DNA of 32,000 nt from Microcystis aeruginosa NIES-2549 (lineage in GTDB: Bacteria; Cyanobacteriota; Cyanobacteriia; Cyanobacteriales; Microcystaceae). The position numbers and the translations under genes were made by a program. The stretch spans positions 4,050,001 through 4,082,000 of the forward strand of contig NZ_CP011304.1 in assembly GCF_000981785.2 (NCBI RefSeq). The letters are read 5' to 3'. This document shows positions 1 to 32,000 of this stretch, piece by piece (the first letter of the stretch is position 1; every line of letters begins with the position of its first letter). Below the pieces are notes generated by a model. The model made no database searches. It saw only the letters and a list, made by a program, of their open reading frames with translations, and was not told where the DNA came from.

Positions 1-369
1 TATATGGGCGCACCTTTTGGCTGGCAATGGATTATGGTTCGTAATGATACGGGCAAGGAAATGTTAGAGTTAGTTAAAGATCAATTAGACACCCAAGATG
101 TTATGTCTAGTGGTGATAGAAAACAGGCGGTACAAAATAGTATTCCTGCCTACGATAAAGGTGTAACCTTGCCGATGTGGGCGGCAAAAATGATGGGAGT
201 AGTAATTGAAAAAATCGGGCCTAAAGGTTTAGAATATGCTCGCTTTTCTATCGATTCTCACTTTACCCGTAATTACCTTTATGTTAAACGTAATTATCCT
301 GAAAAATTAGCGGCTCATGTTCCTGAATATGCTAAAAAGATTGTGGAACAGTATAAATTGCCCGATTAA
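1..369 (+). CDS. C-terminal fragment (5' end off-window) of a coenzyme F420 hydrogenase/dehydrogenase beta-subunit family protein. In cyanobacteria this family is usually 7-hydroxymethyl chlorophyll a reductase-like.
   Basis: The frame is open from base 1 to the stop at 367-369. The C-terminal sequence (GWQWIMVRNDTGKEMLELV ... YARFSIDSHFTRNYLYVKRNYPEKL) matches my recollection of the FrhB/FdhB C-terminal domain of HCAR-type proteins. Confidence 0.55.
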   Translation, partial: YMGAPFGWQWIMVRNDTGKEMLELVKDQLDTQDVMSSGDRKQAVQNSIPAYDKGVTLPMWAAKMMGVVIEKIGPKGLEYARFSIDSHFTRNYLYVKRNYPEKLAAHVPEYAKKIVEQYKLPD

Positions 370-390
370 TTAGGGTATGCTGAAAAAGTA

Positions 391-456
391 GGGGCGCAAC
401 ATTCGGATAGGAAATCTACGGTTTCAGCGATGGGTTATCCCCCGAATGTTCACCCC
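391..456. repeat. GC-rich stem-loop module just downstream of the HCAR-like gene
   Basis: The left arm ggggcgcaacattcgg (391-406) pairs with ccgaatgttcacccc (442-456) across a loop of about 35 nt. It is similar in style to the GC-rich hairpins at 2507-2573. Confidence 0.6.
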
Positions 457-471
457 TTCTTCGACAATCTC

Positions 472-520
472 TTATCAGTTATCAGTTATCAGCTATCAGT
501 TATCAGTGAGCAGTGAGCAG
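472..520. repeat. Tandem heptamer array (STRR-like): 5 x TTATCAG/CTATCAG then 2 x TGAGCAG
   Basis: Direct reading gives seven consecutive 7-nt units: 472-478, 479-485, 486-492, 493-499, 500-506, 507-513 and 514-520. Confidence 0.9.
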
Positions 521-573
521 TGATTAATTCAATCATAGTCGATGGTGGTGGGTTACTGGACTAGGTAATAGGT

Positions 574-601
574 GTAGGGGTAATTCATGAATTACCCCTA
601 C
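574..601. repeat. Perfect 28-bp palindrome gtaggggtaattcatgaattacccctac
   Basis: The sequence is self-complementary on reading. It is a variant of the palindrome at 16470-16497 and 18010-18037. Confidence 0.9.
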
Positions 602-864
602 AATAACGTTTGTCTGGATGTTGCTAAATTTTCTCTTGACAAAGGCGACTTGACATGATACTATATTCATAATGGAAAATCCCTGCGCCTACAGACCCTC
701 TTTTCCAACGGTCTTAACTATGATTGATGTGATTATGTGATTGACTATGATTCGTTCATTCAATCAATCTTCATCTCTAATCCACTAGGGTTAGGCATTT
801 ACTTTTCAGAAACTCTTAACTAGCTCCCTAGTCATAGTCCATCATTCAATCATTCCAATCATAG

Positions 865-2442
865 TTAAGACAGCATCCTCAGATAATTATGATAAACGGT
901 TTGGGTATGGGGATGATTTTCCCCTAATCTTTCCCTGACAATATTAATCGCTTCTAGAAGGAGAGGTTCCGCTTCTGTGTACCTGCCTTGGAAATAGTAC
1001 AAGTGTGCTAAATTGTTGAGGGAAAGTGCCACATGGGGATGATTGTCTCCTAAGTGGGTTCGAGTTGCGGTTAAACAATCTTGACAGTAAGGTTCAGCAG
1101 TAGCATACAATCCTTGTCCTTCATAATAACGAGCTAAACCCGTATAGGACCAAGCTAAATCCTCATCAGCGATATATTGGGGATATTCCCCGACAGATGC
1201 TTGTAGATGGAGAAGGAAAGGTTTAAATTCTTCAACGATTTCTATAGTGGGATTCTGTGGCATTTCTGCCGATTTTTTGGCCATAATCCCACAATAACGG
1301 CGTTTTGCTGGTTCTGCGTGGGGTGATGCTTCTAACTTATCCCGAAAATAGCGACGCAACAGGGGATGAATTTCATACCAACCATCACCCTTATCCTGAA
1401 CTAAACTCAGGTGAACTAAACTATCGGTTAACCATTCCTCCACTGTATCCCCATCCTCATCGGGAAATAAATCCAGAATCATCTCCTTGGGAAAGGGCGC
1501 AAGAGCGAATAAACTGAGATAAAGTGCCAAAATTTGCGCTTCTGGTTCGCTATGCAACTCCTCCCAACTGAGATTAAAGGCAGCTTTTAACCCTCTTTCC
1601 GCAGTCATTTCCCCATGAAACTTGGGATTTTTGTCTAAACTTGGCTCATCTAAGCCGTTTTCGGCTAATTTCTGCCGTATTTTGCTGATTTTCCAATCCT
1701 GTCGTCGTACCAGCAACCTTGCCACCAATTCTAACGCCAAGGGTAAATAACCTAAGTCCTGACATAATAATTTAGCTGCCTCGATTTGTGTGTCAATTCT
1801 GTTGTCTTTAAGGTAGGAACGCAATAAATCAAGTGCATCTTTTTCTTTTAAAACTTCTACCCGAAAAGTTGCAATTGTCGCTGATAAATATTCCTTGCGA
1901 GTGGTAATTAAAACCTGAAAGCGTTTCTCTTCTTGCGGTGGTAAATAATCCCTAATTTGCTGATAATCCCGCACATCATCAAAGATAATTAAGACATTTC
2001 CCGTTAACCAGTTTTGCCAACAATAACGAATTTTTACGTCTAATTCTCCCTCATCTGGTAAAGTTAATTTGAGATGTACCCGCGCAAAATCTAAAATAGA
2101 AGTACCGATAAAACCGCCGTCACTTTCTGCCACATTTAACCAACATATACCCCCCGGATAGGCTTTTTCCCGCCATTCTTGCCAGCCAAACTGTCTGGCT
2201 AGTTCGGTTTTACCTATGCCTCCCATTCCCGTTAAGGTAGATATAGCAAGCTTTTGGGATTGTTGTAATTGCTTTTTTAAGTCAATTAATTCCTGATCCC
2301 TACCAACAAATTTAGGGATATTACTATTAGATAAATTGTGAGGATTGGGTTGAGGAGGCTCTTGGTTAGGCGGATAATTATAAATATTTTGATTGTCAAT
2401 ATTGATATTGTCTTGAGCATAATTGACTATTTTTTGATCCAT
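865..2442 (-). CDS. STAND NTPase: NB-ARC domain with C-terminal TPR repeats (NLR-like)
   Basis: 525-aa ORF. P-loop GMGGIGKT (nt 2206-2229), Walker B LIIFDDV, VLITTR and GYLPLALE (GLPL-type) motifs. The C-terminal kinesin-light-chain-type TPRs read YYEGQGLYATAEPY and LYYFQGRYTEAEPL. The N-terminal 45 aa are short and N/Q/P-rich. Confidence 0.85.
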   Translation of the reverse strand: MDQKIVNYAQDNINIDNQNIYNYPPNQEPPQPNPHNLSNSNIPKFVGRDQELIDLKKQLQQSQKLAISTLTGMGGIGKTELARQFGWQEWREKAYPGGICWLNVAESDGGFIGTSILDFARVHLKLTLPDEGELDVKIRYCWQNWLTGNVLIIFDDVRDYQQIRDYLPPQEEKRFQVLITTRKEYLSATIATFRVEVLKEKDALDLLRSYLKDNRIDTQIEAAKLLCQDLGYLPLALELVARLLVRRQDWKISKIRQKLAENGLDEPSLDKNPKFHGEMTAERGLKAAFNLSWEELHSEPEAQILALYLSLFALAPFPKEMILDLFPDEDGDTVEEWLTDSLVHLSLVQDKGDGWYEIHPLLRRYFRDKLEASPHAEPAKRRYCGIMAKKSAEMPQNPTIEIVEEFKPFLLHLQASVGEYPQYIADEDLAWSYTGLARYYEGQGLYATAEPYCQDCLTATRTHLGDNHPHVALSLNNLAHLYYFQGRYTEAEPLLLEAINIVRERLGENHPHTQTVYHNYLRMLS

Positions 2443-2494
2443 ATTGTTAACATAATGCTGTGAAAAAAATGTTTAATTATACAATATTAACACA

Positions 2495-3013
2495 TCAAAA
2501 GGGGAAGGGCGAACGCAATTCGCCCCTACAATGGCATTTTTTTCGGTTCCGTCGGGGTGCATTGCACGCACCCAAGACATTACATGGTGATATTTTGTTC
2601 ATTAATATTAATGTCCCTTTGAGAAAAATTAACAATTTTTCAATGGTTTTGATATAGGTTTTTTGTCCAGAGGATTGAGATTGCAAACCCTTAGCAATAT
2701 TGTTAAGAATATCCTTTAAATTAGGTAAAGGTTGGGATTCTACAATGTCAACCAACTCGGTTATAATTTGGCTTAATTCGGGACTGGTTTTAGCAACAGA
2801 TTCCACCTCCAGAATTGCCTGTCCATAATCTAAAGGTTGTTCGGGTGCTTTTTCAATTGCGGTGACAGTATCCGGAGAAACTTGTTTCAGGGAAGTGAGA
2901 AATTTTTCTGTTTGTTGCCAAACTTTCTCTCCCACTTTTTCACCGGTTTTCTCTAACGCTTTAGTGGCAATAATCGAACCAACTGCGATCACTGATCCTG
3001 TAAGAGGGTCCAT
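2495..3013 (-). CDS. Hypothetical helical protein immediately upstream of, and co-oriented with, the NB-ARC gene
   Basis: The ORF is 2495..3079. ATG 3013 (MDPLTGSVIAVGSIIATKAL...) is preferred over the TTG at 3079. It has a hydrophobic, small-residue-rich N-terminal helix followed by an acidic helical region. The last ~27 codons lie inside a GC-rich repeat module. No family recognised. Confidence 0.5.
   Translation of the reverse strand: MDPLTGSVIAVGSIIATKALEKTGEKVGEKVWQQTEKFLTSLKQVSPDTVTAIEKAPEQPLDYGQAILEVESVAKTSPELSQIITELVDIVESQPLPNLKDILNNIAKGLQSQSSGQKTYIKTIEKLLIFLKGTLILMNKISPCNVLGACNAPRRNRKKCHCRGELRSPFPF
2507..2573. repeat. GC-rich double-hairpin repeat module
   Basis: The first hairpin is gggcgaa-cgcaa-ttcgccc (2507-2525) and the second is gggtgc-attgcac-gcaccc (about 2555-2573). 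The module lies in the 3' end of ORF 2495..3013 and 53 nt or more upstream of the NB-ARC start. Confidence 0.6.
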
Positions 3014-3120
3014 AGATAAAATCGGGGTGATGAGGGTTAACTTATTTATCTGGTTTTTGGGGGTATAAGTTGCCAACAATTAAACAACTCTTACCCCCAT
3101 CATAGAACTTGTAATTTCAT

Positions 3121-4926
3121 TTAGGCGGGTACTTCAATTTTACCCTGTCCGGCTAATCCAAAAGCGGCATGAACCACTTGTAGGGCCCTGACTCCATCTT
3201 CCTGATTCACCACACAACTGATTTTTATATCAGAAGTAGCAATCATCAAAATATTAATTTTCTCCTTTGCTAAAGCTTCAAAAAAGCGTGCTGCTACCCC
3301 CGGTTGTCCTTCCATTCCTGAACCAACAATGCTCACTTTGGCTACATCATTATTAACCACCACTTCCTGTAAACCCAAACTTTCCGATAGTTCTAAAAGG
3401 ATTTTTTGGGCTAAATTAGCATCAGCTTGGGGTAAAGTAAAAGCGATATCCCGTCGGGGAATACCATCGACAATGCGACAGCGTTGGGATTGAATAATCA
3501 TATCAACACTGACATTTTTTGCCGCTAAAACCGAGAAAATTCTCGCCGCCATCCCCGGGCGATCGGGGACGTTACGAATGGCCATTTGTGCCTGATTATT
3601 ATCTAGGGCCACTCCCCTGACTGGGACTAAATTTTTAGGGATTTCGCGATTAGCAACTTTAGCAGAATACTCCACTTGAAAAGCATCACAAAGGACTTTA
3701 ATTGCTTTTTCTCCGTCCGCTTCATCGATGACACAACTGACTTTTACTTCAGAAGTGGAGATCATTTCGATATTAATTGCCGCTGCGGCCAAAGTGCTAA
3801 ATATTTGGGCAGCAATTCCCGGCCGGCCGATCATACCAGCGCCGGTAATGGCGATTTTAGCGGCCCCGGATTCGATAATCACTTCCGCTTCCTCTGTATT
3901 AGTGGGATGGGAACGTAAAACCGGTGCGATCGCTTCGGCCACGGATTGGGCTTTTTTCAAGGCATTTCCCATCACCGTAAAGGCGATATCGTTGCTGTCC
4001 CCCTCGTGAATCGATTGAATAATTAAATCCACGTCCACCTGTTGATGAGCGATTTCCCCGAATAAACGGGCAGCGATACCGGGACGATCAGGAACCCGTA
4101 AAAGGGAGATTTTCGCCTGATTACCGTCAAATTCCACCGCATCCACTGCTTTTGTCAATTCCAATCCTTGCAGGGTGCGCGGTTTCGGTGCCGGGGATGT
4201 CACCCAAGTACCCGGATCCTCTGTCCAACTGGAGCGGACAACCAAGGGAACCCCGAAGTTTTTAGCGATTTCCACCGCTCGCGGGTGGAGAACTTTCGCC
4301 CCTAAACTGGCTAATTCGAGCATCTCATCGCAGGTGATTTGGTCTAAAAGACGCGCTTCGGGGACTAAACGGGGGTCAGTGGTGAGAATACCGGGTACAT
4401 CGGTGTAAATTTCGCAAAAATCGGCTTTTAAGGCGGCTGCTAGGGCCACGGCCGAGGTATCGGACCCACCGCGCCCTAGGGTGGTAATCTCTAGTTGATC
4501 ACTATCGCTGACACCTTGAAAACCGGCGACCACAACTACTTTACCCTCCGATAGATGACGGGAAAGGCGATCGGTTTTAATTTCTAAGATGCGGGCCCGA
4601 CTATGTTCGGATTCCGTGACAATTCCCACTTGAGCGCCGGTTAGGGAGATGGCCGGTTGTCCGATTTCCTCTAGGGCCATACTCATCAAGGCGATTGTTA
4701 CCTGTTCCCCCGTGGATAATAACATATCCATCTCCCGGCGCGAGGGTTCGGCGGCGATTTGTTTGGCTAAATTGACCAATCCATCGGTGGTTTTACCCAT
4801 GGCAGAAACGACCACCACCACGGTATTTCCTGCTATTACCGTATTTTTGACCCGTTGAGCGACCGATTGAATGCGTTCCACGGAACCTACCGATGTACCA
4901 CCGTATTTTTGGACAATTACAGCCAT
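3121..4926 (-). CDS. lysC: Aspartate kinase, cyanobacterial long form with duplicated ACT-domain pairs
   Basis: The start MAVIVQKYGGTSVGS is taken at ATG 4926 (the ORF track begins 17 codons earlier). An amino-acid kinase domain is followed by two ACT-ACT regulatory modules (IAFTVMG... and IAFTLPQ...). Confidence 0.93.
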   Translation of the reverse strand: MAVIVQKYGGTSVGSVERIQSVAQRVKNTVIAGNTVVVVVSAMGKTTDGLVNLAKQIAAEPSRREMDMLLSTGEQVTIALMSMALEEIGQPAISLTGAQVGIVTESEHSRARILEIKTDRLSRHLSEGKVVVVAGFQGVSDSDQLEITTLGRGGSDTSAVALAAALKADFCEIYTDVPGILTTDPRLVPEARLLDQITCDEMLELASLGAKVLHPRAVEIAKNFGVPLVVRSSWTEDPGTWVTSPAPKPRTLQGLELTKAVDAVEFDGNQAKISLLRVPDRPGIAARLFGEIAHQQVDVDLIIQSIHEGDSNDIAFTVMGNALKKAQSVAEAIAPVLRSHPTNTEEAEVIIESGAAKIAITGAGMIGRPGIAAQIFSTLAAAAINIEMISTSEVKVSCVIDEADGEKAIKVLCDAFQVEYSAKVANREIPKNLVPVRGVALDNNQAQMAIRNVPDRPGMAARIFSVLAAKNVSVDMIIQSQRCRIVDGIPRRDIAFTLPQADANLAQKILLELSESLGLQEVVVNNDVAKVSIVGSGMEGQPGVAARFFEALAKEKINILMIATSDIKISCVVNQEDGVRALQVVHAAFGLAGQGKIEVPA

Positions 4927-5132
4927 AGTTGTCAGCGCTAGAGACTTTCTATCTTTGTTCAATCTCCAACTTATCAAAATTCCTTAACGATAAGTGGTTT
5001 TGGTTAACATTCCTTATGTTTTATCAAATGCCGACTATCTGAATTAATCCTTAAGGAGGCAGTCCGAGCATTTGTACTAAAATGTCAATAGGCAGTTTAA
5101 ATACAGTACATTTATGCTATTAATAATATTTT

Positions 5133-5230
5133 GGCTCTCTTAGGTTTGGTGGGTATTATGTATTCTAAGATATAGTCCTGCTGGCGAGTGAATGGAACGA
5201 ACCACAAAGACACAGAGGACACAAAGATAG
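5133..5230. mobile_element. MITE-like repeat, family 1, partial copy
   Basis: It begins ggctctcttaggtttggtgg and contains ...ctgctggcgagtgaatggaacgaaccacaaagacacagaggacacaaag. This is the reverse complement of the right part of the copy at 7069-7212. A short re-duplication of its start (cttaggtgggtattatg) follows at about 5252-5270. Confidence 0.7.
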
Positions 5231-5303
5231 AACGCTACTTATTTCTGCGTTTCTTAGGTGGGTATTATGAAAGATATTTGAATGTTAGATACAGTAAAAA
5301 TCA

Positions 5304-6872
5304 TCAATTCTGATCCCCCCGCCTATCGGCACCCCCCTTATCAAGGGGGGCAGGGGGGATCAAATCTTTAAGGGCAGCAAATAAATAATTAGCTAAAGTC
5401 ACTCCATCTACTCCTAATTCTGTCCTTTCTTTGGCTGCTAAAATGCCAGCTTGAGCGTGTAAATAAGCCGCTAATGCAGTTGTTTCTGGGGGATTATCCG
5501 GCATTTGGGTTAAGAATCCGCCGATTAGTCCCGTTAAGACATCACCACTACCACCTCGCGCTAAAGCGGAGGTACTTTCGGGGATTATATACATTTTACC
5601 TTCCGGGGAGGCGATTATAGTTCTGGCTCCTTTTAATAAGACAATTGCACCACTTTGTTGAGATGCTTTTTGAGTGATATTAATCCTATCTTGAGAACCT
5701 GATAAGTTAGGAAATAAGCGTTTAAATTCTCCCCAATGAGGCGTTAAAATTGTCTTATTCTGGCGATATGATAATTTTTCTATACCGAATTGAGCCAAAA
5801 TATTTAAAGCATCGGCATCGAGTATAATCGGTTTATCACTGTCTAAAACCTGTTCGATAATAGCAGGATTTTCTGTAGTTAATCCAGGACCACAGGCGAG
5901 GACATGATAATTATTTAATTCGAGGGGAAGTTCGGCAATAGCTCCCGTGGCAGTTTCGGGACAATCGATAATTAATGCTTCTGGTAAATGACTAATTAAT
6001 AAAGATTTGAGGGCAGCAGGAACAGCAATAGAAAGCATTCCCACACCACTACCTCGCGCTCCTAATCCGGCAAGAATTGCCCCCCCTGCATAACGACGAG
6101 AACCACAGATAATTAATAAATGTCCCTGCTGATATTTATGGGTAAGGAGAGGACGGGGTAAGGGTAAATAAGGGCGAATTAGATCGGGATTAACCCTCAG
6201 AATTGGCGGTGAATCTTGTAAAATTGTTTCTAGGTCAAGGGGACTAATTCCGATATCAATTAACTCCACTTTACCCAGATAGGGTAGGGCCAAATCCTGG
6301 AAAAAAGCTCGCTTCCAGAGTCCCAAACAAAAGGTATGAGTGGCTTTAATTGCCGTGCCTAAAACCTCTCCGGTGTCGGTGTGAATTCCCGAAGCAATAT
6401 CGATACTAATTATCGGTTTTTGCCAACTATTAATTTTATCGACTAATTCGGCAATCTCTCCCGATAAAGTCCTTTCTAAACCAAAACCGAAAAGACCATC
6501 GATAATTAACTGACAATCCTCTAAAGATTCTAAAGTTTCCTGAAAAATTAAGCCTAAATGCTTGACATAATTCGCCTGTTGTGCTGTTAAATCCTTGAGT
6601 TTGGCGATCGGACAAAAAAGAGATACTTGATAACCGGCGAGATGTAATTCTCTAGCAATCACGAGAGCGTCGCCGCCATTGTGACCAGGTCCAACGATAA
6701 CGCCGATTTTGGGGAAATTAGCCAAAGAATAGGACTTTTTAAGCTGTTGTGCCGTTAACAGGGCTGCCTTTTCCATCAAAGCGGCCACAGGCATACCAGA
6801 GGCAAAAATCGCCCCTTCAATGCGACGCATCTGCTCACTATTAACCACGTTTGACCGATAATTGTAGCTCAT
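5304..6872 (-). CDS. nnr: Bifunctional NAD(P)H-hydrate repair enzyme (epimerase plus ADP-dependent dehydratase)
   Basis: 522 aa. The N-terminal YjeF_N-like domain has GPGHNGGDALV and the C-terminal carbohydrate-kinase-like domain has GGSGDVLTG. The terminal 17 aa are encoded by a repeat module. Confidence 0.88.
   Translation of the reverse strand: MSYNYRSNVVNSEQMRRIEGAIFASGMPVAALMEKAALLTAQQLKKSYSLANFPKIGVIVGPGHNGGDALVIARELHLAGYQVSLFCPIAKLKDLTAQQANYVKHLGLIFQETLESLEDCQLIIDGLFGFGLERTLSGEIAELVDKINSWQKPIISIDIASGIHTDTGEVLGTAIKATHTFCLGLWKRAFFQDLALPYLGKVELIDIGISPLDLETILQDSPPILRVNPDLIRPYLPLPRPLLTHKYQQGHLLIICGSRRYAGGAILAGLGARGSGVGMLSIAVPAALKSLLISHLPEALIIDCPETATGAIAELPLELNNYHVLACGPGLTTENPAIIEQVLDSDKPIILDADALNILAQFGIEKLSYRQNKTILTPHWGEFKRLFPNLSGSQDRINITQKASQQSGAIVLLKGARTIIASPEGKMYIIPESTSALARGGSGDVLTGLIGGFLTQMPDNPPETTALAAYLHAQAGILAAKERTELGVDGVTLANYLFAALKDLIPPAPLDKGGADRRGDQN
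5312..5361. repeat. 50-bp palindromic repeat module inside the nnr 3' end
   Basis: The sequence is gatccccccgcc...ggcaggggggatc. The 25-mer cttatcaaggggggcaggggggatc (5337-5361) is identical to 16498-16522 inside MITE family 2. Confidence 0.85.
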
Positions 6873-7068
6873 TCGGGGGATAAATTGCCTGTTAACAGGT
6901 GTGGATAACTTTTTTGCCGAAAAATTGCCAATTAGACCCTATTTTCACCAGCTAAAGGCTGGGTTGGGTGATAATAGCCAGATCATTCTGTCTAGTTTTA
7001 GCTTGACGGTGAGCGGCGGATATATTAATTAATTTTAGTAGTTGCTGACAACAACGACTAAGACCATT

Positions 7069-7212
7069 TGGCTCTCTTATTCTTTGTGTGATAAGTTTAA
7101 CTTATATAGTAGTGATTGATCTCTGTGTCCTTTGTGTCTCTGTGGTTCCTTCCACTCGCTCGCCAGATAGACTGTATCTTAGAATACATTTTATCCACCA
7201 AACCTAAGAGAG
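7069..7212. mobile_element. MITE-like repeat, family 1, apparently full-length (~144 bp)
   Basis: Terminal inverted repeats are ggctctctta (7069-7078) and taagagagc (7204-7212). The internal sequence is shared with 5133-5230, 11491-11590 and 16353-16600. No coding capacity. Confidence 0.75.
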
Positions 7213-7384
7213 CTGGGAGAGGGGAGTAAACTGATCACTGGTTACTGAAAAGACTCCCCAACAGCCATCTCACCCCGGGGAAAACCGCTATAGAATAGAT
7301 AAAAAAGAGAATTGCGAGGAAAAAACCCTGTCTTTTAACCCGATTGTCATTCCCCCTTCCCCAGAAAATCCCGCTCGCTATCTA

Positions 7385-7942
7385 GTGATCATGCTGCACG
7401 GTTGGGGTGCAGATGCCATGGATCTGGCCCCCCTAGCATCGATGCTGGATCTGGCTGATTGTCAATTTTTGTTTCCTAATGCTCCCTTTGATCATCCCCA
7501 AGTGCCGGGGGGACGCGCCTGGTATGCGTTAGAAACCTCCGATCATCAAGGTTTAGTCGCTAGTCGTCAACAGTTGCACGATTGGATTATTTCCCTAGAA
7601 GCAACTACCGGTATTCCCCTAGAGCGGACTTTTTTGACCGGTTTTTCCCAAGGGGGAGCGATGACCCTGGATGTGGGTTTATCCTTACCCTTGGCGGGAT
7701 TGGGTTCCCTGAGTGGTTATCTGCACAGTGAACCCCATCCCCAAGGTCCACAAAATGTCTTAATTGTTCATGGTAAGCAGGATCCCGTCGTTCCTATCGC
7801 TGCTGCTCGTCAAGCCAGGGATTTACTGCTTGGTTTGGGGGTTAACGTCGAATATCACGAGTTAAATATGGGTCACGAAATCCCCATTCCGGCGCTGACT
7901 ATATTACGCCAATTCCTCCGCAATCGTCTAGAAACCGCATGA
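7385..7942 (+). CDS. Alpha/beta-hydrolase, phospholipase/carboxylesterase family
   Basis: Motifs HGWGAD, nucleophile elbow GFSQGG and C-terminal HGxxD...H. The frame is open back to 7235, and the conserved first strand appears to be encoded upstream of the GTG at 7385 (see findings). Confidence 0.8.
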   Translation: MIMLHGWGADAMDLAPLASMLDLADCQFLFPNAPFDHPQVPGGRAWYALETSDHQGLVASRQQLHDWIISLEATTGIPLERTFLTGFSQGGAMTLDVGLSLPLAGLGSLSGYLHSEPHPQGPQNVLIVHGKQDPVVPIAAARQARDLLLGLGVNVEYHELNMGHEIPIPALTILRQFLRNRLETA

Positions 7943-9279
7943 ATAATGCTCGTCAGCTGGCTTTGCTGATTTTACGCGATATCGATCGCTCTTCCGCCTA
8001 TCCCGATCGCGCTCTTGATCGCCATTTGTCCGCTAGTTCCTTAAATTGTCTTGACAAAGCCTTGACAACGGAGATTGTTTATGGTATAATACGCCGCCAA
8101 AGAACTTTGGATGCGCTGCTCGATCGCCTGGGGAAAAAAACTGCGGCCCAGCAACCCCCGGATTTACGGCGAATTCTCCATATTGGTCTTTATCAACTGC
8201 GTTATCTCTCCCAGATTCCCCCATCGGCGGCGGTGAATACGGCGGTAGAATTAACTAAAATCAGTCATTTAGGCAAATTAGCGGCAGTGGTTAACGGAAT
8301 GCTGCGGCAATATCTCCGTTTAACTGCTAATGGCGACGATCCTTTAATTTTGCCGGAAAATACCGCTTCTAGATTGGGCATTCTCCACAGTTTCCCCGAT
8401 TGGTTGGTGCAATTGTGGTTAGATCGCTTTAGTGTTACGGAAACGGAACAACTTTGTCAATGGTTTAATCGCTCTCCTGACCTCGATATTCGGATTAATC
8501 CCCTAAAAACTAGCCGAGAAGCCCTAGAAAATGAGTTAGAATCAGCCAATATAACTTTTAATCATCTTAAGTTACCTCTAGCTTGCCGTTTAACCTCTGG
8601 TTTAGGCAATATTGAGCGTTTAGAGGGATTTCGAGCCGGAAATTACACCCTACAGGATATTAGCGCCCAATTAGTCACTTATCTCCTCGATCCCCAGCCC
8701 GGAGAGACAATTATCGACGCTTGCGCGGCACCGGGGGGAAAAACCACTCATATTGCCGAATTAATGGGCGATCGGGGTAGAATATTAGCCTGTGATCAAA
8801 CGGCATCCCGTTTACGACAGTTAGAAGCCAATATTAAAAGATTAGACTTAAAAGCGATCGAAATACATCTAGGGGATAGTCGCGATCGTCCCCAGTGGCG
8901 CGGCATCGCTGATCGTGTACTAATCGATGCTCCCTGTTCAGGATTGGGAACCCTGCACAAGCGTCCTGATATACGTTGGCGACAAACACCAGAAAATTTA
9001 CCTGTACTAGCCAAACGACAGGGGGAACTTTTAGCCTCGGCTGCCACTTGGGTAAAACCGAAGGGAATCTTAGTTTATGCCACCTGTACTTTAAATCCGT
9101 TAGAAAATGAAAGAGTGATCGAGCAGTTTTTAGCCGCTCATCCCGATTGGAAAATGGCCACTCCTGACTCTAATTCATCTTTCTCAGAATACTATACAGA
9201 AACGGGAGCGATCGAAGTGTTACCCCATCGGCATAATCAAGACGGTTTTTTTATGGCTAAGTTAGTCAAGGAAGTGTGA
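7939..9279 (+). CDS. rsmB: 16S rRNA (cytosine967-C5)-methyltransferase
   Basis: 446 aa. An N-terminal NusB-like domain is followed by the SAM MTase motifs DACAAPGGKT and the catalytic DAPCSG and TCT. ATGA overlap with the upstream esterase gene. Confidence 0.88.
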   Translation: MNNARQLALLILRDIDRSSAYPDRALDRHLSASSLNCLDKALTTEIVYGIIRRQRTLDALLDRLGKKTAAQQPPDLRRILHIGLYQLRYLSQIPPSAAVNTAVELTKISHLGKLAAVVNGMLRQYLRLTANGDDPLILPENTASRLGILHSFPDWLVQLWLDRFSVTETEQLCQWFNRSPDLDIRINPLKTSREALENELESANITFNHLKLPLACRLTSGLGNIERLEGFRAGNYTLQDISAQLVTYLLDPQPGETIIDACAAPGGKTTHIAELMGDRGRILACDQTASRLRQLEANIKRLDLKAIEIHLGDSRDRPQWRGIADRVLIDAPCSGLGTLHKRPDIRWRQTPENLPVLAKRQGELLASAATWVKPKGILVYATCTLNPLENERVIEQFLAAHPDWKMATPDSNSSFSEYYTETGAIEVLPHRHNQDGFFMAKLVKEV

Positions 9280-9280
9280 G

Positions 9281-9691
9281 ATGAAAAATAAACAATTACT
9301 GAAAATTCTCATCGGTGTTGCCTGGATTGATGGTGTCATTCAACCATCAGAAAGAAATTATTTACGACAGGTAGCTGTGAGGGAAAAACTTGATGATGAT
9401 CCGGAGATTAAACCACTATTATCGGAACTAAAACCGATTAAAACCAGTGAATGTTATCGATGGTTAGAGTCTTATTTAGGCGATAATCCTAGTCCGGAAA
9501 CCTATCAAGATCTACTAGCATCGATTAGCACTTTAATCTATAGCGATGACGACGTGGATACACAGGAAGCGAAATTATTAACCAAAGTGCAGAGTTTTGA
9601 TCCGACTCACGATAGCCATCGATCGATTTTAGATAAATTAGTGACGGGAATTCAGAAATTGTACCACAAGGCAATTACTGAAAGTAATTAA
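9281..9691 (+). CDS. TerB-like / DjlA N-terminal-like small protein
   Basis: 136 aa. LLKILIGVAWIDGVIQPSERNYL and a second acidic repeat (LIYSDDDVDTQEAKLL) are typical of the TerB fold. It starts 1 nt after the rsmB stop. Confidence 0.55.
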   Translation: MKNKQLLKILIGVAWIDGVIQPSERNYLRQVAVREKLDDDPEIKPLLSELKPIKTSECYRWLESYLGDNPSPETYQDLLASISTLIYSDDDVDTQEAKLLTKVQSFDPTHDSHRSILDKLVTGIQKLYHKAITESN

Positions 9692-9697
9692 GGAGTA

Positions 9698-9746
9698 GCT
9701 ATCAGTGATGAGCAGGTCAAAAAATTCCCCGATAAAAACTGATAGC
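9698..9746. terminator. Long-loop inverted repeat between the convergent TerB-like and pgm genes (possible bidirectional terminator)
   Basis: gctatcagt (9698-9706) pairs perfectly with actgatagc (9738-9746). There is no clean U-tract. Confidence 0.25.
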
Positions 9747-9759
9747 CGCTCCCTAGATT

Positions 9760-11484
<1,725 letters not shown>

Positions 11485-11490
11485 CTATTG

Positions 11491-11590
11491 GGTTTGGTGA
11501 GTGAGTGGAAGGAACCACTCCAGACACAAAGGACACAGAGATCGATCGCTCCTATATAATTTAAACTGATCACACAAAGAATAAGAGAGC
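11491..11590. mobile_element. MITE-like repeat, family 1, internally deleted copy
   Basis: ggtttggtgagtgagtggaaggaaccactccagacacaaaggacacagag ... aaactgatcacacaaagaataagagagc. It shares both the core and the terminal taagagagc with 7069-7212. Confidence 0.7.
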
Positions 11591-11689
11591 TAATCTAAGG
11601 ATAGGGGGTTAAGATGGTTCTTAGCCAATAAATGAACCAGATTTGGGGGTATAAACCCCCAATAATAACCAATTTTAGCTGTGAATGAC

Positions 11690-14659
11690 CTAATCGGCCC
11701 CTTCAATCGGTGCAAATCCCTGACGTTGAATATTCTCGCTGATGTGACGAGGTTCGAGGAATTGCAGCAGATAATCGGGCCCCCCTGCTTTGGAACCTAC
11801 CCCCGACATCTTGAAACCCCCGAAGGGTTGACGGGAGACAATCGCACCGGTGATTCCCCGGTTAATATAGAGGTTTCCCACTTCAAATTCCTGCGTAGCT
11901 CGGTTAATATGGGCAGGAGTGCGAGAATATAAGCCACCGGTTAGAGCATAGTCGGTTCCGTTAGCTACGGCTAAAGCTTGCTCAAAATTGCTCACTTTGA
12001 TAATCGCCACCACCGGACCAAAAATTTCCTCCATCGCTATTACCGCATCGGGGGGAACATTCTTAAAGACGGTGGGACTGACGAAGTAACCCACTTCTGG
12101 AATCGGCATTTCTAGAGCCAATTCTGCCTCTTTTTTACCAGTTTCGATATATTCCCGAATTCTTGCTTGAGCTTTCTCGTCGATAACCGGTCCTACTTCT
12201 GTACTCGGTAAATCCGTCGGCCCGATATTGAGGGACTTGGTAGCCTCGACAAAGCGATCAACAAAGCTATCATAGACGCTTTCCAGAACGATTATCCGCG
12301 AACAGGCCGAACATTTCTGGCCGGTGTAGCCAAAAGCGGACTTAACCGCACCGACAACGGCCTGATCTAAATCGGCACTCTCATCGACAATTAGGGCATT
12401 TTTGCCGCCCATTTCGGCGATAACTCGTTTTAGGTGTTTTTGACCCTTTTGCACGATCGAGGCATCTGTATAGATGCGACAGCCCACTTCTCGTGAACCG
12501 GTGAAGGCGATTAGGTGAACATCGGGATGGCTGACTAGATGCGCCCCCACCTGGGAACCTTTACCCGGGATATATTGGAAGACTCCGGCAGGAATACCCG
12601 CTTCTAGGAGAATCTCGGCAAATTTCGCCGTAATTACCGAAGAAGTCTCAGCAGGTTTCAATAGCGTACAGTTACCAGCTACTAAAGCCGCTACTGTCAT
12701 CCCCACCGCAATGGCTAGGGGGAAATTCCAGGGAGAAATCACTAAAGCAATACCCCGGGGTTGGTAGGAATAACGATTATTCTCGCCTGCTACGTCGAAA
12801 TTATGCCCTAAATCCAGTCTTTCCATCTCGGAGGCGTAATAACGGCAAAAATCGATCGCTTCTGACACTTCCGGATCCGCCTGTTGGATAACTTTGCCCA
12901 CTTCCAAACAAATCCAGGCCGATAACTCGTGTCGTCGCGCTTCCATCAAATCGGCCGCTTTTCGCAGTATTTCGGCTCTTTGAGCCACTGGGGTGCGTTT
13001 CCAAGCGGGAAAAGCCTGTTTAGCCGCTATGATCGCTTTTTCTGCCTGTTCCACCTCAATTAAGCCCACTTTCCCCACTATTTCCTGCGGGTTACAGGGA
13101 TTAACGGAATTAATTTGAACATTGGTGGCAACGTATTCGCCGTTAATTAGGGGTAAATAGGTTTTACCGAGGGAATTTTTGACAAAAGTAAGGGCTTGAC
13201 TCGCTTTATTTCGTAATTGCTCGTTAGCATAATCCGTATCGGCGGCATTAGGAAAACCGGCGATAATCGGGTTATCCTTGCCTAAAACCCGGGGGGCTGC
13301 GATTAAATCTTCCACGGGACGATCCTCCAAATTTTGCCTTAGGAAGGAACTATTAGCGGTATTTTCTAATAAACGGCGGATTAGGTAGGCCATACCGGGT
13401 AAGAGTTGTCCGTAGGGGGAATAAACCCGCACCCGATGACCCCGCTTCACTAAGGCTTTGGCTAATTGGTCGCCCATGCCGTACAATACCTGCATTTCAA
13501 AGCGACGACGGGGAATTTCTAAACTTTCTGCGATCGCACAGGCCAAGGCTTGCGATCGCACGTTATGACTACCGATGGCGGCGTATAAATATTGATGATT
13601 TTCCAATAATAACCGCGTCATCCGTTCATAATTGGCATCTGTGGCCGATTTTTCGTTATATACCGGCTGTGGCCAGTGATTTTGGCGAGATTTAATCGTT
13701 TCCTGATCCCAGTAAGCGCCTTTGACTAGCCGGACAGTCAGGGGATAACCGCGCTTTTTGGCCCAATTAATTAAATCTTGTAAATCTTCGGCAGAATCTC
13801 TTAAATATGCCTGTAGGGTGATGCCAATATCGGTACGACTGCGAAATTCTTCTTCTAGGAGTAATTCTTTCAGGATAGCCAGGGTGAGGTTTTTATAAAC
13901 GTACTGTTCCATATCAAAATGGACTGCCACCCCTAACTCCTGAGCGCGTCGCAATAGTAGGCGAATGCGATCGCAAACTTTTTCCTTACTACCAATGGGA
14001 TCTATGGGATCAAACTGAGAATAAAAGGCAGTTAGCTTGACAGAAACCTGCACTTGTGGTAATAAGTCGCCGTCCGCTTCATCAATTTGGCTAACTTTAT
14101 TCCATTTGTTCGCTTCTTGAGCCAAATGGGTCATTAAATCCAGATAACTTTGTAGATAAACTTGGGTTTCCGCTTCAGTAATTACCGCTTCACCGAGGAG
14201 ATCTATGGTAAAAGCCATTTTTTCCTTCCGCAGACGGGTGACAGTGCGAGTAATTTGCTCTAGGTCTTCCCCGGCGATATACTTACGAGCTAAGGTTTCT
14301 ACGGATTTACTGATCAGACTGGCGGCCGTTTGAGCGGGTAGGGAGTTAGGATCACTAAAGTTGAGGATACTTTTCAGCGCACTGGGCAGTTCTACGGAAG
14401 CATCACCGAGGTATTGTTGGAGATGATTAGCGATCTCGGCATTACTGCGTAAAGCGGGTAAACAGTCAATAAAACGGAATAATTGTACTCGTAAATTGGG
14501 GTTAGACATGGCCCAATCGAGTAATTTATCATCCCAACGCATTTGATCCTGTAAAGCAGACCAAAGACCTTTTTTTTCCCGAGTTTCGGCTAAAAGTTGT
14601 CTAGCTATCTCTTGGGTTTTGGTTTCGTAGTTTTGAGTTGATTCGATTTGGATAACCAC
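11690..14659 (-). CDS. putA: Bifunctional proline dehydrogenase / L-glutamate gamma-semialdehyde (P5C) dehydrogenase
   Basis: 989 aa. An N-terminal PRODH barrel region is followed by a C-terminal aldehyde dehydrogenase domain (EMGGKN, FGYTGQKCSA). Apparent GTG start. Confidence 0.9.
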   Translation of the reverse strand: MVIQIESTQNYETKTQEIARQLLAETREKKGLWSALQDQMRWDDKLLDWAMSNPNLRVQLFRFIDCLPALRSNAEIANHLQQYLGDASVELPSALKSILNFSDPNSLPAQTAASLISKSVETLARKYIAGEDLEQITRTVTRLRKEKMAFTIDLLGEAVITEAETQVYLQSYLDLMTHLAQEANKWNKVSQIDEADGDLLPQVQVSVKLTAFYSQFDPIDPIGSKEKVCDRIRLLLRRAQELGVAVHFDMEQYVYKNLTLAILKELLLEEEFRSRTDIGITLQAYLRDSAEDLQDLINWAKKRGYPLTVRLVKGAYWDQETIKSRQNHWPQPVYNEKSATDANYERMTRLLLENHQYLYAAIGSHNVRSQALACAIAESLEIPRRRFEMQVLYGMGDQLAKALVKRGHRVRVYSPYGQLLPGMAYLIRRLLENTANSSFLRQNLEDRPVEDLIAAPRVLGKDNPIIAGFPNAADTDYANEQLRNKASQALTFVKNSLGKTYLPLINGEYVATNVQINSVNPCNPQEIVGKVGLIEVEQAEKAIIAAKQAFPAWKRTPVAQRAEILRKAADLMEARRHELSAWICLEVGKVIQQADPEVSEAIDFCRYYASEMERLDLGHNFDVAGENNRYSYQPRGIALVISPWNFPLAIAVGMTVAALVAGNCTLLKPAETSSVITAKFAEILLEAGIPAGVFQYIPGKGSQVGAHLVSHPDVHLIAFTGSREVGCRIYTDASIVQKGQKHLKRVIAEMGGKNALIVDESADLDQAVVGAVKSAFGYTGQKCSACSRIIVLESVYDSFVDRFVEATKSLNIGPTDLPSTEVGPVIDEKAQARIREYIETGKKEAELALEMPIPEVGYFVSPTVFKNVPPDAVIAMEEIFGPVVAIIKVSNFEQALAVANGTDYALTGGLYSRTPAHINRATQEFEVGNLYINRGITGAIVSRQPFGGFKMSGVGSKAGGPDYLLQFLEPRHISENIQRQGFAPIEGAD

Positions 14660-14862
14660 GGCGATTCAAGTAAAAAAATTATCAACGGGATTCAGCTTTC
14701 AGCAAGCTACCGTCAGCCTTCAGCCTAAAATTCAGTTTTTGAGCTTTTTTAGCTGATTGCCGCTCTTAATGGCTCTTTTCTCTGGTTTATAACTCTTACC
14801 GAAGGACTAATCAAAGCTAATGGCCGATCGCTTTTGCTGAACACTCTATTGTACTCGATCGA

Positions 14863-14963
14863 GTGGGGAAGTGGGGAAGTGGGGTGTGGGGTGTGGGGTG
14901 TAGGGTGTAGGGTGTGGGGTGTGGGGTGTAGGGTGTGGGGTGTGGGGTGTAGGGTGTGGGGAA
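14863..14963 (+). repeat. G-rich tandem array: GTGGGGAA x2, then 11 heptamers GTGGGGT/GTAGGGT, then GTGGGGAA
   Basis: Read unit by unit from 14863 to 14963. It lies in the putA-ndhH divergent intergenic region and gives 14 consecutive G3-G4 tracts on the + strand. Confidence 0.92.
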
Positions 14964-14990
14964 GTATAAATAAAAATAATCTCCTAAATC

Positions 14991-15039
14991 CTGACTACTG
15001 ACTACTGATCACTGATTACTGATCACTGATTACTGATAC
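14991..15039 (+). repeat. Tandem heptamer array CTGACTA/CTGATCA/CTGATTA (7 units)
   Basis: Units at 14991, 14998, 15005, 15012, 15019, 15026 and 15033. The unit is the reverse complement of the TAATCAG/TTATCAG-type units of array 472-520. Confidence 0.9.
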
Positions 15040-15115
15040 CCGATAGTCCTTGTGTATTGTCAAGGCGTTTACTTATAATAACTTTAAAAAGATTTTCGGG
15101 ATCATCGGTAGCCCT

Positions 15116-16300
15116 ATGGCAAAAATTGAAACGAGAACAGAACCCATGGTTTTAAACATGGGACCCCATCACCCTTCGATGCACGGAGTTTTGCGCTTAA
15201 TCGTCACCCTCGACGGGGAAGACGTGATTGACTGTGAACCCGTGATCGGTTATCTTCATCGGGGCATGGAAAAAATTGCCGAAAATCGCACTAATGTCAT
15301 GTACGTTCCCTACGTTAGTCGTTGGGATTACGCCGCAGGGATGTTTAATGAGGCGATTACGGTCAATGCTCCCGAAAAATTAGCCGATATCGCCGTTCCC
15401 AAACGAGCGCAATATATCCGGGTGATTATGTTGGAACTCAACCGCATCGCTAACCATTTACTCTGGTTAGGCCCCTTTATGGCGGATGTAGGCGCACAAA
15501 CTCCCTTTTTCTACATTTTCCGGGAACGGGAGATGATTTATGACCTCTGGGAAGCTGCCACGGGAATGCGGTTAATTAATAATAATTATTTCCGTATTGG
15601 TGGCGTGGCGGTGGATTTACCCTACGGATGGGTGGATAAGTGCGAGGATTTCTGTGACTATTTTGACCCAAAAGTGGACGAATACGAGAAATTAATCACT
15701 AATAACCCGATTTTCCGCCGTCGTATTGAAGGGATAGGCTGCATTACCAGAGACGAAGCGATTAACTGGGGTTTATCCGGTCCGATGTTGCGCGCTTCTG
15801 GGGTGAAATGGGATTTAAGAAAAGTTGACCATTACGAGTGTTACGACGATTTTGACTGGGAAGTGCATTGGGAAACCGCCGGCGATTGTTTTGCTCGTTA
15901 TCTGGTGCGGATTCGGGAAATGCGCGAATCGGTGAAAATTATCCGGCAAGCACTGAAAGGTTTACCCGGTGGTCCCTACGAAAATCTGGAAGCAAAACGG
16001 ATGGCAGAAGGGAAAAAATCAGCTTGGAATGATTTTGACTATCAATATATCGCCAAAAAAGTCGCCCCCACTTTTAAGATTCCTAAAGGTGAACATTATG
16101 TGCGCTTGGAAAGTGGTAAAGGGGAATTAGGTATCTTTATCGTCGGTAATGATGATGTTTTCCCTTGGCGTTGGAAAATTCGGGCCGCCGATTTTAATAA
16201 TCTTCAAATTCTGCCTCATATCCTCAAAGGGGTAAAAGTTGCCGATATTATGGCGATTTTAGGCAGTATTGATATTATTATGGGGTCAGTCGATCGCTAA
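15116..16300 (+). CDS. ndhH: NAD(P)H-quinone oxidoreductase (NDH-1) subunit H
   Basis: [28 protein letters not shown] at ATG 15116 gives the canonical 394 aa. The ORF-track start at 15050 adds 22 non-conserved residues. Confidence 0.93.
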
Positions 16301-16309
16301 ATCTCCTTC

Positions 16310-16343
16310 AGGGTGGGTTATCTTATTAACTCACCCTCGTTTT
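16310..16343 (+). terminator. Rho-independent terminator candidate for ndhH
   Basis: A 10-bp stem agggtgggtt / aactcaccct (one G-U pair) with an 8-nt loop, followed by cgtttt, 10 nt after the ndhH stop. Confidence 0.6.
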
Positions 16344-16352
16344 GGCCCAGTG

Positions 16353-16600
16353 ATACAGTCCTGCTGGTGAGCGAATGGAATAAACCACAAAGGCACAAAG
16401 GACACAAAGATTGATCGCTCCTATAAGTAGGTAGGCGTTAAAAATTATCAGACACCACCCTTATCAAGGGTAGGGTTGATTCATGAATCAACCCTACCTT
16501 ATCAAGGGGGGCAGGGGGGATCGAACCTAAAATCCATTTTTAATTTAATTATAACCAGCTACTTATAAGTTAAACTGATCACACAAAGAAGAAGAGGGCC
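16353..16600. mobile_element. MITE family 1 copy interrupted by a nested MITE family 2 insertion
   Basis: Family 1 sequence runs (atacagtcctgctggtgagcgaatgg...gacacaaagattgatcgctcctata) up to about 16423 and resumes at about 16566 (taagttaaactgatcacacaaagaagaagagggcc). Uninterrupted copies read ...gatcgctcctatata-atttaaactgatcacacaaaga. Confidence 0.7.
16424..16565. mobile_element. MITE-like repeat, family 2 (~142 bp), copy 1
   Basis: taagtaggtaggcgttaaaaattatcagacacc ... 28-bp palindrome 16470-16497 ... cttatcaaggggggcaggggggatc ... ccagctactta. The termini are TAAGTAG/CTACTTA. It is near-identical, in inverse orientation, to 17941-18083. Confidence 0.8.
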
Positions 16601-16641
16601 AGTTAATTTTGCCCTATTACTTATAAGTTATCGGGGCGACG

Positions 16642-16839
16642 TTAATTTTGCGGAGAACGTAAGACCTCAAAATCTATTTCCTCTAGGGAAAGCAATAGGG
16701 TTTGTCTTTCCTTGTCGAGAGGATTCAAGCGAATTAACCATCTCCCTCCAGTTTCCCTCCCTTCCACATATCCCAGTCGTCCGGCAGCGTAATCGGGATA
16801 GCGTACTAGGACTAAACTGCCTATATCAAGAATCATCAA
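16642..16839 (-). CDS. Hypothetical small protein (65 aa)
   Basis: The ORF has plausible composition (LVLVRYPDYAAGRLGYVEGRETGGRWLIRL). It sits between facing family 1 MITE ends. No family recognised. Confidence 0.35.
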   Translation of the reverse strand: MMILDIGSLVLVRYPDYAAGRLGYVEGRETGGRWLIRLNPLDKERQTLLLSLEEIDFEVLRSPQN

Positions 16840-16930
16840 AAGCCGACATCAGAAAAAGATTAAGAATAAGTTAATAATAAATTAAAAGTTGTCAAGCTTA
16901 ACAAAGGGGAGACAGGGAGAGGGGATTTTT

Positions 16931-16965
16931 CAGTGAGCAGTGAACAGTAAACAGTAATCAGTGAA
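16931..16965 (+). repeat. Tandem heptamer array CAGTGAG/CAGTGAA/CAGTAAA/CAGTAAT/CAGTGAA
   Basis: Five consecutive 7-nt units read directly. Confidence 0.85.
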
Positions 16966-17485
16966 AAGAGAGTTTCCAAGTTTTCACCTAACACTGTCTA
17001 CTTAAAACTGCAATCTGATAACTGATAACCGCTCTTCTCGACTTTGTGTGATAATTTTTGATTATAGAATCTTGAAATGCTGATCGGTCAAAACTTTTAG
17101 GGCTATTTTGCCGAAGAAACTACCAGTATAGACCTCGTTTCCACACAGAAACCAGAAGAGCCTGATAACAACGGACGAATCTAAAACCTAATTGGTTAAG
17201 CTAAAAGCTTTGATGTACTTAGTTTCTAGCCTTATTTTTAGGTAGGAGAATTGCCATATCCTTTACTTGGAGCCTCTTGCCTTCAGAAGCTGATTATTGA
17301 AAAATCTCCCCCAACTGTGATCGAGAAAAAATTTTGGCTCTACCGAACCTGTCATGTAAAACTATCAACAACTTGTGCTTGTAAAGCTTGTATACTAAGT
17401 CTTTGAGTTTTTGTTAGATTGATATTTATCAACTTTAGAGCCTTGCTGGGCAGAGAGGGAGCTTGAGGAATTTTCTACAGTGTAA

Positions 17486-17713
17486 GTTCGGAAGAACCTG
17501 AAAGGACAAGAAAAATTAGTCCAAGAAACCCTTAGCCAACCTGATGAAATTCGACGTAGCCGCAGTGACCCTAATGTTTATCTTTTTTATAAACTTCAAC
17601 GACCAAAACGTTGGCTCTGTGCCATTATCCGAAAACTCAATGGTGATGGCTTCCTAATTACCACTTATCCCACCGATGCAATTAAAGAAGGAGAAATTTT
17701 ATGGCAGAAGTAA
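17486..17713 (+). pseudogene. N-terminally truncated toxin-like gene (DUF4258-like partner of DUF2283), with no canonical start codon
   Basis: The frame is open from the stop at 17483-17485 to TAA 17711-17713. It translates as VRKNLKGQEKLVQETLSQPDEIRRSRSDPNVYLFYKLQRPKRWLCAIIRKLNGDGFLITTYPTDAIKEGEILWQK. It contains no ATG/GTG/TTG and overlaps the DUF2283 ATG by 13 nt, as in intact two-gene modules. Confidence 0.5.
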
Positions 17714-17916
17714 ACGTTTATTATGATCCGATGGGCAATACCTTAACCGTGTGGTTTGGCGATCGCTCTTCAGAATATCTCTGCGAAGAAACCGGCGACG
17801 AAGTTATTTTAATGAAAAATCAAAAAGGCGAAGTTATTGGTTTTGAAAAACTTAACTATAGGATTTCTGAGAACAGGAATCTTAAAATTTCCCTAGAAAC
17901 CGCCACCCCTCTTTAA
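17701..17916 (+). CDS. DUF2283 family protein (antitoxin-like)
   Basis: 71 aa. YYDPMGNTLTVWFGD...DEVILMKNQKGEVIGFEKLNY fits the DUF2283 pattern. Confidence 0.75.
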   Translation: MAEVNVYYDPMGNTLTVWFGDRSSEYLCEETGDEVILMKNQKGEVIGFEKLNYRISENRNLKISLETATPL

Positions 17917-17940
17917 ACAATAAAAGCGAAAAATAAAACT

Positions 17941-18083
17941 TAAGTAGCTGGGTTATAATTAAATTAAAAATGGATTTTAAGTTCGATCCCCCCTGCCCCC
18001 CTTGATAAGGTAGGGTTGATTCATGAATCAACCCTACCCTTGATAACAGGGGTGTCTGATAATTTTTAACGCCTACCTACTTA
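17941..18083. mobile_element. MITE-like repeat, family 2, copy 2 (inverted relative to 16424-16565)
   Basis: taagtagctgggttataattaaattaaaaatgg ... gatcccccctgccccccttgataagg ... palindrome 18010-18037 ... ggtgtctgataatttttaacgcctacctactta. Confidence 0.8.
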
Positions 18084-18091
18084 ATCTCTCT

Positions 18092-18271
18092 ATGAAAATC
18101 ACTTATCAAAAAGTTAACTTAAAAGCTCCCAAAACGGAGACAGCCTATTGGCGTAGTCAATCGTACCAAACGAGACTATCGGCCTTAGAAGAAATTCGTC
18201 AAGAATATCATCAATATAAATATAATGCTGAACCAAGACTTCAAAGAGTTTATACAATTGTTAAACGATAA
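18092..18271 (+). CDS. Small conserved-looking protein (59 aa), upstream partner of the nucleotidyltransferase gene
   Basis: ATG 18092 to TAA 18269-18271, below the ORF-track cutoff. MKITYQKVNLKAPKTETAYWRSQSYQTRLSALEEIRQEYHQYKYNAEPRLQRVYTIVKR. The C-terminal RLQRVY motif recalls small proteins I have seen next to such NTases. Confidence 0.45.
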   Translation: MKITYQKVNLKAPKTETAYWRSQSYQTRLSALEEIRQEYHQYKYNAEPRLQRVYTIVKR

Positions 18272-18668
18272 TCAAGTGCGTTATCTCGTCTTAGGCGGCT
18301 ATGCCGTTGCCTTACATGGCTATCCTCGTTATACTAAAGATATTGATATTTGGATAGAAATGAGTTCGTTAAATGCCTATAATCTAATCAAAGCCTTAGA
18401 AGGGTTCGGTTTTGGTTCTTTAGGATTAACAATTGATGACTTTTTAACGCCAGATCAAGTGATACAATTAGGTTATCCTCCTAACCGTATTGATTTAATT
18501 ACAACCCCCGATGGGGTAGAGTTCCAAACTTGTTACTTATCCAGAATTGAGGTTAAAATTGACGATATTATTGTTAACTTTATTGACTTAGAAAATCTTA
18601 AAAAAAACAAAAAAGCATCAGGTAGATTACAAGATTTAGCCGATTTAGAAAATCTAGAAATAGATTAG
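18225..18668 (+). CDS. Minimal nucleotidyltransferase-fold protein (MNT-like)
   Basis: 147 aa. LVLGGYAVALHGYPRYTKDIDIW fits the hG[GS]-x(9-13)-D-x-D signature of the minimal NTase fold. Confidence 0.7.
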   Translation: MLNQDFKEFIQLLNDNQVRYLVLGGYAVALHGYPRYTKDIDIWIEMSSLNAYNLIKALEGFGFGSLGLTIDDFLTPDQVIQLGYPPNRIDLITTPDGVEFQTCYLSRIEVKIDDIIVNFIDLENLKKNKKASGRLQDLADLENLEID

Positions 18669-18694
18669 AGCTATTGATAATTTACCTCGTACCT

Positions 18695-18741
18695 CGTTGC
18701 AAGGGTCTCCCTTGCAACGCATTTCTAGAGGTTCTACCTCT
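18695..18741 (+). terminator. Two consecutive perfect hairpins after the NTase gene
   Basis: cgttgcaaggg-tct-cccttgcaacg (18695-18719; 11-bp stem) and agaggt-tct-acctct (18727-18741). There is no U-tract, so this may be a repeat or RNA element rather than an intrinsic terminator. Confidence 0.35.
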
Positions 18742-18997
18742 TGCTTAAGTCATCAGGAAACGGAGAGAGACCCTCCCTTGTGTAGTTCCAAACCCTTGCC
18801 TTTTGCCTCTCTCTTCCCCGACCGGCGACCGACTCCTAATCGCACCAACAAACTTTTTCAGCAGCCCCTAGATACCTTTCGAGAAAAAATTTTTTTGCAC
18901 AGGGAGTCCTTAAAATAGAAGAGGGAACACAAAACCAAGTTGCTGGTATTTTTCCTCTGGGCATGGTGGCGCAGTTTATAGAATTTAGCTGGAATTT

Positions 18998-21346
18998 ATG
19001 AATCATTTTCTGCATTCTTTCACTGTTTTTCCTGATTCTGCCCGAAAATCTCGCTCTTACTCCCTCGGTAAACTGCGACGACCCTTAATCTTCCTGTTTA
19101 CCGTCGGTTGTCTGACTAGCGTGGTCGGTTATCGTTTCTATAATCAGCCGAAATTGGCCGTCGGGACTATTTCCCCCGTTACGATTATCGCCCCCGAAGA
19201 TGCCCGTTTTCAAGACCAAGAAACCACCGACCTCAAACGCCAAAAAATTCGGGCTGGACTGCTTCCCAGGCTGAAAAGAGACCCCCAAACCACCGCCCAG
19301 ATCGAGCGATCGCTGCGAGACACTTTAGGGCAATTAAGTCAAATTAGCCCAATTTTGCGAAAAAATTCCATTTTAATGGGCAGGACTATTTCTAACGCCA
19401 CGCTGGGAACGCTGCTCACCTTTTCTGCCGATCAATGGTCAACTCTACAAAGCGGACTCAAATATAAAGAATCTTTTACAAAACCCTTGACAAAAGAGCA
19501 GGAATATGCTGTTAGCGAAATCCAAGCCTATGGTCAGCGCGTGACGAAGGGAAACTTTGAGCAATTTATCGATCGATTAGGGCAATTACGGCAAATACAG
19601 GAGCAAACCAGCCAAAATTATCGGCATTCCAGCTTAAATAAACTCAAATACGCCGATCTGATCACAGCGGCCCAAATGGGCGATCGAGAGTGGCAAAACC
19701 TAGAAACAGCCATCCTGCAAGCGAGTCGCCGGATTTTGGTACAAGGCATTCCCCCGGGGATTTCCACCAGTCACCTAGAGGATACCATCGCCGTGCAGAT
19801 TAGCGGCGATCGCCTAACCCGTCGTCAGCAGCTTTTAGCCGAAAATATCGTTCTGGCGGCCCTAGAGGGACAAACGAACCTGATAGAAGATCGGGAGGCA
19901 ACCAAAGAACAAGCCACTAAAGCGGTGGAAGCGGTAGATATGGTTATGTCTGACGCTCAAGCAGGTCAAATTATCGTTAAAGCAGGCGAAACAATTACTC
20001 AAGCTCAGTTTGTTCTCATCGATGGCTTTGGTTTGAGCGAACGGGGCATTAACTGGATGGGTTTAGGGTCAACGGCAATCCTTGTCACCAGCGCGATCGG
20101 GACTTTTTGCCTCGTTGCTCAGCGTCTCCATCGGCCTCTGCGTCACCGGGATTTTATTCTCTTGGGTTTACTAAGTTTTACCACACCGATCCTAGCGATC
20201 GCCCATATTCCCTTTACCAATCTGGCAGCCGTGGGTTTATTAGTCAGCAGTTTCTACGGCCCGACTCTGGCCGTCACCCAAGTCCTCTTAACTGCCGGTC
20301 TTTCCCTATTCAGCATCCAAGGTATCAGCGCCGATTTAATCGCGGGGACGATAGGGGGACTATTAGCGGCTATGATAGCGGGAAAATTGCGTTCTAGGGA
20401 TGAATTATCGCTGCTAGGGATGGGAATCGGAGTCAGCCAAGGGGGTGTTTATCTGCTCACTTACCTAATCGTTAGCGCCACGGCCAGCACGATCATCTAT
20501 ACTCTACTACCCACGGCCCTCGTCTATGGTCTATCGGGGATAGCTTGGACGGTAATCGCCCTAGGATTATCCCCCTATCTCGAACGCTGTTTCGATGTGG
20601 TCACTCCCATTCGTCTGGTGGAGTTGTCCAATCCTAATTGTAGTTTGCTCAAACGTTTGGCCACGGAAGCGCCGGGGACTTTTCAACATACCCTTTTTGT
20701 CGCCTGTTTAGCTGAAGCGGCCGCCCGAAAACTGCACTGTAATGTGGAATTAATTCGCACGGGGACCCTCTATCACGATATCGGGAAAATGCACGATCCT
20801 CTCGGTTTTATTGAAAATCAAATGGGTGGCCCGAATAAACACGATGAAATTAATGATCCCTACGTCAGTGCCGAGATTATTAAAAAGCACGTTAGCGAAG
20901 GGTTAGTCATGGCCCGCAGACACGGTTTACCGCGAGTCGTCCGCGATTTTATTCCCGAACACCAAGGCAATCTCTTAATTTCCTATTTTTATCAGCAAGC
21001 TTTGCAAAAATCCGTCCAAAATGGTCAAGAATTCGTCGATGAGGCGGCCTTTCGCTACGATGGTCCGATTCCCCAATCGCGAGAAACGGCGATCGTTATG
21101 TTAGCCGATAGTAGCGAGGCCGCTTTGCGATCGCTAAAGGAGGCCTCCCCAGAACAAGCCATGGATATGATCAAAAAGATTTTTCAGGCCCGATGGCGCG
21201 AGCAACAATTAGTAGATAGTGGTATTCGTCAGGAGGAATTACCAATTATTGCCGAGATTTTTGTGCAAGTTTGGCAACAATTCCACCATCAACGCATTGC
21301 CTACCCGAAAGCAGTTTTAGAAGTCTCCTCAGCCGAAAAAAAATAA
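18998..21346 (+). CDS. 7TM receptor with intracellular HD/HDIG phosphohydrolase domain (PgpH-like, candidate cyclic-di-AMP phosphodiesterase)
   Basis: 782 aa. An N-terminal signal-anchor and a large extracytoplasmic domain are followed by about 7 TM helices (aa ~345-530) and the HD domain motifs HTLFVA...LYHDIGK...HH-type. Confidence 0.8.
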   Translation: MNHFLHSFTVFPDSARKSRSYSLGKLRRPLIFLFTVGCLTSVVGYRFYNQPKLAVGTISPVTIIAPEDARFQDQETTDLKRQKIRAGLLPRLKRDPQTTAQIERSLRDTLGQLSQISPILRKNSILMGRTISNATLGTLLTFSADQWSTLQSGLKYKESFTKPLTKEQEYAVSEIQAYGQRVTKGNFEQFIDRLGQLRQIQEQTSQNYRHSSLNKLKYADLITAAQMGDREWQNLETAILQASRRILVQGIPPGISTSHLEDTIAVQISGDRLTRRQQLLAENIVLAALEGQTNLIEDREATKEQATKAVEAVDMVMSDAQAGQIIVKAGETITQAQFVLIDGFGLSERGINWMGLGSTAILVTSAIGTFCLVAQRLHRPLRHRDFILLGLLSFTTPILAIAHIPFTNLAAVGLLVSSFYGPTLAVTQVLLTAGLSLFSIQGISADLIAGTIGGLLAAMIAGKLRSRDELSLLGMGIGVSQGGVYLLTYLIVSATASTIIYTLLPTALVYGLSGIAWTVIALGLSPYLERCFDVVTPIRLVELSNPNCSLLKRLATEAPGTFQHTLFVACLAEAAARKLHCNVELIRTGTLYHDIGKMHDPLGFIENQMGGPNKHDEINDPYVSAEIIKKHVSEGLVMARRHGLPRVVRDFIPEHQGNLLISYFYQQALQKSVQNGQEFVDEAAFRYDGPIPQSRETAIVMLADSSEAALRSLKEASPEQAMDMIKKIFQARWREQQLVDSGIRQEELPIIAEIFVQVWQQFHHQRIAYPKAVLEVSSAEKK

Positions 21347-21381
21347 GAGATAACAGCAAAAAATCAAGGATAATTACCAAA

Positions 21382-22023
21382 ATGCTCCTAATTACTCTCA
21401 ACGAAAATACTTTATCTTTATCTCCGGGCAGTCAAGTTATTTTTCCCCATCAGACTTGGGAAGATTACCAAAGATTGCTGAGTTTACGTCTCCAAAAAAC
21501 CTATCCCAAACTCTATTTTAATTGCAAAACGCAAGAAATTCGGCTTATGTCTCCCCTACCAAGTCATGGCAAACGTATCAATCTTTTAAGTGATTTAGTA
21601 AAAATTATCCTTCGTCGTCAAGGCAAAGACTGGGAATGTTTTGATCCAATTACCTTGAAAATTCCGGGAGAAGCGGGAGTAGAACCAGATACCTGTTTTT
21701 ATATTGATAATAGAGAGGCAATTTTAGGCAAAGAGAGAATTGATTTAACTGTTGATCCTCCTCCCGATTTAGCTATAGAAGTGGACTTTACTTCTCTGAC
21801 TGATGTAGAGGCCTATCAATTGCTGAAAATCCCCGAATTGTGGGTTTATCGTCGGGAAGAATTAAAAATATATCTGTTCAGAGAAGACGGTTATCAAGAA
21901 AGCGAAAATAGTCGTCTCTTTCCCGATATAAATATCAAGAAACTTTTCCCCTATTATGTTGAATTAGGCTGGAACCAAGGTTCTAGTCTTGCCTTACGTC
22001 AGTTTGAAGCTTTAGAGAATTAG
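21382..22023 (+). CDS. Uma2 (DUF820) family PD-(D/E)XK endonuclease
   Basis: ATG 21382 (MLLITLNENT...) is preferred, because the track start at 21271 overlaps the upstream gene. Motifs EPDTCFY...PPDLAIEVDFTS...ELWVY. Confidence 0.8.
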   Translation: MLLITLNENTLSLSPGSQVIFPHQTWEDYQRLLSLRLQKTYPKLYFNCKTQEIRLMSPLPSHGKRINLLSDLVKIILRRQGKDWECFDPITLKIPGEAGVEPDTCFYIDNREAILGKERIDLTVDPPPDLAIEVDFTSLTDVEAYQLLKIPELWVYRREELKIYLFREDGYQESENSRLFPDINIKKLFPYYVELGWNQGSSLALRQFEALEN

Positions 22024-22058
22024 GGACATAAAAGTGCGATGTCAAAAAAGAATTGTAA

Positions 22059-22640
22059 TCATACCAAACTGGGGACTTTGCGATAGATAGAAGTGATCGA
22101 TCCCCGGAATCCTACACTGGTGAATTCTACCGCATCCCCGGCTTCATAGATCTGTTCTTTCCAGATTCCCGAATCCTCGCGACGGTGACATTCAATTTTC
22201 ATCTGGTTTTGATGAATAAGAATGTATTCTTTTAAGGTGGGACAGGTTTGATAATCGCTGAATTTATCACCCCTATCAAAGGATTCCGTAGATTTCGATA
22301 ATACTTCAATAATCAGAACGGGATAGAGAATAAAATCATCGGTATTGTTAATCTCTCTCTCGTCACAAACCACCGCAATATCGGGATAATAATAACAATT
22401 TGCCTCCTCTAACCGGACTTTGATATCGGAAGTGAGAACAAGACAGGGACTATCATCGAGATGGATATTCAATAAAGTGGCTAGATTTGTATTTAAGACA
22501 ATATGGGGCTTTTTTGCGCCTACCATTGCATAAATCCGTCCTTTTCGGTACTCGTGCTTGATCGGACTGACTCTTTCCCCTTCTAGATACACTTCTGGAG
22601 AGACATAAAAAAAATTAGGATTCGTCACCATGGTCCTCAT
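22059..22640 (-). CDS. Uma2 (DUF820) family PD-(D/E)XK endonuclease
   Basis: 193 aa. KHEYRKGRIYAM...YYPDIAVVCD...VLIIEVLSKSTESFDRGDKFSDYQ...EYILI. Convergent with the other Uma2 gene, with a 35-nt gap. Confidence 0.8.
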   Translation of the reverse strand: MRTMVTNPNFFYVSPEVYLEGERVSPIKHEYRKGRIYAMVGAKKPHIVLNTNLATLLNIHLDDSPCLVLTSDIKVRLEEANCYYYPDIAVVCDEREINNTDDFILYPVLIIEVLSKSTESFDRGDKFSDYQTCPTLKEYILIHQNQMKIECHRREDSGIWKEQIYEAGDAVEFTSVGFRGSITSIYRKVPSLV

Positions 22641-22725
22641 GCTCCCTATTCTCGAATAACTAAATTATAGCCTTTGGGAATCATCGCTCTTGGACACAAT
22701 CTCGCTAGACTTATAGATCAATGAT

Positions 22726-22761
22726 TGTCACTTGTAATATTTATATTACAGTTATGTGACA
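22726..22761. promoter_or_regulatory. AT-rich nested palindrome in the Uma2/ileS divergent intergenic region (possible operator or promoter element)
   Basis: tgtcac-t-tgtaatat-tt-atattaca-gttat-gtgaca. The inner 8-bp arms are perfect (22733-22750) and the outer 6-bp arms are 22726-22731 and 22756-22761. It lies about 80 nt upstream of the ileS ATG. Confidence 0.25.
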
Positions 22762-22840
22762 GACTAGAGATAACGACTCTCAAAGGGACGTTATTTAGGA
22801 ATGAATCCCGAAAACGATTGATATCCATAGGTTTGCTAGA

Positions 22841-25699
22841 ATGTCCAACGCTAAAAGTTACAAAGATACCGTTAATTTGCCTCAAACTGACTTTGATATG
22901 CGAGCAAATGCCAGTAAACGTGAGCCAGAAATCCAGAAATTCTGGCAAGATGAGCAAATATACGAGAAATTAGCGCAAAATAACCCCAAAGAATTATTTA
23001 TTCTCCACGATGGCCCCCCCTACGCTAACGGGTCCCTGCATATCGGTCATGCTTTAAATAAAATTCTCAAAGACATTATCAATAAATATAAACTGCTGCA
23101 AGGCTACAAAGTGCGCTATGTGCCTGGTTGGGATTGTCACGGGTTGCCGATCGAACTGAAGGTTTTACAAAGTCTCAAAAGCTCGGAAAAAGAGGGTCTA
23201 ACCCCTTTGAAATTACGTCAGAAAGCCCACGATTTTGCCCTTCAAACGCAAAAAGAACAGTGTGAAGGTTTCAAAAGGTATGGAGTCTGGGGAGACTGGG
23301 AAAATCCCTATTTAACCCTACAACCTGAATACGAGGCCGCTCAAATTGCCGTATTCGGAAAAATGGCCCTGAAAGGTTATATTTATCGGGGACTAAAACC
23401 AGTTCACTGGAGTCCCAGTTCTCAAACCGCTTTAGCTGAGGCAGAATTAGAATATCCCGAAGGTCACACTTCCAGGAGTGTCTATGTTGCTTTTCCGATT
23501 ACGTCAGTTTCAACCCCGGTTTTAACGCCATTTTTGCCTAATTTATCCGTGGCTATCTGGACGACTACCCCCTGGACTTTACCCGGGAATTTGGCCGTCG
23601 CATTGAACCCAGAATTAAACTATTCAGTGGTAGAAACTAGCGAGTCTAATTATCTAATCGTAGCGACGGATTTAGTCGAAAAATTGGCCGATACTTTTAA
23701 CAGGACTTTGACGATTAAAGCAACGGTTAAAGGTCTGGAATTAGAACATACTAAATATCGTCATCCTTTGTTTGACAGAGAAAGTGCGATTCTCATTGGT
23801 GGGGATTATGTCACCACCGATTCCGGCACCGGATTAGTTCATACTGCTCCTGGTCATGGTCAGGAGGATTATATCGTCGGCCAACGTTACGGTTTACCGA
23901 TACTTTCTCCCGTGGATGATAAGGGAAATTTCACCGCAGAAGCAGGACAATTTGAGGGTTTAAATGTCTTGAAAGATGCTAATGAAGCAATTATTTTAGC
24001 ACTGACAGAAAAGGGTGCCTTACTCAAAGAAGAAGCATATCAGCATAAATATCCCTACGATTGGAGAACCAAAAAACCGACAATTTTCCGCGCAACAGAA
24101 CAATGGTTTGCTTCCGTGGAAGGATTCCGGGAATTAGCTTTAGATGCAATTGATTCGGTGCGTTGGATTCCCGCAACAGGTAAGAATCGCATCACTTCTA
24201 TGGTCAGTGAAAGAAGCGATTGGTGTATCTCTCGTCAGCGCAGTTGGGGGGTTCCTATTCCTGTTTTTTATGACGAAGAAACGAATGAACCTCTGTTAAC
24301 CGAGGAGACGATTAATCACGTTCAAGCTATCTTCGCGGTCAAGGGTTCTAATGCTTGGTGGGAGTTATCCGTAGAGGAATTATTGCCTCCCAGTTATCGC
24401 GATAATGGTCGCAGTTATCGCAAGGGAATGGATACTATGGATGTGTGGTTTGATTCTGGTTCTAGTTGGAATGCGGTGGCTAATGCTCGACCAGAATTAA
24501 GTTATCCTGCGGATATGTATCTAGAAGGATCGGATCAGCATCGGGGATGGTTTCAATCGAGTTTATTAACCAGTGTGGCTGCTAATGGTATTGCTCCCTA
24601 TAAAACGGTGTTAACTCACGGTTTTGTTTTGGATGAACAGGGACGAAAAATGAGTAAATCTCTGGGTAATGTCATCGATCCCAATGTGATCATTAATGGT
24701 GGTAAAGACCAGAAAAAAGAACCCGCTTATGGGGTGGATGTGATTCGGTTATGGGTGTCATCGGTGGACTATACCAATGATGTGAATATCGGTCAAAATA
24801 TTCTTAAACAGTTGGTAGATATCCGTAATAAAATCCGTAATACTGCCAGGTTTTTACTGGGGAGTTTAAATGATTTTGATCCCGTTAAAGATGCAGTAGC
24901 TTATGAAGATCTACCGGAGATCGATCGCTATATGTTACATCGTATCTCGGAAGTGTTTACGGAAGTAACGGCAGCTTTTGAAAGTTTCCAATTTTTCCGC
25001 TTTTTTCAGACGGTACAGAATTTTTGTGTTGTCGATTTATCTAACTTTTATATCGACATCGCTAAGGATCGTTTATACATTTCTGATCCTAATTCTTTCC
25101 GTCGTCGCAGTTGTCAAACAGTCTATGCTATTGCTTTAGAAAATCTCGCTAAAGCGATCGCTCCTGTCCTCTCTCATCTAGCGGAAGATATCTGGCAATT
25201 TCTCCCCTACAAAACTCCTTATTTATCGGTATTTGAGTCAGGATGGCTAAACATCGATCCTGCTTGGAATAATCGCGAATTGGCCGATAAATGGGCCAAA
25301 TTCCGGCAGCTACGCACCGAAGTTAATAAGGTGATGGAAACTGCCAGAAATGATAAGGCGATCGGTGCTTCTTTAGAGGCAAAAGTTTTACTTTATGTTC
25401 CCGATGAAACCTTACAACAGGAGTTAGAATTATTCAACAATTGTGATAGTTTAACGGGGAATAAAGTCGATGAATTGCGTTATCTATTTCTCTCTTCTCA
25501 AGTGGAATTAGTTAGTGATATTAGCGCAATTCAAACCGCAGAATATAAGGGAGAATCGGACTTGGTTTCGGTGGGAATTGTCAAAGCAGACGGCGAAAAA
25601 TGCGATCGCTGTTGGAATTATTCCACTCAAGTGGGAAAATTTGCCGATGATCCCACTATTTGCGAGCGCTGTAATGCCGCTTTAAAAGGAGAGTTCTAA
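22841..25699 (+). CDS. ileS: Isoleucine--tRNA ligase
   Basis: 952 aa. Class I motifs PPYANGSLHIGH and KMSKS, a CP1 editing domain and a C-terminal zinc knuckle CDRCW...CERC. Confidence 0.95.
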   Translation: MSNAKSYKDTVNLPQTDFDMRANASKREPEIQKFWQDEQIYEKLAQNNPKELFILHDGPPYANGSLHIGHALNKILKDIINKYKLLQGYKVRYVPGWDCHGLPIELKVLQSLKSSEKEGLTPLKLRQKAHDFALQTQKEQCEGFKRYGVWGDWENPYLTLQPEYEAAQIAVFGKMALKGYIYRGLKPVHWSPSSQTALAEAELEYPEGHTSRSVYVAFPITSVSTPVLTPFLPNLSVAIWTTTPWTLPGNLAVALNPELNYSVVETSESNYLIVATDLVEKLADTFNRTLTIKATVKGLELEHTKYRHPLFDRESAILIGGDYVTTDSGTGLVHTAPGHGQEDYIVGQRYGLPILSPVDDKGNFTAEAGQFEGLNVLKDANEAIILALTEKGALLKEEAYQHKYPYDWRTKKPTIFRATEQWFASVEGFRELALDAIDSVRWIPATGKNRITSMVSERSDWCISRQRSWGVPIPVFYDEETNEPLLTEETINHVQAIFAVKGSNAWWELSVEELLPPSYRDNGRSYRKGMDTMDVWFDSGSSWNAVANARPELSYPADMYLEGSDQHRGWFQSSLLTSVAANGIAPYKTVLTHGFVLDEQGRKMSKSLGNVIDPNVIINGGKDQKKEPAYGVDVIRLWVSSVDYTNDVNIGQNILKQLVDIRNKIRNTARFLLGSLNDFDPVKDAVAYEDLPEIDRYMLHRISEVFTEVTAAFESFQFFRFFQTVQNFCVVDLSNFYIDIAKDRLYISDPNSFRRRSCQTVYAIALENLAKAIAPVLSHLAEDIWQFLPYKTPYLSVFESGWLNIDPAWNNRELADKWAKFRQLRTEVNKVMETARNDKAIGASLEAKVLLYVPDETLQQELELFNNCDSLTGNKVDELRYLFLSSQVELVSDISAIQTAEYKGESDLVSVGIVKADGEKCDRCWNYSTQVGKFADDPTICERCNAALKGEF

Positions 25700-25709
25700 G
25701 CTAAATTAA

Positions 25710-25741
25710 AAGGGTGCTTTATTGTCGAATAAAGTACCCTT
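25710..25741 (+). terminator. Hairpin directly after the ileS stop
   Basis: A 13-bp stem aagggtgctttat / ataaagtaccctt (one G-U pair) with loop tgtcga. The downstream T-run is weak. Confidence 0.4.
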
Positions 25742-25790
25742 AGTTGCTTCTACAAACTTAAACTTATGGAAATTCAAGATCAAGAAAAAT

Positions 25791-26822
25791 ATGGATGTTA
25801 GCGATCTTAAGAAAACTGCCTTGATATATTGGCCAGTTGAATTAGCAGAAAAAGAAAAACTATCTAGTATAATTCCCTTACTAATACGAACTCAAGAAAG
25901 TTTTATCAGTATATTAAGAATAGCATCTAAAGATCCATTCTCATGGATAACAGCCTTAGATTTATGTGATGAACTTTATCCTAATCTATTTTTAAAACAT
26001 CTCTGTGTTCTATCTGATATTGGTGGAGAAAATTTAAAACGATTCTCTTCAGAACTTTCTAGGGATTTTTATTCTAAAGATTTTGAGTTTATATTTCGAG
26101 ACAAAATTTATCAATACCAGTTTGTTTCTTTGAAAAATAGAGCTACATGGAATAATAAAAATTTGGGATTAGACGGGGAGGGGATATTAAAAACTTGTTC
26201 TCTTAGCCAAGAAATCCGAGATGTTATTATGCTAATAATGTTCGGTGGTTTGGCAACCTCTATAAATGTTCCTGATGAAATAGAAGAAAAATGTATTATT
26301 GGTGCTATGATAGGTAACATTAGACTTCTGGAAGAATATATTAAGCATCGTTACATCTGGGTTAGTAAAATTACTGGGGGAGCAAAATCGAATAAAATGG
26401 GTCAGCTTGCTCAAGAATACATTAGAGAAAAATTGAAAGTATATTTACCTGAGTGGGATTTTTCTAGAAAATCTATACCAGGAATAAGTCAAAATGAGGG
26501 TAGAACACTAACCAAATTTGATATAGTGGGAATACCACCTCATGATCGACCACCTTACTGGGGTATTGAAGTATCATTTCAATTTACTACTAACAGTGTT
26601 GTAGAAAGGAAAGGAAAATTGGCTAGAGATAGACGAGAAATTTTAAACAGACAGCACCATAAGGTTGCTTATGTAGTTGATGGAGCGGGAAATTTTGACA
26701 GAAGTTCTTTTATACAAGACTTAATTGATTTTAGTGACTGTGTTGTTAACTTTAGTGAAAATGATCTTAAGCGTTTAGCTAAAACTATGGAGGATTCAAT
26801 TAAAAATGAGCCACAAAAGTGA
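25791..26822 (+). CDS. Putative restriction endonuclease-like protein (unassigned; motif layout recalls the DpnII/MboI family)
   Basis: AT-rich ORF. ATG 25791 is preferred, since the track TTG at 25722 lies inside the ileS hairpin. The C-terminal third reads GGAKSNKMGQLAQEYI ... KFDIVG ... IEVSFQFTTNSVVERK. Its 3' end overlaps the methyltransferase start by 17 nt. Confidence 0.45.
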   Translation: MDVSDLKKTALIYWPVELAEKEKLSSIIPLLIRTQESFISILRIASKDPFSWITALDLCDELYPNLFLKHLCVLSDIGGENLKRFSSELSRDFYSKDFEFIFRDKIYQYQFVSLKNRATWNNKNLGLDGEGILKTCSLSQEIRDVIMLIMFGGLATSINVPDEIEEKCIIGAMIGNIRLLEEYIKHRYIWVSKITGGAKSNKMGQLAQEYIREKLKVYLPEWDFSRKSIPGISQNEGRTLTKFDIVGIPPHDRPPYWGIEVSFQFTTNSVVERKGKLARDRREILNRQHHKVAYVVDGAGNFDRSSFIQDLIDFSDCVVNFSENDLKRLAKTMEDSIKNEPQK

Positions 26823-28572
26823 AAATTGTCTGCCACTAAAAATTATTGAAATACAGCCTTCTGCGTTAGAAAATAATTATCAAACTATAGGCAAAAACTC
26901 TAATGTCTATTTTCTTCATCTTCCGACTATTAAACTATGTAAAATCAAAGAAATATCTAATCTTAAAGATTACTTAATTAGTTTTGCAAATGAATTAGAT
27001 GATAAAAGTGTATTGTGTATATTGTCCAATGCAGAAATTGCCTGTCAAGTCATATCGTTTTTAGAAAAATCTACATATTTCAAGCTATGGGTTGCTATCA
27101 AAAGAAGTCAAGCATTAATGGATGAGAGCTATATGTTAGACAACCATGTATCTTTGACGATGTTTACTAAATACCGTTCACCTTTAAAGCATAATAAAAC
27201 TTTAATTCAGTATTCTTATTGTCCCTCCTGTAATAAAACGACAAAAGATTATGGAGGTAAAAAACATTTATATAGTCCATTGGGAACATTAATGTCAGAT
27301 GTGTGGAGGGACATAAGTTATTCTCATCAAAAAATACCTCAAGATATTCTTGAAAGAATAAAGGATCTTTTTGGGTTAGAACCATATCAATTTGTGTACT
27401 ATATAGATCTACAAAATTATTTTGCCACCATCGACAATAATCAAAAAATAAAACCTCTAGAAAATACAACTAATAATGTCATATACAAACAACCAAGTAA
27501 TTTGATTAAAAGCAATCTACTAATTAATGATGATTGCTTAAATTATCTACGATTATTACCCAATAATTCAATAGATTTTGTTTTTGCCGATCCTCCTTAC
27601 AATATCCAAAAAAAATATGATATATGGAATGATTGTCAGGATAATAATCAATACATAAAGTGGTGTATTGAATGGGTCAATGAACTGGCTAGAGTATTAA
27701 AGAATGGAAAAACTCTAGCACTCCTCAATATTCCTATATACTTGGCTAAATACTATGAATTTAGTCAAGGAGTTTTAGAATTTCAAAATTGGATAGTTTG
27801 GGAAAGTCTTAGTCTTCCTGTAAGACAAATAATGCCTGCACATTATGGTATTTTGTGCCTAGGCAAAGGTGAACCAGAAATTAAAAAAATTAGTAATGAA
27901 AGTATTTATGATTATAATTTTTCTTTAAAAGAATGGTATTGTATTAGAGAGCAATGTATCAAAAAAAGAAATAAAGATAAAACAGTAGATAGAGAACCGT
28001 TAACTAATATATGGTGGGACATTCATAGACTAAAGCATAATTCAAAACGTGTAGATCACCCATGTCAACTACCTCCAACACTAATGAAACGTATTCTCAC
28101 TATATTTACCGAGGAAAATGATTTAGTATTAGACCCCTTTAATGGCTCTGGTACAACTACTCTTGTTGCCTCTATCATGAACAGACGATACATTGGCATT
28201 GAAATTTCTGAGCAGTATCATTCTTTAGCTGAACAAAGACATACAGAGTTAGAAAATGGTGTTGATCCATTTGCTAAAAGAGATATTATTCCTAAGGCTA
28301 AAAATAGTAGAGTTAATCGTATTAAAAAACAAAAATATGATGTTTCTAAAAAAACTTTACAGCTAGAAGTGAGAGATATAGCGCTAAAAATAGGACGAAA
28401 ACCAACCAGAGAAGATATAGAAAAGTACAGCCAATATCCTTTCAGATACTTTGACGAATATTTTGCTGATTGGGGAGAAGTTTGTAGCGCTGTCGGTGAT
28501 AAGGGTATGCAAGAAAACAAGGACATAGATAACTACCCAAACTTTAAGCAGCTTGAGCTACCATTTGAGTGA
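26806..28572 (+). CDS. DNA methyltransferase, beta-class N6A/N4C family (motif IV before motif I), with a degenerate N-terminal duplicate half and a C-terminal helical tail
   Basis: 588 aa. Motif IV FADPPYN (DPPY at nt 27589-27600), HPCQLP (28057-28074) and motif I LDPFNGSGTT (28132-28158). The N-terminal ~230 aa and C-terminal ~90 aa are additional to a normal enzyme of about 270 aa. Confidence 0.85.
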   Translation: MSHKSENCLPLKIIEIQPSALENNYQTIGKNSNVYFLHLPTIKLCKIKEISNLKDYLISFANELDDKSVLCILSNAEIACQVISFLEKSTYFKLWVAIKRSQALMDESYMLDNHVSLTMFTKYRSPLKHNKTLIQYSYCPSCNKTTKDYGGKKHLYSPLGTLMSDVWRDISYSHQKIPQDILERIKDLFGLEPYQFVYYIDLQNYFATIDNNQKIKPLENTTNNVIYKQPSNLIKSNLLINDDCLNYLRLLPNNSIDFVFADPPYNIQKKYDIWNDCQDNNQYIKWCIEWVNELARVLKNGKTLALLNIPIYLAKYYEFSQGVLEFQNWIVWESLSLPVRQIMPAHYGILCLGKGEPEIKKISNESIYDYNFSLKEWYCIREQCIKKRNKDKTVDREPLTNIWWDIHRLKHNSKRVDHPCQLPPTLMKRILTIFTEENDLVLDPFNGSGTTTLVASIMNRRYIGIEISEQYHSLAEQRHTELENGVDPFAKRDIIPKAKNSRVNRIKKQKYDVSKKTLQLEVRDIALKIGRKPTREDIEKYSQYPFRYFDEYFADWGEVCSAVGDKGMQENKDIDNYPNFKQLELPFE

Positions 28573-28714
28573 TTCTTAATAATGTTGACTTATTTCTCAC
28601 AGGATCGCTTAGTCAAAATTAAACCCCCTAACCGGCGAAAATTAACTGCAAGCGATCGAAAAACTGGGAAAATATTCAATTGATTCAATGTCATCTTTTT
28701 TAACTATCCTGCCC

Positions 28715-29104
28715 ATGAATAATCAGGTCATCCGTACTGATAAAGCTCCGGCCCCTGTGGGTCCCTATAATCAAGCGATCGCCGCTCCTGGTCCTTTTCT
28801 CTTTGTTGCGGGACAAATTCCCCTAGATCCCGTCACGGGTGAAATCGTCTCCGGGGAAATTAGCGCCCAAACCGAACAAGTTATGGCCAATCTAGAGGGC
28901 ATTTTAACCGCTGCTGGGGCTAATTGGTCAAATGTGGTGAAAACTACCGTCTTTCTCTCGGATTTAGCCAATTTCGGGGCGATGAATCAAGTTTATGCCC
29001 GTTATTTCCCCCCGGAAACTGCCCCGGCCCGGGCCTGTGTGGAGGTGGCCCGTCTTCCCAAAGATGTGCTAGTGGAAATAGAATGTATTGCCGCTTTAGC
29101 CTAA
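28715..29104 (+). CDS. ridA: RidA (YjgF/TdcF) family reactive-intermediate imine deaminase
   Basis: [22 protein letters not shown] ... [22 protein letters not shown] 28715 gives the usual length of about 129 aa, and an in-frame ATG at 28688 is the alternative. Confidence 0.88.
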
Positions 29105-29111
29105 AAATTAA

Positions 29112-29128
29112 GGTGGGCAATGCCCACC
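29112..29128 (-). terminator. Rho-independent terminator for rpoC1
   Basis: On the minus strand, ggtgggc-att-gcccacc is followed by ttaattttt, 17 nt after the rpoC1 stop. The T-run overlaps the ridA stop codon. Confidence 0.6.
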
Positions 29129-29144
29129 CTAACCTAATCTCTCT

Positions 29145-31025
29145 CTAGACCACCAAAGCCTCTAGAATCGTCTTATTGTAGATAATTCGCCCTACAGTAG
29201 TACGCACATACTGAGAAATTATCTCACCATCCTTCTCGCGGGTTTTGCGCTCCCGATAATATTTCCAGATGCTGCCATCGGGGAGAGTTTCCGTTTCCAG
29301 GACTTCCTCATCGGGTTTATTGGTTTTCACCTTTTCTCCGACTGGTAAACGCAACCACACAGAAGCGTGCAGATCCACCAATCCCTGATCGAAAGAGCGA
29401 ATAGCGTCATCCATGCTGGCGAAATAACGACCTCCACCCTTTTGGGCCTTGGGATTTTCGGCCGTGAGATAATAACAACCCAAAACCATATCCTGAGAAG
29501 GGGCAACAATCGGGCGACCGGTCGCCGGTGAGAGAATATTATGACAAGCTAACATCAATAATCGCGCTTCCGATTGTGCTTCCAGGGAGAGGGGAATATG
29601 TACGGCCATTTGGTCCCCGTCAAAGTCAGCGTTAAAAGCGGGACAGACGAGGGGATGTAACTGAATCGCCCGGCCCTCCACCAGTATCGGTTCAAACGCT
29701 TGAATGCCCAAACGGTGCAGGGTAGGAGCGCGGTTTAACATCACCGGGTGTCCCGTGATCACTTCATCCAAGACGTGCCAAACATTGGCATCCCCCCGTT
29801 GGATCATTTTCTTGGCTGCCTTGATATTATTGACGATGCCTAATTTAATTAAACGATGGATAACGAAGGGCTGGAACAATTCGATCGCCATTTCCCGGGG
29901 TAAACCGCATTGATAGATCTTCAACTTCGGGCCGACAACGATAACCGAACGTCCCGAATAGTCAACCCGTTTACCGAGGAGATTTTGACGGAAACGCCCC
30001 TGTTTACCCTCGATAATATCCGATAAAGACTTCAGGGCGCGATTATTGGCCCCCACCACCGTGCGACCGCGACGACCGTTATCAATTAAAGCATCGACGG
30101 CCTCCTGTAACATCCGTTTTTCGTTACGGACGATAATTTCCGGGGCGAGAATTTCTTGCAGACGGGATAAACGGTTATTGCGGTTAATCACCCGACGGTA
30201 GAGATCGTTCAGGTCAGAGGTGGCAAAACGGCCGCCGTCCAACTGCACCATCGGGCGTAAATCGGGAGGAATCACGGGAATTACGCTTAAAACCATCCAT
30301 TCTGCCTGAGAACCCGTGGCGATAAAGTTATCGATTACCCGGAGACGTTTAATTAATTTTGCCCGTTTTTGCCCCTTACTTTCGACAATTTCCGTCCGCA
30401 GTCTTTCCGCTTCTTCTTCCAGGTTAATTTCCTGTAAGAGTCTTTGGATAGCCTCGGCCCCGATACCCACTTCAATGCCGACTAATTCCGAATCCTCCGC
30501 GTAGATTTCTTCTTCGATCTCTAACCATTGATCTTCGCTGAGGAGTTGTTTATAACTAAGATTGCCGGCATTACCCGGATCGAGAACCACATAGGCATTA
30601 AAATAGACGATCTGCTCCACGTCCCGCAGGGGCATATCGAGCAGGATACTGAGATAACTGGGAATACCTTTGAGATACCAAACGTGGGTGACAGGGGCGG
30701 CTAATTTGATAAAACCCATGCGATGACGACGTACCCGGGACTCGGTGACTTCTACCCCGCAACGTTCACAGACAATTCCCCGGTGACGGACGCGTTTGTA
30801 TTTACCGCACCAACATTCCCAGTCTTTGGAGGGGCCAAAAATTTTCTCGCAGAATAACCCATCCATTTCCGGTTTGAGAGTCCGATAGTTGATCGTTTCT
30901 GGTTTGGTTACTTCTCCGACGACTTGACCGTTAGGTAGGGTTCTTTCTCCCCATTGCCGAATTCTCTCGGGGGACGCTAAACCGATTTTGACGTAATCAA
31001 ATCTTTGATCTGTTGGAGTCTTCAT
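29145..31025 (-). CDS. rpoC1: DNA-directed RNA polymerase subunit gamma (N-terminal half of beta-prime)
   Basis: [28 protein letters not shown] at ATG 31025 (the track TTG at 31097 adds 24 aa). Zinc-binding CxCGKY...CERCG and catalytic NADFDGDQM. Confidence 0.95.
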
Positions 31026-31204
31026 TCTGAATTTTTTACTATGGGTAATGATCTGGGATAAGCGATCGCTCTCGCGTTCTCGATGCCCCGATGACAACTA
31101 TTGGGCAGAAACGACAATTAACTCAGTCACTTTTTCTTGGGGTCAAACTGGCCCGACCGAGTCCGGGACATTACATTATACAATTTTTCTAGTTCGATCG
31201 ACCA

Positions 31205-32000
31205 TTAAGTGATATTTTCCCAGATGGTGATGCTGCCGTCGGCCGCGGCCGCCGCTAGGTGGCAATAATCGGGGCTGAGAACTAAACTGGAGATCGGCGA
31301 TGATCGCCCATCGGCAGCGGTGAGAGTTGCGATCGCCTGTTGAGAATTGGCTAACCAGATTTTAATCTCTCCGTCGGTTCCCCCGGTAAATAACCATTGA
31401 CCCTCCTCTGCGAATACCAAGCTTGTCACCTGACCATTATGGGCATTGATCACCCGAATTGGCGCAAAATGACCGCTTTTCTCCGGGTCGTATTGCCAGA
31501 TTTTCACCGTCCCATCCACACAACCGGCGGCAATAATCTGACCATCGGCAGCGATCGCAAGACTCTCTACCGAAGAAACGTTACCGGATAGGACGGCGAT
31601 TTTTGCTCCCGATCCCAATTGCCAGAGGGAGACAGTGCCATCACCTCCAGCTGCGGCGATAAAATCTTGATTAGGAGCCACCGCTAGGGCATAAATTGCC
31701 CCCAGACTGTCATAGGAGCTAAATTCTTCGGTTTCCTGCTCTAAATTCCACTGTTTTAGGGTTTGATCGTAACTACCACTAACCAAAAAATGCCACCGAG
31801 GGGCAAAATCTAGGCCGTGAATCGAACCGAGATGACCGAGGAAAATTTGATTTAATTCCAGACTACTGGCATCGCTGGCTAAAGTCCATAATTTAACGGT
31901 TTGATCGAATCCTCCCGTCGCTAGATGATAATCGCCGTTTCCGGTGACTGCTAGGGCTAAAATGCCCTGATCATGAGCTTCCACCGTATTAATCAGGGTT
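31205..32000 (-). CDS. WD40-repeat protein, C-terminal part (5' end off-window)
   Basis: Repeated units of H..V..LA....G..LA(T/S)GG.D.T(V/I)K(L/I)W type. The frame stays open upstream of the GTG at 31984 to the window edge. Confidence 0.8.
   Translation of the reverse strand, partial: TLINTVEAHDQGILALAVTGNGDYHLATGGFDQTVKLWTLASDASSLELNQIFLGHLGSIHGLDFAPRWHFLVSGSYDQTLKQWNLEQETEEFSSYDSLGAIYALAVAPNQDFIAAAGGDGTVSLWQLGSGAKIAVLSGNVSSVESLAIAADGQIIAAGCVDGTVKIWQYDPEKSGHFAPIRVINAHNGQVTSLVFAEEGQWLFTGGTDGEIKIWLANSQQAIATLTAADGRSSPISSLVLSPDYCHLAAAAADGSITIWENIT

Follow-up and report, generated by a model that had tools for sequence, protein, structure and literature searches.

Two adjacent genes of Microcystis aeruginosa NIES-2549, encoding an NB-ARC/TPR protein and a small protein upstream of it, raise the question of whether they form an amyloid-signalling pair and whether such a pair could still act as sequenced. 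According to the original prediction, the pair would act by NLR-associated amyloid signalling, the adjacent gene encoding a Bell/HeLo-like effector. We analysed the locus within a 32,000-nt stretch of DNA (the window), and the proposal was borne out: the matching motif was found after correction of a frameshift, and a BASS5 Bell/NLR pair orthologous to this one, from strain PCC 7806, is already in print. The locus is very probably a Bell-domain/BASS5/NB-ARC-TPR amyloid-signalling pair, a regulated cell-death module of the abortive-infection type orthologous to that of PCC 7806 and inactivated as sequenced. The novelty implied for the gene pair does not hold; the system is already known, because Table S2 of Dyrka et al. 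2020 lists the PCC 7806 pair. The features of the locus are collected in Table 1.

Table 1. Coordinates of the features of the Bell/NLR locus in the window
Feature	Position	Strand	Basis or remark
NLR gene, 525 aa: BASS5 motif, Pro-rich linker, NB-ARC, ~2 TPR units	865..2442	(-)	Pfam and translation
TPR sensor region, aa 428-512, two TPR_12/TPR_10 stretches	907..1161	(-)	Pfam
NB-ARC NTPase domain, aa 50-265	1648..2295	(-)	Pfam PF00931, E 1.7e-19, model positions 3-227 of 248
Walker A GMGGIGKT, NLR aa 72-79	2206..2229	(-)	
NLR N-terminal BASS5 amyloid-signalling motif KIVNYAQDNINIDNQNIYNY, aa 4-23	2374..2433	(-)	Translation
True intergenic region, 137 nt, with two GC-rich palindromes (2507-2528, 2554-2575)	2443..2579	(-)	Also present in strains whose Bell gene is intact
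Out-of-frame tail of the present effector ORF (LLIFLKGTLILMNKISPC...SPFPF*), crossing the intergenic region	2495..2635	(-)	Without counterpart in intact orthologues
Bell C-terminal BASS5 motif KIVNFSQRDININEQNITM (2583-2639, -1 frame) and TAA (2580-2582)	2580..2639	(-)	Six-frame translation
Frameshift site: A5 tract, A6 in intact orthologues	2636..2640	(-)	Window GAAAAATTG; L001-L003 GAAAAAATTG
Bell-domain effector gene, part in original frame, aa 1-126 (MDPLTG...KTIEK)	2636..3013	(-)	Translation and orthologues

The NLR, its upstream partner and the shared BASS5 motif

Pfam searches of the NLR identified the NB-ARC domain and TPR_12/TPR_10 repeats (TPR_12 E 1.4e-22) and no further domain, in agreement with the predicted NB-ARC module, short TPR sensor and lack of an enzymatic effector domain. 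This is the NLR architecture of Bell/BASS pairs, in which NB-ARC or NACHT is combined with TPR/WD repeats. The predicted N-terminal peptide, followed by a proline-rich linker, is seen in the translation, and it is kept in the Microcystis orthologues P0121, P0127, P0145, and P0165, where it takes the form KIVNYAQGNINIDKQNIYNY. Microcystis NLR orthologues are 87-93% identical to the window protein and are 568-890 aa long, with several extra near-identical 42-aa TPR units; the window NLR is still open but contracted to about two such units. An Avs-like call had been envisaged for the locus, which PADLOC left uncalled; the best match among its Avs/AVAST models, Avs4 (E 0.05, 8.8 bits), covered the P-loop alone. 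Both genes are more AT-rich than the neighbouring lysC, as originally noted (GC 40.6% for the NLR gene, 37.1% for the partner gene and 48.6% for lysC), but the window as a whole has a GC content of 43.1%: lysC is the GC-rich outlier, and the gene pair is not clearly of foreign origin.

As it now reads, the effector ORF occupies positions 2495-3013 (-) and encodes 172 aa, with the N-terminal start MDPLTGSVIAVGSIIATKAL. The AF2 model of the protein is a bundle of seven helices (pLDDT 82.5), consistent with the description of the partner as all-helical with a hydrophobic N-terminal helix. A Foldseek search of the model against the PDB returned nothing at E <= 0.001, and the sequence had no meaningful match in Pfam, NCBIfam or PADLOC; a housekeeping family was among the possibilities to be checked, and none was matched in Pfam or NCBIfam. 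Because the small protein hit no Pfam Bell model, we assign it to the Bell group by orthology to listed members. In the literature, the Bell N-terminal signature consists of an acidic residue at position 2-3 and a hydrophobic helix. Bell proteins of such pairs are generally described as helical, of ~120-140 aa, with the hydrophobic helix and the acidic residue at position 2-3, and as encoded adjacent to and collinear with the NLR gene; the window gene corresponds to this description. Members of this effector family combine a conserved helical domain of ~110 aa with swappable C-terminal motifs of ~20 aa, and across cyanobacteria the small gene adjoins NB-ARC or NACHT genes, so that the synteny presumed for the pair is observed.

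No matching motif had been seen at the C-terminus of the partner. The motif exists in the -1 frame, and 11 of its 19 residues are identical to NLR aa 4-22 (KIVNYAQDNINIDNQNIYN); a six-frame translation of the window contains no other match as good, the next best reaching 7/19. It differs by 1-2 residues from the bass_05 strings of Dyrka et al. 2020 Table S2 (bioRxiv 10.1101/2020.01.06.895854), where the 'bass_05 all_07' rows give ...KTIEKIVNFSQRDIN / KIVNYAQGDIN for seven Microcystis pairs. The C-terminus of the effector and the N-terminus of the NLR share this motif by descent: the DNA contains it, and the encoded effector as sequenced does not.

The effector frameshift and decay of the locus

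Over its in-frame part, the effector shares 97% identity with intact Microcystis proteins of 144 aa (P0002-P0004). A 1-nt deletion that turned A6 into A5 has put the C-terminal motif out of frame, and the effector ORF therefore continues through the intergenic region. The original prediction placed the partner gene 52 nt upstream of the NLR gene on the same strand, which is correct for the ORF in its present form, although the effector's original stop codon lies 137 nt from the NLR ATG. The C-terminus of the partner had been attributed to a repeat insertion, and here the deletion proved to be the cause: the palindromes of this region are single-copy in the window, and strains whose 144-aa gene is intact have them at the same position. 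The supposed repeat insertion is, to judge from those strains, conserved intergenic sequence; neither the window nor the junctions of six relatives gave an Rfam hit. Since the encoded effector is without the BASS5 peptide, it cannot be templated, and from its sequence the module looks inactivated, either as a pseudogene or as an OFF allele.

It is unlikely that the A5 tract is a homopolymer assembly error and that the Bell gene is truly intact, which would make the locus a working BASS5 pair. Most Microcystis orthologues do have A6 and 144 aa, and the exact NLR sequence lies on a single 4.29-Mb contig, suggestive of a long-read assembly. However, M. aeruginosa NIES-3807 encodes the identical frameshifted 172-aa product with the same tail (P0007; the cluster contains four sequences) on a 20-kb contig from an independent assembly.

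The preferred reading, a genuinely inactivated allele, is accompanied by other lesions at the same locus. In four sister loci (L001-L003 and L008) the Bell gene is intact and the NLR is cut to 47 codons, and in NIES-3807, beside the Bell frameshift, the NLR is annotated only from residue ~157 (P0185). The same locus is evidently decaying independently in other Microcystis strains. To the bacterial NLR/amyloid cell-death modules already published as a class, the window would contribute a naturally inactivated allele; taken with the reciprocal deletions in the NLR of sister strains, this allele suggests that Microcystis populations break this locus repeatedly, now in the effector and now in the sensor, which is the pattern expected of a costly suicide system.

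The UGA junction in related loci and the window

Of 77 related loci, 48 have a Bell-motif ORF that terminates in UGA, usually as UGA-C, and the NLR follows in the same frame, mostly without a start codon; such relatives include Gloeothece citriformis PCC 7424 (L004) and a Microcystis locus (L006). Eight nucleotides downstream of the UGA, these relatives have a covarying hairpin with compensatory changes and a stem of 5-7 bp; the combination of UGA-C and a stem 8 nt downstream was found at 48 genome loci of the related set and at 50 sites in metagenomes. The codon after the UGA is CUG at 25 loci, CUA at 21, CCA at 4 (the fourth, L086, is in the sequence listing and was left out of the alignment), CUU/CUC at 2, and GUG at 3 type-B loci. 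A candidate pseudoknot in the relatives, between the loop GGGA and a downstream UCCC, is 76% paired with almost no covariation. Instead of a readthrough junction, the window has a TAA, the intergenic region and a separate ATG, and the covariance model of the relatives' hairpin (R1) found no site in it. The 5' end of the window NLR is nevertheless collinear with the junction of the relatives, TAT-AAT-TAT standing against TGA-CTG-GAG.

We consider it somewhat probable that in most relatives Bell-BASS and the NLR constitute one frame with a leaky UGA (programmed readthrough), the NLR having neither a start nor a motif of its own, and that the two-gene, two-motif form of the window is derived, or 'resolved'. 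The abundant product would then be Bell-BASS, the effector, and the rare product Bell-BASS-NLR, a sensor carrying the same amyloid motif; programmed readthrough, if true, would fix the stoichiometry and guarantee the identity of the motifs. Re-initiation at the codon after the UGA is disfavoured because at least half of those codons cannot initiate. A search of 1.84 billion representative proteins for sense-codon Bell-BASS-linker-NLR fusions gave none; the long Bell proteins found there are Bell+HEAT or Bell+dynamin-like GTPase proteins, without motif or linker. The UGA readthrough junction appears to be undescribed, as we found no account of it in the literature searched. Should the signal be real, it would give cellular bacterial genes a rare example of conserved programmed stop-codon readthrough and would account for the impossible annotated starts of many cyanobacterial NLR genes, and surveys that need a motif on both annotated proteins would have missed much of the Bell/NLR family.

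Recoding at this junction region, which relatives of the Bell/NLR family seem to use, also bears on the window frameshift. It might be bypassed, by -1 slippage of tRNA-Lys on A-AAA-A giving a low, possibly safe dose of Bell-BASS5, or it might be reversible, by slipped-strand phase variation between A5 and A6. With a -1 slip at 2636-2640, translation would continue as ...TIEK-IVNFSQRD..., exactly the wild-type sequence. Against a bypass, the canonical X XXY YYZ heptamer is absent, and R1, the sole stimulator searched, is without a match in the window; against phase variation, the A5/A6 tract is short for efficient switching. Other strains, moreover, show plain deletions at this locus. We regard both forms of this explanation as quite improbable. 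It is more improbable still that the NB-ARC/TPR protein is a regulator or a RiPP-associated TPR protein (AfsR-like or of an FxSxx-COOH system) next to an unrelated small ORF, since its partial NCBIfam matches (FxSxx_TPR 151 bits, AfsR 83 bits), names that some NLR orthologues also bear in NCBI, score far under the curated cut-offs of 300 and 1430 bits, the DNA-binding SARP domain is absent according to Pfam, and neither the motif shared with the neighbour nor its conservation across cyanobacteria would be explained.

Proposed mechanism and comparison with known systems

For the amyloid-signalling pair, we infer the cell-death and defence functions, and the following sequence of events, from the family. 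The TPR region of an intact NLR would sense a ligand, upon which the NB-ARC domain would oligomerise. The clustered N-terminal BASS5 peptides would take an amyloid fold and template the identical-type peptide at the Bell C-terminus, and the Bell protein would then free its N-terminal hydrophobic helix (MDPLTGSVIAVGSII...) and damage the membrane. Experimental proof of amyloid or prion formation and of NLR-to-effector seeding is confined to BASS1 and BASS3 (in Podospora and in vitro) and to BASS11.

The candidate readthrough signal, present in the relatives of the window locus and absent from the window itself, resembles the type II readthrough signals of alphaviruses and tobraviruses, in which 8-9 nt separate UGA-CUA/CGG from a stem, and also the MuLV pseudoknot, whose spacer is 8 nt (Firth et al. 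2011 NAR, PMC3159437). The likeness lies in the UGA followed by CUR, the 8-nt spacer and the base-paired stem; the known signals are eukaryotic and viral with stems of 11 or more bp or a pseudoknot, whereas the candidate is bacterial with its shorter stem.

Among signalling systems, HET-S/NWD2 of Podospora anserina resembles the window system in that an N-terminal motif of an NLR templates the C-terminal motif of a neighbouring membrane-targeting helical effector. It is eukaryotic, with a HeLo domain, an HRAM motif and a NACHT-WD sensor, and we treat it as an analogue, homology not being demonstrated. Bab/Agp of E. coli (BASS11, 'Babybell'), for which amyloid signalling in phage defence has been shown (Ibarlosa et al. 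2024, bioRxiv 10.1101/2024.11.07.622273), is likewise a two-gene module with a small helical pore-type effector whose C-terminal amyloid motif is common to the adjacent sensor, and its effector has a conserved N-terminal helix (the 'MEPIS' region). It differs in its motif, BASS11 rather than BASS5, in its shorter effector domain (~80 aa) and in being experimentally validated, whereas the window system is known from sequence.

The PCC 7806 / PCC 7806SL pair (ARI84452.1 and ARI84451.1; CAO86847.1 and CAO86846.1; Dyrka et al. 2020 Table S2) agrees with the window locus in species group and gene order, in the Bell C-terminal string SQSSGQKTYIKTIEKIVNFSQRDIN and in the NLR N-terminal string KIVNYAQ.DIN. 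Its two genes are 141 nt apart according to Table S2, compared with 137 nt in the window. Unlike that pair, the window locus has A5 in place of A6, with the motif out of frame, and an NLR with ~2 TPR units.

The Bell effector gene and its NLR partner

In the 525-aa NLR, Pfam detects an NB-ARC domain and a TPR_12/TPR_10 segment and no further domains, which bears out the predicted architecture of NB-ARC, short TPR sensor and no enzymatic effector domain. The N-terminal sequence is MDQ-KIVNYAQDNINIDNQNIYNY-PPNQEPPQPNPHNLSNSNIPKFVGRD. The frame is open but short, with two TPR stretches; orthologues 650-890 aa long have 6-9 nearly identical units of 42 aa. The C-terminal part (865-1161) ends ...NYLRMLS, and orthologues carry an extra tail, QLPEAELRQRFPEEVVEMLKPKPPHP; comparison of the sequences suggests TPR repeat contraction and an altered 3' end. 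An inverted repeat at this end may be a small inserted element in place of the usual C-terminal tail.

Features of the window discussed in the text
Feature	Position	Strand	Remarks
NLR ORF	865-2442	(-)	525 aa
NB-ARC	NLR aa 50-265		Pfam, E 1.7e-19
Walker A GMGGIGKT	NLR aa 72-79		
TPR_12/TPR_10	NLR aa 428-512		Pfam
Small ORF as sequenced	ATG 3013, stop 2495-2497	(-)	172 aa, upstream of NLR
-1-frame peptide and TAA	2639-2580		
1-nt deletion	2636-2640		A5 tract
GC-rich palindromes	2507-2528, 2554-2575		single-copy within window
40-nt inverted repeat	711-750 / 832-871		83% complementary, 81 nt apart, overlaps NLR stop codon (865-867)
MITE-like repeats, ~70-106 nt	5134-5239, 7068-7213, 11522-11593, 16352-16425	both	intergenic, 81-92% identity
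G-rich tandem heptamer array	14860-14971		GGGGTGT / AGGGTGT, upstream of ORF 15050-16300
133-nt inverted repeats	16424-16556 / 17951-18083		97% complementary, ~1.4 kb between

The small protein begins MDPLTGSVIAVGSIIATKALEKTGEKVGEKVW and has no matches in Pfam, NCBIfam or PADLOC. When the 3' part of its gene was translated in all frames, the -1 frame was found to encode KIVNFSQRDININEQNITM followed by TAA, right behind the run GAAAAATT. This peptide is identical to NLR residues 4-22 at 11 of 19 positions. No other match reaches that level when all 32 kb are translated in six frames (runner-up 7/19), and the peptide supplies the shared motif that the original prediction had sought between partner C-terminus and NLR N-terminus. 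The frame-corrected sequence retrieved 399 relatives in a protein search; the nearest are 144-aa Microcystis proteins (97% identity, 100% query coverage) that end ...KTIEKIVNFSQRDININEQNITM. The DNA of these intact orthologues, GAAAAAATT, shows A6 in place of the A5 tract of the window, and the small gene has therefore suffered a 1-nt deletion. The 46-residue tail LLIFLKGT...SPFPF is an out-of-frame translation across the intergenic region. A repeat insertion had been proposed as the source of this C-terminus and was rejected: the palindromes there are single-copy and equally placed in strains with an intact gene.

The small-protein family combines a conserved ~110-aa N-terminal domain with interchangeable ~20-aa C-terminal motifs (for example KIVNFSQRDININEQNITM, NQKLADSIKNLFQGTFSNNTFNF and IQNIEKAINAAQTQTIDQRGSTFNI), which is how Bell-domain effectors with BASS motifs behave. 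AF2 predicts an all-helical bundle (pLDDT 82.5) in which residues 135-144 form a disordered tail, in line with the expected all-helical protein; a Foldseek search of the model against the PDB gave no significant matches. The N-terminus is MDPLT in the window and MEPLT in relatives, followed by a hydrophobic helix containing Gly. This N-terminus fits the published Bell signature, an acidic residue at position 2-3, and the 'MEPIS' region shown to be important in Bab and Avast2. The evidence that we consider decisive for the identity of the pair comes from Table S2 in Dyrka et al. 2020 (bioRxiv 10.1101/2020.01.06.895854), where the orthologous M. aeruginosa PCC 7806SL pair ARI84452.1 / ARI84451.1 is assigned to bass_05 (BASS5), as are six more Microcystis pairs, with the strings SQSSGQKTYIKTIEKIVNFSQRDIN and KIVNYAQGDIN and a spacing of 141 nt. 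The proposal of an amyloid-signalling NLR with a Bell-type neighbour is therefore correct and the system already published; the window holds a frameshifted allele of a known BASS5 Bell/NLR pair. Of the original prediction, the observations were partly confirmed and the interpretation is supported. Its claim that the pair is more AT-rich than lysC holds numerically (GC 40.6% for the NLR, 37.1% for the small gene, 48.6% for lysC, 43.1% for the window), but lysC is GC-rich and the pair is not clearly foreign.

Other repeats in the window include a MITE-like family, a heptamer array and a pair of inverted repeats bounding what looks like an insertion-sequence-like element.

Proposed mechanism and state of the locus

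By analogy with the Bell/BASS family and with Bab/Agp, a system studied by experiment, the TPR region would bind a ligand and so license NB-ARC oligomerisation, and the clustered N-terminal BASS5 peptides would nucleate an amyloid fold. This fold would template the BASS5 peptide at the Bell C-terminus, upon which the Bell domain would expose helix 1 and damage the membrane, leading to cell death or abortive infection. The effector of the window is without its BASS5 peptide, so the relay would be broken.

An unlikely rival reading holds that the locus is intact and A5 an assembly error; a private sequencing error is made less probable by the identical frameshifted 172-aa product known from M. 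aeruginosa NIES-3807 (P0007). Less likely still, the A tract may be subject to -1 slippage or phase variation, or the pair may act outside immunity. Loci L001-L003 and L008 of Microcystis strains (e.g., L001:5435-5720) have an intact 144-aa Bell and an NLR cut after 47 codons (MDQKIVNYAQGNINIDKQNIYNYPPNQ...PRFVR, stop), behind which lies an unrelated acyltransferase gene in the opposite orientation. This decay is the reciprocal of that in the window, sensor broken versus effector broken. In NIES-3807 both Bell and NLR (P0007, P0185) look damaged. In our reading, the broken copies across strains reflect a suicide module that is costly and has been inactivated repeatedly.

Two architectures among cyanobacterial relatives

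Bell ORFs were scored for their stop codon and for the sequence behind it at 80 genome loci, one per species and all cyanobacterial, plus Gloeothece citriformis PCC 7424 (L004) and a Microcystis locus (L006), giving 82 loci. Among the 77 with a Bell ORF of 120-180 aa, the frame continued for 100 codons or more behind none of the 17 TAA and 5 TAG stops and behind 48 of the 55 TGA stops, including 44 of the 47 where TGA precedes C. As background, 164 long ORFs of the same loci ended in 81 TAA, 46 TAG and 37 TGA, with TGAC in only three and an in-frame continuation in only two. The UGA-type junction is found at L004, L006, L010-L034, L039, L045-L049, L055-L060, L065-L066, L071 and L079-L086 (e.g., L004:5433-5470).

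The continuations (138-1303 aa) encode NB-ARC-TPR, NACHT-HEAT or other STAND proteins, occasionally TM plus PsbP-like or TPR-only. Each opens with a conserved linker, L-[QEK]-[SP]-[SP]-E-R-E-R-x-K-L-x-P, and has no BASS motif of its own. ATG, GTG or TTG is usually absent ahead of the conserved FVGR with which the NB-ARC domain begins. Database starts of one-frame Microcystis NLRs (MPRFVGRD, MDLKKQ, MSTLTGMGGIGKT; P0122, P0126, P0141, P0149, P0151) are forced to positions inside or just ahead of this domain, an artefact that the in-frame UGA causes systematically in annotation. Decaying one-frame loci were also seen: L035:4436-4700 has a second in-frame stop within the NB-ARC domain and L069:4418-4430 a TAG two codons behind the UGA. 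At L077:4001-4570 the Bell gene is interrupted after ~27 codons and the hairpin retained.

The separate-gene form was judged at loci with an NLR identifiable in the 2.5 kb downstream, 9 of the 22 TAA/TAG loci and one TGA locus (L074). Each of these NLRs is encoded separately and starts at its own ATG, as in the window, and has its own BASS5-type motif except at L087, which has a different motif. At its 5' end the NLR gene of the window is collinear with the one-frame junction in Microcystis L006 and L011, motif codons opposite motif codons. TAT-AAT-TAT occupies the place of TGA-CTG-GAG, the stem retains its 5' arm CCGCCT but has lost the 3' arm, and near-identity extends from CCT-CAC-AAT-TTA-TCT-AAT-AGT onward. 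The two-gene and one-frame forms are therefore interconvertible versions of one system.

A hairpin behind the UGA and candidate readthrough

The consensus at the one-frame junction is UGA-CUR-NAG-YCG-YCYG-(loop, mostly AACGGGAA)-CRGRY-AAAG, in which RNAalifold places a 5-bp helix starting 8 nt past the UGA. By pair counting, 98.3% of cells are paired versus 14-38% with the 3' strand slid. Three of the five pairs have both-sided changes; at one pair U-A (23 loci) alternates with C-G (22), at another C-G (29) with U-A (11). The encoded peptide varies (SSERER, SSGGEQ, PPVKEQ, SPPGEG) and the stretch lacks codon periodicity, so the constraint acts on RNA. An additional pseudoknot pairing is possible but unsupported. 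The hairpin belongs to no Rfam family, and its covariance model finds precisely one site in each such locus and none in the window.

An exact-pattern scan found 50 further sites in metagenome contigs, and wherever the contig allows judging the UGA closes a small ORF with an N/Q/G-rich tail. These upstream ORFs (47-190 aa, most above 100, and one of 309 aa) belong to the Bell family of the window, to a second Bell-like subfamily (MEPLTAGAIATLAF...; L091, L095, L097, L119, L124) or to other small helical ORFs (L102, L103, L109, L111, L118). At L116:1609-1640, UGA, hairpin and linker follow the 309-aa ORF, which is alpha/beta-hydrolase-like (HSMGG motif) and not Bell. Most sites continue in frame; seven stop within 1-63 codons and are apparently decayed copies.

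Programmed UGA readthrough is the most economical explanation of the relatives' junction. Its products would be Bell-BASS in abundance and, rarely, Bell-BASS-NLR, the sensor then bearing the effector's very copy of the motif. In E. coli, UGA followed by C is reportedly the weakest terminator context, a result ascribed to Poole et al. in 1995. A sense-codon version of the Bell-BASS/NLR junction was not found among 1.84 billion representative proteins. As an alternative, the UGA may be read as selenocysteine. Production of the NLR by re-initiation at the codon after the UGA is unlikely, because that codon is CUA or CCA in about half of the loci. A reading as widespread pseudogenes is contradicted by the strictness of UGA-C usage, by the covarying stem and by downstream ORFs that are long and intact.

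Dyrka et al. 2020 and Ibarlosa et al. 2024 use none of the words readthrough, stop codon and frameshift. The PCC 7424 junction motif KLVNFAQGDIN is missing from Table S2 of the former, as expected because the screen requires the motif on both annotated proteins. Full-text literature searches returned nothing on a readthrough junction, an absence that is not proof of novelty. The window itself is of modest interest; the putative readthrough cassette of its relatives is the item worth experimental follow-up. In alphaviruses and several plant viruses, the type II readthrough signal consists of UGA-CUA and, beyond a spacer of 8-9 nt, a stem (Firth et al. 2011, PMC3159437); the relatives' junctions have a stem 8 nt past the UGA, which is usually followed by CUR. 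The same paper places the MuLV pseudoknot 8 nt behind its stop codon, the same spacer as that of the relatives' hairpin.

Follow-up and report, generated by a model that had tools for sequence, protein, structure and literature searches.

A low-GC segment of 2.84 kb between ileS and ridA is very probably a compact Type IIP restriction-modification (R-M) cassette carried in an exchangeable slot of the Microcystis genome (Table 1; coordinates refer to the window, the whole 32-kb stretch of DNA analyzed). Separate, adjacent endonuclease and methyltransferase genes are the arrangement of Type II R-M systems, and both proteins fall into R-M families by Pfam and PADLOC, bearing out the candidate R-M module proposed in a preliminary description of this DNA. 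The BanI-family endonuclease would recognize a short site and cut DNA left unmodified there, and the beta-class methylase would protect host DNA by modifying that same site.

Table 1. Features of the ileS-ridA interval, in window coordinates.
Feature	Position	Strand	Basis or comment
Hairpin, probable ileS terminator; conserved left slot boundary	25710..25741	+	14-bp stem
Cargo segment, low-GC R-M cassette	25742..28580	+	GC; comparison of Microcystis representatives
Restriction endonuclease gene, BanI family (343 aa)	25791 (ATG)..26822	+	Pfam, PADLOC
GGAGG ribosome-binding site for the methylase, inside the 3′ end of the endonuclease gene	26789..26793	+	Read from sequence
DNA methyltransferase gene, beta-class amino-methyltransferase (588 aa)	26806..28572	+	Pfam, PADLOC, fold
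N-terminal degenerate methyltransferase-like domain (aa 1-205)	26806..27420	+	Without DPPY, without FxGxG
Active methyltransferase domain (aa 233-490)	27502..28275	+	Motifs; PDB sequence and fold matches
C-terminal small helical domain (aa 514-564)	28345..28497	+	Pfam PF18780, E=1.6e-4, below cutoff
Right junction, intergenic, upstream of ridA	28581..28687	+	Alignment, blastn; common to strains with differing cargo

Judged by its sequence, the first gene, whose product had been left unassigned, is a BanI-family Type II restriction endonuclease. Specifically, i) it matches Pfam PF24447 (RE_BanI) with E=1.1e-107 and 360.4 bits (cutoff 28), above the curated threshold and over its full length (residues 24-357 of a 366-aa ORF, profile positions 4-335 of 338); ii) the PADLOC model REase_II matches it with E=8.6e-64; iii) precomputed PF24447 and PF26568 (RE_BanI_C) matches are present on all 618 of its homologues; iv) the invariant residues D244, E260-x-S-F-Q264, and E272-R-K274 (343-aa numbering) lie in a predicted beta-sheet/helix core; and v) it is 44% identical to E. 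coli plasmid endonucleases. Such a full-length match to known enzymes, which the preliminary description had set against its own reading of the locus, exists for the endonuclease half through RE_BanI. An in-frame TTG at 25722 would extend the protein to 366 aa, but this codon lies inside the hairpin that follows ileS, making the ATG, at which the Pfam match starts and which most gene callers choose, the likelier start. A search of the endonuclease sequence against PDB chains gave no match and a PDB fold search with its model nothing significant (best E=0.014), so that the PD-(D/E)XK call rests on the Pfam family, on literature support for this assignment of the BanI family (PMC2441816), and on the conserved residues. 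The exact 343-aa sequence was not on record in the look-up; entries were found for the methylase sequence of the window (AKE66435.1 in M. aeruginosa NIES-2549) and for the cluster representative P0121.

The ORF of the endonuclease is intact, its conservation within a Microcystis cluster of 180 members is 97-100%, all family-invariant residues are in place, and the long methylase adjoins an endonuclease gene at every locus examined, whether in Microcystis or not. These observations argue against a decaying R-M system in which the endonuclease is inactive and the methylase persists as an orphan enzyme with an epigenetic or regulatory role. Decay would fit with the several orphan methylases that cyanobacteria carry (PMC6105098), with an endonuclease activity that is here predicted only, and with the lack of avoidance of GGTGCC/GGCACC in the window (5 occurrences against about 6.7 expected), but we consider it improbable.

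The second gene encodes a methyltransferase that is of the beta class and unusually long, just as first described. PF01555 matches aa 256-476 (E=1.5e-47), PF00145 does not match, and PADLOC recognizes the protein as MTase_II; fold matches to CcrM, M.BceJIV, RsrI, and MboIIA reach E-values down to 8e-17. Motif IV (DPPY, aa 262-265; 27589-27600) is N-terminal to motif I (FNGSGT, aa 445-450; 28138-28155) in a Rossmann-like fold, as is characteristic of the beta class, and both motifs are invariant in 45 aligned homologues which are themselves conserved over the whole length of the protein; SAM-binding and catalytic motifs are intact, as in a Type II R-M methylase. CcrM, M.BceJIV, M.RsrI, M.MboIIA, and M1.HpyAVI share this catalytic fold and motif order, and CcrM resembles the 588-aa methylase further in having an extra C-terminal domain. 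The length of the methylase comes from a degenerate core at the N terminus, tied by a disordered linker to the active domain, after which follows a small helical domain at the C terminus. The last of these has many invariant residues and four helices in the model, and is probably an accessory DNA-binding domain; precomputed matches to PF18780 (homing-endonuclease-associated repeat) occur in many methylase homologues. Among 3383 homologues with E<=0.001, the best 120 are 561-629 aa long; with this family of long methylases and a full-length RE_BanI match for the endonuclease, the earlier view that both proteins depart from standard architectures does not hold.

Sequence comparison and the structural model together indicate that the N-terminal domain is a degenerate, catalytically dead copy of the methyltransferase core: i) aa 80-170 align without gaps, at 33% identity, with aa 193-283 of a PF01555 methylase of the ordinary kind (417 aa); ii) in an exhaustive search, matches to the domain fall in the catalytic domain of ordinary PF01555 proteins; iii) hhalign places it co-linear with the catalytic domain of the same protein over 165 columns (P=5.6e-4); and iv) the order of secondary-structure elements runs parallel between the two domains of the model. 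The copy has an invariant motif of its own, YCPxCxKTTKDYGGKKHxY...GTLxSDVWRDI. Two additional conserved domains of the methylase are without above-threshold Pfam assignment, and the locus is a defence slot, which might suggest a new kind of defence other than R-M, with these domains as infection sensors and the nuclease as effector. This is very improbable: ordinary R-M families explain both proteins over their full lengths, the N-terminal extra domain is a degenerate methylase core rather than a sensor fold, and BanI-family endonucleases elsewhere accompany plain C5-methylases in minimal two-gene R-M plasmids.

In the R-M cassette, the dead copy may stand in for the second subunit of beta-class dimers, adding DNA contacts, and the methylase would be a single-chain pseudo-dimer. 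The beta-class enzymes named above, which act as dimers, have one core per chain, with several copies of the chain in the matched entries, whereas a single chain of the 588-aa methylase contains two cores, and in the first of them both the catalytic and the SAM-binding motifs are missing. METTL3-METTL14, found among the distant fold matches, likewise combines an active MT-A70/beta-like core with a homologous dead core, the latter thought to serve in substrate binding; it is, however, a eukaryotic RNA m6A writer made of two polypeptides, and its likeness to the putative pseudo-dimer is conceptual only.

Both ORFs are on the plus strand (25722 TTG or 25791 ATG to 26822, and 26806-28572), and the 17-nt overlap that had been reported between them is confirmed at 26806-26822, making translational coupling, also proposed earlier, probable. 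The GGAGG, a strong ribosome-binding site, sits 12 nt 5′ of the methylase ATG, and no comparable ribosome-binding site was seen 5′ of the endonuclease ATG, an asymmetry that may bias expression toward protection. A separate point, which runs against the main reading, is that an operon with the endonuclease first and without a controller protein is risky for establishment in a new host.

The long methylase also adjoins a BanI-family endonuclease in all three non-Microcystis loci examined (L081, L082, and L083), which belong to unrelated genomes and lie between housekeeping genes; the endonuclease gene comes first, with an 11-nt overlap in L081 and L082 and a 12-nt gap in L083, and the L082 pair is AT-rich for its host (0.39 vs 0.53-0.62). 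That unrelated bacteria have the two genes in the same order and as tightly coupled marks the pair as a standard Type IIP module rather than the poorly described system it had been taken for. Endonuclease and methylase homologues also agree, in many cases, in the length of their longest contig, consistent with pairing. The label "atypical" survives in part: the partner is not of the C5 type and the tandem methylase looks undescribed, but the rest is a standard R-M pair.

BanI, HgiCI, and unnamed E. coli and Salmonella plasmid pairs (4.3-5.8 kb) have endonucleases of the same family (PF24447 plus RE_BanI_C). Their methylases differ from the one described here: the E. coli plasmid partner is a C5-cytosine methylase (PF00145), as are the partners of BanI and HgiCI, whereas the 588-aa protein is a beta-class enzyme with DPPY which matches PF01555 and not PF00145. 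It would therefore modify a different base than these systems do, and the exact site may differ as well. The layout is the same, the plasmid pairs consisting of two overlapping head-to-tail genes with the endonuclease first; the BanI and HgiCI genes too are head to tail (PMC3039593).

By analogy with BanI, the endonuclease most likely recognizes a short site related to G^GYRCC. The invariant DPPY favours m6A, a modification with which the full BanI site GGYRCC would not fit; since GGCGCC is without adenine, the target of an m6A system would have to differ from the full GGYRCC set and could, for instance, be GGTACC. The closest characterized sequence relatives are m6A enzymes (M.BceJIV, MboIIA, and CcrM, together with a YhdJ-like NCBIfam), the m4C rotifer enzyme N4CMT is also close by fold, and DPPY is not an absolute discriminator between m6A and m4C. 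Neither GGTACC nor GGCGCC occurs in the window, but 25 more of the 64 palindromic hexamers are missing from it too (27 in all). Avoidance of GGYRCC or its sub-sites in the window and two distant loci was considered as a guide to the recognition site and dropped, the counts being too small. A literature search for a characterized homologue or a Microcystis methylome tying the methylase to a motif returned only general statements on BanI. We advance, as a tentative and rather doubtful proposal, that the methylase is a pseudo-dimer whose degenerate core, with its conserved Cys/His-rich motif resembling a TRD, helps to read the target, and that a BanI-family endonuclease has here swapped its C5 partner for an m6A-type enzyme; if true, this would be an example from nature of endonuclease specificity and methylase partner changing together.

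The cassette is foreign to its surroundings in composition. GC content is 0.311 for 25742-28580 and 0.442 elsewhere in the window, of which this is the lowest-GC 2.8-kb stretch; GC3 is 0.20 in the endonuclease gene and 0.22 in the methylase gene, compared with 0.38 in ileS and 0.46 in ridA. The abrupt drop after the ileS hairpin noted in the preliminary description is thus real, and its G+C counts (21 for 25801-25860, 14 for 27481-27540, and 28 for 25561-25620) proved exact on recount. It was also correct that the HIP1 sequence GCGATCGC is missing from the island and present elsewhere (none between 25609 and 28775, 16 across the whole window), though the gap is statistically weak (1.6 expected, P(0)=0.21). 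HIP1 absence as a sign of foreign origin was accordingly dropped, not being significant alone.

The limits of the segment are set by comparison with other Microcystis. The hairpin lies directly 3′ of the ileS stop codon (25697-25699), has an RNA folding energy of -19.2 kcal/mol (z=-5.4), and is kept in 6/6 Microcystis sequences whatever the cargo; in the alignment, homology between sequences with different cargo stops just past it. Junction alignments accordingly move the ends of the island from the 25700-28690 first proposed to 25742 and about 28580.

We compared the slot in the window with that in five Microcystis species representatives (L001-L005) using blastn and junction alignments. Only L004 has the cassette (99.5% identity); the other four have different cargo, with the hairpin and the right junction unchanged, namely PD-T4-2 together with a PDC-M28-like pair in L005, PD-T4-2 alone in L001, and in L002 and L003 inserts that share the junctions and insert size of L005 at the DNA level. 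Among named strains, M. aeruginosa NIES-2549 has the island, and T1-4 and NIES-4325 are examples without it. Since different defence systems occupy this position in different strains, ileS-ridA is a strain-variable, exchangeable defence slot, and the segment is not core DNA but, as had been supposed, acquired or variable. Where the R-M pair does occur its position is constant: it follows ileS in 8/8 Microcystis contigs with enough left flank (L084-L089, L094, and L095), and in the six of these that extend far enough (L084-L089) ridA comes next. The search for an empty ileS-ridA site was negative; outside Microcystis ridA is not near ileS, so that no such site can be defined in outgroups.

The constant position in every Microcystis contig carrying the cassette, together with the failure to find an empty site, would be expected if the low-GC segment were native core DNA or the insertion of a mobile element, but this is the least credible of the readings considered: four of the five representatives have unrelated genes at the same junctions, the composition of the segment is far from that of its flanks, and no integrase, transposase, tRNA, or direct repeat accompanies it. 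Earlier inspection had likewise seen no integrase, transposase, or clear target duplication; a search for flanking direct or inverted repeats that might be insertion scars gave chance-level matches only, and the segment therefore lacks the integrase or transposase, direct repeats, and tRNA or attachment site of an integrative element or genomic island. For the exchangeable cassette, strains may instead take up DNA and replace their cargo by homologous recombination within the conserved flanks, with no need of a dedicated recombinase. Defence hotspots between core genes likewise hold varied defence systems between the same flanking genes across strains, here all of low GC; the ileS-ridA slot differs from them in having no integrase or mobile-element backbone and in being very small (one to two systems, 1.6-3.7 kb).

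These assignments improve the annotation of genes recorded mostly as "hypothetical protein", "restriction endonuclease", or "DNA methyltransferase". For the DNA methyltransferase field, the tandem of dead and active methylase domains poses a structural question, and the change of methylase class within one endonuclease family is a useful example of R-M evolution, though neither would alter current thinking. Microcystis is known for an exceptional wealth of R-M systems (PMC8262939), and a small slot for exchangeable defence cargo is now documented beside ileS in this genus; these cyanobacteria form blooms, and their R-M load is thought to be relevant to both phage resistance and genetic tractability.

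The segment between ileS and ridA has a GC content of 0.311, versus 0.442 in the remainder of the window, and is the lowest in GC of any equal-sized stretch there; GC passes from about 0.40 at the ileS end to 0.26-0.35 within the segment and about 0.50 in ridA, and third-codon-position GC is 0.20 and 0.22 in the two genes of the segment versus 0.38 in ileS and 0.46 in ridA. The preliminary description had noted this abrupt drop, and our recount of its three 60-nt lines returns exactly its 21, 14, and 28 G+C; it was equally correct about the two overlapping ORFs that fill the segment, and about the missing HIP1 octamers (GCGATCGC; 16 copies in the window, none between 25609 and 28775), yet HIP1 absence by itself is weak evidence because the expectation for 2.8 kb is just 1.6 copies (P=0.21 for none). 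As it also reported, our searches of the window and segment found no integrase, transposase, or convincing flanking repeat, nor any tRNA or Rfam family.

Features of the ileS-ridA segment and of the loci compared with it
Feature	Position	Strand	Remarks
Uma2-family gene	21271-22023	+	upstream of ileS
Uma2-family gene	22059-22640	-	upstream of ileS
Hairpin after ileS stop	25710-25741		stable, z=-5.4
AT-rich segment	25742-28580
Upstream ORF	25766-25801		11 codons; ATG 25766, TAG ending 25801
Restriction endonuclease (REase) gene	25791-26822	+	343 aa
GGAGG before methylase start	26789-26793		read from sequence
Overlap of the two ORFs	26806-26822	+	17 nt
Methylase gene	26806-28572	+	588 aa
ridA	28688-29104
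Restriction-modification (R-M) pair, non-Microcystis genome	L082:6001-8791
REase and C5-methylase, E. coli plasmid pVE-T9_4 (NZ_AP027967.1)	L096:1793-4047		genes overlap
Alternative cargo, Microcystis	L005:12963-16485		two adjacent candidate defence systems; GC 0.30-0.38
HEPN-ridA fusion, Microcystis	L001:14043-14927		in frame, 294 aa

The first protein, previously left unassigned, matches the Pfam family named 'Type II restriction enzyme BanI' (PF24447) end to end, with E=1e-107 and 360 bits where the cutoff is 28, and also matches PADLOC REase_II; 618 homologues are detectable, the best 120 of which are equal in length and carry both RE_BanI and RE_BanI_C. Translation likely starts at the ATG at 25791, because the Pfam match begins there and most gene callers use it; an in-frame TTG at 25722 falls within the hairpin. 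A short upstream ORF overlaps this ATG in a different frame and could damp REase translation. The residues invariant among 32 homologues, D244 (FDIV), E260-x-S-F-Q264, and E272-R-K274, are located in beta-strands and a helix of the C-terminal core of a confidently predicted model (pLDDT 84.6), and fit the published, sequence-based placement of BanI in the PD-(D/E)XK class (PMC2441816). Sequence and fold searches of solved structures found none with significant resemblance to the model.

The same gene pair, a BanI-family gene with a 584- or 608-aa methylase immediately after it, recurs in two unrelated contexts outside Microcystis: i) L081 and L082, two assemblies with the same neighboring genes that we count as one context, where the genes overlap by 11 nt and (in L082, a 5.4-Mb non-cyanobacterial genome) the pair has a GC of 0.39 versus 0.53-0.62 in the flanks; and ii) L083, where a 12-nt gap separates the genes and the GC of the pair is that of the host (0.52). 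Housekeeping genes flank the pair in both. For many of the endonuclease homologues and methylase homologues, moreover, the recorded length of the longest contig coincides. We conclude from sequence and gene order that the two genes belong together as a compact Type IIP R-M operon. The GGAGG ahead of the methylase start, with no comparable site ahead of the REase start in the window, would favor expression of the methylase over the nuclease.

The window belongs to Microcystis: its IleS is 99-100% identical to that of five Microcystis species representatives, only one of which (L004) carries the cassette, at 99.5% identity; the other four have only the left hairpin and the right segment from about 28581 in common with the window. 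L005 instead contains a PDC-M28A-like gene (140 aa), a ParA-like ATPase of the KGGVGR type (PDC-M28B, 403 aa), and a PD-T4-2 pair in which one protein is GmrSD_N/DUF262 and the other HEPN; L002 and L003, compared only on junctions and insert size (about 3.6 kb), resemble L005 in these features; and L001 holds the PD-T4-2 pair only. This alternative cargo is likewise low in GC. Among Microcystis contigs with the R-M pair, the pair comes after ileS in all eight with sufficient left flank (L084-L089, L094, L095), and ridA comes after the pair in all six that extend to it (L084-L089). Thus, with differing cargo between the same junctions, ileS-ridA is a small strain-variable defense slot. Because the flanks are conserved and a recombinase is absent, exchange would most simply proceed by homologous recombination in those flanks. 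The preliminary description was therefore accurate in observation and right to read the island as acquired and as restriction-modification, but wrong to regard its proteins as non-standard and poorly described: the nuclease belongs to a textbook family, and the module that the two genes form is widespread. One more Type II system in Microcystis is to be expected, since its R-M load is already known to be among the highest of any prokaryote (PMC8262939).

The neighboring genes have features of their own. The window's ridA scores above the NCBIfam Rid-family cutoff and also matches, with 296 bits, positions 166-294 of the 294-position PADLOC PD-T4-2_B profile; L001 has ridA joined in frame to the HEPN gene, and this fusion covers the whole profile with a score of 687 bits. 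Pfam calls the HEPN family 'RiboL-PSP-HEPN', and ridA lies close to ileS only in Microcystis. The profile matches, fusion, and linkage suggest that there may be a functional link between ridA and the PD-T4-2 cargo, or that the profile may have been built from HEPN-ridA fusions. Just upstream of ileS, two Uma2-family (putative restriction-endonuclease-like) genes sit in a lower-GC stretch (0.39), and such genes number one to three in Microcystis contigs L084-L088.

In the second protein, a PF01555 amino-methyltransferase domain spans residues 256-476, with DPPY at 262-265 and FNGSGT at 445-450 in beta-class motif order, and the model (pLDDT 76, pTM 0.78) matches CcrM, M.BceJIV, rotifer N4CMT, RsrI, and MboIIA. 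Conservation among 45 homologues (46-71% identity) extends over all 588 residues. At the C-terminus, 80 residues make up a small, conserved, helical domain (PF18780 match below threshold) that probably binds DNA, by analogy with the C-terminal domain of CcrM, which does so.

Few motifs in the protein are as strongly conserved as YCPxCxKTTKDYGGKKHxY...GTLxSDVWRDI, which lies within the N-terminal 232 residues. Four independent results from sequence and model show this region to be a degenerate copy of the methyltransferase core: i) its profile aligns co-linearly with that of the protein's catalytic domain across 165 columns (P=5.6e-4, probability 30%), pairing 'LP' with DPPY and RLxDLFG with RLIxLFT just ahead of FxGxG; ii) the order of modeled secondary-structure elements is parallel in the two regions; iii) residues 80-170 give an ungapped alignment (33% identity) with residues 193-283 of a Klebsiella plasmid protein, a PF01555 methylase of ordinary type and 417 aa, and this segment of the Klebsiella protein also aligns to the catalytic domain of the window protein; and iv) when the N-terminal 232 residues were searched exhaustively against 1.8 billion representatives, 144 proteins were found, comprising long methylases with the domain N-terminal and ordinary PF01555 methylases, the match falling inside the catalytic domain in 9 of 10 of the latter tested. 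The copy lacks DPPY and ends ahead of the SAM-binding loop, so it is predicted to be unable to act as a methylase. Beta-class methylases such as CcrM act as dimers, and the PDB entries matched contain several chain copies; we therefore propose that the dead copy would replace the second subunit. Searches outside REBASE found no description of this architecture. The N-terminal search also returned P0385 (511 aa), in which a PF01555 core is fused to a LexA DNA-binding domain at the N-terminus and to an S24 peptidase domain; it resembles a LexA-like DNA methylase that responds to SOS and possibly cleaves itself.

With DPPY invariant and the nearest characterized relatives by sequence m6A enzymes, m6A is favored, though not decisively, as the modified base. 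If so, the full BanI site could not be protected, because GGCGCC contains no adenine, and the system would read a different, A-containing site, GGTACC being the obvious candidate; otherwise the methylase would be m4C. Site counts in the window cannot decide either question, because 25 other palindromic hexamers are absent together with GGTACC and GGCGCC. This puts 27 of 64 palindromic hexamers at zero in 32 kb (TGTACA, TTCGAA, CTGCAG, and CTCGAG among them), CGATCG is commoner than expected (46 versus 31.6), and the pattern fits heavy R-M pressure plus HIP1.

The REase is 44% identical to homologues on plasmids of E. coli and Salmonella (4.3-5.8 kb), where the gene after the REase encodes a C5-cytosine methylase; BanI and HgiCI have this arrangement too. 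About 27 plasmids similar to pVE-T9_4, small, ColE1-type (Rop-encoding), and found in E. coli, E. fergusonii, and Salmonella, hold little beyond the REase (annotated 'hypothetical protein') and the overlapping C5-methylase. Two points remain of interest: the tandem dead-plus-active methylase, and the swap of methylase class within the BanI REase family, with C5-cytosine enzymes on the plasmids and an amino-methyltransferase in the window.

Follow-up and report, generated by a model that had tools for sequence, protein, structure and literature searches.

Beta-class methyltransferases (MTases) are thought to need dimers with a division of labour (PMC7544214). In the homodimers catalysis is performed by one protomer and DNA contacts come from the other (PMC7544214, PMC11380664); heterodimers in which motif IV is eroded are known as well (PMC7544214). 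In METTL3-METTL14 and MTA1-MTA9 the inactive partner is needed for the substrate-binding unit (PMC7544214). Each of these eukaryotic complexes consists of two polypeptides with paralogous beta-class folds: one partner is active and carries DPPW or DPPY, and the other has a complete fold but an eroded motif IV. Their substrates are RNA or ApT DNA. To our knowledge, these two eukaryotic complexes are the only known cases of a genetically fixed dead partner. The homodimers of M.EcoP15I (Mod2), CcrM and M.BceJIV comprise identical protomers, both potentially active, and M.BamHI is dimeric in solution. Two homologous MTase domains on one polypeptide occur in RsmC and RlmG, which differ in belonging to another MTase class, in acting on rRNA guanine-N2 outside restriction-modification (R-M) and in retaining two complete Rossmann folds. 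The tandem domains of RsmC are subfunctionalised, one for substrate binding and the other for catalysis (PMC1934991). In the open-access literature we found no prior description of R-M enzymes that contain an inactive or degenerate MTase domain.

The restriction-modification operon

The stretch of Microcystis aeruginosa NIES-2549 analysed here (contig NZ_CP011304.1, positions 4,050,001 to 4,082,000; 32,000 nucleotides, hereafter the window) carries a nuclease gene that adjoins an MTase gene, the stop of the first overlapping the start of the second by 17 nt (Table 1). The nuclease matches PF24447, which places the pair among the BanI-family Type II R-M systems. The Pfam match begins at residue 24 of the mechanical ORF and homologous nucleases measure 337-338 residues; the ATG at 25791 is the likely start, in preference to the TTG at 25722. 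Of 80 related loci, 74 contain a homolog of the nuclease, which in 59 lies directly upstream and is at least 80% complete. The prototype BanI and HgiCI systems share this nuclease family but have C5-cytosine methylases, whereas the partner here is a beta-class amino-MTase.

The R-M genes sit between ileS and a RidA-like gene, with a GC content of 0.29-0.32 over 26001-28000 against about 0.37-0.50 in the flanks. The operon is a horizontally acquired R-M island of Microcystis, a genus known for very many such islands. We note that the terminator-like hairpin after ileS forms the upstream border of the low-GC island. One 23-nt pair of 74% identity was considered as flanking repeats of the island and set aside as probably due to chance. 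An Rfam scan of the window gave no matches.

Table 1 Features of the R-M operon, with positions in the window
Feature	Residues	Position	Strand	Basis
Terminator-like hairpin after ileS		25710..25741	+	14-bp stem, consensus scan
BanI-family Type II restriction endonuclease gene	343 aa	25791..26822	+	PF24447 RE_BanI, E 1.1e-107
Methyltransferase ORF	588 aa	26806..28572	+	ORF list; full-length homologs; AlphaFold
Degenerate beta-class MTase fold (predicted)	~9-201	26830..27408	+	
Invariant basic loop block	129-170	27190..27315	+	
Linker, poorly conserved, predicted disordered	202-235	27409..27510	+	
Active beta-class amino-MTase domain	236-483	27511..28254	+	PF01555, E 1.5e-47
Motif IV DPPY (catalytic)	262-265	27589..27600	+	
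Motif I DPFNGSGT (SAM-binding glycine loop)	443-450	28132..28155	+	
Conserved basic connector	484-513	28255..28344	+	G.DPF.K....P.AKNSRV.R.KKQKY.V.KK
HNH_repeat-like helical module	514-564	28345..28497	+	PF18780

The MTase is arranged as a putatively dead MTase fold, a linker, a live MTase, a basic connector and an HNH_repeat tail. A 99% identical cluster (P0001) and about 120 full-length homologs are found among the matches listed. An earlier note, made from the letters alone, had delimited this ORF exactly, and all the motifs that it named are found at the residues given. Its nucleotide positions for C139 (27220) and SDVWRDI (27295-27315) stand; the tail peptide G530-G564, however, ends at 28497 and not at 28509. 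The full-length AlphaFold model (pLDDT 79.8) has a pTM of 0.81, which implies a confident predicted relative placement of the domains. Foldseek matches of this model were considered as a solved tandem precedent and rejected, each covering one domain (about 250-290 columns); RlmG (4dcm) is a weak match. The linker has a mean top-residue frequency of 0.12 and zero conserved columns, and its pLDDT is about 40 at residues 212-232.

The C-terminal half has the features of a functional enzyme. Residues 256-476 score 162.8 bits against PF01555 (N6_N4_Mtase), above the gathering threshold of 26.7, and motif IV precedes motif I, with (D/S)PP(Y/F) and FxGxG both present; fold and motif order are those of the M.EcoP15I Mod2, CcrM and M.BceJIV homodimers. 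All 200 homologs share the D, P, P and Y of motif IV and the N that comes next; in motif I, D443, F445 and T450 are conserved at 100%, G447 at 99% and G449 at 97%. PDB sequence matches are M.BceJIV, MboIIA, rotifer N4CMT and CcrM, and Foldseek assigns the beta-class fold (CcrM, E 1.9e-16; also M.BceJIV, MboIIA, RsrI and PvuII).

Beyond this domain the connector is well conserved (mean top-residue frequency 0.69; 10 of 30 columns at 95% or more), with K, N, R and Y residues invariant in the family alignment. The tail is modelled as four helices (515-529, 535-541, 546-552 and 556-562). Its score against PF18780 (cutoff 26) varies with the fragment that is searched, from 22.3 bits in the whole protein through 25.7 to 26.1 bits for the tail alone. 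Across the family 27 of 29 tails match (best E 4.7e-11); at this level membership holds, in agreement with the earlier proposal of a homing-endonuclease-associated repeat. Matches of the tail profile to Cas8/Cas11 among PDB sequences were non-significant and discarded.

Relationship of the N-terminal half to the methyltransferase fold

The two halves had been proposed to share one order of motifs, and HHalign of family profiles independently reproduces this pairing. Residues 20-193 align collinearly and significantly with residues 244-438 over 165 columns (score 35, E 2.4e-4, probability 44%); reversed profiles score about 15, and shuffling the columns gives 16 +/- 3.8 and never more than 26. 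Direct BLASTP of one half against the other is not significant (E=3). The HMMER self-match is weak, though in register, in the window protein (i-E 0.46) and falls below 0.01 in 15-16 of 200 relatives. The self-similarity is real but faint, and profiles, intermediate sequences and structure are required to establish it.

Intermediate sequences are provided by the M.BamHI-type MTases, which BLASTP matches to the N-terminal half within their PF01555 domain (E 1.8e-13 to 4.5e-11). Among single-domain proteins in the plasmid records searched, these MTases are closest to both halves, with E 1e-36 to 1e-42 for the C-terminal half and 1e-11 to 1e-13 for the N-terminal half. Only five records in 7.3 Gb of plasmids match the N-terminal half alone, all annotated as MTases, and its profile finds 237 matches in 1.84 billion proteins, active single-domain MTases among them. 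The profile has no match among PDB sequences at E up to 10, and Pfam, PF01555 included, has none in the window's N-terminal half. In relatives PF01555 is matched weakly by 6 of 41 N-terminal halves (best E 0.0052); a weak CarbpepA_inh match in 20 of the 41 was judged spurious, arising from the Cys/Gly-rich loop. No unrelated DNA-binding domain was matched in Pfam, PDB sequences or the relatives.

The AlphaFold model of the N-terminal half (pLDDT 80.5, pTM 0.77) bears a significant resemblance to beta-class MTases. The top Foldseek matches are M.BceJIV, CcrM, MboIIA, M1.HpyAVI and RsrI (best 8urk, E 1.3e-6, TM 0.57). The first 28 entries comprise only bacterial or rotifer beta-class MTases, and below them come entries for the MTA1 complex and for chain B of METTL3-METTL14. 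Equivalents of beta4, beta5, beta6, beta7, the recognition loop, a helix and beta1 can be assigned. These alignments and models identify the N-terminal half as homologous to the beta-class MTase domain and predict the same fold for it. The direct BLASTP value and the missing Pfam match might be read as chance resemblance of an unrelated domain, but profile, intermediate-sequence and structural evidence agree in refuting this, and we give it practically no weight.

Lost motifs and a retained loop

The earlier note had also held that the N-terminal half lost its catalytic and SAM-binding motifs, and this is borne out family-wide. None of the 196 N-half homologs contains [DNS]PP[YFW], and H, I, V or K stands in place of the catalytic Asp. 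The glycine loop of motif I is missing throughout the family. So, in the AlphaFold models, is the alphaA-beta2-alphaB SAM-binding segment, the recognisable elements ending at beta1. The half falls below the Pfam threshold and carries neither motif IV nor motif I, and from sequence and model it looks catalytically dead. Were the half a second, cryptically active site whose motifs depart from the canonical ones, the protein would be a double MTase comparable to the FokI-type fusions. This reading would agree with the presence of the fold and with L39 and P40, which partly resemble the PP of motif IV. Since the residue at the catalytic position is neither acidic nor polar, motif IV occurs in no homolog, and both the glycine loop and the segment that binds the adenosine of SAM are missing, we consider such a site highly improbable.

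The N-terminal half has 24 invariant columns, concentrated in the loop block of residues 129-170, H129...C139-P-x-C142-x-K-T-T-K-D-Y-G-G-K-K-H154...G-T-L-x-S-D-V-W-R-D-I. Residues 148-157 are predicted to be flexible because their pLDDT is below 50. Outside the N-terminal half, the CxxC...KDYGG signature is confined to active M.BamHI-type MTases and stand-alone dead subunits. The longer block that defines the M.BamHI-type clade, CxxC...KDYGG...SD[VI]W.DI, lies between motif VIII and the motif X helix and is present in the N-terminal half; the C-terminal half retains just C.R..C of it. The block is absent from yhdJ, ApaLI-associated, CcrM-like and Lactiplantibacillus MTases. We propose the loop block as a candidate DNA-reading (TRD-like) element. 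A zinc site formed by H129, C139, C142 and H154 was considered and is not claimed, both histidines being unconserved in the BamHI-type relatives.

The invariant columns suggest that the N-terminal half is under selection, as does the fact that 79 of 80 genomes, spread over many phyla, encode both halves in a single ORF. Pairwise identity is 43% for its core versus 61% for the C-terminal half, a lower conservation that is compatible with a mainly structural role. A degenerate paralog that merely aids folding or stability, reading no DNA, would fit this difference and the tight packing suggested by the pTM of 0.81; RsmC offers a precedent, one of its tandem domains being required for folding of the other (PMC1934991). 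However, conservation in the N-terminal half peaks in an exposed, lysine-rich loop of low pLDDT and not in the hydrophobic core. The loop is moreover common to active M.BamHI-type enzymes and stand-alone dead subunits, and falls where beta-class recognition elements sit. We therefore regard a pure scaffold as unlikely.

Proposed division of labour and possible origin of the fusion

In the reading that we favour, and think likely, this Type II R-M MTase is a single-chain pseudo-heterodimer in which DNA reading is split from catalysis. The N-terminal module keeps the core fold and the basic loop and would take part in neither SAM binding nor catalysis; the intact C-terminal module would flip the base and transfer the methyl group. 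By analogy with the EcoP15I Mod2 and CcrM homodimers, the dead module would act as the non-catalytic protomer, completing the DNA-binding surface and probably reading sequence through the conserved loop. We infer that the modules are packed as in a beta-class dimer (CcrM, EcoP15I, M.BceJIV) and that the dead module may read DNA as the non-catalytic protomers do. The HNH_repeat tail would probably add non-specific DNA affinity, a role analogous to that of the C-terminal non-specific DNA-binding domain of CcrM. Unlike in the homodimers, the asymmetry would be hard-wired genetically. The protein could still homodimerise.

The M.BamHI-type N4-cytosine MTases are single-domain proteins of about 415 residues which contain the CxxC...KDYGG block, one active domain (DPPF, FGGSGTT) and an N-terminal HTH-like extension. 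They differ in having neither a dead paralog nor an HNH_repeat tail, and their partners are BamHI-type nucleases and a C-protein. The product of M.BamHI is GGAT(N4m)CC (PMC3646050). BamHI and BanI sites have a GG..CC frame in common, and the product here is probably N4-methylcytosine within GGYRCC. Avoidance of GGYRCC was considered as evidence of specificity and rejected: the 5 sites observed against 19.5 expected in the window are uninformative, because palindromes are generally depleted there (at least 20 of 64 six-base palindromes absent; median observed/expected 0.53).

In three loci (L094, L095 and L096) two genes encode the modules: that of the dead module (309-336 aa) overlaps the start of that of the live MTase (257-261 aa). 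The live MTases share 37-41% identity with the window's C-terminal half, which itself aligns with a stand-alone dead subunit (E 4e-13). Since fused and unfused pairs both exist, the dead and live modules appear to cooperate. The earlier idea of an inactive scaffold joined to an active subunit draws strong support from these overlapping gene pairs and from the pTM of the fused chain.

The stand-alone dead subunits have an N-terminal HTH (HTH_3 in L095), and M.BamHI-type relatives adjoin HTH regulators. The ORF list of the present operon contains no C-protein gene. These observations would suit a regulatory module that binds an operator and controls transcription of the operon, as a C-protein or the M.SsoII N-terminal region does. 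The fused N-terminal half, however, lacks an HTH, matches no DNA-binding family and is an MTase fold, and a search around the start of the operon revealed no conserved repeat resembling an operator; we rate a regulatory function as quite improbable.

The same gene pairs bear on how the proposed single-chain pseudo-heterodimer arose. The halves are homologous and may stem from an internal tandem duplication, as proposed earlier. Gene duplication, subfunctionalisation and later fusion would fit at least as well, because split forms exist and the N-terminal half keeps a BamHI-clade signature that the C-terminal half lost. A neighbour-joining tree was discarded as a guide to origin, since long-branch attraction drew the N-half clade towards the outgroup in 69% of the bootstraps; its sole usable relation is that of the C-terminal half as sister to the BamHI-type clade (78%).

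Like METTL3-METTL14 and MTA1-MTA9, the system comprises paralogous modules of which one is eroded. It differs in being prokaryotic and part of R-M, in having its modules fused or on overlapping genes, and in a dead module that is truncated after beta1, without the SAM-binding half. Whether the pattern is general is finely balanced in our view: by independent evolution, the beta-class DNA MTases of bacterial and archaeal R-M systems may have become obligate hetero-(pseudo)dimers, in which a SAM-blind truncated paralog with a sequence-reading loop serves a separate live module, encoded by two coupled genes or one fused chain and associated with several different nucleases. If true, these enzymes would be the prokaryotic counterpart of METTL3-METTL14 and MTA1-MTA9, and natural proof that a dead partner can satisfy the beta-class dimer requirement; specificity could perhaps be reprogrammed by swapping the dead module. 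About 230 residues are at present blank in the annotation of proteins labelled 'DNA methyltransferase'. The fused MTase would be a simple, monomeric and easily expressed model for the division-of-labour hypothesis, with one SAM site per chain, recognition separable from catalysis and natural fusion and fission variants. A METTL3-METTL14-like solution would then exist in prokaryotic R-M, in both fused and split forms.

The restriction-modification locus

The methyltransferase (MTase) gene lies in a low-GC stretch of ~2.9 kb between ileS and a RidA-like gene (29-32% GC against roughly 37-50% in the flanks), which carries two overlapping genes on the + strand, a nuclease followed by the MTase. 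The start of the MTase overlaps the stop of the nuclease by 17 nt. The true start of the nuclease is probably ATG 25791, because the Pfam match begins at residue 24 of the mechanical ORF and homologous nucleases are 337-338 aa long. An imperfect direct repeat brackets the restriction-modification (R-M) island and may be chance or an insertion scar. The region of the N-terminal half of the MTase shares 98-99% identity with Microcystis sp. BLCC-F210 and MAG M015S2.

Coordinates of features in the window and, where prefixed, in contigs of relatives (L) fetched for comparison
Feature	Coordinates	Strand	Details
ileS	22841-25699		upstream edge of low-GC stretch
Terminator-like hairpin	25710-25741		directly after ileS; 14-bp stem; contains TTG 25722
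BanI-family Type II nuclease	mechanical ORF from TTG 25722	+	PF24447, E 1.1e-107
MTase ORF	26806-28572	+	588 aa
Potential metal ligands	27190-27267		H-x9-C-x2-C-x11-H in dead half
RidA-like gene	28688-29104		downstream edge of low-GC stretch
Imperfect 23-nt direct repeat	25629-25651; 28662-28684		74% identity; one copy in ileS 3' end, other just before RidA-like gene
Additional ORF	31205-31984	-	WD40-repeat-like by sequence pattern; unrelated to MTase finding
Split two-gene systems	L094:4001-5724; L095:132-1902; L096:4001-5687		HTH + dead fold gene, then live MTase gene
Armatimonadetes UBA5829 locus	L085:3989-5646		halves in different, overlapping reading frames
Latescibacterota loci	L001:4664-6755; L002:4598-6755		MTase intact
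M.BamHI-type single-domain MTases	L087:1709-3954; L088:1687-3915		N-terminal extension about 110-130 aa
Divergent fused MTase P0204	L097:44-2702		next gene with weak DpnII-family match
Divergent fused MTase P0231	L099:546-5399		beside second MTase

The two halves of the methyltransferase

The C-terminal half (from aa 236) is, on its motifs and matches, unambiguously a beta-class amino-MTase. Residues 256-476 match PF01555 (E 1.5e-47) and its sequence matches in the PDB are M.BceJIV, MboIIA, a rotifer N4-cytosine MTase, CcrM, RsrI and PvuII. Across 200 homologs the catalytic motif IV (DPPYN) is 100% invariant and conservation at the key positions of the SAM-binding motif I (D-P-F-N-G-x-G-T) is about 97-100%.

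No Pfam family matches the first 235 residues, and BLASTP of this half against the other is not significant (E=3); its best segment is SDVWRDI/TNIWWDI, a pair already put together in the earlier note. HHalign of the profiles of the two halves, built from 120 listed full-length homologs, places aa 20-193 against aa 244-438 collinearly (165 columns, score 35, E 2.4e-4, probability 44%) and reproduces the motif pairing that the note had proposed. Reversed profiles score about 15 and column shuffles 16 +/- 3.8 (maximum 26). Shuffling in 20-column blocks reaches 37 in 3 of 40 trials, thus much of the score comes from a small number of motif blocks. Plain HMMER cross-matches of the halves are weak: that of the window protein is in register with an i-E of 0.46, and values below 0.01 occur in 15-16 of 200 relatives. 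Residues 80-170 match single-domain MTases of Klebsiella, Desulfocapsa and Geobacillus plasmids in their catalytic domain (BLASTP E 1.8e-13 to 4.5e-11), within the PF01555 region. A tblastn search of 7.3 Gb of plasmid sequence with the N-half alone returned only five records, all five annotated as MTases and the same ones that score best for the active half. Its profile matched only 237 representatives among 1.84 billion proteins, including active single-domain MTases with the same loop signature. The window C-half aligns with a dead subunit encoded on a relative's contig (L095) over 218 residues (E 4e-13), and pairwise BLAST therefore bridges the two halves. We regard it as close to certain that the N-half is homologous to MTases and has their fold.

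The AlphaFold model of aa 1-235, for which a 41-sequence alignment was used, has a pLDDT of 80.5 and a pTM of 0.77. Foldseek ranks 1-28 for this model are all bacterial or rotifer beta-class MTases, the class of the C-half, in keeping with the structural likeness of the halves suspected earlier. The best is M.BceJIV (E 1.3e-6, TM 0.57); other top matches are CcrM, MboIIA, M1.HpyAVI, a Type III Mod subunit, the rotifer N4-cytosine MTase and RsrI, and after rank 28 come chains of the MTA1 complex and chain B of METTL3-METTL14 entries. In both this and the full-length model, the secondary structure of the N-half parallels that of the C-half, in the order strand, helix, beta4, helix, beta5, helix, beta6-beta7 hairpin, loop region, helix, beta1. 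The N-half elements end after beta1 in both models; alphaA-beta2-alphaB, the elements that hold the SAM adenosine, are absent and a non-conserved linker, predicted to be disordered (aa 202-235), follows. The pTM of the full-length model (588 residues) is 0.81, much higher than expected for independently placed domains, which suggests a defined interface between the N- and C-modules. In a Foldseek search with this model no solved chain spanned both halves.

Among 200 homologs the N-half has H, I, V or K where the catalytic Asp would be, and it lacks a glycine loop; [DNS]PP[YFW] was sought in N-halves and found in 0 of 196. The loss of catalytic and SAM-binding motifs read from the window by the earlier note is thus borne out, and the N-half is very likely catalytically inactive. 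Its pattern of conservation indicates that it is dead but under selection. Nearly all of its 24 invariant columns fall within aa 129-169 (invariant residues H129, Y136, C139-P-x-C142, T-T-K-D-Y-G-G-K-K-H154 and G-T-L-x-S-D-x-W-x-D). The conserved segment is lysine-rich, is predicted to be flexible (pLDDT <50 at aa 148-157) and sits at the place of the beta-class recognition elements, which are typically disordered without DNA (PMC7544214). H129, C139, C142 and H154 are invariant potential metal ligands. A zinc site here is possible but unsupported, since neither histidine is conserved in the active single-domain M.BamHI-like (BamHI-type) relatives.

Split and fused relatives

Weaker matches to the N-half profile include proteins of 309-336 aa in which an HTH-like N-terminal region precedes a dead MTase fold. 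These stand-alone dead subunits end just past the beta1 equivalent, with LLLAPYDGE in place of DPFxGSGTT; motif IV is eroded (IADLACE, IAMPPFN, ILNPSSN) and the CxxC...KDYGGKKH loop is intact. On three independent contigs (L094, L095, L096) the dead-subunit gene overlaps the start of a second gene. The product of this second gene, 257-261 aa long, is a complete beta-class MTase with FADPPYN, DPFxGxGTT and C.R..C, and shares 37-41% identity with the window C-half (E 1e-60 to 1e-68). Judged by sequence, these split systems are the unfused counterpart of the window protein, and the occurrence of dead and live modules as coupled genes or as one chain is classic evidence for partners that would act together. 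Internal tandem duplication, as the earlier note had it, is therefore not the sole possible route: the homology of the halves stands, the intragenic origin is not singled out, and a gene duplication whose copies degenerated in complementary ways and later fused, or the splitting of a fused gene, would fit at least as well.

The CxxC...KDYGG...SD[VI]W.DI block is the signature of a clade of active enzymes, the BamHI-type MTases, and does not occur in the yhdJ, ApaLI-associated, CcrM-like and Lactiplantibacillus MTases. The gene next to the Desulfocapsa MTase is annotated 'Restriction endonuclease BamHI' and lies beside an HTH regulator. M.BamHI itself produces GGAT(N4m)CC (PMC3646050), and there is biochemical evidence for its dimerisation (PMC7544214). 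Bootstrap support for the C-half as sister to the BamHI-type clade is 78%. The tree could not place the N-half because of its long branch; by mean distance it is closest to the BamHI-type clade (0.904; C-half 0.963, others 0.994). Both halves appear to descend from BamHI-type stock, the N-half seemingly retaining the loop signature and losing the chemistry, the C-half retaining the chemistry with C.R..C as its only loop remnant. The extended M.BamHI-type MTases of contigs L087 and L088 are encoded in divergent orientation to an HTH regulator and nuclease pair. The HTH-like region of the stand-alone dead subunits, set against the BamHI-type extension, hints at the ancestry of these subunits.

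A relative of the N-half is encoded in 205 of 185,579 species-level genomes, with holders in Latescibacterota, Desulfobacterales, Planctomycetota, Bacteroidota, Chloroflexota, Acidobacteriota, Verrucomicrobiota, Armatimonadota and the archaeon Methanoperedens, among others. Both halves share one ORF at 79 of 80 fetched loci, the tail is present at 76 and a BanI-like nuclease at 74; 59 loci have the nuclease immediately upstream in the same orientation and at least 80% complete. The sole locus of the 80 with separate frames (L085) may reflect a frameshift, a misassembly or a genuine split. Upstream of the Latescibacterota MTases there is a 133-aa RE_BanI_C remnant (L002) or no called nuclease (L001); the MTase appears to be an orphan left after decay of the nuclease. 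More divergent fused families (about 570-600 aa) likewise consist of a dead N-half, a live C-half and a tail, in that order. The neighbours of two representatives, P0204 and P0231 (the latter also beside an HTH protein and an ORF of 562 aa for which no Pfam family is recorded), mean that the architecture is not tied to BanI-type nucleases.

Tail, substrate and proposed mechanism

The C-terminal tail follows a conserved basic connector and forms four short helices in the full-length model. In the window protein, aa 514-564 match PF18780 (HNH_repeat) at threshold (22.3-26.1 bits, cutoff 26); the match is clear at family level (27 of 29 tails, best E 4.7e-11), as expected from the resemblance to a homing-endonuclease repeat noted previously. 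The tail profile matched no solved structure among PDB sequences. By analogy the tail may bind DNA non-specifically, in which it would be comparable to the CcrM C-terminal domain (PMC6787082).

The substrate is probably cytosine-N4 within GGYRCC: one form of that site, GGCGCC, has no adenine to methylate, and the closest relative that has been characterised modifies cytosine at N4. Against this assignment stand the DPPY motif and the label 'adenine-specific' given by automatic annotation, and avoidance of GGYRCC sites in the window is uninformative for specificity. Over the whole window (1-32000), 6-bp palindromes are strongly avoided (at least 20 of 64 absent, median observed/expected 0.53), which fits the very high R-M load reported for Microcystis (PMC8262939).

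Proteins of the window type are already in public databases, labelled simply DNA methyltransferases. In the open-access library searched, we found no account of prokaryotic R-M enzymes in which a live beta-class module is joined to a dead one, either in one chain or as a pair. METTL3-METTL14 and MTA1-MTA9 are conceptual precedents for dead/live pairing, and the tandem-domain rRNA MTase RsmC is another conceptual precedent (PMC1934991). It has been argued that the beta motif order forces dimerisation of beta-class MTases and that DNA is bound on a single surface to which one protomer contributes its catalytic face and its partner the DNA-binding face; such division of labour is seen in EcoP15I and CcrM, and motif IV is eroded in the partner proteins MTA9 and METTL14 (PMC7544214). 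The window protein would be this dimer arrangement made permanent in one chain, with a SAM-blind N-module that keeps a conserved basic loop, a C-module as the live partner and a helical tail as the putative DNA-binding part. We lean towards a role for the N-half as a recognition or partner module, and the protein as a whole is likely to be a pseudo-heterodimer of a dead and a live module.
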